This document shows, in pieces, positions 1 through 64,000 of a DNA stretch of 64,000 nucleotides. The position numbers and the translations under genes were made by a program. Source of the DNA: Felis catus (taxonomy: Eukaryota); assembly GCF_018350175.1 (NCBI RefSeq), contig NC_058368.1, positions 58,592,001 through 58,656,000 on the forward strand, written 5' to 3'. Numbering within the stretch: position 1 is the stretch's first letter; every line of letters begins with the position of its first letter. The notes below the pieces were generated by a model, which ran no database searches, was not told the DNA's origin, and was given only the letters and a program-made list of their open reading frames with translations.

Positions 1-601
1 AAAAAAAAAAAAAGTGAGTGTTGGCTTTTAGTTGTGATGAGTTTTAATATAGTTCACTCTTCTTAGACTCATTTAAAGTATTTAATCTGGGAGTGAACAT
101 AATTCCATACAACATGTAAATTTAATTAAATTCAAAAAATTTTACACATCTCCTTCAAATTTGTTGTATAATTTGGCATGCCATCTTTCTGTTCCTTATC
201 TGTACTAATTAGCTAAAGAAGAGAGGAATTAGAAACATCATTTGCTAAAGTGTGTCTCTAGATCATTCATCTTGAGAAAAATTTTCTGCTTCATCTTCTA
301 TGACAGTCACAGTCACTTTAGAACAAAAAAAGGCTTTAGAAATGTTGACTTCATAACTCTGAATTTTTCATAACTCTAAACTTTTTCCACCATGAAATAA
401 ATATCCTTGAAATAACTCAAACATCTTAGGCATCATTGCTCCCCCTAGAACACTATTTTGTGTCCTTAAGATCTAAGAATCTATAGAAATATCAGTGATA
501 ATATACTCTAATCCCTTTATCATATGTGAGAGAAAAAAATAATTGCCAACAAGTAAAGTAACTTGCTTGAGTTTAGAAGCAGAATCAAGAAAAAAAGATT
601 T

Positions 602-639
602 TGCTTCTGTTTCCCACTCCACTGCTTCTGTTTCCCACT
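602..639. repeat. 17-bp direct duplication (TGCTTCTGTTTCCCACT x2) in a MIR-like relic
   Basis: Identical copies at 602-618 and 623-639 with a CCAC spacer. Confidence 0.85.
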
Positions 640-1307
640 TCAGGATATTATGTTACTGGCTTAAAATGATAATAAAAAATCATTATATGTATTTTACATT
701 CATCTGATCAATTGCTATTTTGTGGATGTGTGTTATTAATGAATACTTATTCAGACATGATCTTTATGCATTCTGTAGTTATGTAAAATACTTTTAAATA
801 GCAAAAAAGTTTTAAAAATATAACAATAAAATAATAATGAAAATAACTTGATACAAGGTTTTAAAATATTTTATTAGTTTAGACTAAAATTGGTAGCATC
901 CTCATATTAAGTATTTAATAAATGTTGATTGGGTCACTACATAGATTTTGACTCTATTCTACCTGAATACTTTATCATTTTGACTCAGTATTCTATACCT
1001 CAGTAACTTACAATTTCTTAAACAAGGCTTACAGCTTCAAAGTCTGATTTTGTTTAGATTCTTGCTCTTATTTGGGGAGAAAACTTTCTAAAATGTAGTT
1101 TTCTGTTTTTAATATAGGGATAATGATATCTCTCTTACAGTTTGTAATGAAGCTTAAATTAAGTAATGTATGTGAAACACTTGGCTTATGCTCCAGAAAT
1201 GGTGTCTATTATCATAATAATGAAATTACAGGACTAAAATACTTTTACTACCATCTGATTTGGTCCTTCATTTTATAGATGTGGAAACTGTTTTAAGAAG
1301 CTAGGGT

Positions 1308-1534
1308 GGGGATGCCTGGGTGGCTCAGTCGGTTAAGCGGTTAAGCATCAGACTTTGACTCAGGTCACGAACTCTCTGTTGGTGAGTTTGAGCCCCATGT
1401 CAGGCTCTGTGCTGACAGTTCAGAGCCTGGAGCCTGCTTTATATTGTGTCTCCTTCTTTGTTCCTCCCCAGCTCACATTCTCTCACCCCTCCCCTCTCTC
1501 TGTCAAAAATAAATAAAGATTAAAAAAAATAATA
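1308..1534 (+). mobile_element. CanSINE inserted in a MIR relic
   Basis: GGGGATGCCTGGGTGGCTCAG head, CT-rich body, A tail; TSD AAGAAGCTAGGGTG at 1295-1308 and 1535-1548; internal CGGTTAAG duplication. Confidence 0.95.
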
Positions 1535-2199
1535 AAGAAGCTAGGGTGATTAAGATTGCAAAGCAAATGTTCTGGATTGTTGGGTCTTTGTGATTTTTTG
1601 ACTGTTATGCCATTTGTTTACTCATAGTTATTAATCCTCCTTTAAGTACATTTTGAATCTTTATGAAACTCAAAGAGACCAAGAAAGCTTCACAAATAAC
1701 AGAAAAACTCTAATTATAGAATTGAAGATACAAGATATATATTTGGTTATCTCAGAATTCTCTAACACATCTCAAAATTTAAAACTTCCCAGACTATAAA
1801 TTCAGCTGTGCATTTGCACACAATTATTTTCTATAAGCTGGTGTCATCTAAGAGTTCTCCATTATCTTTCCACCACAACACACACCTAGTTACAGAGTCT
1901 TTCAAGTTGGTGATTTGTGTGTGGAGGGTCAGTGAGGGGCAGTGGGATTTGGGGATCATGGAAGAAACTATACCAGGTTCACAGAATGAAAGCATGTGGC
2001 TTTTAAGTACTCACATGGGACTTTGTCCATTTTTTTTCTTGGATATGGTTGTAGTCGTTTTTTTGTTTGCTTGTTTTGCTTTTAGATATAATTAGGGAAA
2101 AGGAAGTATTATGTGGTTAATATACAAGATGCTAAGAAGAGAAAAAAACAACTCCTTCAATTTACTTACATTTTCCTCAGGTGACTCTTGTTAGTTTTT

Positions 2200-3020
2200 A
2201 AATAATTTTTAGAAATTGATTTTAATTTACCTAAGGAATTTTTACTTTACCATTTTGTGTTATTTGTTTTACTGGTTGTTCTAGAAACTACAATTTACAT
2301 TCTTAACTTTTCACAATCTACTCAGTTATTTTTGTACTACTTTGCCTAAAATGCAGAAAACCTACAACTGTGTAAGTCTGTTACCCCTCTACCTTTATGC
2401 TATAATTACTGTTATGAATTTTATCATTATAAATCTACAAGGTAGTAAACTTTTTATTTTAAATGGCCATATGTATTTAAAAGGTTAAAAGTAAGGCAAA
2501 ATAGATTTTACCGAAATATTTACCATTTATAAGCTTTTGAATCTTTCCCTAATATCTTAATTTTCATATGCTATCATTTGACATGATAATATATTTTGTA
2601 GTTCTACTGGCCACAGATTCTCTTAATTTTTGTTTTTCATTTTTTGTTTAGTTGCAAAGTCTTTATTTCTCTTGTTTTTTTTAAGGATGTTTTTACTAGC
2701 TATAGAACTCTAGGTTAACAGTAGTATTTTTCCTTTCATAACTTTAAAAGTGTTGTTCCAACTTTTTGATGAGAAGAAGTTTGTGGTCATAAAAATCAGG
2801 CTCTGACTAGAAAATGTCGTTTCTCTAATAGCTCATTTTTCTTTGTGGCGGTTTGCCTACAATGTTCTTAATCATGATTTATTTTGTAATTTTCCTACTT
2901 GAAATTCAATGAACTTCTCTAAATCTTAAAATTATGTTTTAGGTCCATTCTGAGGAATTTTAAACTATTATTATTATTTAAATGTATCCTTTATATTTTC
3001 ACCCCCTTGCCTTCTTTCAT
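2200..3020 (-). mobile_element. Ancient L1M (L1MC/ME-like) fragment
   Basis: T-rich tract with motifs typical of antisense old L1 (e.g. TATAGAACTCTAGGTTAACAG); boundaries approximate. Confidence 0.6.
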
Positions 3021-3295
3021 TTGTAAATTTAGTAAAGTTGAAAAATTGATTAAAATTTGATTACTAATTCTAGATTGTGTCCCCTTACTAAGTGTATAAT
3101 GAAATGATTGTTATGAAAGTGGCCTTCATAAGACAACCATACCAAAACAATATTTTATGTGGTTGAATATTATTTCAAAACCATACATATATGAATGACA
3201 TGTATGGTGACATTTTAAAAACAATGATTTTTTTTCCTTCTTTTTGTCTAAATTTATATTTTCTTCATCTAATGCCTATTGTATGAGTAATTTTC

Positions 3296-3520
3296 TTTTT
3301 AAAAAAAAATTTTTTTTCAACGTTTATTTATTTTTGGGACAGAGAGAGACAGAGCATGAACGGGGGAGGGGCAGAGAGAGAGGGAGACACAGAATCAGAA
3401 ACAAGCTCCAGGCTCTGAGCCATTAGCCCAGAGCCTGACGCGGGGCTCGAACTCACGGACCGCGAGATCATGACCTGGCTGAAGTCGGACGCTTAACTGA
3501 CTGCGCCACCCAGGCGCCCC
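3296..3520 (-). mobile_element. Young felid CanSINE (SINEC_Fc-type)
   Basis: CpG-intact body; perfect 16-bp TSD TGTATGAGTAATTTTC at 3280-3295 and 3521-3536. Confidence 0.97.
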
Positions 3521-3678
3521 TGTATGAGTAATTTTCAATAACCACTTCTTGCATAGACAATTCAACTACATGTGGAAAGTTTCAAATATATGAATCTTCT
3601 AAAATTTAATTTTAGTCTTTTTTTCCCTCAAGTATGTTTTTTATAATGTAGTTTTAATCAAAGTATACAGATGATTTT

Positions 3679-3860
3679 TTTTTTATTTTTTAAAGTTTAT
3701 TTATTTTGAGAGGGAGAGAGAGAAAGAGAAAGAGGGAGGGGAGACAGAAAGCACTGTCAGCGCAGAGCCTGATGCAGGTTTTGAACAATTCATGAGATCA
3801 TGAACTGAGCCAAAATCAAGAGTTGGATGCTAACCTGACTGTACCACTCAGGTGTCTGTT
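3679..3860 (-). mobile_element. Older CanSINE, internally deleted
   Basis: Poly-T, GA-rich segment, SINE core; degenerate TSD AAAGTATACA(G)ATGATTTT. Confidence 0.9.
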
Positions 3861-4353
3861 AAAGTATACAATGATTTTGTGTTTTGTACCCTATTACAAT
3901 GAAAATTGGTTTTGGGCTAGTTAGTAGTTATAGTAAAACTTCAGCAATATGTCAGAACAAGATGACATTTAAGTAAAATTAAAAATCCTCCAAATTTGTT
4001 TTTCTGCCTCTTTTTACTATCCTAAATAATTTCGGTGACAACTAGTCATCCAGACTTGTAATCCTGAGAGTTGTTGTTAAATTTATCATTTTCTTTGCTC
4101 TCCATAGTAAGTCCTATGATTGCACTTCGCAAATGTAGTTCATATTCAAATGGGAGATATATTAACTAATTATGGCAATAGATTATCTTAAGTACTATAA
4201 TTGAGATATATATATGTTATATATATGAGTGCCCACACATATAAAAATATAGCACCTAATAATGGTTGGCATAAAGATACAATGATAAACAAATGTGAAA
4301 ACGATTAATTATAAATGAAATTATGATCAAGGATACCAGAATACAGAATACAG

Positions 4354-4503
4354 TCTGTTCTCACTCTAAGTGACAAAATATCTAGATGGAGATATAGTCT
4401 ATGCATCTATGAGTCTGTAAAAAGATCCATATTTGATATTCTGTAGGTAGTTGTTAGAGAAATATATGCTTAGATTAATCTTTCAGTGAGTAAGAAAGCA
4501 TGT
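4354..4503 (+). repeat. Copy A of a ~150-bp dispersed duplication (copy B at 5388-5541)
   Basis: Shared blocks AAGTGACAAAATATCTAGATGGAGATA, TAGGTAGTTGTTAGAGAAA and AATCTTTCAGTGAGTAAGAAAGCATGT. Confidence 0.92.
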
Positions 4504-5387
4504 AATTAGATTAGTAGATGCACCCTAACTATAGACGTTCATTCCAGTTTGAAGAGACACCAGCATGTGCAAAAGTCTGGGTCATGGAATAGGATATTTC
4601 ATTTAGTTAAGTCTACATAATTTGTTATGACAAACAGAATGGTTAACAACAGGCTCTGTATTTGAAATGATATGACGGAGAAAGTCATATTGCTCCTATA
4701 AAATTATATGAGATGAAAAAGTACTCAAATGTTAGAATAATTTAGTAAAATGCTTTTATCAGATTTTTAAATGTTTGGATTCACAGAGTATAAGGCAGGT
4801 TAGAAGGGGCTTCTAATATTGGCAACAAGACAATTTAGGAGAGAATATTTAGGAGAATACTGACAGAATATATAAAAAATATAAGATAGAGGTAGGCCAT
4901 GTTTAATGTTAGCATTATTTTCATGGTGTTAGTAATAAAAATTTTAAAATATAGGACAGCAAGATGGTGGTGAGGAAGACGTAAGTGTCTATTTTTATTA
5001 GACTGAATTCAGGGGCTATGCCAGTCATTCTAGTGCAAGTGTAAATTACAGAGTTTATAATAAAACAACTATCAGATTAACAAGAGTAGCAAGCCTTCCA
5101 CTGTGTCACTTTTGACAAATTACTTGATTTTTCTGTCTGAAGTTCCAGCCAATGTAAAATGGGACAATAATGTTACTTACTGATTAGTTGATTTGAGGGT
5201 TAAATAATATAAGAAAGGTGGTGTTTAGAATAGCACCAGATCTTTGAGAAACATTGGTTAACATTGAATAATATTATTATTTGCCAAAGGCACATTCCAA
5301 TAGCTAATTCTGTGTGGTTGGGTAAATACACAGGATTATGGTTTGAAGCTGTCATACTCCCCCGGCATGTAACATTTTGTACAAATA

Positions 5388-5541
5388 TCTGCTCTCACAA
5401 GTGACAAAATATCTAGATGGAGATACAGTGGTCATGAGTCTATAACAAGATCCATGGTAGAAGTATACAGTTGATATTCTATAGGTAGTTGTTAGAGAAA
5501 GATATGGTTAGATGAATCTTTCAGTGAGTAAGAAAGCATGT
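5388..5541 (+). repeat. Copy B of the ~150-bp dispersed duplication
   Basis: Colinear with 4354-4503 apart from scattered substitutions and a few indels. Confidence 0.92.
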
Positions 5542-5608
5542 GAGTCAAAGGCAGAATCCTGAGTAAAGATCAAACATTTAAGGGAAACAGAGCAAATGTA
5601 TCTGGTGG

Positions 5609-5648
5609 AAAACAAAACAAAACAAAACAAAACAAAACAAAACAAAAC
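5609..5648. repeat. (AAAAC)n microsatellite
   Basis: About 8 perfect units. Confidence 0.95.
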
Positions 5649-6635
5649 CAAAAACTGGCTATTAGGAAGTTAGCATAGTGAGTACCTGGATAAAAAGAAA
5701 ATATTAAATACAATGTTTCTAAAAGAAACATAAGAAAGAATATCGGAAAAAAGTACTTATCTTTGAGATGGTCAGTTTTCTGTCTACTTTAAATCATATA
5801 ATCTTAACAAGGTGTTGTATATTTGAAAGACAGAACTATTTTTTTTTCAAAGTTACTATCAGTAAGAAATGTCTATATTCAAAATGTCAAGGTGAAGAAG
5901 TGAAACTTTTATAACCTTTGCTTTTGTAACAGCTTAAAAATAGTTCAGTGTGTATTTACTTTCAGGAAAAGAAAGGAGGTGTAACTAAAATTTTACTCCA
6001 TTTAATCCTTGGTTCCAAATAGTCATTTGATTGCCAAGAAAATGAGCTCATGTTTCTTCCTTGTGACTTTGTGCCTCTCCTTTTCTCTGGAAGCATTTCG
6101 ACAGTAGAACCTTTTTTGCTAGCAAGAACTTTTGGCCATATTTCCCCTGAATCTAATGAAGCAAATATTAAAAGTATAAAACTTTAAGCTTAGTAGTACC
6201 AGAAAATAACGTACACAAATTTCTACAAGTTATCTTTGGATTATGGAAAGTCCTTTGTGAACAGTATGACAGCTTATAGAGGCGAAAATGTGTTTTTATT
6301 TATTTGATATGAAAGGATTGCCTTGTACAGTTGTAGTTGAAAAACAAAAGACAAATCATTCCTTTGAATACCCAAATAAGACAGGTAATAGGAGTAAACA
6401 AGAATAATTCACAGAATTTCACTCCATTTTATAGAAATTGTGGCCATTATAGACAAATATTATAGAAATTAAATTTACTATAAGTTTTGGGGAAATAGTT
6501 GGGGTGGAGGTTAGAGTAGAACATATGTGCCCAAGATTTAGGTCTACGCTATCTCAGGGTACACAATAATAATAAAATAATCTACTTATTATTTCAATGC
6601 ATATATCCAAATACTTTATTTATAATCTTTAAGAT

Positions 6636-6861
6636 TTTTTTTTAATTTTTAACATTTATTTATTTTTGAGAGAGAGTGGGACAGAACGCAAGTGGGGGAG
6701 AGGGAGAGAGAGAGAGAGAGAAGGACACTCAGAATCTGAAGCAGGTTCCAGGCTCTGAGCTGTCAGCACAGAGCCTGAAGAGGGACTTGAACTCACAAAC
6801 TGTGAGATCATGACCTGAGCCGAAGTTGGTCGCCCAACCAACTGAGCCACCCAGGCCCCCC
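6636..6861 (-). mobile_element. CanSINE
   Basis: Poly-T, (GA)n, SINE core ending CTGAGCCACCCAGGCCCCCC. Confidence 0.95.
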
Positions 6862-7142
6862 AAAGATTGTTTTCTAATGCACTACATGTACTATATTTGA
6901 ATTCATTGTTCAATATATCTTCCAATTGTGAGTGTGTGATGTTATCTGTTTTTTTTTTAAGTTTAGCAAAATGATAGTAATTGTAAAAGAAATTGATTAT
7001 TTGGAGAATTGATTTTGGTTTTGTTTGCTTTAAAGTTTGAACTATGCACACTTATAACAGGGGAAATCCCACTGGTTGCTTTTTTGAAGGAAGTTGCATT
7101 GCAGCTTAGGTCCCAATATCATATGTTATTGAAAAACTTTTG

Positions 7143-7367
7143 GGGGCGCCTGGGTGGCTTCGTCGGTTAGGCGTCCGACTTCGGCTCAGGTCATGATCGT
7201 ACGGTTGGTGAGTTCGAGCCCCGCGTCGGGCTCTGTGCTGACAGCTCAGAGCCTGGAGCCTGTTTCAGATTCTGTGTCTCCCTCTCTCTCTCTGCTACTC
7301 CCCAGTTCATGCTCTGTCTCTCTCTGTCTCAAAAAAAATAAATAAAAAAAAGTTAAAAAAAAAAAAA
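7143..7367 (+). mobile_element. CanSINE, CpG-rich
   Basis: GGGGCGCCTGGGTGGC head; TSD GAAAAACTTTTGG at 7131-7143 and 7368-7380. Confidence 0.96.
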
Positions 7368-8961
7368 GAAAAACTTTTGGTTCTATGTACACCTGGATTG
7401 ATTGCCATGAGAAATGTTAGAAATTAAGTCACTGCCCTAATAGTGGTTTTTATTTTCAAAATTCTTCACAGTTTCTGAATGGAGCTTTATTTTCTTAAAA
7501 TATGACCATCACTAGAATTAATTTTATGGAACATCAAATGTTATGAAAACCTGTCACACCATTTATAAAACAAACATGAAAGTGATGTGAGATATGTCAA
7601 TGTACAAAGCACAGATGGTGACTGAGTGCCAAAATTTGAACTGATCCTTTTCAGTTGATCATGCATAATTTAATGTGTCAGTCAATTGAGGCCCTCAATA
7701 GGAAAAAAAGCACCCAAAAAACAAAAAGCAAAAAAACAAAAAACTTGTGGGAGGTAATTGGAAATGAACTTCTTTGAGCCAGCATTAACAATAAGTAGAC
7801 CTTACAACACAGCAGTTAAAAAATACTGTAGAATGACTTTTCTGTAGATTTTGACATTCTGGATATTTTTCCTTCCAAAGCACCACAGAATTCAATGAAT
7901 ATTAGGTGAATTTTATTTCTTTTGATGAAAGGTGACTTTTGAGATTAAAGTATTTTCATAGTTATTAAATTCATAGATATAAAATTTTTAAAGTAAAAAA
8001 ATAATTGTTTTCAAAGAGGATATAAACATTTTATTGATGAAAATACTAATGCACATGTGTGAAGTGAAAGTTTAGAAAATCTGTAGACATAGATAAGCAT
8101 TCCTTTATGAATAACTATTATGATTTTTTTGTTTCAAGCAATGCAATTCAAATAATTTTAAAGTTAAGTAAGTGAGATATGGACATTATAGTAAACATAG
8201 TGTTCTTTAAAATTCTGTATTATGAAGGTCCTTTAGATCTTTAAAAATTAAATTCACCTACTCTATTTATTGCTTTGCCAAACTGGCAGATATCTGCTGA
8301 CATAGCTTTACTTCTCTATCTAGGTTAATTCTACCATAAAGATAGTGTAATATACTAGTGATACATAAGCTCACATTTGTTTAATTGTTTTTGAAAATTT
8401 TGAAACAGGAAAGAACCAGAGACTGCACTGCAGCCACTTTACTTAGTAAGCCAATAAAGTAGTTCTTCCATAAATACTTAAAAAATATTAAATTAAAAAT
8501 TTAAAACTATAGAAAATGCTTTATTAGCTCTATTAGATGAAGCAATTAGCTAAAAGCAGCACAAAAATGCAGTGTAAGAAGTGTGCATATGTAGATGGAA
8601 AAACACAGAAAGAAAAGGAGACTCTTGAAAGCGGAGAACATTTACATTCTCCCCAACCCCATCCCAGGCAAATCTTCTGGAGGTGTTTGTAGCTGGAGGC
8701 CTGGGATAGCTCTGGTCATTATTAGTAACGGTAAACCAAGTATTATCAATGCCATTTGTAGAAAATGCTAAATTCCCTTGTCTTGGCCCATATATGCTAT
8801 GTCCTAGCTGCCTGTCATCTTTCCTATATTTAATACATTAATTTAAGTATAAGACCCTCAATTAATGCCTTTAAGATGTAAATAAAATAATTAGCTTCCT
8901 CCTCTCCCACAGATCCATGCAGATGCTAAATATAAAGACGAACTATAAGAATGAAAGGGTA

Positions 8962-9164
8962 GGGGTGCCTGGGTGGGTTAAGTGTCAGACTCGTGATTTC
9001 AGCTCAGGTCATGATCTCAGGGTTCATGAGTTCAAGCCCTGAGTTGAACTCTGCGTTGACATTACAGAGCCTGCTTGGGATTCTCTCTCTCCCTCTCCCT
9101 CTGCCCCTCCCCTGAATGCCAGTGCACTCTCTCTCTTAAAATAAATAAATAAACTTAAACAAAA
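8962..9164 (+). mobile_element. CanSINE
   Basis: GGGGTGCCTGGGTGG head, A tail; TSD AAGAATGAAAG(G/A)GTA. Confidence 0.94.
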
Positions 9165-9367
9165 AAGAATGAAAGAGTATGTGAACTTACATAGGCAACA
9201 TTTAGATGTGGGAAATAATGAAATTTGGAGATTTGTAACATGATTTGAACAATATGAATTTCCGCTGCAAACATGATATATTAAGGTTTTATTGATACTT
9301 CAACAAACACGTAATATGGCATTTCATATTTAGTGTAAACAATTACATTAAAAGATACAAGGGTGAT

Positions 9368-9501
9368 GGGGCATCTGGATGGCTCAGTCGGTTAAGAATC
9401 TGACTGTTGGTTTCGGCTCAGGTCATGATTTCCCAGTTCGTGAGTTTGAGCTCTGCATCAAGCTCTGCATTGATGTGGAGCCTGCTTGGGATTTTCTCTC
9501 T

Positions 9502-9542
<41 letters not shown>

Positions 9543-9617
9543 TGCTCCTCCCCTGCTCATGCTCTCTGTCTCTCTCTCAAAATAAATAAACTTTAAAAAA
9601 TTTAAAAATATAAAACA
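9368..9617 (+). mobile_element. CanSINE
   Basis: Head, (CT)n and A tail; degenerate TSD AAAAGATACAAGGGTGAT / AAAAGATTCAGGAGTGAT. Confidence 0.93.
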
Positions 9618-10546
9618 AAAAGATTCAGGAGTGATAAAGTCAAACCAGAGGTTGAAAGCTGAACAGAAAGAGTATGGGACTCCCATAATATACATTTTTT
9701 CACTTTTCAGTAGCTTCAGAACTGCCTTTGAAAAATAGAACAAATGCCAACTAAGCAGCGAGAAAGGCTGAGGAAAGCACAGAAGCATCCTGGCTTCCTC
9801 TTTCCTTCTTTCATTTTTTCCCTTATTTTGTCAAGAAGCCACAAGAAGGAAAGACAAAGCAGAAGGCTCAAGGTGGGTGGTGCTAGAGAAATTTTGAGGA
9901 CAAATATGCAAAGTACATGTTCTCATGACTTTTCAAAAATGCTGATCTTTTATTATAGTCATATGAACGTGGCAGAAATAAACGGACCATATCCAGAGTT
10001 TATGATTTGAAATCATACAAATAAATATCAACATTTTAAAAAATTCTCAATCTCTTTGGAATAGTATAGTACATATTCTTATACAGAATTAAATATACAC
10101 TATGGTAAAAACTAACTTAATGGTGATATATTTATATGTATATCAATATATATACCCTCTCTAAAAAATCAAAAACCAGCATATTAAAAGTGATGAAAAA
10201 AACCTTACAATTAAGAAAATTGCTTAAATTTGTTTTACTCATTGATTTACATGTATCTCTGACTGATTTTATTTTTATTTTTTCACTCAGACAGCTAGCT
10301 ATTACAATCTCAGTAAGATTCACTTGTGAAGTTAAAGTAAAAATATTTATAATTAGTTTACTTTTGTAGATGCATATTTGGTTATAAAATATTTTGTACT
10401 TTTAGTATGTCTGTGTAGACCCCTGGCTGTAAGAGGTTGAAAGTTATTATAAGAAACCTCTGTGTTCTCAGTAATTTTTTCTGCTCTCTAGTATTAAGGA
10501 TAATTAAAATTCAAATATAATTATTTATGTTGAATAATAAGTACCA

Positions 10547-10864
10547 TGCAAAACTAACTGGGAATATTTTCTCAATGACCTTCATTCTCTTTGGCGAGCA
10601 TACAAGCTACACATCCTTTTTACATTACAGTGTATTTATATCACGCCTGCCATGTTTATATATATTTTCTCAAACTAAGAATGCTTGATTAAAGGGAACT
10701 TGCTATACAGCCATAGAAAAATCTGGCTTTTTTCTTATGGGCAGCTATCTAGTATTTGATACCACAGTTTCCATGGCTGCCTTGTTTGTCCATTCTGTGG
10801 GCCACACCTATAAGAAAAACTATGTCCTAACCACAGGTCACATTTCACGTGTGACATTATCACA
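10547..10864 (-). mobile_element. Probable solo LTR, LTR37-like
   Basis: Reverse strand reads TGTGATAATG...AGCCATGGAAAC...TATAAA...AATGAAGGTCA...TTGCA with TG..CA ends; family name from memory; no TSD. Confidence 0.5.
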
Positions 10865-10951
10865 GGCTCTCTAAAAGCTCCAAAAATCTAGTCTATAAAC
10901 TGCCCGACTTTTGGGCAATTGTTATTAGGATATGCCTCCATGCATCCTTTT

Positions 10952-11209
10952 ATTTTATCTTATTTTATTCTGATTTTATTATTTTATTTATTTTTTATTT
11001 TTTATTTATTTATTTACTTATTTATTTTTTAAAGAGAGAGAGAGAGCATGCACACAGGAGAGGGGCAGAAGGAGAAAGAGAGAGAATCTAAAGCAGACTC
11101 CACACTCAGCATGGAGCCTGATGCAGGGCTCTGTCTCATGACCGTGGAATCATGACCTGAGCCGAAATCAAGAGTCTGCTGCTTAACTGGCTGAGTTACA
11201 AAGCACCCC
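10952..11209 (-). mobile_element. CanSINE with expanded (TTTTA/TTTA)n tail
   Basis: TSD CCTCC(A/G)TGCATCCTTTT at 10935-10951 and 11208-11224. Confidence 0.94.
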
Positions 11210-11311
11210 TCCGTGCATCCTTTTAAAAAAGAAAATGTAGTATTATTAATTAGTAGTAGTGTATGTGCATATTACACAAACTCAATATGTGCATATTGAG
11301 TTGTGTATAGC

Positions 11312-11547
11312 AACTCAATTGGTTAGGCCTTGAACTCTTAATCTCAGCTCAGGTGAAGATCTCACAGTTCATGAATTGGAGCCCTGCATGGGGCTCTGTG
11401 CTGACAGTGCAGAGCCTGCTTGGGATTCTCTCTTTTACCCTCTCTCTCTGCCTCAACCTGCTTGCATGCTCTCTCTCACTCTCTCTCTCTTCCTCCCTCT
11501 CTCTCAAAAAAAACAAGAAAAAAAAACAAAAAAATGTAAAAATAAAA
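11312..11547 (+). mobile_element. CanSINE missing its 5' head
   Basis: Starts at ...CTCAATTGGTTA; body, CT tract and A tail present. Confidence 0.9.
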
Positions 11548-11965
11548 TAGAGTTTCTACTCTAGTAAGTGGGAAAAAGCTGTTAGAAATAATAAAGCATG
11601 ATAACAGCTGAGAAGAATTTTTGAGCTGAGAATTTTGAAATAAATAAGATCTAATTTCTTTGTTTAAGAAAAGATACTATAATGAGAGGTTTTATGACAT
11701 TCTCATAATCACACAATGGCAAATATATTAGAACTGATATATGAATTAGAACTAATATTAACTGACCTATATCTGCTGTGGAATAAACAGGACCTGTTGT
11801 CTGTTCTTAGAGTTATAGTCACTCAGTATTTTACTTTCTCTATTGGAGTAGTAGTAACTCTTGTGGTGAAAATGCTGTAGGTATTGCTTTGCATTCAGCT
11901 TCTAATACACGCCGTGAGGATATTTAATAAAATTGAAAGGATAGGAATCAAAAGTAAAAATATGT

Positions 11966-12165
11966 GGGGCACCTGGGTGGCTCAGTTGGTTGAGCGACAG
12001 ATAACCTGATTTCAGCTTAGGTCATGATCTCGTGGTCATGAGATCCAGCCCCTTATTGAGCTCTGCACTGAGAGTGGAGATTGCTTGGGATTCATTCTCT
12101 CTCTCTCTCTCTCTCTGTCTCTGCCCCTCCACCCTAAAAATAAATAATAATTTTTTTTAAAAAAA
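11966..12165 (+). mobile_element. CanSINE
   Basis: GGGGCACCTGGGTGGCTCAG head; TSD AGTAAAAA(T/A)ATGTG. Confidence 0.94.
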
Positions 12166-12689
12166 GAGTAAAAAATGTGTGCAGAGGGAGGAGAACCAAA
12201 GACCATATTCTTTTCTTACATAATTTTATGGCAATCTTGGCCTGTTTGTTGACAAAAGCAACATATGTTATAGAATATGGTCACACTGTCTGATAGTTTA
12301 GTAGATTTGTTTATATGTACTTCTAATTGTGACTGTTTTTCCTGTTGGAAACTGAAAGTAGAGTTGACTTTCCTTTCCTAACGAAGCCCTTCCTGTATCC
12401 TGAATAGTTAGAGGACTACACATAAAATAGATCATGCATATTTCATAACATAGGAATTGCACATGGCAAATAATCAAATGAAAAATAAAGCCCTGTAAGT
12501 GTGAGAAAACAATTTAGGACAAATACTAACAATTGTTACCAGCAGAAATGCATTGTTTAAAAAATCTTCTAGATAAGGGATCCATAGACTATGAGTACCA
12601 GTCAAAAAATAATATAGGTGAGGAAAAGCTTAACTAGTGGATGGGTTCTATGTTAAACTTTCTCTTTTTTTCACTCAGGAGAATTGAAG

Positions 12690-12944
12690 AAATTCTCTCA
12701 GAAGAGGCAGTGTAAATACCCACTTCATTCTTTATGCTTTCTTTTCTCTTTCAGTAACCAACATTGAGGCCTTGTGGTGGCATGGTAGAACAGTCTGCAA
12801 TCACTGATTGCCACATGAATTAAATAGCTCTTAAATACTGCAGAGTTCATTGTTAGATACACATAAGCAGGAAACAGACTTCTGTGGTGTTAAATGAGTA
12901 AGAGCGAGATTGTTTGTTGCTATAGCTTACCACATGAGAATACA
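12690..12944 (+). mobile_element. Old MaLR (MLT1) LTR 3' fragment
   Basis: MLT1-like end: CTTCTGTGGTGTTAA...ATTGTTTGTTGCTATAGC...AATACA. Confidence 0.5.
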
Positions 12945-13497
12945 GTGAACTTAACCAAACCTTTTAAGTGCCTGACAAAAGTAAATAAAAATTTATAGCA
13001 AGTTATGCTAGACATGAACAAATAGTCTTTCTCAGAGGGCGTTTGTTTCTTTGGTTGAAAGTAGGAGTAAACACAAACACTGAATAGATTTTAGCAGCCC
13101 TGCCTGGTACTAGATTATAGCTCCTTTATAGGCCAAAACAGAAACTTATTTTTACTGGAAACATTCTACTCTGAATGGAGAAAAAACAACCAACCAACCA
13201 AACAAACAAACAAAAAACAGAATTCTGAGTCCAGCTCTCAATATCCAGAAGGAGCTGATTTTAAGTTGATCCTGTATCTTCCAATGAAAATTATAATCAT
13301 TGCCTAGATTAAGAAGGAGACCCAGAGGATTTACAGTTAATTACTTAAGGCAGGATTTTGCCAAAACATTCCAAAGAAAAAGTATTCTACAAGATGCCAA
13401 GATGCCTTCAATAAGACATCTGTGGGCAAATACATTTGGTAAATCATGCATATTATCAGAGAAATTCAGAAAACATATTAGCACATTAAAGTCTCTT

Positions 13498-13711
13498 GGG
13501 ACGCCTGGGTGGCGCAGTCGGTTAAGCGTCCGACTTTAGCCAGGTCACGATCTCGTGGTCTGTGAGTTCGAGCCCCGCGTTGGGCTCTGGGCTGATGGCT
13601 TAGAGCCTGGAGCCTGTTTCCGATTCTGTGTCTCCCTCTCTCTCTGCCCCTCCCCCGTTCATGCTCTGTCTCTCTCTGTCCCAAAAATAAATAAATGTTG
13701 AAAAAAAAAAT
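13498..13711 (+). mobile_element. Young felid CanSINE (SINEC_Fc-type)
   Basis: Nearly identical to the 3296 and 39221 copies; TSD TTAAAGTCTCT at 13486-13496 and 13712-13722. Confidence 0.97.
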
Positions 13712-14577
13712 TTAAAGTCTCTAAGAAGTTCCAAGTTAAAGAAATCTGGTAATTTTGCTGAATGTGAGTTCCTTTTTTAAAATGTATTTGTTCATTGAAT
13801 TCTTTTCCTGTAAGCTTAGTTAATATCACGAGTTTCTGGAATTTCCAGAACACCATTTAAGAATAAAACTAATATAGAGAACTCACAGAATAATGCAGTT
13901 ATAACCATGTCTGGAGAAAAACATTGTGAAAAAGGAAATACATTACATCAAAAAGAACAGAAGTCAGAACAGCAGAATCATTTCATACCAATTACCAGGT
14001 TGTATGAGTCCCACCACACTGAAGGAGAAACCAGGCAATCAACTTAACCCTGGGAGCAGTGGTGATCTCAGTAACCAATGTTTGATCCCATCATGGCCTG
14101 AATACCATTACTCTACTTTCAGACACAGTAAATAATATGAAATCTCTGGACCTTGGGTCACTTTTTAAAGTTATTTATTTTGTCTGTTATTAACATCTCA
14201 CGTTGATTTCTTTGTCATTTATTAAAAGTCCCATTTGAAATATTGAGGTCAGCTTATTTTCAAGAAGGAAATTGGGATGAACCATTTTGATGATGTACAC
14301 TTTTATGTATGGGGTCTCAAGACCATAGCAAAGTACATTTCGCTAATGATAATTGTTTTTTTTTTTTTCTGAATGATAATGTTGATGCTTCATGATACAA
14401 GTATCCCTTAGACGAAGATTAAAAGGTTTATCCCCCAAAAAAGGAAGAGAAACAACATAGTAGAGAACTAATGCCAAGTACCCCTGGTTTAGTTACTAAT
14501 TTTGTTTCCAAAAATATTATTATTTCTAAGAAGACAACATTAATCTAACTTTCAAGTGTTCTTAGGTTTTTTGTGGT

Positions 14578-14602
14578 TGTGTGTGTGTGTGTGTGTGTGT
14601 GT
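14578..14602. repeat. (TG)n microsatellite
   Basis: About 12 perfect units. Confidence 0.95.
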
Positions 14603-16684
14603 AGCTATTTATAGACAGTGAAATGCTTTCTCAGAAAAGAGTGGCATACAACTTTTAACAATATATTTGGGAAGGCTCACAGAAAAATGATGATATGGAT
14701 TTTCTGCCAATGGTAAAAATAGCAATTGCTTCTTTTCTATTTTAATCACATAGATAGTAATAAAGAATTGAGAATAAAATGACAAAATATAAATAATGAT
14801 TGTCCTTGTGTGAGGAAATTTTTGATTAATTTATTTTCTATAGATTTGTACTTTTTACTATCCCTTTTTTACAAGATATTTATTATTTTACCAGTTATAT
14901 AAAGTAGAAAACTTGTCTTTATCAAAATAATTTAAAGAAAAAGAAAGACTTAAAGTAGGGCTACAAAAATACAGAGTGTTTTGACAACACTAGATACCAA
15001 TAATGTCAGACCAGATGGATCTAGACAGTTAATGCCATTATGTTATTTATTGTTTGGGAATAAACACATGTTATTTATCATTTGGGAGTAAATAGTGAGG
15101 TATGCAGCTATGCCTGTGGGAAAAGGCCTTGACAATCCGCACTCATTCACCTTCCCAAACATAAGTCTGTTTTTCCTCAGGTTACCACATAATCAATTTC
15201 AAACTTAGTCACCACTAATGACTGGGCCACCTGCTATTTCCTTGACTGGTTTATAATGTCTTCAGTCCTTTATAAACTTCTTTTCCTTTAGCAGCCGGTG
15301 TTATTGCCAAATTCCTTAAGATATTTCCTTAAGAATTACTGTGCAGCAATATGCAGTAGTAAATGCACAATTTTAGGAATGCTTTAGGTGAACTATCTGC
15401 CTTGAAGACATCCTAGGCATTATCCACTATTATGAAGATCCAATACCAGTTAAAACAGGGGTCTGAAAATTCTCAGCCAAAATTGATTATGAAAGTATAT
15501 TAGTTGAGCAAAACACCAATCAAATGGTGTGCTGAGAGATGATCTAGAAAAGTTAATGAGGACAAGTGAGCACATCTTTGGCATACTAACAGATAGCATA
15601 TTGTCCTGTGGCTTTCAGCTCATACTTTCCATTTAAAATCAAATTCTCAAACAATTCCTCAGTTGTAATACACTGTGAGCCTAGTGGCGATCGAGTCACA
15701 CTCATTACAATTCAGCTTTATGGGGCTAGCCTGCCATACTGGGTGAATGACAAGCAGCCAAACCACATACTGACTGATGGTTCCAAGCAGGGTGATCACA
15801 AACAAGTCAGGCAGAGAAAACATCACAAAACCCCATTATTTGGCAAGTTGAAGCACTGTGAAACATTGCTGATGGCTGAGAAGTGACAGCAGGGAAAGAA
15901 GGAAAAAAAAACTATACTAGCATGTGAGCTGCTGAATAGGGAAAGCTCCATTTGTGCAAAAATGTCATGTAGTCCTTGGGGCAGAGGCAGAACCCCGTAC
16001 AATGACAGGTCCTGCAAGCAGTGGTCATAGCTGGTGACTAACAGTTTACAGATATCCTCCATGGATTGCATTGCAACTAAGTTTGTTTTCAACCAAAATC
16101 CTAGAAAAACATTGACATTGAATCTTTTGAAAGATAGCCCTCCAAAAAATGTCTTTTGCTGAGTCACATAGCTTAGTAATGAATTACAGAGTAATCACTT
16201 AAATTGTAAATTATAGTTTGCTTAGTATAATCACTAAATTGTAATTATGCACAATTAGTGAGATTTAGCACCTTTAATTGTTGAAATATGCAAATGAAAT
16301 TCATTCATTTTCCATCCAGGTGTACTGCTATGAGACATTTCAGAACAGCTATCAAATTTGCAGACAGTAAAATGAAAGAAGGGAGGAAAGAGCCTGGGCT
16401 GACGTTACTCTTGTCTTTTTCTTTCACTGAGATGCACACAGATATGAGACATCTCCATTCCTGAAAACAGTTTTAATAACTTCCCAAACTGACCTTTGCT
16501 GAAATCTGTCTCCAAGAAGTTTCTCTTCCAGAACTGCTGTAATGGCCAGTGAGATATCCTTGAGCATTGGCACATTTAGAAACCAGAATGGACAGGGTTT
16601 ACTAAGTAAGAGGAACTGAGGCAGAGAAAAAAAAGGAGAATTTCAGAAAAACTCCCAAGATTTGGTACTTAGGCAAATGTTTAG

Positions 16685-16753
16685 ATGGTGAATCCAAACT
16701 ATATATGGTGAAGGATATATGGTGAAGGATTCACTATATATGGTGAATCCAAA
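16685..16753. repeat. Complex direct and inverted micro-repeat (ATGGTGAA x4)
   Basis: Copies at 16685, 16705, 16719 and 16740; hairpin GGATTCAC-N8-GTGAATCC at 16727-16750. Confidence 0.85.
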
Positions 16754-17604
16754 TATAGGTACATGCTGACTATAATATATCATTTCAAACCTCCCATACC
16801 AGTAGCCTGTTCCTCCCCCAAACCAGCCTACTACCTTTGAATATTCAAAAGAGAATTTGATAGAATTCTATGGGATCCAACCAATGTTAGGATGTGACTA
16901 CATTTTACATAAATATCTCTTTCAACAGTTTGAAATTATTGTGAAAAACCAGATTATACAAATTTAAGCTCTTTATGTAAGATATTTCAAAGGCTTCTAT
17001 GTCGATGTTCATTATGTATCTTTAAGGAACTGATAATGGGATTCAGCCTTTTGATATGTCCAAAACTTATATGATTGCAGAACTTTTCTATGATCTTTTT
17101 CACAAATGAAAAGTTAAGTGAAGCAGTCTTTAACCAATTGTTTTCTGCTTTATAATTTGGAAGTCTCACTTATCTGAATATGTATGTCTCAGTTTTGCTA
17201 GACTACAGGTTATTTTAGGGGATGAGTGGGATATTGTTCATCTTTATATTGCTGAAGCAAAGCAATTTTTTTTGTTATAATGGGAACCCAATCAATGGTT
17301 GTAGAATTAACAAGCAAAAAATGATGATTATGTTACAGTAATTCAAAAGCTTGACAAATCCCTTATAATAGATGAGATGCTAAGGTTTACCAGTCTTCAT
17401 TGAGTTGGGTATAATCTGATGAATCTTGGAAATAACAGCAATATCGAGGCACCTGGTAGAAAGTTCTAAACCACATTATTCCCCTACAATCTTTGATTCT
17501 TGTGTTATTTTCTATTCATACCACTTAAAAAATAATTTGTCTAGATTTACCATCTCTAAGTATAGTTGATAATGTACTATCAAACCATATGCTTTCTTGG
17601 GTAG

Positions 17605-17643
17605 GTAAATTATAGAATCTTGCTAAGTAAATTATAGAATCTT
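17605..17643. repeat. 17-bp direct duplication GTAAATTATAGAATCTT
   Basis: Copies at 17605-17621 and 17627-17643. Confidence 0.85.
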
Positions 17644-17647
17644 CAGT

Positions 17648-18251
17648 ATAGTAGACACCCTTAGGTTGACCTTAAATGAAACACACCCTTGTGTAATCTC
17701 CTTACCTTGAATGTGGGCAGAACTGTGACTGTAGAAACCCAGTATACATGGTGAAGGTGATGGGATATTCTGTTAGATTATATGACAAAGGTGAAGAGAT
17801 TTTTCCAATGGTAATTAAGGTCCCTAATCAGTTGACATTGACCTAATCAATGGAGAGATTATGCTAGGTAGGTCTGATGAAATCATCTGAACCTTTAAAA
17901 AAGTAACTAGACCTTTCCTGAAGGCAGTGAATCAACACAATGGAGAATTTTATATCCATTTTTGGTTTTGAAGAAGCAGGCAATCACAAACTATACAATC
18001 TAAAGAAATTAAATGTACTGAGCAACCTGCAGAAATTTGGAAGTGAATCCTTCTTTAATTGAGCTTCCAGATGAGACTACAACCCAGGTGACCCCTTGAT
18101 TTCAAGCTTATGTGACTCTGAGGAAAAAACCCAGCTGTAGATCAGAAGTTCTTTGACATGTGACCAACAGAAATTGTAGGATAATAAGTTGGTAATTTTT
18201 TAAGATACTAAATGTGTAGTAATTTATTATGCAGCATGGAAAATGTATACA
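17648..18251 (+). mobile_element. MaLR solo LTR, MLT1E-like
   Basis: TGAATGTGGGCAGAACTGTGA; GTAATTAAGGTCCCTAATCAGTTGAC; 3' end GTAATTTATTATGCAGCA...ATACA. Confidence 0.85.
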
Positions 18252-18359
18252 CCCATTCAAATTTAAGTTTGAGAAAAAATGTTTTCTAATAAGTCTAATA
18301 TGTTTCAAGTATGTCCCACAAAATATTTGGAGAATATTTACATAAAATAATTACTTGCT

Positions 18360-18601
18360 TGGAGCCTGGGTGGCTCAGTCAGTTAAGTGTCCAACTCTTG
18401 ATTTTGGCTTAGGTCATGATTCCAGGGTCATGGGATTGAGCCCCATGTCAAGCTCCATGCTGAGTGCAGAAACTGCTGGGGTCTCTCTCTCTCTCTCTCT
18501 CTTTCTCCCTTCCCTTCTGCCCCTCTACTCCAACTCCAGCTTGCATGTTCTTTCTAAAATAAATTTTACAAATACATACATACATACATACATACATACA
18601 T
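18360..18601 (+). mobile_element. CanSINE with (TACA)n tail
   Basis: GCCTGGGTGGCTCAGTCAGTTAAG head, CT tract, tail ending in a TACA microsatellite. Confidence 0.92.
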
Positions 18602-18611
18602 AATTCTTTCT

Positions 18612-18833
18612 TATTTTATTTAAAAATGTTTTCTTAATGTTTATTTTTGAGAGAGAGAGAGTATGAGCAGGGGAGGGGCAGAGAGAAAGAGAGACACAGA
18701 ATCTGAAGCAGGCTCCAGGCTCCAAGCTGTCAGCCCAGCACAGAGCCCGACGCAGGGCTTGAACTCACAAGTCATGAGATCATGACTTGAGCTGAAGTCG
18801 GACACTTAACCAACTGAGCCACCCAGGTGCCCC
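18612..18833 (-). mobile_element. CanSINE, tail-to-tail with the previous copy
   Basis: Antisense core ending CACCCAGGTGCCCC; ATACATA..TTTCTTA-like sequence on both sides. Confidence 0.95.
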
Positions 18834-19589
18834 AATAAATACATATTTCTTAATCTCAAATTTGAATTTACTGGGTATACTGAATCTATGTATGTATATA
18901 TGTATGTGTATGTGTATGTATGTATGTATTGCTAAATCTGGCAACCCTACTCTTGGGAAATTCTTCTCACAGCCTGTACCTGTTTCCTAACCCCCTAGAT
19001 GAGTCACTAGTACTTTCTATATTATATTTTAGTTTGAAAGCAATGCTAAATCTCACAAAAGTGCTTCTGAGAACAAAACTAAGGCCACCAAATAAGGCAT
19101 GTTTAAATTTGTGTAGTGTAGAAAATTTGTTTTGCTTTATGATTTCCATCATAGCCACACCCCACATACATATAATTCAGAGTATTTTGTCACCTTCAAA
19201 AACGCACATACATGCACAAGCACGCATTATCCATAAAACATATTCCTGAAACCACATGCTATTCAATAGCTTATTTTTACTTAAAGGATGTTTTATTGAA
19301 TTTTCCTTTTAATAAAAACCAGAACAATCAAAATATTTTTAAAGTTTATGTTTAATTTCCAGATTTCTCTTTATATCACAAGGTCCAGGTATACTAGTTG
19401 TAAAGTAGTCAATACCACGTTTTTGGATTCTAATCATAACCTCTTTAAACATGGTATCTGCTATTAAATTCTTTAGAAGTTGTAAGAATTTTCCTATAAT
19501 GAGACCATTGTGTTTGAATTTAGATGGCCTTTAAATAAAAAAAAGAAAAGAAAAAAACAAGCATTTTAAATAAAAATTGTCCAGAGTTT

Positions 19590-19940
19590 GATGTAAGTGA
19601 TTCTGGTTTTCATCTCTATTTGAACACTTATTAACTCTTTCCCTCTGGATAAGACATCCAACATTTCGCAGTCTCAAATTTTTCATCTGTGCACTGGCAA
19701 TGTGACATGTACCTGGTGGGTGCCGAAGACACACTCAGTGATAATTATAATTTAATGACAAGCATTTTAAATATAGTAATTTATTTATCATATCAATGAT
19801 AATTATTTTTTACACTTTTTACAAATGAAGAGATAGAGACTACAGGATATTAATTAACTTGTTGAAAATCATGCAATAAAATGTGCCTGAATCAGGGTTC
19901 AAATCCAGGCTGTTCTTCAATCTCATGTTCTACAGCTTCT
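19590..19940. mobile_element. Two MIR relics in opposite orientation
   Basis: CAGTCTCAAATTTTTCATCTGT (sense core) and TTTTACAAATGAAGAG...GGGTTCAAATCCAGG (antisense). Confidence 0.6.
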
Positions 19941-20018
19941 TCTAAATAAAATTTGCTTTGTATATATTCAGTTGAGTTGTTTACGTCAACTATCTTTCAG
20001 TAGAACTCTCACTGTTAA

Positions 20019-20214
20019 GGGAGCCGGGTGGCTCAGTTAAGCATCCCACTCAGTTTCAGCTCAGATCATAATCTCAGTTTGTGAGTTCGAGCCCTCATCG
20101 GGCTCTGTGCTGAAAGTCCAGAGTCTGCTTGGGATTCTTTCTCTCTCTTGCTCTCTCTCTGCCCCTCTGAAACTTGTGCATGCTCTATCAAAATAAATAA
20201 ACCTAAAAAAAAAA
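20019..20214 (+). mobile_element. CanSINE
   Basis: Head, GTGAGTTCGAGCCC B-box region, A tail; degenerate TSD AGAACTCTCACTGTTA / AGAATTTTCATTGTTA. Confidence 0.92.
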
Positions 20215-23200
20215 GAATTTTCATTGTTAGGAAAAGAAACAGGCACAAAAGTATGGTGGCCATGAGAAATGTATATGATCTCATACTCTCTGTTAAATGT
20301 TTTCACCTGTATCATCTCTTCTTATTTTCCCCAAAATGCTATGAGGCAAGTAGGGAAGATGTTTTTATCTTTGCTTACAGAAGAAAAAATTGAAACTTGG
20401 AAAAGTTAAGTAACTTTTGAGTTCAATTGGTACTTGAACCTATAGCTTCATATAAATTATTTTTGTTCTGCTTTATTTTATATCAATTACATATGCTGAA
20501 AGCATCTCCATGGAGATTATAAAGTTCCTTTCTCTGTGTGAGGCAAATAGAAAAGAAGAAAATAAAAGGCAAAGATTACACATTCATAAATTCTGGTCCA
20601 TAAAGTTTCACTGATGAATAGGAATTCATGGATAGGGTTGAAAGGGCTAGTTTTGCTCTTCTGCATTCTTACCCCAAATAACACAGCATCTATCCTTTTC
20701 CACCCTCTTGTCTGCATTCAAATGTTGAGTCGAAGAAACTTAAAAAAAAAAAAAAGCTAATATCCTGTACATCACCAGGGAATGAGTTCTGATCTTTGTT
20801 TTCATTCCTTCTTCTTTGTAGTATGGCTGGGAGATCTTAGATATCTGGCTGTCAGAGAGGAAGTGAAAAGGGGGCCAGGGAAGGACTTTTCATTCTGAGC
20901 ATTAAGTCATCTTTTCCATGTGAAGGTTTGATAAATGCCAAGTGAGCCGCGCCTGTTTTGTTTTTAGGTACATGAGAATAAATCCTTACACATATTCCCA
21001 TTCATATGCATTCCCATTCAAATCCCATTCTTTATGTTCTCAAAAAATATGATAAAATTACTTTATCCTTATAGACAGACTTTGCTTTTTTTTCAAGATC
21101 AGAATAGCATTAACACTGGTTTAGAGGATTAAATCACCTCTTTAATAAGGGTTTATTGAAAAGCTCTAATCTGTTTGGGTAGCTCACTCTTTGATGTGTA
21201 AATTGTTCCTCAATTACTAAGGCTGCAGAGAGGTTGCTTTACCAAATGTAACCTTTCCATTCATATACAGTAATGAATGCACTTGGACTCTCATTTAAAT
21301 GTCATTGTCATCCGGATGTTCACATAAGATAGGCAAAAGTAGTTCACAATAAGTGAAACCACTTCAGCCAGTAAATAACCAATGCCTTGTTAAAGTGGAA
21401 AGTAATGACTCTTTTTAGCTGTTTTTTTTAAGACTTTTTTTTTTTTTTACATTTTAGGATTTTTTGTTTATTTGTATTCTATCCATTAATCACATACATT
21501 TGAAAAAAATGTGGTATGGATTACAAATGGGTTACAAATGTATTCTGAATGAGAAACAATAAAACTTCTGCCCTAACCATCATTGTGATTAATTTAAAAT
21601 TAGAAATTGTTTCTTTTATATTCTGGTTCATTCTGTACACTAATTTAGCAGATGTGTCTTAATTTTGGACCTACCCAGAGATATTTTTTAAAATATTTAA
21701 AAAATTTTTAATTTAGCTGAATATAAATTTATAAACATATTTTTCATTATAAGGCATTGCATTCCAACATTCAGCCTTTTAAAATGTCACTAATAATCAT
21801 TAGTTTCTTGAAGATTAGTTTTCTTGAGAGATGACCTAATTTGGAGAATGTGAAATTCACTGGCTTTTAGTTCACATGAGTTTCAGTAACTTCTTTATTT
21901 GTATTATTCATCTGAATTGAGCTTTAAGTTATATTTCCTTTAGTTCTTAAGATTTCTTTCGAGTTTTGTATATAACCAAATTATCTCCTACCAAGAGATT
22001 ATTCTACTACATTCCCACAAGGGAATAAAAAATATACTTAAATATTATTTATATTTTTACATGAAGCTAGGATACTATAGAATGGGAGTTTATGATTACT
22101 ATCATTGCCTGAGTCAAAAATTATTGAATATCAAGTTATCTTATTTTACATATAGATGGTATATTTTTATGATGGCAATGTATTTTGGCAATGAAAGAGT
22201 CAGAATCATTTTCTGATCAGTGGCTATGAATTTTTCTTTTTCTTTCTTTCCCCTAATGTTGTGAAGATGTGTTAATATAGGTAGTTTAACACTTATTTCT
22301 GGCCCTGTTAAAAATATGGTCTAAAAAAGTCTACCAAAATTATAAAACAGGTATAATTTAGATCATTTACCTGGGAAATGAATAAGTGACTCTAAATCTA
22401 GGGAAAGCTTTCTATTCAATTTCTCTTTGTTTTTTTTCTAAAGAGTTATATAGTGTTTATTATGAGATAGCCACTTTAGAGATACAAACATGTGAACTGT
22501 GTGTAACAACTTTATAAGAAGGTACCATTACTAACCTATTTTGTAACTAAAGAAATTGCATCACAAAAAGATTAGAAACATATACAACTTTAAGACGGAG
22601 TTCAATGGGGAAGAGAGATTAAAGAATGTATTTCTCTAAAATTCTTTATACCAGCTTTTCTGAAATTTCACTTTAGATTTATCATTAAGAATCTTGAACA
22701 TGCACACGGGTGCACACACGTACACACAAAGACACACATAATCATTTGAAAACACTATTTACAGTATGTCCCTATTATTTGGCCAAGGCCCTATTTCATC
22801 CACTCAGCAGTAAGTAACATTTAATGAAGACACTGATACTCACATTACTGGAGTCTGGCTGAGGCAGTGCCACTCAGCGCCATATCCTAGCATCCCTGTA
22901 CCACACAATGGTCTTGTCATCTAGTTTGTAAATTGGAGCATGTATCTCAGGCTATAGCAAACCTATACTTAGGGGGATTAAAACGGTTCTCTCCCCGCCT
23001 CTAAGAGAACTTTGCTGGCACTCTTCTGAGCAGGGAATTAAATTGATATCATTCCAAATATTCTGCCCGCAATTTTCAATAGTCATGCCATTGGATTTTA
23101 TTGTTTGTCCAAATAAACAGAATCAAAAGTTGTCTTTTTGAAATTTAACTTGTTCTTCCATCAGCAAAGATATAGAAATGTTAAAAGAGGTCATTTGAGT

Positions 23201-23980
23201 ATTAAAAAAAATGTTTATTCTGGAACACATCTGCAAGACACAAATTCCACACTATCAAGGGATAAGATGGCCTCCATAATACATGGGCAGTTGGTCCATG
23301 TGACACATAAATGTGTGTCCTGGACTGAATTCTATCTACAGTTGGGGTACCTGCCTTCTTCATATTTTGAAATGTGCCAAAACTTTTTAAATTAAGTTTC
23401 ATATATTTTGTCTATTATGTATAAAATATTCTTCATCTTTCATGAGTGAATGAAATTTTAATATTTCTTTCCTGTAATGGAGATGAGTTTGCTTCAGAAT
23501 TTATTATGTGATATTCACATATAAGAGATGACTTTCCAGGACTTGAAAAATTCATAGTAAAACCATCACAACCATCAAAACAACAATAGTGCAGAATTGC
23601 ATTTTTGTAACTCACTAGCTGGTTGTGGGTAGCACCCTGCATTTTATCAATAATGACTCTCCTTAATAGTCATTTTATCTAATGAGATCATCTGTCAATT
23701 TCTTACTAAGCATTCACTACTGCTCTAAGTGTTAAAAAAAAAAAAAAGAATACTTAAAATGTCATTTCCTTTCTGCTATGCACAGCTTATTCCATTAAAG
23801 CTAGGGAATTTTGGAGGTTTGACCTGTTTCAGAAAATTACCCTAAGCTCTTTGACTGAATCCCATTTAGATTTACATCAGACTAATTCTGGGTAGAGTTT
23901 AGTGATCTTTGACATCAACAGAATAATCTCTGGTGTGATGAAATGTAGCCCTATTGACTAAATTACAGCCAATTATATTT

Positions 23981-24008
23981 AGACCTTTGACCTAAATAAT
24001 GACCTTGA
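23981..24008 (-). promoter_or_regulatory. Candidate nuclear-receptor module: DR1 plus ERR/NR5A-type site
   Basis: AGACCTTTGACCT (reverse AGGTCA-A-AGGTCT) at 23981-23993 and TGACCTTGA (reverse TCAAGGTCA) at 24000-24008; motif match only. Confidence 0.35.
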
Positions 24009-24255
24009 GATCAAGCAAGGCAATCAAGGCAATAGAATTTCCTTTTGTTCATAGCATGCACTTCTCTACGAATTGAAAATTTTACAGTTGGAAAATTAGT
24101 GATACATTGACTTATTCCCCAAATTGAGAAATAAAAATACATTAAAATAGTTTACAAAAAGTTTATCATTTAGAACATACACAATTTAAGAAGTGTAAGA
24201 TACAAATTGTAAAGGATTTTATATAAAGCCAATAAAATAACCACATATCCCTGTC

Positions 24256-24317
24256 ATTAGGAGATAAGAGATTATTAGAATATTAGGATATGTATTAGGA
24301 GATAAGATTAGGATAAA
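24256..24317. repeat. Patchwork ATTAGGA(GATAAGA) micro-repeat
   Basis: ATTAGGAGATAAGA at 24256 and 24294, with partial copies between and after. Confidence 0.75.
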
Positions 24318-25200
24318 ATTTAATTTGTTGTTTTCATATTTATTAAGTTTCAAACTCTTTGTCTCCTACTTTATGCCCTATAACTAGACACAAAATTTTA
24401 ACATGTATCACAAAAAGATAAGACTTTCTTTAAGTTATCATTATTTTAGAAAACATTTTATGTTATTTGTAAAGGATTTGGAGAAAAACTTGTTCTTTTT
24501 CCTCAGTGCTATTCTCTTGTTTTACCAACTCAAGACAAGAGGACCAAATTAGAGTTGACAAGTAACAGATTGTCAAGTGAAAAAATGTTTTTTCTTTATG
24601 CACTATATAAGAAAAAAAAACAACTAAGACAATACAGAGGAATCATTTGAGATACAGTGCTCATCTTGGATGTAAAGATATTAGCACCAACATAATAATG
24701 TATATTTCTAAGTGCTTGGTTTTTGTTGCAAAATCTTTTTTATACCAGAATAGAATTTTGTCTAACTCTTTATGGAACTGTTTGTTCCATTCATGTTAAT
24801 TACTACTGAGAAGTAGTTCATTCATTCAAGCAACTATATTTGTTAGCAGTGAGCAATAAAGGTTGCCAAGGATTTCAGGCTATGGTCCAATATATATTTA
24901 GCTGTAATTTTGAGAAACTCCTGGAAACTAGGTCATTCTCATGTTATATATATTAACAATTATTTCCCATAGAGGATCCTAGAATAAGATCGCTCCCATG
25001 AGTTACACTTAAAAATGTTCCCACATGCAAGATTTACATTACTTAACAAAAAATGAAAATGAATATAAATGGCATCATTCTGAAAGTCACTTCTATAAAT
25101 CTGTGGATGTGTTAATGATGACACAAATTTTATTAAGTTTAATTGCAAGTTAATTTACAAATAACAGCAGCCTATATAAAAAAATTAGAAATATATTAGC

Positions 25201-25226
25201 AATCAGATTTTGGAATCAGATTTTGG
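25201..25226. repeat. 13-bp tandem duplication AATCAGATTTTGG
   Basis: Two perfect adjacent copies. Confidence 0.85.
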
Positions 25227-27864
25227 TAATTTATTTTCCACAACAGAACTTGTACCAATAATCACAATTGTATACTATTTAATACATTGCCTATGTAGTG
25301 CTTTAGAAATGGTCTTTGCTTATTCAGCTTCACTCTAGACTTATCTAAATTGTTTTTTACTTTTGTCCAACAAAAATTTGTTTGGTATAATTCTATTGTT
25401 CTATTATTTTTATATTTTGGCTATATATTTATTTATATTTACATGGAGTTATGATTTTATTATTGTTGCAGTTTTATTTTTATAGCTTCTATGCTTTTGT
25501 GCAATTTAGATCTCCTTCCTAAAATGTTCTTTCTTTTTTTGTGTGTTTATGATTCTGGCTTTCAAGGCAAAACTCTAGTTTAACTCTTCCAATTTCTGTA
25601 TTACATAAATCTATATCAATATCTGTATTCTCTAGAGGCAACCATGCAATTTATTTATTTTACTAGTTAAATAAGCACTTGTATTTTTATCTCTCATATA
25701 TAGTATCCAAAGTATTAATATCTCAAGTACAAAGTCAATTACTAAATAAGTAAATAAATAAATAAATAAATAAGATTCCCAGAATTGTAAGAAAGGGAAT
25801 TTGTGGAAACATTATAAATACTTAATTATGTTATGGGCACTAAGTATTATTATTTATTGATAATTAATTTTTCAAATTAAGTACACATATTTCTTACTAA
25901 GTGTAACTAACCATACAGAAACATACAACACCTATGGGCTATGGATTGACATTCAAATGGGGAATCCAGAAAAACCACTTAAATTCACTAAACTTGAGTT
26001 TCCCCATCTTTAAGAGAGCAACCAATGCAAATCAATTCACTGAGTTGTACTATCAGGGCTAAGTAAAATATATAGGTACAATTTTTACTAATGTTTGATG
26101 TTTTCAACAAATATTTAATGCTTCTATGCACTCCTGTAAGTGCTATGGATAGAAAAGTAAGAGAAAAGCAGTGAAAGGTGCTATCAGAGAAGGAGAGCAG
26201 AAGCAACTACTTCCATCGGTGGAAGGAGGAGAAGAAGGCAATGCCATGGGAGTTTTTCCGCAAGACTTGAGGTCTGAACTGGCAGCTGAATAATGACTAA
26301 TTGGAGTTAGCTAGATAAGTGAGGTGAGGTAAACAAGGAAAAATATTCCAGGTAGTTACCTCATTTACCATGAAAAATAGCGCAATGATTTTAGGTTAAT
26401 TTCTCTGTTAGTTATCAGAGCTGCATTTTATCACATGAGTAAACTAAAGCTCACAGAACTTAAAATCTCTATTGCCCCAGGTTCACCTAGCTAATGAGAG
26501 AGCCTGCATTGAACCTGTTCTGACTGTAGCATGGAAAATATTCTTTCCAAAGTGCTACCATGAGAGAACATATAATAGAGACCAAATAAATATTTGATGT
26601 CTTACTTGAAAAACCTGGAATAATTAAGCAAGTCTAGAAAATTGGAGCTTCTTATAAATATTTAATCTAAAAAGTTGCATATGTCAATCAAATTAATATC
26701 TCTATATATGAAGTGATAGACATGACTTATTTAAAGCCTTATGTATTTTACAAATATCCACCCAGAAACAGCATATCTCTTAACCCTATCTGATCAACAC
26801 AATTCCAGAAACATGAGGTCCATGCAAACATACAGCTGGTCATCTAAGCAATTTCATATATATTTCCCTAAAAACAGATCATTTTTGTTGTTATTGTTTC
26901 TGCCCTAGAGGAACCCTTGGGTTTCTTGGCTCGGAAAAATTAAGACTCATAGAAAAACTTCAATATGAGTACAGATCATGAATGCCTTCAATATTCACAG
27001 AATTATGTCAACACAGATAATATACCAGTGCAATTTTCAAAGAAGAATTTTTAGTTTTGCCTTAAGCTGTCATTCTATAACAGAAAAATTAATAAAAATG
27101 TTGACAAAATATCAAGTAATAAAACCTTATTCTGAATATAGTAACCCTGAACTTTTTTATTGGAAGTTCAGTTTTGGTCTTTCAAAATATCACAGGGCAC
27201 TTAACTATTTTTTTAAATGTTTGTCATTAAAATGTATGATTGTAATCCATAATATATTAAACTTCAAGATTTCATGGGGTATTTTTCATATAAATAAATT
27301 AATGGCTAAGTTAAATATTGCCTGAGGCCTGAAATAAACTTTTCATTGAACCACATACACAAAACAAACCAAAAAAAAACAAAAAAAGGAAATAAAAGAA
27401 AAAATAAGTAAAAGAGAGGAAAAAATATCACTCCCTTTTTACAAGGGCATTTGTTTTTGCTCTTTGCTATGAAGGAAGACAGTTTTCTTATCAGTCTGAT
27501 AAATTTTAAAAAGTCTCTACTTCCTCTGCAGCATCAAAATCACTGCTTTTCTACAATTATACTCCTTAGCAAAGAATGTCTGCTTTAGTCCAGAAAATAT
27601 GGCTATGCAGAATAAAAGCAAAAAAGGCTTTATAGTCTTTATAGTCTTTTTGATTCCAATTCTAATTAATATCAAAAATTATATATACATTTTTCATGAA
27701 ATTATTTGCGTGTGTGTAAGTTACAGTACTTAAACATATTATTCTACATGCAAAGATTGATTCCTTTAAGTAGTCATTGACTAATATCTTGAGTGGGGTA
27801 ATAAGTAATTTTCAGCAATTATGTTCATAAAATGTTACTAATTTCTTGATAACTTAATCTCCAT

Positions 27865-28507
27865 TGTTATGAGCAGAATGCTAAGGTGAACCCACAGATT
27901 CCTGTTCTTTGGTGTACTACTGACCTTGTGTAATCCCCATCCTTTGTGAGCAGAACATGTGGATACGACAGAAGACCACTCTCATGTTAACATTACATTA
28001 TATAGGATAACACTCTTCATGTTAACATTACAGAGCAAATGTGAAGGAATTTTTCAGGTAAAATTCATGTCCCTAATCAGTTGACTTTGAAGTAATAGAA
28101 AGTGAGATTAGCTTCAGCGGGCCCCATCTAACCAAGTGAGCAGTTAAGAAGAAGTCAGAGAGTTTTCACATGAGGAAATTCTCCAGTTAATCTTGAAGAA
28201 GCAGACACTGCGAGTTGCCTATGGAGGTGATCTCCTGGCAACCTGCAGGGAAATAGGGTCTTATGACCACACTGAACTGAGGTCTGTCAAGAAATGGTGA
28301 GATTGGAAGAGGAGCTGGGACCTTTCTTAGGTAAGATTGTAACCCAAACTAACACCTCAGTTTTAGACTATCCATCCCCTGACTAGGAGATAAAGTTAAC
28401 CTGGACTTGGCATCTTTACCTCGGGAAAACAGAAGATAATAAGCTTTTGTTGTTTTAAGCAGCTATATTTGTGGTAATCTGTTAGAAAGCAACAGGAAAC
28501 TGATGCA
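27865..28507 (+). mobile_element. MaLR solo LTR, MLT1E-like
   Basis: TG start with GCAGAATGCTAAGGTG; GTCCCTAATCAGTTGACTTTGA; end GTGGTAATCTGTTA..GCAACAGGAAACTGATGCA; internal CATGTTAACATTACA duplication. Confidence 0.85.
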
Positions 28508-29190
28508 TTCAATAGGGAATATCAGTTGCATTGTATTATGTTTTCCATCAAAAGAATGAATGCTAAACTTAAAAACGATTCCTTAAAAATTTAGCTATCA
28601 AGATTAGCTTTTCATAGGGATTAAATCTGAAATTTTATAAGAAAAAATGCTTGATTTTCACCATATGATAACATAATTAAATATATCTTGGTTGACATCC
28701 ATGTTCTGCTGAGACACACTTATTTACTCTAAGAAGTCTTCTGTGTCGGTCAAAGTGTAATGTAAAACGCCCAGAAACCTCTTTAGGCTTTTCAAGCAGA
28801 AAGATATTTATTTCAGGGAGTTTGGTGCTTACAAAATCATCACAAGGGCTGAGAAAGGAACTGTGCTTCAAAATTAGGCTGCCAGATTCTGTTGGCAATG
28901 AGATCTACTCACAAGTGTTTCCAAAGACAGAAGAGGGAGTGTAGAAGAAGAAAAGAGCCAGATCAGTTTTTCTAGCCTAGGTTTGTATTTCTATTGCATG
29001 CAAGTATACATCTCTCTGTTTTCTCTAACATAATATTTATAATACTATATTCTAATAACTCATTACCGACTAAAATTTTTTGTGTACTTTTGTTTCAGTA
29101 ATTCTATGTATATATTTCCTATTAATGAAATTGCTCAATATGCATACAACTTGTTTCAGTAATATGCAATTAATAATCTTCAGATTCTTC

Positions 29191-29209
29191 ATATATATGT
29201 GTGTGTGCA

Positions 29210-29243
<34 letters not shown>

Positions 29244-29343
29244 CATATATATAAAACATATATGTATATATATACATATATATAAAACATATATGTGTAT
29301 ATATATATATACATATATATAAAACATATATATGTATATATAT
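29191..29343. repeat. Compound (TG)n/(TA)n microsatellite with a higher-order unit
   Basis: ACATATATATAAAACATATAT occurs three times. Confidence 0.92.
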
Positions 29344-32323
29344 GTGGTAAAATTTGATTTTCCTTCCTAGTTTTTCTACTAAGGAATTGATAAGTACTAA
29401 AATCCTTTAGAACATTTCTAAAGGAATGTCAAATGTATTAAAACCCAAGTATTAAGTACTAGTATGGCTTGTGATTTAAGTGTGTTTGTATGTGTATGGG
29501 CTCCTAGAACTCGGGTTGTATGCTTTATATTTTTGATTTCAGTAAGTGTATGTACCACAATTTAAACACAGTGCAACTTCAAAACATCTCCCCCCTACTA
29601 TAATGCATTATTTCTTATCCTTGTATCATCAGAAAATAGGCATTGTACTTCATAAACTAGCAAATTAATCACTTCAGAAATTATCACAAACTTAACAGAA
29701 TTTATTTTGATTGTGTAGTGTATGTGTATTTTATTTCCATTACTGGAACTTCTCTAGGAATATTATTTGTGACCATATCTCCATCAACCCACATTTTTAG
29801 AAGGAAATTTCTGTCTTATAATCTGTTCTATTCAACTGAATGAAGTCTAAGTGTACACAGAACACTAGAGGCTTCTTTGGAGATAACAAAATACGCAATG
29901 TTTCCTTTAGGCTTCTAAGATCAAATTATAATCTTTTGGGTATACAGATTTAAAATAGGTTTTTTTTTTTTTTTGAGAATTTATACGCCTAGTGCCATCT
30001 AAAGCATTTTCTTATTAATTTACTCCATGTTCACAAAAACGGCCAGTATACTTCAGTGTTCTCACAACTGATGCTAAAATCTTGAAATAGTTTTATGCTG
30101 ATACTTCTCCCCTTCCACCCTGGCCATCCCAACCTCTCAGAAATTTCCTCTATCCTCCATATTCTAGCAACTAAAGGGCTCATAGCTGCCTCAGCAAAAA
30201 GCTACCAAAATTTGCTAAAAATGGCACAGACACTGCTTGCCATACTGGATGTGAAGTGCCTCTGATTATGCTCATTTTTGTAGTTGTGTAAACTGAGGTA
30301 CAGAGTAATTAAGCAATTCAGCCTGTAATAGCTGGAATTTATACCCAAGCAGTCTGACTCAGAAGTAAACTCTGTATTCAATACTATATAGTCCTACGTA
30401 TTGTCTTAAATTAAAAAGGAAGATGTTACATGTATACTCATATTTTGATAAAATTCTAGGGAACCCTAACAGAATGATCAGACCAGTTTTACACTTAAGC
30501 AGATATTATCTACATATGTACATGTATTACATATGTATTAAGTTTAGTTTAATACATTTTGAAATTAGTTTTCTTTTTACCTTGTATGTTATTATTGACT
30601 TATTGAAGTGACAAAAAGTGCATAGTTAAATACTGTAAATAAATAAGACACCAGGACAAATATTTAATCTCCACATGCACAATTAAGTCAGTTTTAGCAG
30701 CAACAGTGCTTTGATTATTATTATTTTATTTATCTTTTTTCCAGGAGAAAACGAAGGTGGGATCAAGGCACCAACCTGCTGCCTCAGCTGGCAGGGTCAC
30801 TTGTGTGTTCCAGGCTTGAGATTCTTTGTATAGCTGCAGGTTAGTGATTGCTGAGCCGGTTTAAGTAGGATTGTTGCAGAGGTGACCTTTCCAGTCTCCT
30901 ACAATTTATATCATTTACTGGCAATTGGAAAAACAGCTACAATAGTATCAGCTACCCGAGAGGCTAGTCCTTCTGCTGGGCCTCCTGGCCAGACAACAGA
31001 CATCTCAGTAGATCTTAGGCCAAAAAAAAGCGTGCAAGTAGATATAGAAAGGGGTAAAAACAAAATGTCCTGTAAAAGTTCTTACCCGTATAATCAAAGG
31101 TAGAAAGAACTCTTTAGATTTGTTGGTATAAGACATTACATAAGGCAATATGTTTACATGAGGCTCAGCCAAAAGCAGGGAATTAGGAAAAAAAAATTGG
31201 AATAGGGATTCCTTCTCCTTCTTTATTTCAAAACTTGTGTAAATAATGCCAACAAGCTTTTGTTCCTGTGCCAGAAAAACAAGGGCATGAATGATTCAGT
31301 TGGTCAGTATCACCTTGTACAAAATAGGGTGCCTTCCTCCTGACAAAATCAAAACGTGTTCTAAGTAGATACTGGTTTTGTGATTGAACAGTCCCTTCTG
31401 AGGGTAAAATTGAAAAGCTTATTTTATCCATTTTAATAAAATGGTGTTTTAAATAAAGTTCACTTTAACATAGTGAGGGTTTTGTCCTTTCATCTAGTGA
31501 TTTTGTATTAGGCTCAAACACAATGTTAAACAGAAATTTTAACATGTATCTGTCATGAAATATATAAAGCAACTGTGAATATAAGAAGACTTCCTATGTC
31601 CCTGATGAGACAAACTGGAAATCTGTGGTCAAATAGATACTTGTATTTAATTTATTCATTTGATAGTACATGCTTAAAATTACATATTACATGGACCAAT
31701 ACATTTTATTTTTAGAAATAGAACTGTTTTCTATTGTTACATTTTATGAAAACAAAAGACATTCAAATTAGTGGCATAAATATTCTGTTGCAGATTCTTC
31801 ATCATGAATGAGGCCACTTTTTGAATTATTAAACAGTTTTCCAAAGTACACCATCTCACATGTTTCTAAGTGGTCTAAAGTAAAACATCTGTTTATAATC
31901 CATGTATGGTGCTGTCATTGAAATTTCATCCCATGTTGGAAGTATCCATTTGCGTAACTAGAACTATCTATTGTGACTATGTGACTACCACTTACCAAGG
32001 CACTTTATAAAGTGATTTTTATGAGTTTTGTTTATGATGATGACATCTAACACAACCATGAAGTCATACCCTCAGGAATTACTAACATGGTGTCAAATAT
32101 ATTTGCCTCCTGTTTACTCTGTTTCTCCAGTGACCTCTATTAGTGTCCAAAGCTTGCATTGACTGAGAGTCATTTCTGTCCTCCAGAGACAATATTGTGT
32201 GGCTCAAAATAAAGTAATAGAATGGTCACCACATTATATGGCAGCAATAGGTCATCTAATAGGGTCTCTAACTTAATTCTGGCTAAAATGTAAATTGTCT
32301 AAACCTATTTTAGAAATCTAGTT

Positions 32324-32381
32324 CATACTAATACTAGATGTATTAGCCATACTAATTAGCCCATACTAATACTAGATGTAT
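32324..32381. repeat. 20-bp direct repeat with templated spacer
   Basis: CATACTAATACTAGATGTAT at 32324 and 32362; the spacer reuses TAGCC and CATACTAAT. Confidence 0.8.
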
Positions 32382-32717
32382 CGTTTACATAAAGAATAAG
32401 AATCAATACGTGTGCGTGCACATATACGCATGCATACACATGATGACACATTACTAATTACATTATTTAATAATATTAGTTTCACACTTTTCAGACAACC
32501 ATTAAATTAGGATGAAGGCCACAGAAAAGCATTTAAGGTCAACAGTTTGAAATCAGTCATTGTCTTCCAAACCTTGGCTCTGTTTTCTAACCATGCTGTC
32601 TTAGACAAGTTGCTTAATATCCGAAGCTTTACTTTACTCATCTCTAAATTAGGACTGATAATGGTACTGACATAATAGGACTGATATAAGGGATTTAAGA
32701 ATTTGCCAGTATGGGGT

Positions 32718-32963
32718 GGGGGTGCCTGGTGGCTCAGTCAGTTAAGAGTCTGACTTTGGCTCAGGTCATGATCTCCCTGTTCATGGGTTCAAGCCCCGTG
32801 TTGGGCTCTGTGCTGACAGCTAAGAGCCTGGAGCCTGCTTCAGATTCTGTGTCTCCCTCTCTCTCTGCCCCTCCCCCACTCACATACTCTCTCTCTCTCC
32901 CCCTCTCTCTCTCTCTCTCTCTCTGTCTGTCAAAACTAAATAAACATTAAACAATTTTTAAAA
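32718..32963 (+). mobile_element. CanSINE inserted in a MIR (MIR at ~32520-32700)
   Basis: SINE head, body and tail; TSD AAGAATTTG(C/G)CA(G/A)TATG. Confidence 0.95.
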
Positions 32964-33754
32964 AAGAATTTGGCAATATGCATGTTAGTGATATGATAGA
33001 AAAATATTTAGCAAATGGCCATAATATTTGCAATTATAAAATTCTGTGAAAAAGATAGAATTTGGATTTTACGTGGTGAAAAATAAGCAGAATAAGCCAA
33101 TAGGAAAATTTACATAAAAATTTAAATTTCTGGAACAGAGTATATATGTGTATATGTATACAAATATAATATTTCCTATTATATACTTGAAAATATTTTC
33201 TATTTATGTACAAATATGTTTTTAAATTTGCATATCATAGATATATATAAATATATATGTATGATATTCCACTGTCCTTTCCTTTATAATTATAAATCAG
33301 AAATCTTTACATTTTTAGATACTTCTTGTATAAAGAATTCTTTTTTCTATAAATGAAAGGAAAAGGAAACACCATATGTATAGATATAAGATGGGCTGAG
33401 TTTTGCTATTATTGACCTTGAAATCTGACTATAATTTTCCATATAGTCAAACTGAAAATGTCAGGTAAAAATTATTTGGTCTACTATGCACTTAATGCCA
33501 TGGCACATATAAATACCATGGTCCACATTCTTAAAGATTTTACAGTTTAATTTGTATATTTTAGAAATGCTTAGACAGATTTCTATTGCCCATATCTCAT
33601 ATCTAATAGTTTGCTTTTCCACATAGAAAACTTCTAATATGCTCAAGGGATTCTTTGCCTTTTCCTTCAGTAGAAAATTATTAGTAGTGTGTGAATAATA
33701 AAGGGCTTCAATTTTCCAAGATCAGCAAACACTAGCAACACTTCTTTTTTTTTT

Positions 33755-33967
33755 ATTTCTTTTTTTTTTTTTTTTTCTTTTTGGGACAGAGAGAGACAGA
33801 GCATGAACGGGGGAGGGGCAGAAAGAGAGGGAGACACAGAATCGGAAACAGGCTCCAGGCTCCGAGCCATCAGCCCAGAGCCTGACGCGGGGCTCGAACT
33901 CACGGACCGCGAGATCGTGACCTGGCTGAAGTCGGACGCTTAACCGACTGCGCCACCCAGGCGCCCC
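33755..33967 (-). mobile_element. Young felid CanSINE nested at the tail of an older CanSINE
   Basis: CpG-intact; TSD CACTTCTTTTTTTTTT at 33739-33754 and 33967-33982. Confidence 0.96.
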
Positions 33968-33972
33968 ACTTC

Positions 33973-34184
33973 TTTTTTTTTTTTTAATGTTTATTTATTT
34001 TTGAGAGAGAGACAGAGTATGAGTGGGGGGAGAAGCAGAGAGAGAGGGAGACACAGAATCTGAAGCAGGCTCCAGGCTCTGAGCTGTCAGCACAGAGCCC
34101 GATGGGAGGGTTGAACTCACAAACCCTCAGATCGTGACCTGAGCTGAAGTTGGACGCTTACCGTCTGAGCCACCCAGGCACCCC
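33973..34184 (-). mobile_element. Older host CanSINE
   Basis: Outer TSD AACACTAGCAACACTTCTT (33728-33746) and AACACTGGCACCACTTCTT (34186-34204). Confidence 0.95.
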
Positions 34185-34268
34185 TAACACTGGCACCACT
34201 TCTTACCCACCCATGTGCTCTCATCTAGAGAGACATCTTTTAACAACATGAACAACCCTACTAGTCTA

Positions 34269-34914
34269 TGTTAACTTTGAACAATGAACACACTGGGGAG
34301 GAGTCTGGCTCCAGGCCAAAATCCTATGTGTGCTCTCTCAAGCCAGACCATAAGCTTTTATGAAGGCTTACCTGGCACATGTCACACCAAGCCAGGTGCA
34401 CAGCCAGGACACTGTGCTCTGTGAAGGGAGCTCAGGGACCCAGACCCACCTGGCTGGCTATGCTTTGATGCACATGCACATATGCATTCTAGCCTAGGCA
34501 GCTCTATTCACCGGCCTCTCTCGAGCACCTCTGCCAAGACTCCTCCATAATTATAGGCATGCTTTAGAGACACTGTTCTCCACTCGACTCAGACTCAGTA
34601 TGTTTTCACTGCTAACAGCTTCCCCCTCCCTTGCTTGGCCCCTGGGTCAGTAAAAGGGCAGAAGCTTTTAGTTTAGGGCTCCCCAAGCACTGAGAAAATA
34701 CCCACATCTGCACTGAGCCACCAGCCCCTCACTCAGTGCTGTTCCATGGGGAAAAATAGAACACCAAGGGAGCTCATGCTTTTTCCTGTTTATGCTACTT
34801 ATATTATCACAATAAGTGATTAAAGGCTTGACTGTTACTTTCATTTTGACTGTCTTAACTGACCACTTGACATCTGGCAGCTCAGCACTCTCTAGCTCAG
34901 TTCAGCTGTTGACA
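34269..34914 (+). mobile_element. Solo ERVL-type LTR, MER54-like
   Basis: TGTTAAC...GTTGACA terminal inverted repeats, GC-richer than flanks, GTAAAAGGG TATA-like site, ATTAAA polyA signal; family name from memory. Confidence 0.75.
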
Positions 34915-36196
34915 GTTGGTAGGGAGAGAGGGTGATAGATAAAGTTAACTATGGAAGGGTGCTGAGTCAGAAAATGAGCGACATATTGAATGAAATTCAT
35001 TAAAAGAAGTCAAAAGTAATAAAGTATTTCTGATACCCAATAATATTTTCCTAAATTAACTCTATATATACAAGAAAGAATTGTAAGCTGGGAACTTCAG
35101 AGATATTTCCCATATTTGGTTTCCATGGAACTGTGTGCAGTGATGGTTTGTTTCCAGTATACATGTGTTTTAATTAAACAGAGTGCACTACAAAGCAGAG
35201 ATGGTTTCTATCATCTGTGCCATTCCAGGAAAATATTCACAGGTGACATAAGAAAAAAATCAAAGACTAATGCAGCAGTATGATCAGTGCTTATTTTTCT
35301 GTAACTGACTTTATGTCATAGCATTTAAATACAGCACACTCTGTATGAGATAGCACCAAAATTTGCAGTAATTACTAAGATAACATCTCCTGTGAGTGGA
35401 GACATAACTTTGGCACAATCCTACAGAATAGGTGAAGTAGACGAAGGAAAGCAGAAGACAGTCATTATCAGTGTTTTAATTCCTTGGTTACGTTCACGGA
35501 AGTTGATGGCATTAGACATAGTAAATAGGGAGTAAGAGCTTTGACCCCTCAAGGTTCTTTTAAATCCTGAAGGCATTCCACACTCTTGATGGGCTTGGAT
35601 TCACAGCAGTTTGACAACATGTTCCCTTTCTGATTAAAACTGCTGTAGTTAGCTTGAGAGCAGCAGAGAAAGCTGTCAAATTAATAAGCAAGAAAATGCT
35701 GCTTAAAGCAAGATTTTAGAGGCTGTTTCTCACCTCATTTGCCAGCTCTACCTCAGAGACCACTTATTTAAACAGTTCTTACACTGAAATACTTTACATT
35801 CCTATGTTCATTTTAATTATGAACAGTCCTTACACTAGACTGAATTCCCAACATTAATCATGATGTCTACCACAGATCCCAGTTGTTTCTGGTATCTCAA
35901 ATACAGGACAACCTTCTTCCTAGATGATAGACTAAGATTTATTAAAACCAAAACATTCTTCCCCATCCCATCCCTTCTCTCAAGAAAGAATAGCTACTCA
36001 CTATTGGGATTTTTTAGAAATAAATATATCTTGATTCCACTTTGAAGTATTAAACTAAATAAACCCACCCAATATTGTAACCGAGAAAACCCAAATGCCT
36101 AATATCTTTATCCACATGGAATTATTGCAGTATTGGTATAAGAAACAATATTAAATTATGCTGAGGTTAAATGGTCATATAAATATTCAAAGTCTA

Positions 36197-36381
36197 GGGA
36201 CGCCTGGGTGGCTTAGTTGGTTAAGCATCAGAACAGATTTCGGATCAAGTCATGATCTCACATTTCGTGAGATGGAGACCCATGCTGGGCTCTGCGCTAG
36301 GGGCTTGGGATTCTTTCTCTCCCTCTCTCTCTGCCCCTCCCCACTTGTACTCTTTCTCTCAAAATAAACATTAAAAAAATA
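36197..36381 (+). mobile_element. CanSINE
   Basis: TSD AAAT(A/G)TTCAAAGTCTA at 36181-36196 and 36382-36397. Confidence 0.94.
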
Positions 36382-36802
36382 AAATGTTCAAAGTCTAATA
36401 ACAAATATATGCTTGAAGTAAATGATTTGGAGGGTATTAATTAGTATTTGTTGAACAGTTCTTGAATGCCAGTCACTACCTTTAATGATAGACAATATGT
36501 TACCTCAAAACCAACTAAAATAATTTAATGAATGCAGATGAATGAACTAAAGTCCTGAGATGTTCAACAATTTTGTGCAGTCCACCTAATTCACTATGTT
36601 CCTTCTCTTCTGTTGTAACTCAGCTTTCTTCCATAGGCCATACTCTATTACCCACATGCATAGCCTCCTGAAATTTGCTGAGCATGCTTATGATTATACT
36701 TGGTATTGAAGGGGTGAGAAAGAAGCCAAGATAGGTTTCCATATTTGTGAAAATTACCAAACCCAGTTAGATTAAGGCAAAATTACAAGGCAGTATATAT
36801 TA

Positions 36803-36997
36803 AAAAGGGAAGAAGAAAAGAAGGAAGGAAGGAAGGAAGGAAGGAAGGAAGGAAGGAAGGAAGGAAAATATGAAGGAGGGGAGGAAGGAAAGAAGAAGGG
36901 ATGGAAGGAAGGAAGGAAAGAAGGAAGAAAGGAAGGAAGGATGGAAAGAAAAGGGATGGAAGAAAGGAAGGAAGGTAGAAGGTAGAGAGGGAAGAAA
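36803..36997. repeat. (GGAA)n-type polypurine microsatellite
   Basis: About 195 bp, almost all A/G, with a perfect GGAA run at the 5' end. Confidence 0.95.
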
Positions 36998-36999
36998 TA

Positions 37000-37480
37000 G
37001 CAAGATGTAAAGTTTTTTTATTGTTGAATGACTCTTGGTAAACTATTTAAACTTGCTGCCCTTCAATTTACTTACCTGCAAATGAGATTATGAATAAGGC
37101 TTACTTTGTACATTGTTATAAAACATTAGAAAAAAGATTCGTACAATTTATGTAGCATAGAAATTTACAGAGTATAAGCTTAATATATGCTTATCATTAT
37201 TAGATAAGGAAACAAAAATCTTACATGCTAAGAAGTATGTTAACAGTCATAGTGACAATAGTAATAACAATAACAGTAGAACTAATCACTCTAGGTTATA
37301 TGAATTAATGCCATTAATCATCTCAAGTATCTTAGCATATTACTATCCATATTTAACAGTGAAGGAAATTACAGTACAGAAACATTAAGTACATTGTTTA
37401 ACAGCTCTCCACTACCAAGTGACAGAGAGCCGAGGAGACTGGCTCTTCAGGGTCCTTTGACAATGTGCATGTACTGTGTA
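37000..37480. mobile_element. Two MIR relics (sense then antisense)
   Basis: CTTCAATTTACTTACCTGCAAATGAG (sense) and ATCCATATTTAACAGTGAAGGAAATTA...AAGTGACAGAG (antisense). Confidence 0.6.
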
Positions 37481-38565
37481 CATACTGACCATGGTCGTGT
37501 AGCTGTTATTATGAGTAAACATGTGTTTCCTAGTCACTGTGAATTCCTGTAGGCAGTATGACATGACAATTCTAGTGACAATAAAAATTGTAACCAGAAT
37601 GCAAAAGTTAAATCCAGGCTAAAAAGGTAGTTTTCATATTGATATAAAGTCATTATGTTGGAATCTCACAGTGATAGGTTTGAGAGTTCTCAAGGATATG
37701 CTCGGAGCTCCTGCAGCCTGGCAGGATCTTCCCTGGACTACAGGGAATGCCTCAAACGTCAGTGCCTAACACCACTGCACTGAGCATAAAAGAACTGGCA
37801 CATGCTGACTGACCCCTCTCAGCCGAGTCCATCCTGCCCTCACAGTGCTTCCTAAAATTTTTCCCACCTAAAAGTGCTCAGTTTTCACCAGCATTCTACT
37901 TTTCTGGACACAAAATATATGCTTTAGTAAAAATGACCTAGTTTGAGTCTTAAAATCCTAATGAGGGAATAGACTCTTCTCTACAGGGATAGCCAGCAAT
38001 ATTGTACCTGCTTACAGCTCAGTATGGGGTCCTGTGAAAGATCCCGGGCAGTCTGGCAGGAAGGAAGTTCCAGTGGGTATCTGCGTCAGTCAGGAAGCAC
38101 AAGGCATAGGAATGGACAAGACTTCTTGGAAGACATACTCTACCTTTTCTCTCAATTCACTGGGCAGGTGGGGGCAGAGATAAGTTAATTGAAAGCAGAA
38201 GGGGAGAAGTTGCTTCAGGCACTTGCACATTCTGAAAGCACTTGGAATCATAGTAGAGGAAGACTTTGATTGATTTAATTACTACTCAAGTGTAGAGAGG
38301 TTGGAGCCCACAGGCATACTCCAAACATGCACAAGTTTCTTTTGTTAGTTAAATTTATGCTGCTGAGAAAGAATAAAGCTGGATGGATAAGAAACAATCT
38401 GGTGAGGAGTGTCCCATGAAGAAGAAATCCTTATTTTTCTAGTCCTATCTACGTATGACAAAACTGAATGTACTGGGGGGCCATTTTCATCACCAAAAGA
38501 TGGCACAAGGCATTTCCTCAGGCAGGAAATGCCTGGTAACTGTGTCTTCCCAGTTAATTTTAACC

Positions 38566-38792
38566 AATGGTTCACACTATCGGGGTAGTTACTTTGTGCC
38601 AGACACTGTTAGAAAATATATGCTGCATTTGTTCACTTCTAACCCTTACTACAACCCAGTGTTTAAGGTGGGTACTATTTTGATCTGTATTTTTGAGAAT
38701 TTTCTATATCTGGAAAACAGTAGAGCCAGGACTGGTACCCAGGCAGCCTGGCTTTATAGTCTATGTTCCTAGGTACTCCAGGATACTGCCCC
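38566..38792 (-). mobile_element. MIR within the ERV RT region
   Basis: TTACTTTGTGCCAGACACTGT, AGGTGGGTACTATT, AGAGCCAGGACTGGTACCCAGGCAG and ATACTGCC follow antisense MIR. Confidence 0.85.
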
Positions 38793-39220
38793 TAAATTGC
38801 AGCATGGCTAATAATCAACAAAGAAGAGATAAGTAATAAAGACTATAGGTGTTACATCTTTGGAAACCTCTATTTCATCAAATATGTCACTAGAATGATG
38901 TATGGCAACTAAGGACAGTATTTGCAAACCTACGGAAGAGTTGGCCAAAACTGATTTGATGAAGTAAAGTTGAATTCCACCAGATTGTATATTTAGCAAG
39001 GTAAAGACCCATCTTGGCTGCATTGAGATGGGAAAATCAATACTGAGAAAATGCAGGGGCTCCCCATGATGGTAAAATTTATTAATAAAGTTTGCCAAAA
39101 GTTGTTGAAATCATCCCACCCAGCATGAAGTAAAAGGATCGACATTTCTTCAGTCCATAGCTGAGCCCATATTCTTCATATTGGGGACTTTCTGGTGTAC
39201 CTTCTAAAGTTATTTTAAAT

Positions 39221-39433
39221 TTTTTTTTCAACGTTTATTTTTATTTTTGGGACAGAGAGAGACAGAGCATGAACGGGGGAGGGGCAGAGAGAGAGGGAGA
39301 CACAGAATCGGAAACAGGCTCCAGGCTCTGAGCCATCAGCCCAGAACCTGACGCGGGGCTCGAACTCACGGACCGCGAGATCGTGACCTGGCTGAAGTCG
39401 GTCGCTTAACCGACTGCGCCACCCAGGCGCCCC
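39221..39433 (-). mobile_element. Young felid CanSINE interrupting ERV pol
   Basis: Perfect 17-bp TSD CTAAAGTTATTTTAAAT at 39204-39220 and 39434-39450; CpGs intact. Confidence 0.97.
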
Positions 39434-40949
39434 CTAAAGTTATTTTAAATGCAATAAAAGAACAGCAAGCCCAGATCCTAGAATGAATTAAAGAAGCCTG
39501 GGCTACATAATGCTTAAGAATTTATAATATTATTGTCTTAGTCTCACCCAAATTGAATACAGCTCATGTAGACTTTAATTAGCTTCTTTTGTTCTATTCC
39601 ATATTCCCTTATACTCACCAATGTTATAGAATATTTGAGGAAAAGATCCCAAACTGTTTACATGCCATGGTATCCTGGAGGCTACTGAAATAGATATGAT
39701 GGAACATACTGTCATCTAGAATCCAGAAATACACGTATCAGGATTGACATTGCAGGATAGTGGACCGAACAGAATCAATGTAACACGATATGTCAATCAT
39801 CAAACCTCAAATAAAAGTGGTTTATCCAGAAATATGACCAGCTGCTCTACTGGGTTGGTATACTACCTGAAAAGAGAGGATTTGCCATAGTGAAAGAGCC
39901 TATGAGTGTCTGGGCCTCCTATTCAGAAGCTCTTGTATCCTGGATATCCAAGTTGAATGTATCTTACATATATGTTTAGTTTAGATTTACTGTCTCAGAT
40001 AGCTGATATACTTTGTGTAGAAATTGGAAGACAGATGATTTGGCACCATTGACAGCTGACTTGGTCCACCTGCTCAACGTAAGCAGCACTGAATACAGCC
40101 TGGATGATGTTCAACAAGGTTTACTGTAACCATATACCTTGGGCAGTTATATACAAAGGCTTATGAAATTGTAATGGGTTTGGCAGAATGGTCCATCAAA
40201 AACTGATTCATTTATGGATCAATATTTTGAAGCGAGGGGCTTTGTTTGAGTAGAAATAGCACAAATCTCCCAACATGCAAAATATAAATACTCATCAAAG
40301 GAGAAGTTCTTCACCTACATTTTCGAATTCCAAAATAGACCTACTTACACAGATGGCTGAAACTGTGCCTGGACTCACATGTAGCATGGTTAGGCTGGCT
40401 GGATGCTATCCTGTGGGCTGGAAAACACTTGGTGCTACTAACCAAAAATGAAGCAAGCATTCAGACAACTGTTGGGCCAGCAAGGAAACTCCACAACAAT
40501 AGCATCAGAAACTGTTCCCCATGGGACATAGGAAGCACACATTTGGTGAATGGACTAACAGGATCTTTACTACTTTTATCATCGCTCAAGGTAAAAAATA
40601 TCCCTTAATCTGCACCAAATTATTTCTCCAGATCTAGAGAGACTATGATTATAGCAACTATAACCATTACCATCCTCATTAATCACATTTAACAACCATG
40701 AGTATAATAATTTATAAATAAGTAAAAAGTAAGATTATTCATAACCAAAATGATACCAGTAACCAAGAAAATAATTTTACAGCCACAGTAATGAGGGAAC
40801 AGGAAAAGAATAGTAGTAAGCCATGGACTTCTCACTTACCTAACCAGCACTAAAAGGTGGAACAATGCCCCGGCCAACTGTAACTCTATATCTAGCTAAA
40901 AGAGTCATTGTAACCAACGAATCTAAAACAATCTAGAAAGGGAAGAATG

Positions 40950-41800
40950 TACATTTAATGTTTCTGTAATGATGGCTATGAGGATGCAGGAGCAAGCATG
41001 GTATTAACTGTGCAAAATTTCCCCAGAGTACAAGCAGAATGTCCTCATTCCAGAGGCCACCACAATGGGGGAAATAGATTGAAAGTTGTCACAATTTACA
41101 GATAGCTACAATCCATACTAATACTACAATAAAATTTAAATACTAGTGATTTACCCTACTAAAGTGATATTACTGACTGGCTGACCCATAGGTTTATATA
41201 AAATATTCCCTTTTATTGGAGAAGGGATGACGGTAGTGGCACGTGCCATACCTTGCCACCTTCCACAGCAATTTATCTCAGTAGTTCAGAGAGCTACTGA
41301 ACCAGTTGGGATCTGCATAGTGTAGGGTATTATCTCTCAAAATATGATCATAAGCTCTCCAGAAATAAGAGAATGGGAATTGAAAAGTATGATTTCTAAT
41401 ATTTTCACCACCGCAGAAATTATTGGTGACATCATTACAAGAAAACAAATGACATTTCAACAAGAAGTTAGTTGACAGAATTTATGAAATTCTAATACTA
41501 AATCACTTGTTCCTCAACTTCCTGTTTGAAGTTTGAAGAATTTATGCACTCTGTGAAATATATTCTGTGTACATAAATCCGTCAGGGATTTCAGAAAAAA
41601 AGAAACTTTAAGAGTGCAGGGATGTTTTAGTGTCTGTCTCTTAAAACAAGCCAACTGGAATTGAAATTGGTTCAAAAATAGTTCCAATTGGTGTCTGAGG
41701 ATGAGAACAGTACACTGTTCGCTTATTGAATATAAGACAGTGCACCTTGCAATATTTATTAAGTTAGCAATAACATGTTTCATAACAAGGTAGAAAGAAC
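40950..41800 (+). pseudogene. env: Gamma-type retroviral env remnant (SU and TM)
   Basis: Y*LC at 41002 (TAT TAA CTG TGC, decayed CWLC); YY*LADP*VYI/NIPFYWR at 41168-41222; heptad-like ELKSMISNIFTTAE...QQEVS at 41377-41472; ISD-like LILNHL at 41492; *RIYALCEIYSVYINPSG at 41534-41587 (decayed GGICA..CC.YINxSG); Trp-rich NWN*NWF..W at 41653; hydrophobic LAIFIKLAITCFI at 41746. Confidence 0.8.
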
Positions 41801-41886
41801 TACCACATGCACCATGTAGTTCTTGGTTACTAAGTTTGGACAGGAAACAAGAGAGCAGCACTGAAGTCCACAACCAGCGATTGGAA

Positions 41887-42414
41887 TGTGACATGCTTTG
41901 GACAGCCCTGCTGGGCTATGTTTGTCCCAGTTCTTGTAACCTCATACCCACATACAGATTATACTCTTACAGTTGAATTGGACCCATGCATGCATGATAC
42001 TCAGTCATCATCATAAAACATGAGAATAATGTAGCAAATTGACCCTGATGAGACAGAAGAAGATATTTTACCCCAACCTGGATTGACGAGGTGAAGCTTG
42101 CTAAAGGTAAATGCAGTTGTGATATAAAAGGGGCAGAAGAAATTCTGTAATATCCCACTCAGGGCTTGGCTGCAGAGTACCAATGCCACCTACCTGAGGA
42201 TTTCCTGAGATAATATGCAGATACTCAGGGTAATCCTCTCACTGAATAACCCTGGCCAGATACACTATGCATCCCTCTGCTAATAATATATCTTTCCAGC
42301 TATTGAAGTAAAATTTTACTTTTATAAGATTTATGTGTCAAAGTACTCTTTTTTTTTTCCCAAGCCTGTAGAGAGATTCGTGTGTCTACTTTAAGAAGTT
42401 AAAAACCTGTCACG
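41887..42414 (+). mobile_element. 3' LTR of the ancient ERV
   Basis: Follows the decayed PPT CCAGCGATTGGAA; ends TGTGACA...TGTCACG (6/7-bp inverted repeat); TATAAAAG at 42123-42130; AGTAAA at 42307-42312 followed by a T/G-rich tract. Confidence 0.75.
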
Positions 42415-42475
42415 TTTACATTGTAGACTCCAATAGTATTGCAATGCATACATTTCTTTCTTTAAAGCCTATGCT

Positions 42476-42727
42476 GGGGCGCCTGGGTGGCTCAGTCGGT
42501 TAAGCGTCCGACTTCAGCTCAGGTCACAATCTCGTAGTCCGCGCGCTCGAGCCCCGCATCGGCCTCTGGACTGATGGCTCAGAGCCTGGAGCCTGCTTCC
42601 GATTCTGTGTCTCCCTCTCTCTCTGCCCCTCCCCCGTTCATGCTCTGTCTCTCTCTCTGCCCCTCCCCCGTTCATGCTCTGTCTCTCTCTGTCTGAAAAA
42701 TAAATAAACGTTAAAAAAATAAATAAA
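42476..42727 (+). mobile_element. Young CanSINE with a 34-bp internal tandem duplication
   Basis: TSD TAAAGCCTATGCT at 42463-42475 and 42728-42740; unit repeated at 42617-42650 and 42651-42684. Confidence 0.96.
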
Positions 42728-43191
42728 TAAAGCCTATGCTTTCAGAAACTATGCTTTATGGCCACAGGTACCACAAATTAAATGTCAGGATTACATTATT
42801 TAAATTGCCACAAAACATGTTTCTTACACTGCATATCTTATAATTTTAAATGATGCCAATTTTTACCAAAACCAATAATAGCCTGAATTCATTTCAGTGT
42901 TGACCCTGTCCTCCATTTCCCTACCATATTCAAGTGAGGATTGTATCTCATTAATTATAGCTCCTAAATAACTTTTGAATCTGTCCTCAGACTCTACCTC
43001 CAGTGCTAATTTAATCATATCCTATCTCAACTAGGAGCTTTATATAAATAATTTTCCTGGCTCTAGCATTCCTAAAATTAATCTTTGACATTGTGAGCAT
43101 AGTCTTTCTAGAACATTACCATGATTATGTTAATAACAGCTACAGTGTTTTCCCACATCTTAAGTGGTAATAGACAGATCCTTTAAACTAG

Positions 43192-43230
43192 TCCTTTATG
43201 ATCCTTTATGATCCTTTAAGATCCTTTATG
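43192..43230. repeat. 10-bp tandem repeat ATCCTTTA(T/A)G x4
   Basis: Four adjacent units. Confidence 0.85.
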
Positions 43231-43455
43231 GATTCGTTCTGCTTTTCAAAATCATGTCTGATGACTATCCATTTCACTCTTTCACAGGTAGTGCCAGTGA
43301 TTTACAATTGCCAATATTAGCCATGCCATTTCATTCATCCATGACTTTGCTATTATTTCCTAAACCTGGACTTTTCCAGCTTACTAAAATATAGTCATCT
43401 TTCAAAATATTCTATGCTTTATGCCTTTATTGGCTTCCAATTATCATTCTTTTTT

Positions 43456-43666
43456 AAACATATTTATTTATTTTGAGAAAAAAAAGAGAGAGGGGGAGAG
43501 AGTGTGAGCAGGGGAGGGGCAGAGAGAGAGGGAGGGGGAGAGAGAATCCCAAGTAAGCTCTCTGCTGACAGCACAGACATGGGGCTCAAGCCCACAAACC
43601 GTGAGATCGTGACTTGACTCAAAATCAAGAGCCAGATGCTTAAATGACTGTGCCACCCAGGCACCC
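43456..43666 (-). mobile_element. CanSINE
   Basis: TSD TTATCATTCTTTTTT at 43441-43455 and 43667-43681. Confidence 0.95.
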
Positions 43667-43827
43667 TTATCATTCTTTTTTGTTTAAGCATTGCAACCTC
43701 AGCAGCAAGCATAATGACTGGTTCTTAGTAGCAACTCAATAAATATTTATGGAATAAACAGATAAGAAAAGGATGGATGATGAAATTTAATTGTCCAACT
43801 TTTCCTCAGGCATCAGGTATAGCTGTA

Positions 43828-44260
43828 TGTGGTAGGTGACCTCTGAGATGGCTCCAATGACCTGCACGTCCTGGTATTCACAAATAGAATAGGGCAGAAA
43901 TTATTGATGTCAACTCTAAGATTATGTTATAAAGTGACTGTGGCTTCTGCCTTGGGTGTTATCTTTTGCTCTCTTTTGGATCACTTGATCTGAAAGAAGC
44001 CAGTTGGCATGTCCTGAGGCAACCCTTGGGAGAAATAGCTTTTGTGGCAAGCCATGCCAATGACCACACAAGCTGAGCCTTTCTCAGATGAGCCTGTATG
44101 TGTAGCTGATGTTGGGATACAACTTAATGAGAGACATTGAACCAAAGGCATCCAGCTAAACTGTAAGTGGATCCCTGATCCATTGAGACTGAGAAATAAT
44201 TTTATTGTTTTAAGATACTATGTTTTGAAATAATTTATTATAAAGCCCTAGATAATTAAC
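43828..44260 (+). mobile_element. MaLR solo LTR, MLT1F-like
   Basis: TGTGGTAGG...CTGAGATGGCTCCAATGA...CCTGGTATTCAC start; TTGTTTTAAG...TAATTTATTA..AGATAA end. Confidence 0.8.
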
Positions 44261-44343
44261 CTGCTATACTTTAAATAAGTGTGATAAATATACTTTAGAT
44301 GTTAAAACAAAGGGATAAACAAATTCATTTAAGAATATGAGTG

Positions 44344-44405
44344 AACTAAAATTTTTTGTTGTTACCTATTTAAACTAAAATTTTTTGTTGTTAGCTATTT
44401 AAACT
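44344..44405. repeat. 29-bp tandem duplication
   Basis: AACTAAAATTTTTTGTTGTTA(C/G)CTATTTA x2 with one mismatch. Confidence 0.88.
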
Positions 44406-44485
44406 TAAATTATTCACTAATTAAAACCATGTTTTAATTAACCATGATTTGTGGTTCTATTTTTTAACTTAAAAAAAGTTTTAAA

Positions 44486-44700
44486 GGGTGCCTGGGTGGC
44501 TCAGCTGGTTAAGTGTCTGGCTCTTGATCTCGGCTCAGGTCATGATCTTGTGGTTAGTGGGATCAACCCTAGGTGGGCTCTGTGTTGACAGCATGGAGTC
44601 TGCGTGGGATTTTCTGTCTTCCTCTCCTTCTGCCCCTTCCTCTCTCTCCCTCTTTCTCTCTCTCTCTCTTTCTCAAAATAAATAAGTGAACCTTAAAAAA
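44486..44700 (+). mobile_element. CanSINE
   Basis: Head, CT tract, A tail; TSD AAAA(A/G)AGTTTTAA. Confidence 0.93.
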
Positions 44701-44980
44701 AGAGTTTTAATATTGGAGACAAATGGGAAAATGACATAGATAAGTAACCTAAATAGATGTAGAGTTGTGAAGAAGCAGATAATCTATGCAAATAGTATGT
44801 TTCTTTGTTTGCTCAATATTTTCAGGCTAAAGAAGTGATTGTGAACTTGAAGCCTACTATTTGAATTTGGATCTCACATTTACTTTATTATGACCATCTA
44901 GATCTTAAAAAAAAAATAGAATTCGTGAATGTATATGTCTTTTAATTCTGCAAGCACTATCTAGTTTTCAACAAACCCTA

Positions 44981-45064
44981 CTGTGTATTTAATACGTTCC
45001 TTTGTTTTCAGTATGGACATTTTGTCACATGAGGTTTCTAAAATGAGGTGGGTCTTATTTATAT

Positions 45065-45099
<35 letters not shown>

Positions 45100-45910
45100 T
45101 TAGGGGTGGGAAGGAGAGAGAGGGGGAGAGAAAGAATCCCAAGCAGGCTCCACATTGTCAGTGTGAGCTGACACAGGGCTCAAGCCCATAAACTGTGATA
45201 TCATGATTTGAGCCAAAATCAAGAGTTCAACAAACTGAACCACTCAGGTGCCCCAGACATTGGGTGGGTCTTAAGACTGATGCCATTATTCAAATGTTGT
45301 TGGGCAGCACCATTCAAATGGCTACACAGACTGGTTGGAATCCTAAGTAGCCTGATAGGACAACTCAAATCCTTGATGTTTCAGTCAGCAAAGCTGTTTA
45401 AGAGTACTTGAGGAAATAATAGAAGTTTGACTGTTGTCTGAAATCCTGCTTAGATTTTCTAGAAAGGTCAAAGATGTGATGACATCAAGATTTGCAGAAT
45501 AGGAAGCAGTGGCTTGGATGAAAATGTCAAGAGACCAGTGTAGAGCACCATTTTAAGATAAGTTCCATTACCAATATTCTTAATATACAGATGATGATAT
45601 TGTGCAATAAACTATGGACCTGGGTGACTCCAAGCTGAGAAAAGATTGAGAGATCCTAAATGGGAAGATGTTGTAAGAATCTGTATCTACTATTATTTTT
45701 TATATTTTATTTTTATAAATGAACAAAGGTATTTGATAGAAATACATTTAAATTTGGCTCAATCGTTTTTTAAAAATAAGTATCAAGTATGTACTCTAAA
45801 TAATGTGTAAGTATTTTATTATAGTTTAATCGGCAGCATGTGTTTTCCTTAATGTAATATAAATAATGTTTGTCTTATAGCCAGGAAGCCTTAGATACGA
45901 TGAAGCATAG
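44981..45910 (+). mobile_element. pogo/Tigger DNA transposon relic (Tigger6/MER97-like) with a transposase fragment
   Basis: 45330-45415 reads LVGILSSLIGQLKSL/DVSVSK..FK, like the pogo DDE motif IPGG.T..LQPLDV.VNKPFK; right end CTTAGATACGATGAAGCATAG resembles this family's TIR. Confidence 0.7.
45058..45254 (-). mobile_element. CanSINE inserted in the Tigger relic
   Basis: (TTTA)n tail; GGTGGGTCTTA on both sides (45047-45057 and 45263-45273). Confidence 0.93.
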
Positions 45911-47247
45911 TGTATAAATGGTTACTTTATAGATTGTTATTTATCTTTCCTGGCTCTTAAAGGCATTTGAGTTTGGTCTAAAAGATGTGTGTATTAGCAA
46001 AACAACATAACAAATCATTTGTTACATATATGTATTTACAAACTACTTAAAAGAAATTATAAACACATCAATAACAATGGTTTGTAACAAAAATAAACAT
46101 TAAACATTTTCTTTTAAGATTATCTCCTGAAGCTTTTTGTGACTTCTGTGGTTGGTCAGAGTCTCCTAAAGAGAATGGAGGGTCTAGAATTTAAGAATTC
46201 TGTTCCATGGGGTTTGGAGGTTGCCTGAGGAACTAATTTAAGTCTCTTTAATGAAGGTAGCATGTCTGAGCTCTTTCTGACTGGCAAAGAAAGCATTTAG
46301 GATATTCCTGTGAGTTTAACTAATGGAAAACAATTCACTTCATGTTTACTTGAGAACAAACCACTCTGTTAAAAGCCTTGGGAACAGTGAAGTTAAACTA
46401 GGATATAAATACATGCTTACTGAATAAAATGAAATTTAAAAAAAAGAAAGATGAGGTCAGGTAGCTGCAATGAGGCTGATAGATGGAGGAAATTGAATAC
46501 AAGTGTTTGGTGTTTGGATTTGAACAAGAAGCTGTGGTTGTATTTCAGGGTTGTGGTCTTTCCTGAACTTCTGACTTATAACATTCCCAGAAGACACGTG
46601 ATACTAGTAATAACAAGAAAACACAAGTAAGTTAGAACCTGCCATTTCAAAACATTCATTTTCTGAGGTTTTCCACATTGGGAAAGATTTAAAAAAAATA
46701 TTTTTAAATACTTTTTTTCCCCATGTGATCCCTAGTACATCTATTTTGCTGTAAAAACCCTAAGTTCTGCTGGAAACTGTTGGAAAATGTAAAATATAGT
46801 TTTGGAATCTGTTTGGGAAAATCTAAAACCCAGAACACATAAACAGATAAAATTACCATGACTTTCTTTATTTAAGATAACAGGAATTTTTGTTACCATT
46901 ATTGTTTCTGCTACTGTTTTGACCTTCAAGAGTTGAGGATTCAAATATTAATCGGCAGTGAACCCTGTGAGTTCTGGAGGAAACTTTGGAAAAAGAAAGA
47001 GGTTCATATCCATGAGAGGGGTTAAAGGGAGTGAAATAAAGGAAAGTAGCAGGGAGGGGTATGTGTGACTTGCTGTCTTCTGTGGAGTCTTGACCACTAA
47101 CTCCAGAATTTGCTAATACTACAGGCTGTCATTAGTGACTGGACAGGAAAAAAACAATCAAGCAGAATTGTGTAAAGCATAGGGATTGGTTTTTATATAA
47201 ATACGACAATGAAATGGTCACCCACTATTCGTTGAAATTTAAAAATA

Positions 47248-47370
47248 GAAGGGCACTTTTTGGGAAGAGCACTGGGTGTCATATGTAAGAGAGGAGTCCC
47301 TGGGTTCTACTCCTGAAGCCAAGACAACACTGTATGTTAACTAACTTGAATCTAAATAAAAAAAATAAAT
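47248..47370 (+). mobile_element. Very short carnivore L1 3' end
   Basis: GAGCACTGGGTGTCATATGTAAG...TCTACTCCTGAAGCCAAG...CTAACTTGA plus A tail; homologous to 59770-59890 in this window. Confidence 0.9.
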
Positions 47371-48284
47371 TAATTTTAAAAATATAATATTTAATATTAA
47401 TTGATTTTTAAACCACTGTTACATTTAATAGAGTGATGGATGTAGTCGGTATCAAAATCACAGAATCCCTCATATTGAATAGCAGTTGTCTCTTGTTTCC
47501 TTCTGCTCCATCCTTGGTCCCTCTCCTAGATACAACTTTTTAGTGTTTTTGTTTCTAAAGGGTTTTTTTTTTTTATATTTAGCTTTATTACTCTGACATG
47601 CTTATGGTTCTATCCTTGGGTTAATAATTGCAGACTATTTTTGACCACCCAATACAAAATGTATGGATCTAGATCGATTGTACCATCCTTTTTGCCACCT
47701 CTTCTTTTGTCAACATCTGGTATTTATGTTGCTTTTAGGTTTTTCATTGACTGCTTTTCTGACTTGACATAATATACTTAAAACTCAGTTCAGTTTTCCA
47801 TCTCTTTATTCCCCAAGATATTAGCTTCCCTGTTTTTTTTCAAACTTCCTCCCCATTCCACCTTCTTTCAGCTCTACCTTTGATTTTACAGTTACTGAAA
47901 TTTAGCTATAATGTTATTAACAGCTATATTCTGTAATCATAAAGATATATTCTGTATTTTGTCTATATGTTTAATTTAAAAATTAAAAAACAATGTTTTT
48001 TAACCTGTCCTCAGGTTATCATTGCCATGTAAATATTTTTTTAATACTGAACTAAATTCTGTGTCTTATTAATTTCCTTTTCTTTAAGTCTAATGTAGGA
48101 TCTCTTGGTTTATCCTGGGCACCAACATTTAATTAGTTCTCTTACAGCCATTCACTCACTTTAAATATTGACATATTTTCAATCATTTCATAGCTTGATT
48201 GTGCCTTTATTGCTTTTTTATTCCCTGCATTTTCCAATGTCATTTGTTGTGTTATATCCTGCATCTTCCTTTTCCCACACTTCT

Positions 48285-48437
48285 ATCCATATCCATATTA
48301 TAAGATATACATATCATATCATATGGATGGTAAAAACATCTACCTATATCTATATCATCTATGTCTATATCTATATCTACATCTATCTATATCCATATCT
48401 ATCTATAACATCTATATCTATATCTATCTATATCTAT
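48285..48437. repeat. Degenerate (TATATC/TATC)n repeat
   Basis: Visible periodicity; source of the Ile/Tyr-rich ORFs. Confidence 0.85.
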
Positions 48438-48602
48438 TGATAGATATTTGTTTTTCCTCCTATCAAGTCTCTTTCCTTCCTGGAAAAATCCTTCACCCAG
48501 GCCCATCCACTATGGCTAGATTTCCATTTGTTGGTTACTTTTCTGGATTTAGGTAACACTTTCCCCAGATCTTCTATCTTCTCTTCCTTCCCCATTTTCC
48601 TG

Positions 48603-48648
48603 AGGAAATTCTTAACAGAATTGTGCCCCAAGGAAATTCTTAACAGAA
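48603..48648. repeat. 18-bp direct repeat AGGAAATTCTTAACAGAA
   Basis: Copies at 48603-48620 and 48631-48648 with a 10-bp spacer. Confidence 0.85.
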
Positions 48649-49776
48649 GTCTATAGGAGTTAAGCATTCTGAACAGTTTTTATTCTTCATGCACACAATA
48701 ACATATAGTGCAATCTTTGTTCTAAATCATTTTCTTCAGAATGTCCAAGGAAGTACTCAGTTGTCTCTTGCATCTATTATTGCTGATATCTAATCTAGTT
48801 CAATGTCATTCTGATTCTTATTCCTTTATGTTTTTTTGATATCTAGAAGCATTCAAACCATTATATGTAAGTTATTTTTCATCAGTTCTTGTCACTGAAC
48901 CCTTTTAAACAGAGTCAATTTTTCTCCCATTCTAGAAAATTACTGACCATTATTTTTTCATTATTTCCTGTTTCACACTTTTCTTTTCCTCTTAGACTTA
49001 TATTATACAAACCTTAGACCTCTCCATTTATTTTTACATGTCTTTTCCCTCATAATTTTCTCTTTATTTTTCATTTTGTTCCATAATCTTGGAGGTTTCT
49101 TGATTTTCAATGTATTTAGTCTTTGTGTTCTTATTATATTTCAACGATATTTCAACATAATGCTTTAACATTTAAGAGTTCAGTCTTAATCCTTGATTTT
49201 TCCATTTCTGTAGTATTTTCCTTTGTTTAATAACTAAAGTTTCTTCACAAATATCTCTGAGTATAATAATTATAGAGATTCTTTTTTATCTTGTGTTGTT
49301 TTAGTTATGTAATATGTATATTCTTGTATGTCTTAGTATTATAATTAGCTTGGTATTGTTTTTATTCTTTTCTGTTTGTTTGTTTTCTTTATTAATTTTA
49401 CCCATGTTTCTCATTCCCTGCAAATGGTTGCTGGCCCTTTATTGACTTAGGACACAGAATATTGCTTAGGACACATAATGCTCATAACTTAGATGGGTTT
49501 GATCTGACGGTAGGTAAGATTGTTTTATCAGTGGTAAATTTGACTATAGGCTTTTTTGGAGCAAGACAGGCCTCTGACAGAGGCCCTCTATTTTAATCTA
49601 TGGCAGAGTCATCCAGAGGAAAATTAGTTTTCTCTGTAAATTGCATCTATGTTCTCTAGAGAAAAATAACATGAAATATGTCTTGGGAAAAATAATAGGT
49701 GACAGCTTTTTGGCACACATGGACTAGAAAGGGCCAATCAAGTCTTTAGTTTGTTTTAATTTTTGCCATGTTTTGG

Positions 49777-50300
49777 TTTTAACAGCTTTATTGAGGTAGA
49801 ATTGAGGTGTCACATACAGCACATATTTAAAGTTAATACATATGATTTGGTAAGTTTTTACACTTGCATACACCTATGAAGATAGCACCACAATCAGTAT
49901 AGTGAACATACTCTTCTCTTCTAAAAGTTTTTTGCAAAAGTTACCTTATGACAATCTGTGTAATCTCCATTTCCTCCCTACACAAGCAACCACTGACTTG
50001 TTTTCTGTCACTATATAATTAACTTGAATTTTCTAGAATTTTACATCTATTGGAATTACATGATATGCTCTCTCTCTCTCTCTCTCTCTTCTCTTCTCTC
50101 CCTCCCTCCTTCTCACTCTCACTCACTCTCTGGTCTGGATTCTTTCACTGAACATAGTTATTTTGAGAGGTCTTTTCATATTCTGCATAAAATATAAGTC
50201 CATTATCAGATACATGATTTGCCAAAATATTCTCTGAATTGGTAGCTTGAGAATATCTTGGGTGAAATCCAAATATATTTTTTCCATTTATGATCATGCA
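49777..50300 (-). mobile_element. L1MA/L1MB-type 3' end
   Basis: TTTAACAGCTTTATTGAGGTA, AGCACCACAATCA and GCAACCACTGA...TTTCTGTCACTATA are typical antisense L1 3' UTR motifs. Confidence 0.8.
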
Positions 50301-50350
50301 TTTTCAAGCCATTCTCACCTCTTGAACTTCAGTATTTACTCTTGACCTTG

Positions 50351-50400
50351 GCAATACGTGGTCATACGTTGCAATACCTGGCAATACTTGGTTATACCTT
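50351..50400. repeat. Degenerate 10-bp minisatellite (GCAATACNTG) x5
   Basis: gcaatacgtg/gtcatacgtt/gcaatacctg/gcaatacttg/gttatacctt. Confidence 0.75.
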
Positions 50401-51101
50401 GGAAGCCAGGATATCTCCAATCCCAACCAATAGGTCACTTTCTAACTTCTGTGCAGTTTCCTCTAAGTATACCCAGGGATGTGGCTTGTCCATAATCAAG
50501 ACACTTCAATACTTTTCAATTATCTGAAATGTTAAAATATTCTATTTACTGGTTTAAGCTCCATTTTTTTTTCATCCCTACCCCTTATATATGCTTTTAG
50601 GAAAGTATTTGTTCTCTTATAACTTATATTCCTTTTGTATTCTTTTCCATTTGTAGTGCATTTATACTCTTAAATGAATAATATCTCAGAGGTACAAAAG
50701 GAGTACATTTAAGGTTACTTTGAATTTTTACATAAAATTGAAAATACTTGCATGTGTTAACATTTGGTGTGAATTTCTTTCCTAAGCCTTGACTAACAAA
50801 TCTTCTGCAACCCATTCACACTAAGAGCAATTTGGAGAATGTTTACATTTTCATATTATCACTGTCTAGCAAAAGTAGTGGATGTTAATAAAAATTGGGT
50901 GAATATGATTTGTTGAAAAGAGATATCTATGATAAATATTATTTGCAATTCATCTAAAATTGAAAAACAATGACTAAATAAGTAACTGAATGAATGAGTA
51001 AATGAATGGATGATACTATACACAACATACACCATCGCTTGGCCTTTTTTGTACTGTTTCTTAATTCTTTTCAATTAATATTAAATATGACATTTTGTTA
51101 T

Positions 51102-51324
51102 TTTTTAATTTTTTTTCTTTTTTTAATGTTTTATTTTTGAGAGAGAGAGAGACAGAGTGTGAGCAGGGGAAGGGCAGAAAGAGAGGGAGACACAAAATCT
51201 GAAGCAGGCTCTAGGCTCTGAGCTATCAGCACAGAGCCCAATGTAGGGCTTGAACCCACAAACTGTGAGATCATGACCTGAGCTGAAGTTGGACACTTAA
51301 CCGACTGAACCACCCAGGTGCCCC
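51102..51324 (-). mobile_element. CanSINE
   Basis: TSD CATTTTGTTAT at 51091-51101 and 51325-51335. Confidence 0.95.
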
Positions 51325-51349
51325 CATTTTGTTATGTCCTATAACAGTA

Positions 51350-52150
51350 GTTATATGAGTTCAATGCATATTCAGTTAAACCTTCCTAGATGCCAGGGAC
51401 TAGGTTACACCCAAGAGTATAGGAAAGGACAAATAATTCCCCATTCTTTGTAGTTCTTACTCTATTGAACATGGAAAAGAAAAAAGGAATATTTAAATTA
51501 AAGACAGATGTTACTTAAAATAGCTTAAGTGTTAGGAAACCATAAAAAACATAGAAAGTGAAAGTGTCTGAAGTTGTCAGACTTTACAAAGAGACTAGGG
51601 CAGAGATCCCAACATGAGGTTGAGTTTGGTCAAAATAAGGCCAGGAAAACTGTAGGTAGGTTTTGAGGAGTTGGTATCAGTTGTTGCAAATCAACAGGGG
51701 CCAGATTATGTAAAACCTGGTCAACTACTTAGTAATTTAGATTATAAATAGAAAGTAACCATAGAGTATCAAGCAACAAGTAATGTGACATGAATGATAT
51801 TTGAAAAAAAAAATTATCTCCTTGTAAAGTAAAACCTGGGAAACCAATTGAGGGGGGTTGAAATAACCCAGAAAGAAAAAAGAGCTGGAAATAAGGTTGT
51901 AGAGGTAAAGATGGGAAGAAATGGGTAGGTCAAGGTATGCTTAAAGTTAGAATTGAGATCTGATGATGGTTTGGATGTGGGTGGTAAAGTAAAGAGAGAA
52001 ATGGAAGATGATTCTTACTGTTTTGGCTTGAACGATTTGATGCATATGATTTTCTCATGTGAGGAATATTAGGATTTGGGAGCAAGTTTGCATCTTTACT
52101 GGTATAAACTCAAGAGCTCTGTTTTTCACATGTGGGTGATGAAGTCTGCA
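51350..52150 (-). mobile_element. L2 relic
   Basis: GGGGCCAGATTATGTA, TGATGGTTTGGATGTGGG and TTTTGGCTTGAAC are typical antisense L2 motifs. Confidence 0.7.
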
Positions 52151-53060
52151 ACTCAGGAGGAGGTGCAGCATTTTTAGTTACTTGTTTTGGGCTTTCAGAT
52201 GACAAGAACTTTAGACAGTGTTAAATTGTCGCTAATTGCTAAGTTTTGCATCTACATAGACACAGATGTAGACTCACACAGAGACACAGATATTTGCACA
52301 CAAACACAAAACATACGTGTATCCTCATGGAGCTTTCACTCAGTACATGCCAGAACATGTTGACTCCATTAGAAAAAGAAAACTAGGGAAGTACATTTGT
52401 AATTTCAGTAAGATTTAACTTGGTTGCTTGTTGCCTAATTTTAATTTAGAAAGGCACATAAAGAATCTTCTTTTCCATATTTCCATACGGTCTTCAGATG
52501 CATGGGTGGTATTTTTTCAGCTCTTGGCTCATTTCATCCTCCTGAGGACCAGAGTGTAATTTTCCTTGTTTGTAAATTGATGTAAGCATAAAACATGTTT
52601 CATCCTTTTAAAATAATTGTGTCTATTTCTGTATTTCTTTCCTGGCCCACAGCCTTTTTCTCATGAATTTACCTAACTCCAAAACAATGGAGCAGCTCAA
52701 CTCTTTTCTGTGCTGCTGTATTGGAATCCTGCTCCTCCCATCTTCCATGCATGTAATTTTTTGTGGTCTTTTAGAACAGCAGAACAACTGTCTTTGTCTA
52801 TTTTTAAGGTTACCTTTTGCATTTTATTAATTTTTTCTACTTTTTGGTTTTATTTTTTAGTGAATTTGACAAGGAAGGAACAATGTTGGGAAGAGATAAT
52901 AGAGGATTCAGGAAAAGATTTTGAAAAGTGAAAAGTAATATCACCATCATGAATCTTGATAATTTTAGTCAAGGGAGATTTTTAAGATGTTAACATATTT
53001 CTCTAAACTAAAAAATATATGAATTACATTGCACTTTATCTTTTGTGAAGAATTTCATAC

Positions 53061-53280
53061 AATTTTTTAATGTTTATTTTTGAGAGAGAGAAACAGAGAG
53101 ACAGAGAGACAGAGCATGAGCAGGGGAGGGCAGAGAAAAAGGGAGACACAGAATCTGAAGCAGGCTTCAGGCTCTGAGCTGTCAGCACAGAACCTGATGC
53201 GGGGCTCAAACTCATGGACTGTGAGATCATGACCTGAGAGGAAGTTGGACACTTAACCGACTGAGCCACCCATGCGCCCC
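53061..53280 (-). mobile_element. CanSINE
   Basis: TSD AAGAATTTCATA at 53049-53060 and 53281-53292. Confidence 0.96.
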
Positions 53281-53318
53281 AAGAATTTCATATATGTGTG
53301 TATATGTATGTGGATATG

Positions 53319-53978
53319 TAGTCAATCATCATTATTGTCATTATTCATAAATTCTAAATTTCCAAATTTGCCAACACACTAAAATGTATTTTTAATCTGA
53401 AAACCAATACTTGTGGCATTTTTGTGGTCACTCGTGGATATGAACATGCACAGAAGAGTGAAAACTTTGAGTTGCCTAGCACACACACAGCCAGATGAGG
53501 TCTAACAAGGCATAGCTCTGTCTTTTTGTTTCAGCTCTCATATTGTAAACAAGTATCGTTTTATGGTGTATTTATTGTCATATTTTTCACTTTTCATGCT
53601 TTTTGTTGATATCACTGTTTAAAATGATACCTAAGCATAGAGGTAAAATGCTTTTTCCTGTTCCTAAGAGCAAGAAGGCTGTGATATGCTTTACAGACAA
53701 AATATTTGTGTTAGATAAGCCTTGCTCAGACATGAGTTATAGTGCTATTGGCTGTTAGTTCAATGCTAACGAGTCAACAGTATATATTTAAAAAGGTGTC
53801 TTTAAGCAAATACACATAAAACAAGGTTACTTATTGATCAGTCAACCAAAATGTATGACCAGTGGCTCACAGGAACCTATGTCTATTTTCTCCAAACAGC
53901 AATGGCTTTGTGTTCTCTAATTCAGCATTTTCAGCTACTCCATGGAACATAAGTACCACAAATAATGTGAATCATGTG
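53319..53978 (-). mobile_element. MER82-like non-autonomous Tigger element, full length
   Basis: TTTCAGCTCTCATATTGTAAACAAGT, TGTTCCTAAGAGCAAGAAGGCTGTGAT and TGTGTTAGATAAGC match remembered MER82; degenerate TIRs at both ends. Confidence 0.85.
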
Positions 53979-54039
53979 TGTGCATACACACACACAAAGA
54001 CCCACAGACACGCACTAGAACCTTGTATGGTTGTAAGAG

Positions 54040-54539
54040 TGTGGTAAGCAGAATAAGAATGATGTCTGTCTGCCCCAAAAGATGTCTATGCTTTAATTAC
54101 TAGAAACAGAAAGTATTAATGTTAAAAGGGACTCTGTTTGTTCAATTTAAGTAAGGACTTTGAAAAGGGGGAAATTATGCTAGATTAACTCGGTAAATCC
54201 AATGTAATCACAAGGGTCCCTAAAATGGAAGAGAGAGGCAGGTTGAGATATGACTACAAAAGAAATGGTCAAAGAGATGCAATGTTCCTGGCTTTGAAGT
54301 TGGAAGGAGGGAACCATAAACCAAAGAATGTGGGCAGTTGCTAGAAGTTGGAAAGGGCAGTGGAATAGATCTCTCCCAAAAGCCTCCAGAAGAAACTCAG
54401 CTTGACCAACATTTTGATGTTAGCTCACTGAGAACTATGTGGGACTTCTAATTCATAGAACTGCAAGATAACAAATCTGTGTTGTTATAAACCATTTTGT
54501 TTATGGAAATCGTTATAGCAGCAGTCAAAAACTAATGCA
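54040..54539 (+). mobile_element. MaLR solo LTR, MLT1D-like
   Basis: TGTGGTAAGCAGAATAA start; CAATGTAATCACAAGGGTCC; CTGGCTTTGAAG; end AGCAG...AAACTAATGCA. Confidence 0.88.
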
Positions 54540-54559
54540 AACTCATTTCCCTTGATCAT

Positions 54560-55850
54560 TCTCAATGTATATTTCTCTAACTCCACGGCTCTATTATTTC
54601 AAATCCAGATTTGTCTTTCATTTTCTATCCAGTCCTTAAATGGATAACCTTAGAGTAAACTACAGTAAAATTGCAACCTGTACTCTCCAGCATGTGGATG
54701 CTGTGTGATCAGATCTCTAACCTTTCTGAGAATGTCCCTCATTTCTGTACTTACTTAGTTTTCTGTCCTCTTATTTAATAAAACCCTGGGATTCATCCTT
54801 GGTTCTTTGAGGCTCTTATTCATTTAGTCCTCTCTTTGAGTGACCTAATTTCTCTCTTTTAATTATTGTGGATATGCTAAAGGATCTCTAAATTGCTTCT
54901 CTAGCACAGACCCGTCTTCTGAACTCCAAATTCATTATCCAACTACTTATTCAAAATCTTTATCTGTGTACATTAGAGACATCTCAAAATCAACATGGCA
55001 TCTGTACACATTTCCTGGTTACTTATCAGCTGTTACTCTATCTTTGTTTCTAGCAATGTCTTGTAGCCAGTTGCCAACAAAAGCTGATAGTCTTTCCTGG
55101 TCTTGTCACTTGCATTACCTGAGCAAATCTCACTGTTTATGTTTCTGAAATAATCCTCAAACATTAATCTTCTGCTCCACTTTTATGACCTCTACCGGTT
55201 ATTATGTTTCTAACTCAGAAAACTGTCAGAGCATCTTGTTTTTTCCTTGGTACTTTTCAAATCTATCTTGCACTGAATCACCAGAATAGTCTGCCTAAAA
55301 TTCGACTTTCACATTTACATTACTTGCTTCAAACTCTTCAGTGGCACCAGAGTGCCGATTCAATAGAAATAAAGTTTTTAAATAGGACATGCAACGCTTT
55401 CTCTGATCTGATTTCTGCCTACCTTTCAGTCCCTGTTTACTCCTTCACTAATGTTTCCCGTGTCACTAAACTGCTTACATGTTTCCATATGCATTACAGA
55501 CTTATGGACTCTCTCACCTCTTTGTTTTTCTTATGTCCCTTGGTTTACAATATCTTTTTATCAATATTGTTATTAACAATATTTGAACTTTTTTTTTAAA
55601 TAATACATTATAGTTTCCTCTGTCTAGAAACCTTTTCTTGACCTCTTCCCACTTCCCATTAGGCTCACCTAGGAGCTTCTTATCTCTGCACTTATCTGCC
55701 TGTAAAAATTACTATCATTATAGTTGTCACAACACGACATCATTTTCTGTCCTGTATCTGTCTCACTGATTAAATCATGGACTTTGTAAAAGTAAGGGCC
55801 CTAAATGATTCATCCTAGCACAACAGGATCTCAGTTTGTGAGGGAATGAA
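54560..55850 (+). mobile_element. L2 relic, ~1.3 kb
   Basis: CTTCTGAACTCCA...TCCAACTACTT, ACATCTCAAA.TCAACATG and CTTCAAACTCTTCAGTGGC are L2-like. Confidence 0.75.
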
Positions 55851-56405
55851 TATGTGATGGTCTTCTGGGGACATATTCTCTGTCTGTTTGATCTGGTGTG
55901 TTTGGTATGCCCTGTGTGTTTTAGTACAGAGATTTTACATGTTCTTTCTTCTTTCTACAAGCTGCTGCTTGCTCTACCTCATAACAATCAAACAAATAAA
56001 AAACAATGGAATGCAATTCAATAGTAAATTCTCTCATTGGACTTTTGTTAACATAACTTTTTCCTACTATAAATTCAGAAACAAATGATTTTTGTACATC
56101 AAAAAATAGAAATACACATGGCTAAATATGGTAGAAGCTTCTTGTCTGCATCCTCATTTTTAAACTCATGGGGAATTGAGTTATCTGTGATGCAACCTTA
56201 TCATTATACATTTCCTCAGAAGTCTGATTATAATGAATACTGGCCAAAGTCTTAGGAAAGTAGGTCTCTGTAACTATGAACATGTGTTTTCAATGTTAAA
56301 AAAATAAAAATAAAAACTTGTTAGTGTAGCAAAACTAATTAGATTGACAAATATGTTATAAAATTTCTAAAGAAAATGAGAAAGACTTACATTGAAATAG
56401 AGACA

Positions 56406-56596
56406 GAGGTACATTGGTGGCTAAGTAGGTTAAGCCTCCAACTCTTGGTTTTGATCTCATGGTTCATGAGTTTGAGACCCACATTGGGCCTTATGCTGAC
56501 AATGAGGAACCTGCTTAGGATTCTCTCTCTCTCCCTGTCTCTCTGCCCCTCCTGCATTCTCTCTCTCTCTTTCAAAATAAATAAACTTAAAAAAAT
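56406..56596 (+). mobile_element. Older CanSINE
   Basis: TSD AAATAGAGACA at 56395-56405 and 56597-56607. Confidence 0.9.
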
Positions 56597-56994
56597 AAAT
56601 AGAGACAAACACTATTACTCAAATCTAGACATAGCAGTTTATTCCACACTGATAAAGTTAGTTTATAAAATATAAGCATAGTCTAAATTATCCTTTAAAA
56701 TTTAAATAAATGATGATAACTGTTTCATTTGCTGATTAGAAGTTCTTATGAGGTTTACTTGTTTTGTCCATATTATTTATGTTGTGATTATTAACTCTAG
56801 AAAAGTGAGATCATATCTTCTTCCTATAGGAAAATAAGATTTTTCTAATTTTTCTGTTTATAAACTATAATTCAACTTTTTTGGATGCTATTTTTACCCA
56901 CTTTATTTTTCTGAAACAGTTGTAAGCCTCTCAGTCAATAAAATATTCTGAAAATCACAAATTTGATTGTTGACTTTTAGTCACATACTTCCAC

Positions 56995-57098
56995 AGAACA
57001 AATAAAAGCATTTTGACAAGACTCATCAGCTTATATATACCCAAATTATACCCTATTATATATATATGTATATATATATATATACATATATATATATG

Positions 57099-57134
<36 letters not shown>

Positions 57135-57392
57135 ATTTAGTTACCATGTCTATTGATGCTGAATATTCTTAATATTTGTAAATAATATTTCTATTATTAT
57201 AAATCTGTGCATCTGAATAAATTGTATTCATATACTTAATATATGGAAGGTCAACTTTCCTGTTATTGAATTTAAAGGCAGAGCAAAACACATTTTAATA
57301 TGTCAAAAAGGGTTAAGTGATTTAATACAAATTTAGATTTATTTAGAACAAATAAAAGCATTTTGACAAGACTCATCAGCTTATATATACCC

Positions 57393-57440
<48 letters not shown>

Positions 57441-57631
57441 AGTTACCATGTCTATGGATGCTGAATTTTCTTAATATTTGTAAATAATATTTCTATTATT
57501 ATAAATCTGTGCATCTGAATAAATTATATTCATATACTTAATATATGGAAGGTCAACTTTCCTGTTATTGAATTTAAAGGCAGAGCAAAACACATTTTAA
57601 TATGTCAAAAAGGGTTAAGTGATTTAATACA
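56995..57631 (+). repeat. Recent tandem duplication of unique sequence containing a (TA)n array
   Basis: Copy 1 at 56995-57329, 15-bp junction, copy 2 at 57345-57631; three substitutions outside the TA array. Confidence 0.97.
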
Positions 57632-58239
57632 CAAAATTTTAGGAATGATGTATTTTCTAGAATCAATCTTATGTTAACAAATTCTCAGTTTATCTTTTGT
57701 TACATTGTGAATTAAAAAAAATGTTCAGAGCATCTTTAGAACATCTTCACACTTCACACAGATACTATCATATTTTACTTAAACATATTTCATCAGGTTT
57801 TTTCTTACTCCTGTATAATATAAAGTCACAAAGTAAGAAAAATGTCACTAAATTAAGACTAATCAGGGGATTCAAGTAGCAGTGTTTTAAGAAAAAAGTT
57901 CTTTAGCACGGGAATCTTATTAAAGTTTATGCAGTGTAATTCAAGAGTTTTAAGTATGTTTGCAAAAGCAGTGGGAAGGGAATAATAGATGTAGATGACA
58001 AAACAAAGACAGAGAAGCAGTACAGTACATGAAAATTAGATAAGAGCTGGAGAAGTAGTTCAAACAAGTCTGAAATGTTTAATCTATAACATTAGTAGGA
58101 TTTTGGTAGCTGAAACAGAAATAGAGGCAGGAAAAATTGATATTATTAAGTGATTGGTTTGATTTTGTGAATATTAGATTGGATGTACCAATAACAGTGT
58201 TAACCTAGAGAAGTTTGTTTGACGTTATTAACTGATTAT

Positions 58240-58390
58240 GAGATAGAATTGGCTCCATTTTACTGAAGCAGAAAATGCCCCCCAGAGTGGTTAGGTCAAT
58301 TTCCTCAAGGTTACACAGGTATTTCTATAAAAGCTTGGAATTCAAACCCAGTCCGTCTGACACCATAGGCTGTACTTTCAACCACTCCTC
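58240..58390 (-). mobile_element. MIR within an L2 relic
   Basis: CCATTTTACTGAAG...CAAGGTTACACAG...GGAATTCAAACCCAG...AACCACT. Confidence 0.75.
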
Positions 58391-58864
58391 AATGGAGTGA
58401 ATAACATTAAAATTAAAAATTAATGAGAAAGAAAATGAGAACAAAGAGCAGAGCTTGGGAATTCCTACCCAAACCTCAAAAAAAGTACAGAAATTAGTGA
58501 GATCCGTGGAGAAGAGGCCCAGGAGTATGAGAAGAAATCAGAAAAGAACAATGTAACAAAAAAAAAGGGAGAATTGCCAGAATAAGACGATGGTCAACTG
58601 TATGAAATGTGGCAGTGTGCAATTAAAAGGGAAAGACAAAGTCAAGGAAATTAAATTTGGGGCTTGATTTTTATTATTAGTTTTTACTTAGGTAATTATA
58701 AATTGTAATAAACTACTATACTGTAGGTAAAACTGGGAAAGAAGCAAAAAAATAGACAGTAAGAAAATCAGATAGATAACTATAGACCTCACTTTCACCT
58801 GTGCTCTTGACCAGCCACTTTGGTTAAATTTTGCTCTTTTAATTGAAATTTCTTTCTGACTTGA

Positions 58865-59098
58865 CTCCTTCCTCCCTTCTTCCCTTCCTCTCTTCATCCC
58901 TTCTTCTCCTTCTCCTTCTCCTCCTCCTCCTCCTCCCCCTCCTCCTCCTCCTTCTCCTCCTCCTTCTCCTCCTCCTCCTCCTCCTCCTCCTCCTCCTCCT
59001 TCTCCTCCTCCTCCTCCTTCTCCTCCTCCTCCTCCTCCTCCTCCTCCTCCTCCTCCTCCTTCTCCTCCTCCTTCTCCTTCTCCTTCTTCTCCTTCTCC
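58865..59098. repeat. (CCT/CTT)n polypyrimidine microsatellite
   Basis: Uninterrupted C/T from 58897 to 59098. Confidence 0.97.
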
Positions 59099-59195
59099 AA
59101 TAAAATTTTAATTGGTTGGGGAATACTGATGGTAGGGAGGCACCAATATGGAGTGAGAAGAATAAGATTCTGTCTCCTAACCTACAGGTTGAAGA

Positions 59196-59909
59196 GGGGA
59201 TCCACTTGCACTGTTGGCAGGAATGTAATCCGGCACAGTCACTCCGGAAAACAGTGTGGAGTTTCCTCAAAAAATTAAAACTAGAACTACCCTATGACCC
59301 AGCAATAGCACTGCTAGGAATCTACCCAAGGGATACAGGAGTGCTGATGCATAGGAACACTTATACCCCAATGTTTATAGCAGCACTTTCCACAATAGCC
59401 AAATTATGAAAAGAGCTTAAATGTCCGTCAACTGATGAGTGGATAAAGAAGATGTGGTTTATATATACATTGATATACTACTTGACAATGAGAAAGAATG
59501 AAATTTTCCACTTGCAACAACGTGGATGGAACTGGAGGGTATTATGTAAGTGAAATAAGTCAGTCAGAGAAAGACAGGTATCATATGTTTTCACTCATAT
59601 GTGGAATTTGAGAAACTTAACAGAAGACCATGGAGGAAGGGAAGGGGAAAAATAGTTTCAAACAGAGAGGAAGACAAACCATATGAGACTCTTAAATACA
59701 GAGAACAAACTGAGGGTTGATGGGAGGGAGCTGGGGAGAAGGGGAAATGGGTGATGGGCATTGTGGACGGCACTTTTTGGAATGAGCACTGGATGTTGTA
59801 TGTAAGTGATGAATCATGGGAATCTACTCCCAAAGCCAAGAGGACACTGTACACACTGTAGGTTAGCTAACTTGACAATAAATTATATTTTAAAAACATT
59901 AAAAAATAA
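59196..59909 (+). mobile_element. 5'-truncated carnivore/felid L1 (ORF2 C-terminus and 3' UTR)
   Basis: Encodes HCWQEC...KTVWSFLKKLKLELPYDPAIALLGIYP...PMFIAALSTIAK; A tail; TSD ACA(G/A)GTTGAAGA at 59184-59195 and 59910-59921. Confidence 0.97.
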
Positions 59910-60043
59910 ACAAGTTGAAGATACAAGACTGTTTAATTCTCAGTGCTGAGACAAACCAAACTATTTATGAGAACTGAAATCATCTGTACCAAGTGTCACA
60001 ATTTCATGTGTGTGTGTGAGTGAGAGAGACTGAAAGGCTAGAT

Positions 60044-60230
60044 TCTAAATACTTTATAAGTTAGAGGCCAAAGAGTCTCTGTTGCAGCTACTCAACTCTA
60101 CCTTTGTAGTGCAAAAATAACCAAAGACAATGAGTAAATCAGTGGGTGTGTTCTAATAAAGCTGTATTGACAAAAAGAGGAGAAGGCCACCTCTTCCCCA
60201 GGAACTTTCCAAAAGACCCATGAAATCTTA
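60044..60230 (+). mobile_element. MER58-like hAT-Charlie relic
   Basis: GTCTCTGTTGCAGCTACTCAACTCT...TTGTAGTGCAAAA...TGTGTTCTAATAAA. Confidence 0.75.
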
Positions 60231-61247
60231 AATAGAAACTATTAAAGGACAGATTGCATCCCAACACTCCATGGATCCCTTGCATCAAAGCATACCTTCA
60301 CTGTGTCTCTCAGTCTCAAACTATTATATCATAATTGTTTCCTAATCCTAACTAAACATTGAAAACCACACATCAAATTTAACATTCAAATCTCATAAAT
60401 ATCCTAATTTTGACCTGGAAAAGTACTAAAACAGGACAGTGTTTTCCTTTACTGCTGAAACCAGTAAGCTCAGCTTGCTCTTCTCAACGGAATGTGTCAA
60501 TAGTATTAGAGGAGCTAACTTTTGGCACCTTCCTTGTGCCAGTTTATTTCTTACTTTGCTCATTCTTTCTTCTTTCTGGAATATATACTTGCCCTATCTC
60601 TTCATGGTACTATAGGCTCTTCAAGATGCCATTTGACTAATCGCTTCACTGTGGCTCCGTCCCTTATATTCCCTGATGAAGAGTCATTTCCCCATGACTT
60701 GGGGGAGAAAAGATCTGAGGAATTTGGAGTAAGGGAGATCTGGGTTTGAATATTGGGCTTGCCATCCATGAGTGGGGTGGTGTTAGACCTGCTTCTTATC
60801 ATCTTTCAGCCTCTTTTCCTCTTTTATAAAATGGCATCATTACACTCCACTTTACATGGTTGCCTAAGGGCTGACTGATATAGGGAAGTTTGTTCTTTAT
60901 ATATTGTGTTTCAAATGTGTGGCAGACCATTTCTATATAATTTGTTTGTATTTCTAAAGTTTTACCTATTTATAGGTATGAAACACATTTTGGGTTTTTT
61001 CCCAACAAATTTTATTATATTTAATCCTTTCTAATTTCTTAGACTATTTTATATAATTTTGGATTTTCTATTTGTTATTATGCTTCAGATACTAAATTTG
61101 CCTACCCACTGAACCAACTTTGCTAGGCTCATCTTTCATTCTATATAATAATATCTCAAAATATAAACAAAAGTTAATTTTTTAACAATCATGTGAATGT
61201 ATTTTCCTGAATTGCCTAATAGAAAAATTCTGTTAAATCATTTTCCC

Positions 61248-61450
61248 CTTTTCTTTTTTTAGAGAGAGAGCACAGTGCGGGAGAGGGACAGTGGAGAAAG
61301 GGAGAGAATCTCAAGCAGACTGAGGGAGAGAGAGAGAGCTCCACTGTCAGCTCAGTGCCTGACACAGGGCTCAATCCCATGACCCTGGGATCATGACCTG
61401 AGCTGAAATCAAGAGTTGGACACTCAACCAACAGAGCCACCCAGGTACCC
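61248..61450 (-). mobile_element. CanSINE
   Basis: Antisense core GATCATGACCTGAGCTGAAATCAAGAG...GCCACCCAGG; degenerate TSD TAA(A/C)TCATTTT. Confidence 0.92.
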
Positions 61451-63788
61451 GTAACTCATTTTTCTAAATCTAGATGGTAACTGAAGGCAAAAAGTAAGCA
61501 TGTGAAGAGCATAAACGTTCGCCTTTGAAACTCTGCCATGTCTTATACATTTGCAAACCTAAACCCTTATGTCTGTGAAAGGAGTAGAAACAAGGGATCC
61601 TCTGAACCACAGTAAGAAAGTCTCCAAAATCTTATTTTGGAATGTGGATAATGTGGGTAATTCTGTTTGAAAGCCAATTATAAAAGTGGATAACCAGGAA
61701 AGGACTAATAACAAGTGTGTTTAGATTTGCTTTGCTCTGCTATAGGCTTCAGTGTTAATAATATTGAATAGCAGTTTGGAGTGAGACACAGCAATGTGCT
61801 TTGGTATCTTTGTGCTTGCAATGTACTTGCTTCACTTGAATTAGTTGACTTCATCATTTTGCAACACTTGAATCAAATATTAACATGACACAAGCGTTAA
61901 ACAGTGACAGTGTTTAACTGAAGAGAACAAACCTTTCAGTGTCCTTCCTCTTCAGTTCTAGAAGTTAATAGATGGATCCTCAGAAGACGAGCAGAAAAAT
62001 AGAATGGATTATAGAGGATAAAGGTGAAACTTGTGTGCACATTCTTATGGGAACTTAATTTCTCTGAAGACAGATGGGAAATTTCTTTCAAATTACCTTT
62101 TCTGTAAAAAACATCATTTTTACCAAGGAAAAGGAATGTTTAGTTCTGATGACCATGGAAACAACACACATCTAATTTCAAGTTTAGATAGGGGAGTTAA
62201 TGGATGAGATTCAAGTATAAAAATCAAACCTTTTATTTCCTTGCTTAAATGATAATAGCACCCAGGAGATGGCATTCCTTAGATAAATAACCCTTTCCTT
62301 TATGATGCAATAAATATATTTGTTTTATTTTAGTAAGTTAGATTTTGTATTTAAGTAAGTATTTCAGAATGTCTATTTTTCTGCACAGTTGTTTCCCATG
62401 TTGACTTCCTCTTGAAGCTAGTAATGTTTTTATAGAATTCCATACTCTAGGATCATCTTGCTTCCACAAATTCATTTTTCAAATGTTTATGCCCTTCATA
62501 AGGAATTTGATTCCTTTTCTCCCATTATTAAGAAAAACATTGATTCTGAAGTTAAATCTAAAAGATAAAATTATCAAATGACATTTCATGTGTTTATATC
62601 CTTAATACTGCAGCCCCCTCCTTTCCTGAGGGGAAGGAGAGGATACAGTATGATCTAATAGAACAATTACAGGCTTAAGAATTCTGACATTTAAAACTAA
62701 AATAGGAACAGACCAAGAGGGTCTTAATGTTCCTGCCTCATGGGCAGGATGCTTTGGAAGAGGGAGAAAGAAGGGGCAGAGGAGGAGGGAGAAAGGGGGA
62801 GAGAGAAGGGGAGAGAGCTGTTGTGTTGAATGATATAATTGAAAACACATTATATAAATTTTAACCTTGCTTTCTCTCCCTGTGGTGAATGTCTTATATC
62901 TCTAAGGCATGTGTCCAATATACTGTCTTGATTTGGATATACAATTTTAAGTGGATAAAGAGGCACAAATTACTGAATGAGGAAACCCAATTGGAGAGAC
63001 AAGATTGGTAGAGAAATGAGGAAAGGAGATTATACTTTCAGCTTGGGAATTATTTACCTCTAAAAAATTTTTAAGTAAATATCTTTGTTGTTAGTAAAAT
63101 CTCAACATTTAACTGCTTTTGTAACTAGACTTCTATCTTTTAGTTGTGCCTTAAACACTGTAGGTAAAGATAACGTCATCATCATCATCATTACCATCAT
63201 ATCAGATTTTCTTTTCATTCCTGCCTAAAAAGATAACTATTGTAAAAATGCAGATTAAGAAAATCAAATCTATCAAAAGTTAAGCTAATTTTTTAAATGT
63301 ACATTGGTAGAGTAAAACTGCAGACATGAGATTCAAAAGTCATTCTCCTCTCCTGGTGAGTCAGAAGATTATAAAACAGGATGTTGGGTTAATCCAACCC
63401 TCAAACACAAAATTAGACTCCAAAACAAGACTGGGCAAGAGAGGAAGTGCCTTGCTCAACGGCAAACCAAAACTAGCAGAAGCTTGATCTTTAAGAAAAC
63501 AATTCAAGAAAAGCTTCCCTAAGGGTAAGATGTAAAACTATGCAAGTCAGAAAAAAGTATCAAAAGTTTTGAAAATTGGAAAGCTCTTTATTAGTGACCC
63601 TAATGGTTTGGATTGTTTAGTATTTATTTTGAAAAAAAAAAGTAAAAATTGGAGTGAGACTTGATGGAATTTTCTCTCAGCTGTATAATAATCTCTAAAG
63701 ATGAACTTTAGAGATTTAATTTATGATGCTTGAATACCATACACATTTATAGATCTACGTATTTCATGTCAATAGAAATTCAAGACTT

Positions 63789-63846
63789 GGGCAGGGAGTC
63801 TGCCTCTTTCTCTCTCCCTCAAAATAAATAAATAAACATTTAAAAA
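63789..63846 (+). mobile_element. CanSINE 3' fragment
   Basis: GCAGGGAGTCTGC, CT tract and AAAATAAATAAATAAA tail. Confidence 0.7.
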
Positions 63847-64000
63847 TAAGGTAAAATTGCTTTATTACTAATTAAAAAATGACATAAGAGGGAACGTTCA
63901 GGTGAATCTCTGATTCATGAAAAATAAATGTATGTTTTTCATGGTACGAATTACTTAATTAAAAAAAACACAACAAATTATGTGTTCCTGTATGAAAATA

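Follow-up and report, generated by a model that had tools for sequence, protein, structure and literature searches.

The 64-kb stretch of DNA analysed here, which we call the window, most likely carries on its plus strand a dead endogenous retrovirus (ERV), inert today, in which a class III-like pol at about 38.4 to 40.9 kb precedes a gamma-type env at about 41.0 to 41.8 kb and what is probably a 3' LTR. Its DNA is mammalian and AT-rich, with numerous SINE copies, presumably feline-type carnivore SINEs; a sequencing run that contains part of the stretch carries the label of a feline metagenome. Pol and the C-terminal half of env show homology to retroviral sequences, stand in that order and carry breaks; their membership of a single provirus is suggested by this arrangement. 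An earlier note on this DNA had proposed a gamma-type env remnant downstream of a class III-like pol, and the proposal held, the env against profiles and the pol (z 4.6-4.9) against one reference contig, L148, only. All homology tests compared the 64-kb window with reference sequences, and neither an orthologue nor a paralogue was seen. The env remnant was resolved into the following features.

41002-41013, plus strand: candidate decayed SU CxxC motif, read as Y-stop-L-C, from the sequence and block profiles (moderate support)
41168-41256, plus strand: SU C-terminal conserved block in three frames; the lone block is placed here with z 2.3 (7 of 300 shuffles, 10 of 140 bins)
41290-41475, plus strand: SU/TM cleavage zone, fusion-peptide zone and first heptad repeat, with R-X-K/R-R gone; lone block z 3.1 (2 of 300 shuffles, 5 of 140 bins)
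41489-41584, plus strand: immunosuppressive-domain (ISD) zone and decayed CX6CC loop; the ISD of all five profiles aligns here, hhalign E 0.1; the block scores z 0.0 alone and z 3.9 with the heptad (1 of 300 shuffles, 1 of 140 bins)
41640-41795, plus strand: Trp-containing membrane-proximal zone and probable anchor, from end-to-end alignments only, the lone block being placed elsewhere; hydropathy 1.46

The strings quoted in the earlier note are all present, with correct letters and coordinates, and its count of differences between 41002-41013 and a CWLC-coding 12-mer was right. The CWLC-like rule that it applied is satisfied at 3 of approximately 128,000 positions on both strands. With five CxxC variants allowed, 20 sites qualify by G>A changes only and 47 by any transitions, corresponding to 0.05-0.11 expected per 300 nt. 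One CxxC-block profile was placed at 41002 (z 1.6), whereas another preferred a position about 45 nt upstream (z 2.5); the identity of the site as CWLC is weakly supported. Further downstream, YY-stop-LADP-stop-VYI (41168), NIPFYWR and GMTVVARAIP occupy three successive frames. The frame from 41224 to 41472 (83 codons) does contain a single stop, but at 41323, after ICIV, and not between VVQR and ATE as had been described. LILNHL and the stop followed by RIYALCEIYSVYINPSG share one frame from 41477.

The decayed CX6CC region is one codon short, as previously noted, and it holds no cysteine at the aligned TM columns. By hand count, the stretch from the ISD to the loop end has 27 codons versus 29 in the references, and one of the two missing codons falls inside the CX6CC zone. 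The furin site R-X-K/R-R is absent; the zone aligned with it reads VVQRA, which fits in position, the motif having decayed. Downstream of the loop there are three Trp residues and then a modest hydrophobic run, whose best 19-residue Kyte-Doolittle mean is 1.46 at 41737. The anchor is weakly supported; its block alone scored z 0.1 and was placed elsewhere.

Collinear homology of the SU C terminus and TM to gamma-type Env was detected by our own frameshift-aware scoring and not by standard tools. The method is a codon-level profile alignment, with our own code and penalties, that tolerates decay, stops and frameshifts. A first end-to-end run without block shuffles gave z 2.9 against plain shuffles, yet 5 of 84 bins scored higher. 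In the final setting a fixed C-terminal span was aligned end to end with 41000-41900 as the target and composition-preserving block shuffles as the control. The profile of bird and turtle ERV Envs (21 sequences, from 25 proteins found with L082 as seed) yielded z 4.7, reached by 0 of 300 shuffles and 0 of 140 bins; this family is a post hoc choice, since L082 was picked for its resemblance to the window by eye. For the RDR-like profile (60 sequences, from a source of 120 listed RDR/syncytin-like proteins) the values were z 2.9, 2 of 300 and 1 of 140, and for the virus-isolate profile (20 sequences, 20 of 22 loci being usable) z 3.0, 0 of 300 and 1 of 140. A pooled profile of 37 sequences gave z 3.5 (1 of 300, 1 of 140). 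A fish-like profile from metagenomes, for which 87 pattern matches had been reduced to 14 Envs by profile and to 9 non-redundant sequences, gave z 1.4 (26 of 300, 9 of 140).

With four of the five profiles 41000-41900 outscored 139 or 140 of the 140 genomic bins. The ISD and loop were aligned with 41489-41584 by every one of the five, and the ISD itself falls at 41489-41520. Over eight parameter and limit settings z ranged from 2.7 to 5.0 for the avian family, from 2.3 to 3.0 for RDR and from 1.8 to 3.3 for the pooled profile. The score was weaker when the span was widened to 40640-42140, and the reverse-complement control gave z -0.9. The earlier note's description of the gene as reconstructable was not supported, identity to the best profile being approximately 19% (45 of 231 columns). 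The strongest false profile matches in the window came from a (CCT/CTT)n run that is followed, within 58860-59500, by what we take to be an L1 ORF2-like 3' fragment.

Scored separately, the SU end, cleavage/heptad and ISD blocks fell in order and at family spacing. The SU block lies 110 codons from the ISD, compared with 113-120 in 11 of 12 references measured, and the heptad motif lies 40 codons from the ISD, compared with 39 in all 12. The SU N-terminal half had no recognisable match (z 0.6). Env's C-terminal half as a whole exceeds chance; most of its single pieces do not. The earlier note had also proposed an internal deletion, and the candidate CxxC is 165 codons from the ISD versus 190-341 in 34 references. 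This deletion is weakly supported, because the distance depends on the CWLC call and because members of the best-matching family are mostly only about 400-420 residues long naturally.

The standard searches of env were negative. Six whole frames and 12 pieces matched zero retroviral families in Pfam, so the expected TLV_coat (PF00429) match did not materialize in any single frame or piece. A PDB sequence search returned nothing, as did hmmsearch and tblastn with reference Envs at 40.6-42.2 kb. The lone phmmer match of the main env frame among 1.84 billion representative proteins, P0002, was rejected as an ankyrin-repeat protein scoring by summed repeats. None of the hhalign comparisons was significant (E 0.28, 0.1 and 0.17), although they placed the ISD and heptad motif on the expected strings. 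Amino-acid local alignment gave 16 bits, where the mean over the genomic bins was 17.7, and the local-mode frameshift-aware score with the bird/turtle family did not beat the genomic bins. These failures, the weak single blocks, the result of the fish-like profile and the alignment freedom that three frameshifts provide are what one would see if the env had been read, by pattern-matching, into neutral AT-rich sequence that happens to follow a pol fragment. We regard this as very unlikely: two profiles that had not been picked for resemblance reached z of about 3, a score exceeded in 1 of 140 bins, three separately tested blocks have the right order and spacing, and the position directly after integrase is the place of env.

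The remnant cannot encode a working envelope. Its best path contains nine stops (41144, 41147, 41165, 41174, 41323, 41534, 41609, 41642 and 41791) and at least three frameshifts (near 41190, 41470 and 41685), and its longest stop-free run is 49 codons. We consider env dead because of these stops and frameshifts and of the CX6CC zone without cysteine; its non-coding state had been recognized before, and no open frame of the kind seen in syncytins and co-opted env genes is present. CpG dinucleotides in env are depleted to genome level (observed/expected ratio, 0.21, compared with 0.16 for pol and 0.17 for the window). It is highly improbable that the host has retained the remnant for a function of its own, as a noncoding transcript or regulatory element, or that an intact co-opted orthologue exists in another mammal. 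Env co-option is frequent in mammals according to the available part of PMC9604959, and contigs of six runs (RNA, recorded or guessed) hold 0.08-0.67 of the words of 39500-42450, small shares not being counted as evidence. Contigs cannot show expression, however, and the stretch ends beside SINE-rich DNA; the remnant had zero Rfam matches and lacks an SPRE core motif, and its decay looks neutral. A blastn search against plasmids also gave zero matches.

Upstream of env, the following pol remnants and insertions were located.

38400-39212, plus strand: reverse transcriptase (RT) remnant of an ERV-L-like (class III) pol; 39027-39157 against L148 pol, z 4.8 (0 of 200 shuffles); the part before 38930, read by eye from motifs only, is presumably RT
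38570-38770, plus strand: SINE fragment, presumably MIR-like and with presumed limits, probably inside RT as judged from spacing; two MIR motifs match in order and are unique in the window (0 of 100 shuffles for the one at 38590, 4 of 100 for the one at 38666)
39221-39433, minus strand: young SINE in pol, presumably of a carnivore-type family, with a 17-bp target duplication (39204-39220 and 39434-39450); 93% identical to a copy at 33747, CpG observed/expected 0.91
39645-40379, plus strand: tether and RNase H remnant; 39645-39788, z 3.3 (1 of 200 shuffles); 40147-40379 is collinear, z 0.9 alone
40500-40890, plus strand: integrase core remnant; by eye, 40758-40850 has 9 of 31 ungapped identities with MuERV-L Pol as given in the available part of PMC4724089 supplement 2

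L148 is a vertebrate ERV contig from a pattern scan with RT, RNase H and integrase domains. Aligned end to end with it, 38770-40760 scored z 4.9, a value reached by 0 of 60 shuffles and by none of the 64 bins; where this alignment crosses the SINE it is wrong. In local mode z was 2.6, with one bin higher. In the comparison run L148 reached z 4.6 versus at most 1.3 for 18 other pols, all of them foamy, gamma or delta sequences (six each, out of 17, 11 and 7, respectively). Foamy, gamma and delta pol profiles on three segments gave z up to 1.0, an RT profile pooled from these three groups missed the part before 38930, and isolate integrase profiles on the integrase core were not significant (z 1.2-1.5). 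A word-indexed search with one pol frame yielded 0 of 343 candidates. We called L148 class III-like because its integrase ends resemble MuERV-L Pol by eye (PMC4724089 supplement 2, in its available part) and because a quick tree places it, with a long branch, in none of the gamma, delta and foamy clades; its raw scores are nearer to gamma than to foamy pols. An ERV-L-like (class III-like) nature of the window pol is supported, with a single reference labelled by motif likeness and a quick tree. The L148 contig (6,894 bp) also has a 600-codon open env-like frame without a Pfam match, has apparently lost the RT N-terminal part and the integrase middle, and is filed inside a Bacteroidales assembly, which makes it host contamination.

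The integrase core is separated from the SU end block by about 100 codons and from the candidate CxxC by about 35. A dUTPase would not fit into these 100 codons. They are also too few for an integrase tail together with a complete SU, so sequence was probably lost around the integrase end and env start. Judged from this spacing, the locus departs from the canonical ERV-L layout, in which a dUTPase follows integrase and env is missing. The site at 41002 was also tried as an integrase tail and rejected (class III integrase tail, z -0.2). The same figures could mean that the env is real but came from a second, class I element beside or inside an env-less ERV-L, the join being secondary: some 35 codons are too few for an integrase tail and env start and imply a break, the search for a class III integrase tail was negative, and mosaic and artificially joined chains are common, as stated in the available part of PMC4724089. 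Such an origin is unlikely nonetheless, as both parts share a strand and the canonical order of pol, env, PPT and LTR, no LTR-like or class I pol sequence was seen between them, and their CpG decay is similar (0.16 and 0.21).

Downstream of env, reading of the sequence pointed to one further feature.

42126-42420, plus strand: PPT-like run (42126-42142) and candidate 3' LTR, from TG at 42146 to CA at 42420

No 5' partner of this candidate was found in the window; pairings with 34186-34930, 35000-36200 or 37420-37960 were no better than shuffles and were rejected. A search for gag upstream with pieces of L148 had z 2.0 as its highest value, and 15 of 96 bins scored as much. The interval 34186-34910, 8.2 kb upstream of the candidate LTR and without similarity to it, is GC-richer and LTR-like by eye, with an ATTAAA near 34820 that resembles a poly(A) signal. 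It is preceded at 33747-34184 by a head-to-tail pair of SINE copies (period, 217), and another SINE lies just past the candidate LTR at 42476-42727; its target duplication measures 13 bp, and 34 bp are duplicated within it. We take 37040-37420 to hold MIR-like fragments and 43820-44260 to resemble a MaLR (MLT1-type) LTR. The segment 37088-37128 matches 40705-40744 on the opposite strand (80% over 41 bp; E, 6e-4), either by chance between AT-rich sequences or because the integrase region holds another short piece of MIR.

In the available part of PMC3758187, MIRs inside an ERV-L identify a copy that predates the placental split. A Mesozoic age of the present element is plausible on the strength of the MIR-like insert in its pol, as in that copy. 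The canonical ERV-Ls (HERV-L and MuERV-L), including this pan-placental copy, resemble the locus in pol motifs and in the MIR insertion, which points to great age, as far as that source goes, but they have a dUTPase and lack env, and the locus is the opposite: env is present and there is no room for a dUTPase.

A class III pol followed by a gamma-type env has precedents. In the available parts of the sources, recombination between ERV1 and ERV3 is reported to have produced ERV3 families with ERV1-like envelopes, namely HERV18, HERVL32 and HERVL66 (Kojima 2018, PMC5753468), and a class I env was found wherever a class III ERV had a credible one, with further cases in turtle, frog, horse and a primate (Vargiu 2016, PMC4724089). 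The arrangement of the locus is that of HERVS (HERV18/LTR18), HERVL32, HERVL66 and HERVL chain 4244 as described there, and a further likeness to the ERV-S type is that no dUTPase would fit behind the integrase core. The locus is far more decayed than these elements, with PBS, gag and 5' LTR not found in the window, and its ISD matches none of the ISD strings of ERV-S-type families in the available published material. XtERV-S of Xenopus tropicalis (Yedavalli 2021, PMC8278194; restated in the review PMC10536682) similarly combines a class III pol with a class I TM and a short env (about 440 residues by Table 2), but, according to the accessible portions, it is intact, expressed and equipped with a dUTPase, whereas the locus is dead.

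Among Envs, those of birds and turtles (P0123-P0146; labelled 'HEMO-like', 'PABLB-like', 'ERV-V2-like' and 'syncytin-2-like') gave the best profile and share the heptad motif and block spacing, at a mere 19% or so identity and by post hoc choice. They are closest within the reference panel only, since the panel is without ERV-V, PABL, MER34 and PRIMA41 Envs. Metagenome contigs L030, L031, L038, L059, L067, L071, L072, L075, L080, L081, L082, L086, L090 and L098 also carry env genes of vertebrate ERVs, and on several of them the open frames are long; they are host DNA in metagenome collections. No publication on the locus was found by searches which, without a repeat-family name, could not have identified it; an entry in a catalogue or supplement is possible.

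Gamma-type Env is a disulphide-linked SU/TM fusion protein that serves entry. The ancestor of the element would have been an interclass recombinant with an ERV-L/ERV-S-like (class III) pol and a gamma-type (class I) env, whose covalently linked SU/TM protein would have mediated entry into cells, including those of the germ line. After integration the copy would have decayed neutrally through stops, frameshifts, CpG loss and SINE insertions, and it presumably makes no protein today. Because class III pols with class I envs have already been described in other animals, we consider it an ordinary viral fossil.

As it stands, the locus adds one more decayed case to the documented capture of envelopes by class III retroviruses. 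It is doubtful, although conceivable, that it belongs to a Mesozoic class III lineage absent from the catalogues and predating the placental radiation, as the MIR inside RT would indicate, with an env from the short bird/turtle 'HEMO/PABLB-like' lineage. If so, it would count as one of the oldest mammalian records of an env-bearing class III retrovirus to which a date can be put. Should it prove orthologous across placentals and lie outside the catalogued families, an enveloped class III lineage would be dated to more than about 100 million years, and this would bear on whether ancestors of ERV-L had an env, a question left open in the available part of PMC4724089.
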